A stretch of DNA of 7,774 bases from Caedibacter taeniospiralis (GTDB lineage Bacteria > Pseudomonadota > Gammaproteobacteria > Francisellales > Francisellaceae). The position numbers and the translations under genes are program-made. Below are positions 1 to 7,774 of this stretch, in pieces. Under the pieces are notes generated by a model that saw only the letters and a program-made list of their open reading frames with translations, was not told where the DNA came from and searched no databases. The stretch covers positions 111,827-119,600 of the forward strand of contig NZ_PGGB02000001.1 in NCBI RefSeq assembly GCF_002803295.2. Reading direction: 5' to 3'. The first letter of the stretch is position 1. Each line of letters begins with the position of its first letter.

Positions 1-895
1 TATGAGAAATATTGTTCTTCAAAATATATTTGTGCAAACACTGAGAATCTGATCTTTTAAAATCAGGGATAATGTAGAGTCCAGCTCCACAACTTAAAGT
101 ACTAAAAATTTCCCATACCGAAGCATCAAATGAAATAGATGAAAATTGAAGGATTTTCGATTTGTAGTCGATAACCAGTTTTTCCTGTTCCGTGATGACC
201 AAATTGATTATGCTATGGTTCTCGATACATACTCCTTTAGGCTGTCCTGTGGTCCCAGAAGTATAAATCACATAAGCCAGATGATTTGCTGTAATTTGAG
301 GTAGTAGATTATCAGTGGGCAAGTCCTGATAACAGTTATCATTCAATGCAATCAGTTGAGCATTAGTAAGCATCTGCAGCTTTGATATATAGTGCGACTG
401 CGTCAGTAAACACGCAGCTTTGGTATCCTCAAGGATATATTTGATTCTTTCATCAGGATAACCTGGATCAATCGGCACATAAGCCGCTCCTGATTTGAGA
501 ATCCCTAAAATACCAATAATCATCTCGAGACTCTTATCCAGGCATAAGGCAATGAAGCTATCGGGTTTACTATGAGTAAGTAACGGTTCAGAGTTAAATT
601 GAGCTTCCTGGATTGCCGCCTTCGCGGCAATGACAAGTCTGTCACTCCCGCGAAGGCGGGAGTCTAGTTTAAAGGTGCAATTTAATCCTGATGTCTCACC
701 AAGTGATTGTAAGTACCTTGCTAACTGGTTGGCTTTGGCATTTAATTCAGCATAGGTAAGTTGATCTTTTTCAAAAACAACAGCGACATTATCTGGTGTC
801 TTGGCAACCTGCTCTTCAAATAACTGATGAATCGTTTTGTCTTTGGGATAAGGTTTGTCGGTGTTGTTCCAGTCGCAGAGTAGTTTTTTTTTTGA
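1..895 (-). CDS. Non-ribosomal peptide synthetase, adenylation-domain segment. It is truncated by the left window edge and has no start codon of its own, so it is reachable only by a frame change from the upstream C-domain frame.
   Basis: My own translation of the minus strand (codon starts at 895, 892, ...) is open from 895 to position 2. It reads SKKKLLCDWNNTDKPYPKDKTIHQLFEEQVAKTPDNVAVVFEKDQLTYAELNAKANQLARYLQSLG...FIALCLDKSLEMIIGILGILKSGAAYVPIDPGYPDERIKYILEDTKAACLLTQ...LAYVIYTSGTTGQPKGVCIENHSIINL...QFSSISFDASVWEIFSTLSCGAGLYIIP. The canonical A-domain core motifs are present: A1 LTYAELN (740-760), A2 LKSGAAYVPIDP (464-499), A3 LAYVIYTSGTTGQPKG (233-280) and A4 FDAS (119-130). The typical C-A linker LLxxWNxT..YP..IHQLFEEQ precedes them. 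A TGA at 898-896 closes this frame upstream, and there is no ATG, GTG or TTG near its 5' end. Confidence 0.88.
594..685. repeat. GC-rich palindromic double-hairpin repeat (MITE/REP-like) lying inside the NRPS A-domain coding sequence
   Basis: The outer inverted 8-mers are TTAAATTG (594-601) and CAATTTAA (678-685). Hairpin A is ATTGCCGC-cttc-GCGGCAAT (612-631), a perfect 8-bp stem. Hairpin B is ACTCCCGC-gaag-GCGGGAGT (644-663), also a perfect 8-bp stem. CCGCCTTCGCGG (616-627) is the exact reverse complement of CCGCGAAGGCGG (648-659). The arms CTGGATTGCCGCC (608-620) and GGCGGGAGTCTAG (655-667) match as inverted repeats at 10 of 13 positions. The element is a conspicuous GC island in AT-rich sequence. 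Its outer boundaries are approximate. Confidence 0.7.
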
Positions 896-2136
896 TCAAT
901 AGACATTAACTCATATTCAGATAATTTTTTATTTGTATTTGTTATAACTTCATTGATCAGAAACTTAAAATATTCAATAAAATAACTCGGAATATAATTT
1001 GTGTTATAGGCGATTTCATAAATCATTTTAACTTTGTCATAGACAAGAGATAACTCCACTGCTATGCCGCCATAAAAGAAACGGTTGCTTTCTGATTTAA
1101 CATTAACCAGTTGCATATCTGGAGATACCAGGTGGGTTTCTACAACGGAAGCGTTTGGCATAAAATCGACCTCTAAAGAGGATTTAAGGTGCTCAAATGG
1201 GATGCTTTGATACGGTTTGCTTGATTGATATTGATCTCTTGTGTGATCAAGCAGTTGAGTAAAGGTCATATTTGCTGATAACTTAACCCGCAGCGGAAAC
1301 ATACTGACAAAATAACCGACGATGTTACTAAATTCACTCGGGCGTATGTTTTTTGGATAAGACAACATAATGTCTGTCAGGTGAAAGCATCTATAGACAA
1401 AGGTACTGATTAAGGCATTAAAAAAAATAAACGGCGTTGTTTTGTGTGCCTTTAAAAACCTGCTTAAGGCTTTGGGATCAATATCAATACGTTGGCGTTC
1501 AACTTTAGCCGCAGCATCCTCAGTATATTTAGCCAAATCATTTTGCTGAGCGCCTTGAAGATAGATCTTCCAGTAATCGATGGTTTCCTGCTTTTTTTCA
1601 GCGATGATTTTTTCTTCATACTGTAAATAGTCTGCTAATGGATACGTTTTAAATTGTTGTATTGCTTCTAGACCTTCGTTATAAAGCTTTTCAAAAACCC
1701 TACTGAAAATGTCCGTGGTGAGTCCATCTGTAACAATATGATGCCAGACAAACTGAAAATAATGCGTCTGATCGTCTACGGTGATGAGCATGGCTCGAAA
1801 TAGACAATCTTTTTCCAGATCAAATGGTTTGGCTCTTAGCTTCTCAAGTATTTTAAGAACTTGTTCTTTTGTTGTGTTATTAAGTACTTGCTCAATAAAC
1901 TCACCGTCAAAATCATCCAGGATGATTTGACTTGCATCCCCTTCTGTTTCAACAAGCTGTGTTCTAAAAGCTTCGAAATGATTACCAATCGTTTGATATA
2001 TTAATCTGAATTTTTCTTTATCGAGGTTGCCATGGGCTTGATATGACACTGCAACATTATAGTTATCGCCTTTTGGATTGAGCTGATAGGCATACCATAA
2101 CTCTTGCTGCTGTTTTGTTAATCTAAAGTGCGTCAT
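742..2136 (-). CDS. Non-ribosomal peptide synthetase, N-terminal condensation (C) domain ORF. Downstream of the A10 run at 884-893 the encoded tail is out of frame relative to the A domain.
   Basis: This is the ORF-track ORF 742..2211. C-domain core motifs are present: C1 LTKQQQELWYAYQL, C2 HFEAFRTQL, C3 HHIVTDG (1723-1743), C4-like YPLADYLQYEE and C5-like VGYFVSMFPLRV. The track start at 2211 is TTG and adds 25 hydrophobic residues. The ATG at 2136-2134 sits immediately before the C1 motif and is preceded by GGGGTAAAA, so I prefer it as the start. The last 47 residues (NYSATGTTPTNLIPKT...PMLN, 883-745) are the A-domain linker read in the wrong frame. Confidence 0.88.
   Translation of the reverse strand: MTHFRLTKQQQELWYAYQLNPKGDNYNVAVSYQAHGNLDKEKFRLIYQTIGNHFEAFRTQLVETEGDASQIILDDFDGEFIEQVLNNTTKEQVLKILEKLRAKPFDLEKDCLFRAMLITVDDQTHYFQFVWHHIVTDGLTTDIFSRVFEKLYNEGLEAIQQFKTYPLADYLQYEEKIIAEKKQETIDYWKIYLQGAQQNDLAKYTEDAAAKVERQRIDIDPKALSRFLKAHKTTPFIFFNALISTFVYRCFHLTDIMLSYPKNIRPSEFSNIVGYFVSMFPLRVKLSANMTFTQLLDHTRDQYQSSKPYQSIPFEHLKSSLEVDFMPNASVVETHLVSPDMQLVNVKSESNRFFYGGIAVELSLVYDKVKMIYEIAYNTNYIPSYFIEYFKFLINEVITNTNKKLSEYELMSIDQKKNYSATGTTPTNLIPKTKRFISYLKSRLPRHQIMSLLFLKKINLPMLN
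884..893 (-). repeat. Homopolymer (T10 on the plus strand, A10 on the coding strand) at the C-domain/A-domain frame junction
   Basis: Counted directly: tag-tttttttttt-gatcaat. The C-domain frame reads att gat caa aaa aaa aac. The A-domain frame reads tca aaa aaa aaa cta ctc tgc gac tgg. One extra A (A11), or a -1 ribosomal slip, joins ...SIDQKKK to LLCDWNNTDKPYP.... Confidence 0.95.
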
Positions 2137-2240
2137 TTTTACCCCATAAAATACTATCACTGCTACGCATTCAAGCGCAACGACCCCAAGTTCGGAGAAA
2201 TAGTAAAGCAAAAGAGTCGTTAAACCTAGTAAATAAAGGT

Positions 2241-4133
2241 TTATTGAGAACGCATTACAAAGTCATTTTTTGGATAGTGGTTAGTTCTGACAGCATGAAG
2301 TTGCTGATTGATCACGTGAAAATAAACATCCTGCGTCGCAAGCTTTACTTGTGCAAGCTTAACCGTGATGCTGTCATCAAGTTCAATAGACGCTACCAGG
2401 GTGAGCTTTTTGATCAATGACAAAGCAGGGATGAAGACGGTTACGCGATTATTCTGCTGCTTTTCAATCACGATGGCATTTCCTTGCCATTCTGGGTTCT
2501 GCAGCAGATAGACACATTTCCAGTGGTTGTTACTAAAGCTTTCTGCTTGTCGTGCGGCTTTGATACCTGATTCGCTTTCGCCAATACGTGTTAGAATTTC
2601 CTCTCCTGAGAGTAAGACCTCGTTTTTTAGGAATCTGCGAAGCTGCTGATGCACAACCAGGTCCAGATAACGTCTTAATGGGCTTGTTGCCTGCACATAA
2701 GCCGTTAAACCCATGCCTGCATGTTTATCTGATTGACTCTTATATTGTCCTTTTTGCAGACGTCTTCTTATGCCAAACATCTCCGAGAGTAAGGTTGGGG
2801 AAAGCTCATCCTCCGTTAAATCATGATCGGGCTGAGTTGAGAAGGGTAAAGGGATGTTGTGCTTATCGGCAAAGGTTGCCACGGCAACTCCCGCCATGAG
2901 CATCGCATCGCGCACAAGGTGACGGCTGCGTAAAGTTTCCAGTGCAATAAGTTCAACTTTTTTATCTTTTAATTTGATTTTTACCTCTGGAAATTGCAGC
3001 TCCACGGCGCCCTGTTGTTTGCGATAAGCACTAAACTCATCCGCAAGTCTCGCAAAATAACTAAATGGTTGTTCATTCAGTCTATTTTCAGCTTCCTTGT
3101 AGCTTAAACGTGTCACTTTAATGGTTGATAACGCAATTTCCACGTCTTCTACTTGCCCCTCAATCAACCTAAAACCAATAGAAAGTGCGGGGGAGCTTTC
3201 GTGTAGTCCCAAGGCTAAATCATGGGTTATTTGATGCGGCAGCATGGGAGAAACCCCTTCGGGTAAGTACAAGTTACTCCCTCTAACCCTGGCTTCTTTA
3301 TCCATCTCGCTTTCAGGGGTAACCACGCAGGCGGGATCCGCAACATGTACCCATAGCTTTTGTGTCTGTTCATCAAAACTCAAGGCATCATCAGGATCGT
3401 GACTGTCTTCATCATCAATGGCGAAGCTTGCTAAATGAGTTAAATCAAGTCGCGTTTCTTTGGGCGTTTCAGGCACAGCAAATTGAGGTGCATGAAGGCT
3501 TACTCCCAAACGCTGTGGGTATGGATTTCTAAACTCATCCCAAAATCCTATGTCCAATAACAGCATATGGGCGTTAGGAAGGTTTTCTTCTTTATCTAAG
3601 AATTTAAAAAATCGACAGCTGGAAGACTGACCAAGCGCATAAGACTCAAGCTCTTTGATAAACGGTTCATCCGCTTGTGCATAGGTTTTTTGCCTGACAC
3701 GTTGAATAAAGTCTTCTAAGGCTTGTGCTTTTTGTTGTTTCTCTCGTGCTTGAGCTTCAATGTCTTCTACTGTTTTAGGATCATTCACGCCAATGTTGCC
3801 ATCTTCGGCATAAAAATGCAGCGCTTTTTGTACATGTTGCCATGTGGCATAAGCAGTGACACAGTTATATTCCCCATAAATAAGCTCGCTTAGCTCGTCA
3901 TAATCTGTTTTTGTGCCCTGCAATAAATTCCATGCTTCGAGAAACTCACCCTCACCTAAATTGGATGAAAGCATCTTAAAATTTTTAAAGCCACCTTCAT
4001 GGAGTAGCAACAAGTTTTTCTCTGGCAATTTAACCGTTTTTTCATCTTCTAACTCTATTTCAACTTTCTTATCAACAAAGCCAATCACCCTCGCGGGGCG
4101 ACCTTTAAAAATCACTAAACTATCTACTTGCAT
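2241..4133 (-). CDS. RNase II/R family 3'-5' exoribonuclease (RNB domain protein)
   Basis: This is a 630-aa ORF with an ATG start at 4133-4131. RNB catalytic motifs are intact: motif I AIDDEDSHDPDDALS (IDx5DxDDA), motif II LYLPEGVSPMLP, RDAMLMAGVAVA, and motif IV HAGMGLTAYVQATSPLRRYLDLVVHQQL (TSPxRRYxDLxxH). The N-terminus (LVIFKGRPARV...VEIELEDEKTVKLPEKNLLLLHEG) and a C-terminal beta-rich tail fit nucleic-acid-binding flanking domains. It does not resemble E. coli Rnb at the N-terminus, so I assign no gene symbol. Confidence 0.9.
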   Translation of the reverse strand: MQVDSLVIFKGRPARVIGFVDKKVEIELEDEKTVKLPEKNLLLLHEGGFKNFKMLSSNLGEGEFLEAWNLLQGTKTDYDELSELIYGEYNCVTAYATWQHVQKALHFYAEDGNIGVNDPKTVEDIEAQAREKQQKAQALEDFIQRVRQKTYAQADEPFIKELESYALGQSSSCRFFKFLDKEENLPNAHMLLLDIGFWDEFRNPYPQRLGVSLHAPQFAVPETPKETRLDLTHLASFAIDDEDSHDPDDALSFDEQTQKLWVHVADPACVVTPESEMDKEARVRGSNLYLPEGVSPMLPHQITHDLALGLHESSPALSIGFRLIEGQVEDVEIALSTIKVTRLSYKEAENRLNEQPFSYFARLADEFSAYRKQQGAVELQFPEVKIKLKDKKVELIALETLRSRHLVRDAMLMAGVAVATFADKHNIPLPFSTQPDHDLTEDELSPTLLSEMFGIRRRLQKGQYKSQSDKHAGMGLTAYVQATSPLRRYLDLVVHQQLRRFLKNEVLLSGEEILTRIGESESGIKAARQAESFSNNHWKCVYLLQNPEWQGNAIVIEKQQNNRVTVFIPALSLIKKLTLVASIELDDSITVKLAQVKLATQDVYFHVINQQLHAVRTNHYPKNDFVMRSQ

Positions 4134-4243
4134 TCTTGCCGTTAAAATACTACTTGCTCGTTGTCGCTATGGTACCAAAAAAGCGCATCAACAGGGATGA
4201 TTGTTACCACTTTTTTTCGTACACTCTTGAATCTGTCATTTTC

Positions 4244-4247
4244 AGGA
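4244..4247 (+). promoter_or_regulatory. Shine-Dalgarno (AGGA) for the SDR gene
   Basis: AGGA lies 9 nt upstream of the ATG at 4257 (ttcAGGAtgcctaatcATG). Confidence 0.5.
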
Positions 4248-4256
4248 TGCCTAATC

Positions 4257-5030
4257 ATGTTACCTTTACAACACAAACCCGTCGTGCTTATCACTGGCGC
4301 AAGCTCAGGCTTTGGTGCGGAAATGGCAAAAAAATACAATGCCAACGGTCACCCTGTGATCCTCACCGCGCGCAGAGCTGAAAAACTCACGACACTTTCG
4401 CAAATGCTTAACTCTCACTTTCCAATCCATATTGCTCAATTAGATGTCACAAACAAAACTGCCATTGATCAGTTCATCACCCAGCTGCCAGAGGAGATGA
4501 AAAAAATCGCTATTTTAGTCAATAATGCGGGTCTTGCTCTAGGTTTAGCAAGCTTTCAGGATGCCGATGAGCATGATTTTGAAACGATGATCAATACCAA
4601 TATTAATGGCTTGATCTATATGACTAAGCGCATACTGCCACTGATGCTTGAAAATCAAGCGGGTCATATCGTGAACATTGGCTCGGTTGCTGCCAACTGG
4701 CCTTATCCTGGAGGGCATGTTTATTGCGCAAGTAAAGCCTTTGTGCAACAGTTTTCGCGCGCGCTACGTTCTGATTTACATGGCAAAAATATTCGCGTGA
4801 CTGAGATTGAGCCAGGACTCGCGCAAACGGAGTTTTCCGTGGTGCGTTTTAAAGGGGACGCACAAAAAGCCGATCAAGTTTATCAAGGAACATCGCCACT
4901 GTTAGCCCATGATATTGCCGAAATTGTGTATTTTACAACAGCACTTCCGCCACACATCAACATTAATACTTTAGAGGTTATGCCAACTTGCCAAAGTTGG
5001 GCAGCGCTTAATATTGCAAGAACACAATAG
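4257..5030 (+). CDS. ydfG: NADP-dependent short-chain dehydrogenase/reductase, YdfG-like 3-hydroxy acid / malonic semialdehyde reductase
   Basis: The sequence carries the Rossmann motif VLITGASSGFG, the NNAG motif (LVNNAGLALG) and the catalytic S...YCASK (YxxxK). From memory, it aligns along its full length with E. coli YdfG: QLDV, ILVNNAGLALG, ETMI.TN..GL.YMT, GHI.NIGS.A..WPY.GG.VY...KAFV.QFS..LR.DLHG..IRVT.IEPGL..TEFS.VRFKGD..KA...YQ and LP.H.NINTLE.MP. The ORF-track start at 4161 is TTG and adds 32 non-homologous residues. The ATG at 4257 with its AGGA gives a 257-aa product, matching the family length. Confidence 0.88.
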   Translation: MLPLQHKPVVLITGASSGFGAEMAKKYNANGHPVILTARRAEKLTTLSQMLNSHFPIHIAQLDVTNKTAIDQFITQLPEEMKKIAILVNNAGLALGLASFQDADEHDFETMINTNINGLIYMTKRILPLMLENQAGHIVNIGSVAANWPYPGGHVYCASKAFVQQFSRALRSDLHGKNIRVTEIEPGLAQTEFSVVRFKGDAQKADQVYQGTSPLLAHDIAEIVYFTTALPPHININTLEVMPTCQSWAALNIARTQ

Positions 5031-5042
5031 TGCCAAATTACT

Positions 5043-5047
5043 GGAGA
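5043..5047 (+). promoter_or_regulatory. Shine-Dalgarno (GGAGA) for the transporter gene
   Basis: ctGGAGAgaaacttATG, with 7 nt between the motif and the ATG at 5055. It sits only 13 nt after the SDR stop codon (5028-5030), which implies co-transcription. Confidence 0.6.
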
Positions 5048-5054
5048 GAAACTT

Positions 5055-5939
5055 ATGTGGAGGGTTTTATCACTCATCGTTGCACAAATGGTGACAGGCA
5101 TTAATATCACAGGCTCTAAATTTTTAGTGACCCAAATGCCGATTATCGCCCTACTGGAAATACGTTTTATCGTTGGCAGCCTGGTTCTCTTTGTGTGCAT
5201 TCCCTTTATGCAGGGTAAAAATTCTAATGAGGTGAAAATATCATCGCTCAAGCGCCGTGATTGGTTAATTCTGGGTGTACAAGCCTTGTGTGCAGGCATG
5301 TTTTTCAATCTCTTAATGCTCTCAGGAATTCAGCTCACCAGCGCCAGCATGGCGGGGCTCATCGCAAGTACTCTGCCTGCGATCATTATTATTTTATCGT
5401 TCTTTATCTTCAAACAGCGTATTACTCGTTTTAAGGCATTGTGTATCATATTTGCCACCATTGGGCTGATTGCGATTAATGGTGCCAGCATCTCTGGCAC
5501 AGGCTTCTCAGCCTTATCTATCATTGGAGATGCCATTATTCTCTTAGCAATGATCCCTGAAGCGCTTTATTATGTGATTAGCAAATTCAAAAACAGCCAG
5601 TTATCTGCGGTAAAATCAGCATTTCTGATGAACTTTATCAATGCGATCGCGATGACGCCACTGCTGTTTTTTGCCAACTGGCATGCGTTATTCACCTTAA
5701 CTACTCATGCCTATTTTATCCTATTCTTAGTATCCATTTCTTCAGCACTATTTTATCTTTTCTGGTTCTTGGGTTGCAACCAGGTTAGCGCTGGTACCGC
5801 AGGGTTAGTAACGGCTGCCATGCCGATCTCAACCTTACTTCTTTCGTTTCTCTTCTTAGGTGAGCACATTACTCCAGTTCAAGGCATTGGCACTTTGCTT
5901 ATATTACTTTCGATTGCTTTTGGGGCAAGGAAATCGTAA
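5055..5939 (+). CDS. EamA/DMT (drug/metabolite transporter) superfamily permease
   Basis: This is a 294-aa protein, almost entirely hydrophobic, with about 10 predicted transmembrane segments arranged as two similar halves. This is the typical size and architecture of EamA-domain proteins (two 5-TM repeats). It has a strong ribosome-binding site and is separated from the SDR gene by 24 nt. The substrate cannot be inferred. Confidence 0.82.
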   Translation: MWRVLSLIVAQMVTGINITGSKFLVTQMPIIALLEIRFIVGSLVLFVCIPFMQGKNSNEVKISSLKRRDWLILGVQALCAGMFFNLLMLSGIQLTSASMAGLIASTLPAIIIILSFFIFKQRITRFKALCIIFATIGLIAINGASISGTGFSALSIIGDAIILLAMIPEALYYVISKFKNSQLSAVKSAFLMNFINAIAMTPLLFFANWHALFTLTTHAYFILFLVSISSALFYLFWFLGCNQVSAGTAGLVTAAMPISTLLLSFLFLGEHITPVQGIGTLLILLSIAFGARKS

Positions 5940-6004
5940 TTAAACACAAATATACAAGCCATTACCAGTATTAAAACAACTAACTTTCGCAGTTCTGCTA
6001 CTAC

Positions 6005-6087
6005 TCTCGTTCCCACGCGGGAGCGTGGGAAGCAGCTGCCGCCTTCGTAAAAATGGGCGGAAAGTAGCCCTGACCCCGTCACCCCTT
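6005..6087. repeat. GC-rich hairpin-containing intergenic repeat (REP/MITE-like)
   Basis: There is a perfect 9-bp stem with a 4-nt loop, TTCCCACGC-ggga-GCGTGGGAA (6010-6031). A weaker CCGCC...GGCGG pair follows (6039-6043 / 6056-6060), then a C-rich tail (gccctgaccccgtcacccc). It shares the 11-mer TGCCGCCTTCG (6037-6047) with the intragenic element (614-624). It is a GC island in an AT-rich 255-nt spacer. Boundaries are approximate. Confidence 0.55.
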
Positions 6088-6194
6088 CTTCCAATCACAT
6101 ACCACGAAAAATTATAAGGCGTGTAAATACTCTGGTAATTCCCACTCAGGATCGCTACCATGTCCCAAAGTTTCTATTTTGCATAAAATCAGCC

Positions 6195-7774
6195 ATGGCT
6201 AAGAAAATTTATATCGGTTCCTCTAATTTTGAGAAAATCATTACAGGCAATGGCTTATTTGTCGATAAGAGTCTGTTTATTAAAGAAATCATTGAGGATA
6301 CTAGTGATGTGATCCTGATCACGCGCCCCAGACGCTTTGGCAAGACCCTAAACATGTCCATGCTGCATCACTTCTTTGCCGCTAAAATTGGTTTTATTGA
6401 AACCCAGGGCTTGTTTGATCATCTCGCTATTGCCAGGGAAGATAATGGTTTTTACCTTAAGGAGTATCAGGGCAAATATCCCGTGATCTTTGTGAGCTTT
6501 AAAGATATTAAGGCACGTGATTATCAGACGGTACTTGGGCAGCTAACTTATCTTGCTCGCGATGCTTTTAATGTGCATGACTATTTGCTGGAATCACACG
6601 CATTAAGTGTGACGGATAAAAAAATCTTTGAAAGCTATCTGGAGATGGAAACTTTCAACACCTACAAAATCGATGTTAGTTTACGGTTTTTAAGCCAATT
6701 GTTGTATAAACACCACCGCCAAAAAGTAGTCATTTTAATCGACGAATATGACACCCCTTTAAATGCTGCTTATGTTGAGAACTATATTGAAGACTTAACC
6801 CCTTTGATGCGTAATCTAATGAGCAATACCTTTAAGGACAATGACGCACTTCACAAAGGTGTTATGACAGGCATTTTACGCGTCTCCAAAGACAGTATGC
6901 TCTCAGGCTTAAATAACCTTGAAGTCTATACAATTTTGGATAAAGAATATCGCGAATATTTTGGCTTTAGCAACAAAGAGCTTGATGAATTATATCAGGA
7001 TCAGGGTTTGATTGCGGATAGAGAAAATGCCAAAAAATGGTATAACGGTTATAACTTTGCAGGACTTCAGATTTACAACCCCTGGTCGATTTTAAATTGT
7101 CTGCATAAAGATGGAAAATTTGATGACTATTGGGTGCATACTTCCAATAACAAAATGATTGAAACCCTGCTGCTGAAATTCCGTGAAGATGTGCATCCTG
7201 CGGTGACGCAATTGATGGAATATAAGACGGCAGAAGTCATTATCGATCGCCATGTGACCTATGACACGCTGGATATTCAATCGAGCAGTTTATGGAGTTT
7301 GTTGCTGTTTGCAGGCTATCTCACTACCGAAAGCTGTGAAGCAACCGGTAAACTCCTGTATGGTTGCCAGGTTAAGCTCCCAAATATCGAAATTGTTCAT
7401 TTACTTAATTATTACTTCGATATGTGGTTTAGCACACGTTTAGGCGTACAGTATCAATCGTTTTTAAATAATCTGGTTGAAGGCAAGGTGGAGAAGTTCA
7501 GTGAGCAATTAAATACTTATCTCACTGAAGCCTTAAGTGTCAGAGACACAGGCTATACCGCCGAGAAGTTTTATCATGGATTGGTGTTGGGTTTAATCGC
7601 GTCATTAAGAGCGACTCATCTTATCCACTCCAATCGTGAATCAGGGGATGGTTATCCTGATGTGCTGATTTATCCTTTGGCAAATAATCAAAAGCACGAT
7701 TTAGGCATTGTGATGGAATTTAAGCATGCCAGGGAAGATGGCAGCGAAAATCAGGAAATACTGGCAGAGAAAGC
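6195..7774 (+). CDS. AAA-ATPase-like domain protein with a C-terminal PD-(D/E)XK nuclease-like domain (uncharacterised family; 3' end beyond the window)
   Basis: My own translation from the ATG at 6195 is open to the window end (526 codons). It reads MAKKIYIGSSNFEKIITGNGLFVDKSLFIKEIIEDTSDVILITRPRRFGKTLNMSMLHHFF...KVVILIDEYDTPLN...GVMTGILRVSKDSMLSGLNNLEVYTILDKEYREYFGFSNKELDELY...KKWYNGYNF...IYNPWSILNCL...DYWVHTSNN...EKFYHGLVLGLIASL...SNRESGDGYPDVLIYPL...DLGIVMEFKHA. It has a Walker-A-like RPRRFGKT and a Walker-B-like ILIDEYD. The N-terminal signature (G..NF..I......VDKS) matches my memory of the 'predicted AAA-ATPase' family, and the tail E-S-G-x-G-x-PD...hhhEFK matches PDDEXK_9. I saw no strong Shine-Dalgarno sequence. 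Confidence 0.85.
   Translation, partial: MAKKIYIGSSNFEKIITGNGLFVDKSLFIKEIIEDTSDVILITRPRRFGKTLNMSMLHHFFAAKIGFIETQGLFDHLAIAREDNGFYLKEYQGKYPVIFVSFKDIKARDYQTVLGQLTYLARDAFNVHDYLLESHALSVTDKKIFESYLEMETFNTYKIDVSLRFLSQLLYKHHRQKVVILIDEYDTPLNAAYVENYIEDLTPLMRNLMSNTFKDNDALHKGVMTGILRVSKDSMLSGLNNLEVYTILDKEYREYFGFSNKELDELYQDQGLIADRENAKKWYNGYNFAGLQIYNPWSILNCLHKDGKFDDYWVHTSNNKMIETLLLKFREDVHPAVTQLMEYKTAEVIIDRHVTYDTLDIQSSSLWSLLLFAGYLTTESCEATGKLLYGCQVKLPNIEIVHLLNYYFDMWFSTRLGVQYQSFLNNLVEGKVEKFSEQLNTYLTEALSVRDTGYTAEKFYHGLVLGLIASLRATHLIHSNRESGDGYPDVLIYPLANNQKHDLGIVMEFKHAREDGSENQEILAEK

Follow-up and report, generated by a model that had tools for sequence, protein, structure and literature searches.

The NRPS gene of Caedibacter taeniospiralis contains a stretch of palindromic DNA between adenylation motifs A1 and A2 that is read through as part of the enzyme, which raises the question of whether this stretch belongs to the adenylation (A) domain or was inserted into it. 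The window, which here means the whole 7,774-nt stretch of DNA that was analysed, carries on its minus strand a 298-aa fragment of the A domain (positions 2 to 895), which runs off the window. Motifs A1 to A4 are intact in this fragment, and it matches Pfam AMP-binding at 1.1e-51, in two stretches. The N-terminal condensation domain of the same NRPS (742 to 2136, minus strand; Pfam Condensation, 5e-56) includes the HHxxxDG motif (WHHIVTDG) and is encoded in a different frame from the A domain. Elsewhere in the window, an EamA gene was matched only on a 1.7-kb Logan contig, L001.

An in-frame, stop-free insertion of 123 nt, or 41 codons, was delimited between motifs A1 and A2 at 578 to 700 on the minus strand. 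It encodes residues G66 to L106 of the A-domain fragment, GETSGLNCTFKLDSRLRGSDRLVIAAKAAIQEAQFNSEPLL, which can be written by part as GETSGLNCTFK-LDSRLRGSD-RL-VIAAKAAIQ-EAQFNSEPLL, and only one of the six possible frames through the 123 nt is open, the one in use. The stretch from A59 to S122 is 62 residues long in the C. taeniospiralis gene, versus 20 to 27 residues in 65 homologues (20 in 48 sequences, 21 in six, 26 in two and 27 in nine). When the insert was taken out, RYLQSL was joined to THSKPDSFIALCLDK, giving 21 residues that match the best full-coverage homologue, P0001 (RYLQSQTAIKPDTLIALCLDR). The Pfam and PDB alignments both broke in two and skipped residues 67 to 109, and the A domains in the PDB aligned on either side, with a single residue opposite 43 in the C. 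taeniospiralis gene; the insert was absent from all aligned homologues and from all solved A-domain structures. An exhaustive search of 1.84 billion representative proteins with the 43-residue insert revealed no similar segment, and the insert peptide yielded no candidate in a word-indexed protein search. Two matches to the 43-residue insert were discarded: P0241, a multi-repeat mucin-like protein, was spurious, and P0242 was a 124-residue junk ORF composed of REP translations. These results demonstrate that the insertion exists and define its limits. The first-pass annotation had recognised the excess length of this region and placed about 40 extra residues around 594 to 685; the extra segment is real, and its best estimate is now the 41 codons at 578 to 700. 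A candidate direct repeat lies at its edges, with TTACTT (sense) at the 3' end of the insert (578 to 583, minus strand) and TCACTT (sense), as read from the sequence, directly 5' of it (701 to 706, minus strand), but with agreement at five of six positions this possible target duplication is short, imperfect and weak, and may be due to chance.

The insert contains an imperfect palindrome of 104 nt (588 to 691), which is the whole hairpin-forming element. Its outer arms, TCAGAGTTAAATTG (588 to 601) and CAATTTAATCCTGA (678 to 691), pair with each other and are complementary at 12 of 14 positions; they include the outer 8-bp inverted repeats TTAAATTG (594 to 601) and CAATTTAA (678 to 685). Between them are two perfect 8-bp hairpins, at 612-619/624-631 with the loop CTTC and at 644-651/656-663 with the loop GAAG, and the 12-nt arms CCGCCTTCGCGG and CCGCGAAGGCGG are mutually complementary. 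The paired stems, complementary tetraloops, 12-nt arms and outer repeats were thus all found as the first-pass annotation had described them, as was the open minus-strand frame across the palindrome (...ARYLQSLGETSGLNCTFKLDSRLRGSDRLVIAAKAAIQEAQFNSEPLLTHSKPDSFIALCLDKSLEM...). The limits that it gave for the element, 594 to 685, do fall within a palindrome, but a longer one, and its description of the element as GC-rich held for the core and not beyond it (49% GC at 594 to 685 versus 41% in the window). Folded as RNA, the palindrome reached -50.3 kcal/mol, compared with -27.2 +/- 3.7 kcal/mol in shuffled sequences (z -6.2; 0 of 200 shuffles), and folding as DNA gave a z of -5.4. The palindromy is above chance.

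A hairpin this stable, at about -50 kcal/mol, could in principle be an exapted nucleic-acid element that is kept for a role, either as an mRNA stabiliser or a pause site for the ribosome or RNA polymerase, or, as with Neisseria dRS3, as a site at which DNA integrates or recombines. Against such a role, a search of Rfam returned nothing above threshold (the best hit was FtrB, with 26.8 bits versus a gathering score of 66 and an E value of 0.45), and there is no terminator-like T-run 3' of the hairpin. An intrinsic terminator was ruled out because neither a T-run nor a terminator call was present at the element.

A pattern scan for a head, an 8-bp stem, a 4-nt loop and a tail located two REP units in the palindrome, which make up a head-to-head (HH) dimer core of 58 nt (609 to 666). 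The first unit (609 to 635, minus strand) reads TGTC / ATTGCCGC / GAAG / GCGGCAAT / CCA and encodes V-I-A-A-K-A-A-I-Q, and the second (640 to 666, plus strand) reads TGTC / ACTCCCGC / GAAG / GCGGGAGT / CTA, with a complement that encodes L-D-S-R-L-R-G-S-D; the 4-nt spacer AGTC (636 to 639) between the two heads makes the pair an HH dimer. CGTC-1 REPs are defined by a CGTC or TGTC head, an 8-bp stem, a 4-nt loop and a 3-nt unpaired CCA-type tail, their stems "almost invariably" open with complementary A and T at positions 1 and 2, and HH dimers are the prevailing CGTC arrangement (PMC3733652). Both window units have all eight stem pairs, a GAAG loop and the TGTC head, which is an accepted CGTC-1 variant. 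The tail is the consensus CCA in unit 609-635 and CTA in unit 640-666, and the stems start with AT and AC, respectively.

Units for comparison were drawn from a scan of genome contigs with CCGCCTTCGCGG-N10-40-CCGCGAAGGCGG, in which at least 120 loci were listed, none of those listed being from Caedibacter; 48 of these 120 loci held at least 90 perfect units of the CGTC-1 build, from Proteobacteria, Chloroflexi and others. Among the perfect units listed, 58 had a CGTC head and 32 a TGTC head, and the tail was CCA in 83 and CTA in three. Stems with an AC start accounted for 8 of 90 (ACTCCCGC in five and ACCCCCGC in three), and ACTCCCGC, the stem of unit 640-666, recurs unchanged in units from Desulfobulbales, Caldilineae and other loci; ATTGCCGC, the stem variant of unit 609-635, was absent from all 90 perfect units of the matches listed. 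Between one window unit and REP units of unrelated phyla, 26 of 27 nt agreed. One stem differs from the family consensus by a compensatory C-G to G-C swap, through which the peptide changes from the consensus VIPAKAGIQ to VIAAKAAIQ with the loss of a Pro and a Gly. The peptides of both window units match those published for intragenic CGTC-1 copies, which are DSRLRGND and VIPAKAGI in R. conorii and GSRLRGND in C. burnetii (PMC3733652). Two further repeat families among the matches listed, from Chamaesiphon/Nostoc and from Armatimonadota, share the same 12-mer.

As judged feature by feature from its sequence, the core of the insert belongs to the CGTC-1 REP family, and this bears directly on whether the segment could be a native linker or loop of the A domain with coincidental palindromy. 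The A1-A2 turn does vary naturally in length (20, 21, 26 or 27 residues), but no homologue among the 65 approaches the 62 residues seen here and none carries a homologous segment of similar length, the representative protein library holds no similar segment, and neither the fold z-score nor the near-identity of one unit to REP units of unrelated phyla is expected of a linker. The family match effectively refutes the native-linker reading, the probability of which we regard as practically nil. The evidence supports instead a repeated palindromic DNA element that was inserted in a particular lineage, as had been proposed and as the Pfam AMP-binding and homologue alignments, both of which skip the segment, also indicate.

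The insert has the head, 8-bp stem, 4-nt loop, CCA-type tail and HH pairing in common with published CGTC-1 HH dimers, which likewise have intragenic in-frame copies with peptides of the DSRLRGND and VIPAKAGI types; CGTC REPs are reported to be without a dedicated or associated transposase gene (PMC3733652), and none was found in the window. It differs from them in several details. The head spacer is 4 nt in the window versus 5 to 24 nt in 32 other dimers among the matches listed, the stem of one unit, ATTGCCGC/GCGGCAAT, is unrecorded, the other unit combines an AC start with a CTA end, and the dimer is framed by an extra pair of 23-25-nt palindromic arms, unlike the CGTC-1 dimers compared.

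The resemblance to Rickettsia palindromic elements (RPEs) noted in the first-pass annotation turned out to be literally correct, because the CGTC-1 family includes RPE-6, its form in R. conorii (PMC3733652). In RPEs, as in the window, a palindromic repeat lies in frame in a gene whose protein is known, in a bacterium that is obligately intracellular, and the window insert likewise appears, from its modelled position, to add a peptide at a fold-compatible site that is absent from homologues. The hosts differ, being Rickettsia for RPEs and a gammaproteobacterium of the Fastidiosibacteraceae here, with one copy seen in the sequence scanned. RPE-1, the classic form, is another and longer element. 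Neisseria dRS3 (ATTCCC-N8-GGGAAT) is CGTC-1 in Neisseria (PMC3733652). Its stem-loop core is the same as that of the window units. It forms intergenic arrays and is a target for prophage or IS integration. REPINs, reportedly described by Bertels and Rainey in 2011 as REP doublets forming hairpins, are defined for GTAG-type REPs and mobilised by RAYT transposases. The window has the same build of two inverted REPs in one long hairpin, the presumed mobile unit, but REPINs go with a RAYT (TnpA-REP) gene that the same REPs flank, and none is evident in the window. A precedent for an NRPS is Psyr_1958 of P. syringae, annotated as 'amino acid adenylation', in which a GTAG-1 REP dimer takes up 37 codons in frame (PMC3733652, Additional file 3); that REP belongs to the RAYT-associated GTAG superfamily, while the window REP is of the CGTC type. 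Since this dimer had already been catalogued, the suggestion that no such insertion had been described in an NRPS holds for the exact position and family but not for REP dimers in NRPS ORFs in general. Coxiella QMITE1 and QMITE2 are 150 to 400 bp in length, and QMITE2 has a GTAG REP (Wachter et al. 2018, PMC5896051); these MITE-like elements of an intracellular gammaproteobacterium can overlap ORFs, and were compared with the insert by description only (PMC5896051). In-frame REP and RPE insertions are already known, and the insertion described here is a real event of a known kind that does not overturn current understanding.

An AF2 model of the A domain had a mean pLDDT of 89, with values above 95 in the core and of 48 to 69 in the insert, which was modelled as a low-confidence excursion between the helix at residues 48 to 68 and the strand at 114 to 117, near the N-terminal face of the domain. 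The stretch VIAAKAAIQ was predicted as a helix. A Foldseek search with the model gave TMq values of 0.77 to 0.79 to TycA, PheA and LgrA, and in the best cases the core superimposed on solved A domains at 1.1 to 1.5 A. On this model the added residues most likely protrude from an A-domain core that is otherwise intact, which fits the earlier idea of a surface loop, as does the natural variation in length of the A1-A2 turn.

An orthologous NRPS with the same insert is present on a metagenome contig, L128 (JACCDZ010198653.1). As this contig is independent, the insert is not an assembly artefact, and two diverged lineages share it. Outside an island of near-identity (534 to 751; 2 mismatches in 218 nt), the window and L128 diverge by 11.2%. 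The ratio dN/dS was 0.17 to 0.19 over 297 codons at a dS of 0.39 to 0.56, showing that the host gene has long been under purifying selection, through most of the divergence. L128 contains two more in-frame palindromic inserts, one of 30 nt with a 13-bp stem (4707 to 4736 of L128) and one of 90 nt (about 4111 to 4200), at which the target is duplicated over 11 nt (GTTATTCACTG), and both of these sites are empty in the window. All three inserts are stop-free and multiples of three in length, and the NRPS gene family accepts palindromic inserts of this sort. An empty site for the 123-nt insert was not found in any close orthologue; no NRPS lay beside RNase II in Cysteiniphilum, TARA MAGs, Fangia or Fastidiosibacter. 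A Fastidiosibacter NRPS fragment that is 65% identical (P0002) was uninformative about the site, because its contig begins 15 to 18 nt downstream of it.

The two lineages share the 104-nt palindrome at 100% identity, in a gene with a flanking dS of 0.56, and both stems are perfect, one of them with a compensatory swap, as might be expected of a hairpin that is retained for its structure. However, the island reaches into the ordinary coding sequence to either side, by 44 to 51 nt, where none of the 92 native coding bases has changed (P = 1.8e-5), and dS is 0.042 inside the island compared with 0.56 outside. A recent recombination tract would account for these unchanged flanks; constraint on the hairpin does not. 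Intragenic CGTC REPs have also been found in many unrelated genes, which their authors read as evidence against functional constraint (PMC3733652). An exapted hairpin is very unlikely. It is likewise unlikely, if slightly easier to entertain, that the insert is no mere passenger but a young allele, spread by short-patch recombination between diverged Caedibacter-like lineages and perhaps reshaped under joint DNA and protein pressure, the stem swap being compensatory in the DNA and at the same time removing Pro and Gly from a stretch that is modelled as a helix. If this were true, the insert together with the two further L128 inserts would mean that selfish palindromes actively build new surface segments in a catalytic domain.

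The NRPS could also be a pseudogene of a reductive endosymbiont genome, with the insert as one lesion of several that is in frame by a one-in-six accident. The frames of the condensation and A domains part at an A10 homopolymer (884 to 893, minus strand), where A11 would give ...SIDQKKKLLCDWNNT and where L128 has A8 and an in-frame reading, SVDQKKLLCDW; L128 for its part has an in-frame TGA in its reductase (R) domain, so that each lineage carries one disabling lesion. Nothing identical or close to the NRPS was found in a collection of 5.8 billion proteins, though the neighbouring RNase II protein is there at 100% identity, which would fit a gene that was left unannotated or flagged as a pseudogene. 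With one open frame in six, chance alone would keep the insert open in 17% of cases. On the other hand, dN/dS is low, all catalytic motifs within the window are intact, and three independent inserts are each stop-free and a multiple of three. The lesions differ between the lineages and are therefore recent or sequencing errors, and in endosymbionts transcriptional slippage can rescue poly(A) frameshifts. A pseudogene is on balance doubtful, but it is a possibility to be taken seriously. The NRPS gene may be decaying now, which would make present-day tolerance of the insert moot.

Taken together, the insert is very probably a small non-autonomous palindromic repeat that entered the NRPS in the Caedibacter lineage. 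It is an HH dimer of CGTC-1 REP units within the longer 104-nt palindrome, and its target would be the first A domain of this C-A-... enzyme, at the A1-A2 loop, where the A1 helix passes by a length-variable surface turn, as we take it to be from the model, into the strand leading to A2. Placement of the 123-nt repeat in its single stop-free frame would have added 41 residues and left the reading frame unbroken. The extra peptide is most likely tolerated rather than selected, and the added residues may be functionally neutral. Arrival would have been by a transposition-like insertion, and short-patch homologous recombination may later have carried the allele from one lineage to another and would account for the identity island. 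CGTC-1 units number from tens to thousands per host genome (PMC3733652), but the 7.8-kb window, L128 and about 118 kb of sequence from related Fastidiosibacteraceae (Cysteiniphilum, Fangia, Fastidiosibacter and related MAGs) yielded neither a further unit nor a second copy of the 104-nt composite. A metagenome scan for the outer arm plus the dimer returned the orthologous locus only, and a plasmid collection gave no match to the window or the element. It is possible that the element came with a horizontally acquired NRPS.

For annotation, the insert explains the split AMP-binding match as well as the presence of junk-like peptides (LDSRLRG-D and VI-AKA-IQ) within a real enzyme. For NRPS engineering, the A1-A2 turn is a natural site that accepts about 41 foreign residues. 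The comparison of the window with L128 provides a small natural experiment on the gain, loss and perhaps recombinational spread of such inserts, comprising an identity island, an insert common to both and two that are confined to one lineage, with empty sites in the other. The insertion extends the RPE-like phenomenon, in which selfish palindromes are translated within a working protein, to the Fastidiosibacteraceae and to an obligate endosymbiont of Paramecium, and, with the A1-A2 turn, adds to it an exactly located site in the A domain of an NRPS.

The adenylation (A) domain encoded at window 2-895 on the minus strand (Pfam PF00501, 1.1e-51) continues past the left end of the window, and its match to the family is split into two stretches. 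Between A59, at the end of NQLA, and S122, in KSLEM, there are 62 residues in this protein, compared with 20, 21, 26 or 27 in all 65 aligned homologues. A phmmer search against solved structures aligned query residues 10-66 and 110-294 with LgrA residues 197-251 and 253-435, so that 43 residues are found here where LgrA has one. The lineage-specific extra segment proposed in the first-pass annotation was thus confirmed by both comparisons, and the translation quoted across it was exact. When G66 to L106 are removed, the protein reads RYLQSL followed directly by THSKPDSFIALCLDK, which parallels RYLQSQTAIKPDTLIALCLDR in P0001, the best full-coverage homologue; the insert is therefore 123 nt in length (window 578-700). 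A candidate direct repeat of 6 nt, imperfect in its match (TCACTT/TTACTT), borders it, and only one of the six frames through it is free of stops, namely the one in use.

Two perfect 8-bp hairpins with loops CTTC and GAAG, complementary 12-mers and outer 8-bp inverted repeats had been described in this segment, and all are present. The palindrome itself extends further than had been claimed, covering 104 nt (588-691) with 14-nt outer arms. RNA folding of a 129-nt segment gave -50.3 kcal/mol, as against -27.2 +/- 3.7 in dinucleotide shuffles (z -6.2), and DNA folding of the same segment gave a z of -5.4. No terminator-like T-run was found after the element, and an Rfam search with it returned no family. 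An AlphaFold2 model of the A-domain fragment, built with a 66-sequence alignment, had a mean pLDDT of 89 (95-98 in the core) and a pTM of 0.85, and matched the A domains of TycA, PheA, LgrA and Txo with TMq 0.77-0.79 and a best rmsd of 1.1 A. Residues ~66-110 of the model, between helix 48-68 and strand 114-117, had a pLDDT of 48-69 and included a low-confidence helix at 85-100, with the VIAAKAAIQ stretch modelled as helical at low confidence. The model is in keeping with a putative surface excursion, at a position where length already varies.

When the representative genomes of GTDB were scanned for the pair of complementary 12-mers, at least 120 loci were obtained, many of those listed having in common the consensus CTGGATTCCCGCCTTCGCGGGAATGAC[AG]...[CT]GTCATTCCCGCGAAGGCGGGAATCCAG. 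Among the matches listed, 90 perfect units could be parsed in 48 loci into head (CGTC in 58, TGTC in 32), stem, GAAG loop and tail (CCA in 83, CTA in 3); the stem was ATTCCCGC in 57, with ATCCCCGC, ATGCCCGC, GTTCCCGC, ACTCCCGC and others also found. Di Nocera et al. 2013 (PMC3733652) describe CGTC-1 REPs as having a CGTC or TGTC head, an 8-bp stem usually beginning with AT, a 4-nt loop and a CCA tail, mostly forming head-to-head dimers and lacking a dedicated transposase, and the parsed units fit this definition. The window dimer consists of TGTC / ATTGCCGC / GAAG / GCGGCAAT / CCA, reading from 635 to 609 on the minus strand, and TGTC / ACTCCCGC / GAAG / GCGGGAGT / CTA at 640-666 on the plus strand, with 4 nt between the heads. 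Relative to the family consensus, the unit at 609-635 has a compensatory pair of changes in its stem, with ATTGCCGC/GCGGCAAT in place of ATTCCCGC/GCGGGAAT; in the frame used, these also replace Pro and Gly by Ala, giving VIAAKAAIQ instead of VIPAKAGIQ. The peptide encoded by the dimer, LDSRLRGSD..VIAAKAAIQ, matches the published intragenic CGTC-1 peptides DSRLRGND, VIPAKAGI and GSRLRGND (PMC3733652 supplement). The likeness to Rickettsia palindromic elements noted earlier holds, as the same source equates CGTC-1 with RPE-6 of Rickettsia conorii and with dRS3 of Neisseria, and reports intragenic copies from several species. There is precedent, too, for an NRPS that contains a REP dimer, since the supplement tabulates a GTAG-1 dimer in P. 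syringae Psyr_1958 (PMC3733652); the first-pass annotation had been unaware of in-frame insertions of this kind being described in an NRPS catalytic domain. No CGTC-1 units were found in ~118 kb of DNA from Cysteiniphilum, Fangia, Fastidiosibacter and related MAGs.

Other repeats were seen as well. An intergenic REP-like region at window 6008-6075, between an EamA gene and a predicted AAA-ATPase-like ORF (6198-7774, plus strand, running past the right window end; PF09820 at 1.4e-39, and a PD-(D/E)XK nuclease domain, PF08011, at the C terminus), has a perfect hairpin, TTCCCACGC-GGGA-GCGTGGGAA, then GCCGCCTTCG...GGGCGG, then GTAG; GCCGCCTTCG is common to the CGTC unit, and folding of the region as a whole gave a z of -1.8, short of significance. 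Two other abundant repeat families, exemplified by GCAAAGTCCGCCTTCGCGGACT... and CTGAACCCCCGTGCTTT...CCCCGCCTTCGCGGGC..., share the CCGC-CTTC/GAAG-GCGG hairpin top with different flanks in unrelated phyla; such repeats occur at loci from Chamaesiphon and Nostoc (L002, L007, L010, L015, L032, L035, others) and Armatimonadota (L009, L018, L021, L025, others). In several Deltaproteobacteria-type MAGs (L006, L022, L023, L043, L050, L072, L102, L120) the CGTC-1 dimer lies within conserved non-palindromic flanks, AATCATATTTTGCGA...CTGGATTC... / ...GAATCCAG...CAATAAGTCC, which indicates a larger composite element of ~110 nt that these MAGs have in common.

A metagenome collection was scanned with a pattern requiring the outer arm and both REP cores, and a single contig was recovered, L128 (JACCDZ010198653.1; 4,788 nt), which encodes (C)-A-PCP-R and carries the same insert, ...RYLQSLSETSGLNCTFKLDSRLRGSDRLVIAAKAAIQEAQFNSEPLLTHSKPD.... 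The two NRPSs are 86% identical in protein, with a dS of 0.39 overall and a dN/dS of 0.17-0.19, indicating that purifying selection acted on the gene for the greater part of the divergence. The two sequences do not differ in the 104-nt palindrome (100% identity), which sits in an island (window 534-751, L128 4386-4603) with 2 mismatches in 218 nt, compared with 11.2% divergence outside. The island has a dS of 0.04 versus 0.56 outside, reaches 44-51 nt past the insert on either side, and has none of its 92 native coding bases changed (P = 1.8e-5). Constraint on the hairpins would leave the flanking synonymous sites unprotected, and so would not account for the island. On the simplest reading of the aligned sequences, the insert would have been carried on a short tract of recent recombination or gene conversion.

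L128 has two further palindromic inserts, both in frame. One, of 30 nt (4707-4736) in the C-A linker, is made up of a 13-bp stem, perfectly paired, and a 2-nt loop, ACCTGACCACAAA-AC-TTTGTGGTCAGGT, and adds TPDHKVLWSG; the window site is empty at ~855/856. The other, of 90 nt (~4111-4200) in the A domain, is flanked by an 11-nt target duplication, the direct repeat GTTATTCACTG; its outer arms are 12 bp long and enclose a hairpin that bears GTAG, CTACCCCG...CGGGGTAG, and it adds 30 residues where the window is empty at ~338-348. This insert could be a REP of the GTAG type, or a MITE. All three inserts are multiples of three and free of stops, which fits a selection filter acting on frequent insertions of small palindromes.

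Both copies of the gene carry apparent lesions. The condensation (C) domain at the NRPS start (742-2136, minus strand; PF00668, 5e-56) and the A domain are out of frame with each other at an A10 run (884-893, minus strand), where an eleventh A would restore ...SIDQKKKLLCDWNNT; the corresponding run in L128 is A8 and in frame. L128 in turn has an in-frame TGA (2117-2119, minus strand) in the terminal reductase domain (NAD_binding_4), just before the SPYNKTK (YxxxK) motif; the frame continues past the TGA. The two lesions could have arisen recently and independently by pseudogenisation in reductive genomes, or they may be sequencing errors, a homopolymer error in the case of A10; the A10 run may also be a site rescued by slippage. 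The element's identity is unaffected by either lesion.

C. taeniospiralis is described in its genome papers as an obligate endosymbiont of Paramecium tetraurelia that forms R-bodies and has a 1.3 Mb genome of 41.3-41.5% GC (PMC5773718, PMC7297999); their text, as far as it was searched, mentions neither NRPS nor REPs. The window has 40.7% GC. The protein of the RNase II-family gene in the window matches that of C. taeniospiralis with 100% identity. The NRPS lies directly downstream of this gene, where no NRPS was found in Cysteiniphilum, Fangia, Fastidiosibacter or related MAGs; in these relatives hrpA, gyrA or other genes follow (contigs L122-L125 and L129-L132 compared with window 742-4133). 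Because only Caedibacter has an NRPS in this position, the gene is a lineage-specific acquisition. Its closest A-domain homologue is an NRPS fragment of Fastidiosibacter lacustris (65% identity).

The palindromic element inserted in frame in the A domain is therefore real, and its original interpretation was essentially right. It belongs to a described family, the CGTC-1 REPs, and in-frame REP/RPE insertions are already known, one of them in an NRPS. What is new is the host lineage and where precisely in the A domain the element lies, together with the comparative picture of a common insert within an identity island and a pair of in-frame palindromes specific to one lineage, their sites being empty in the window.
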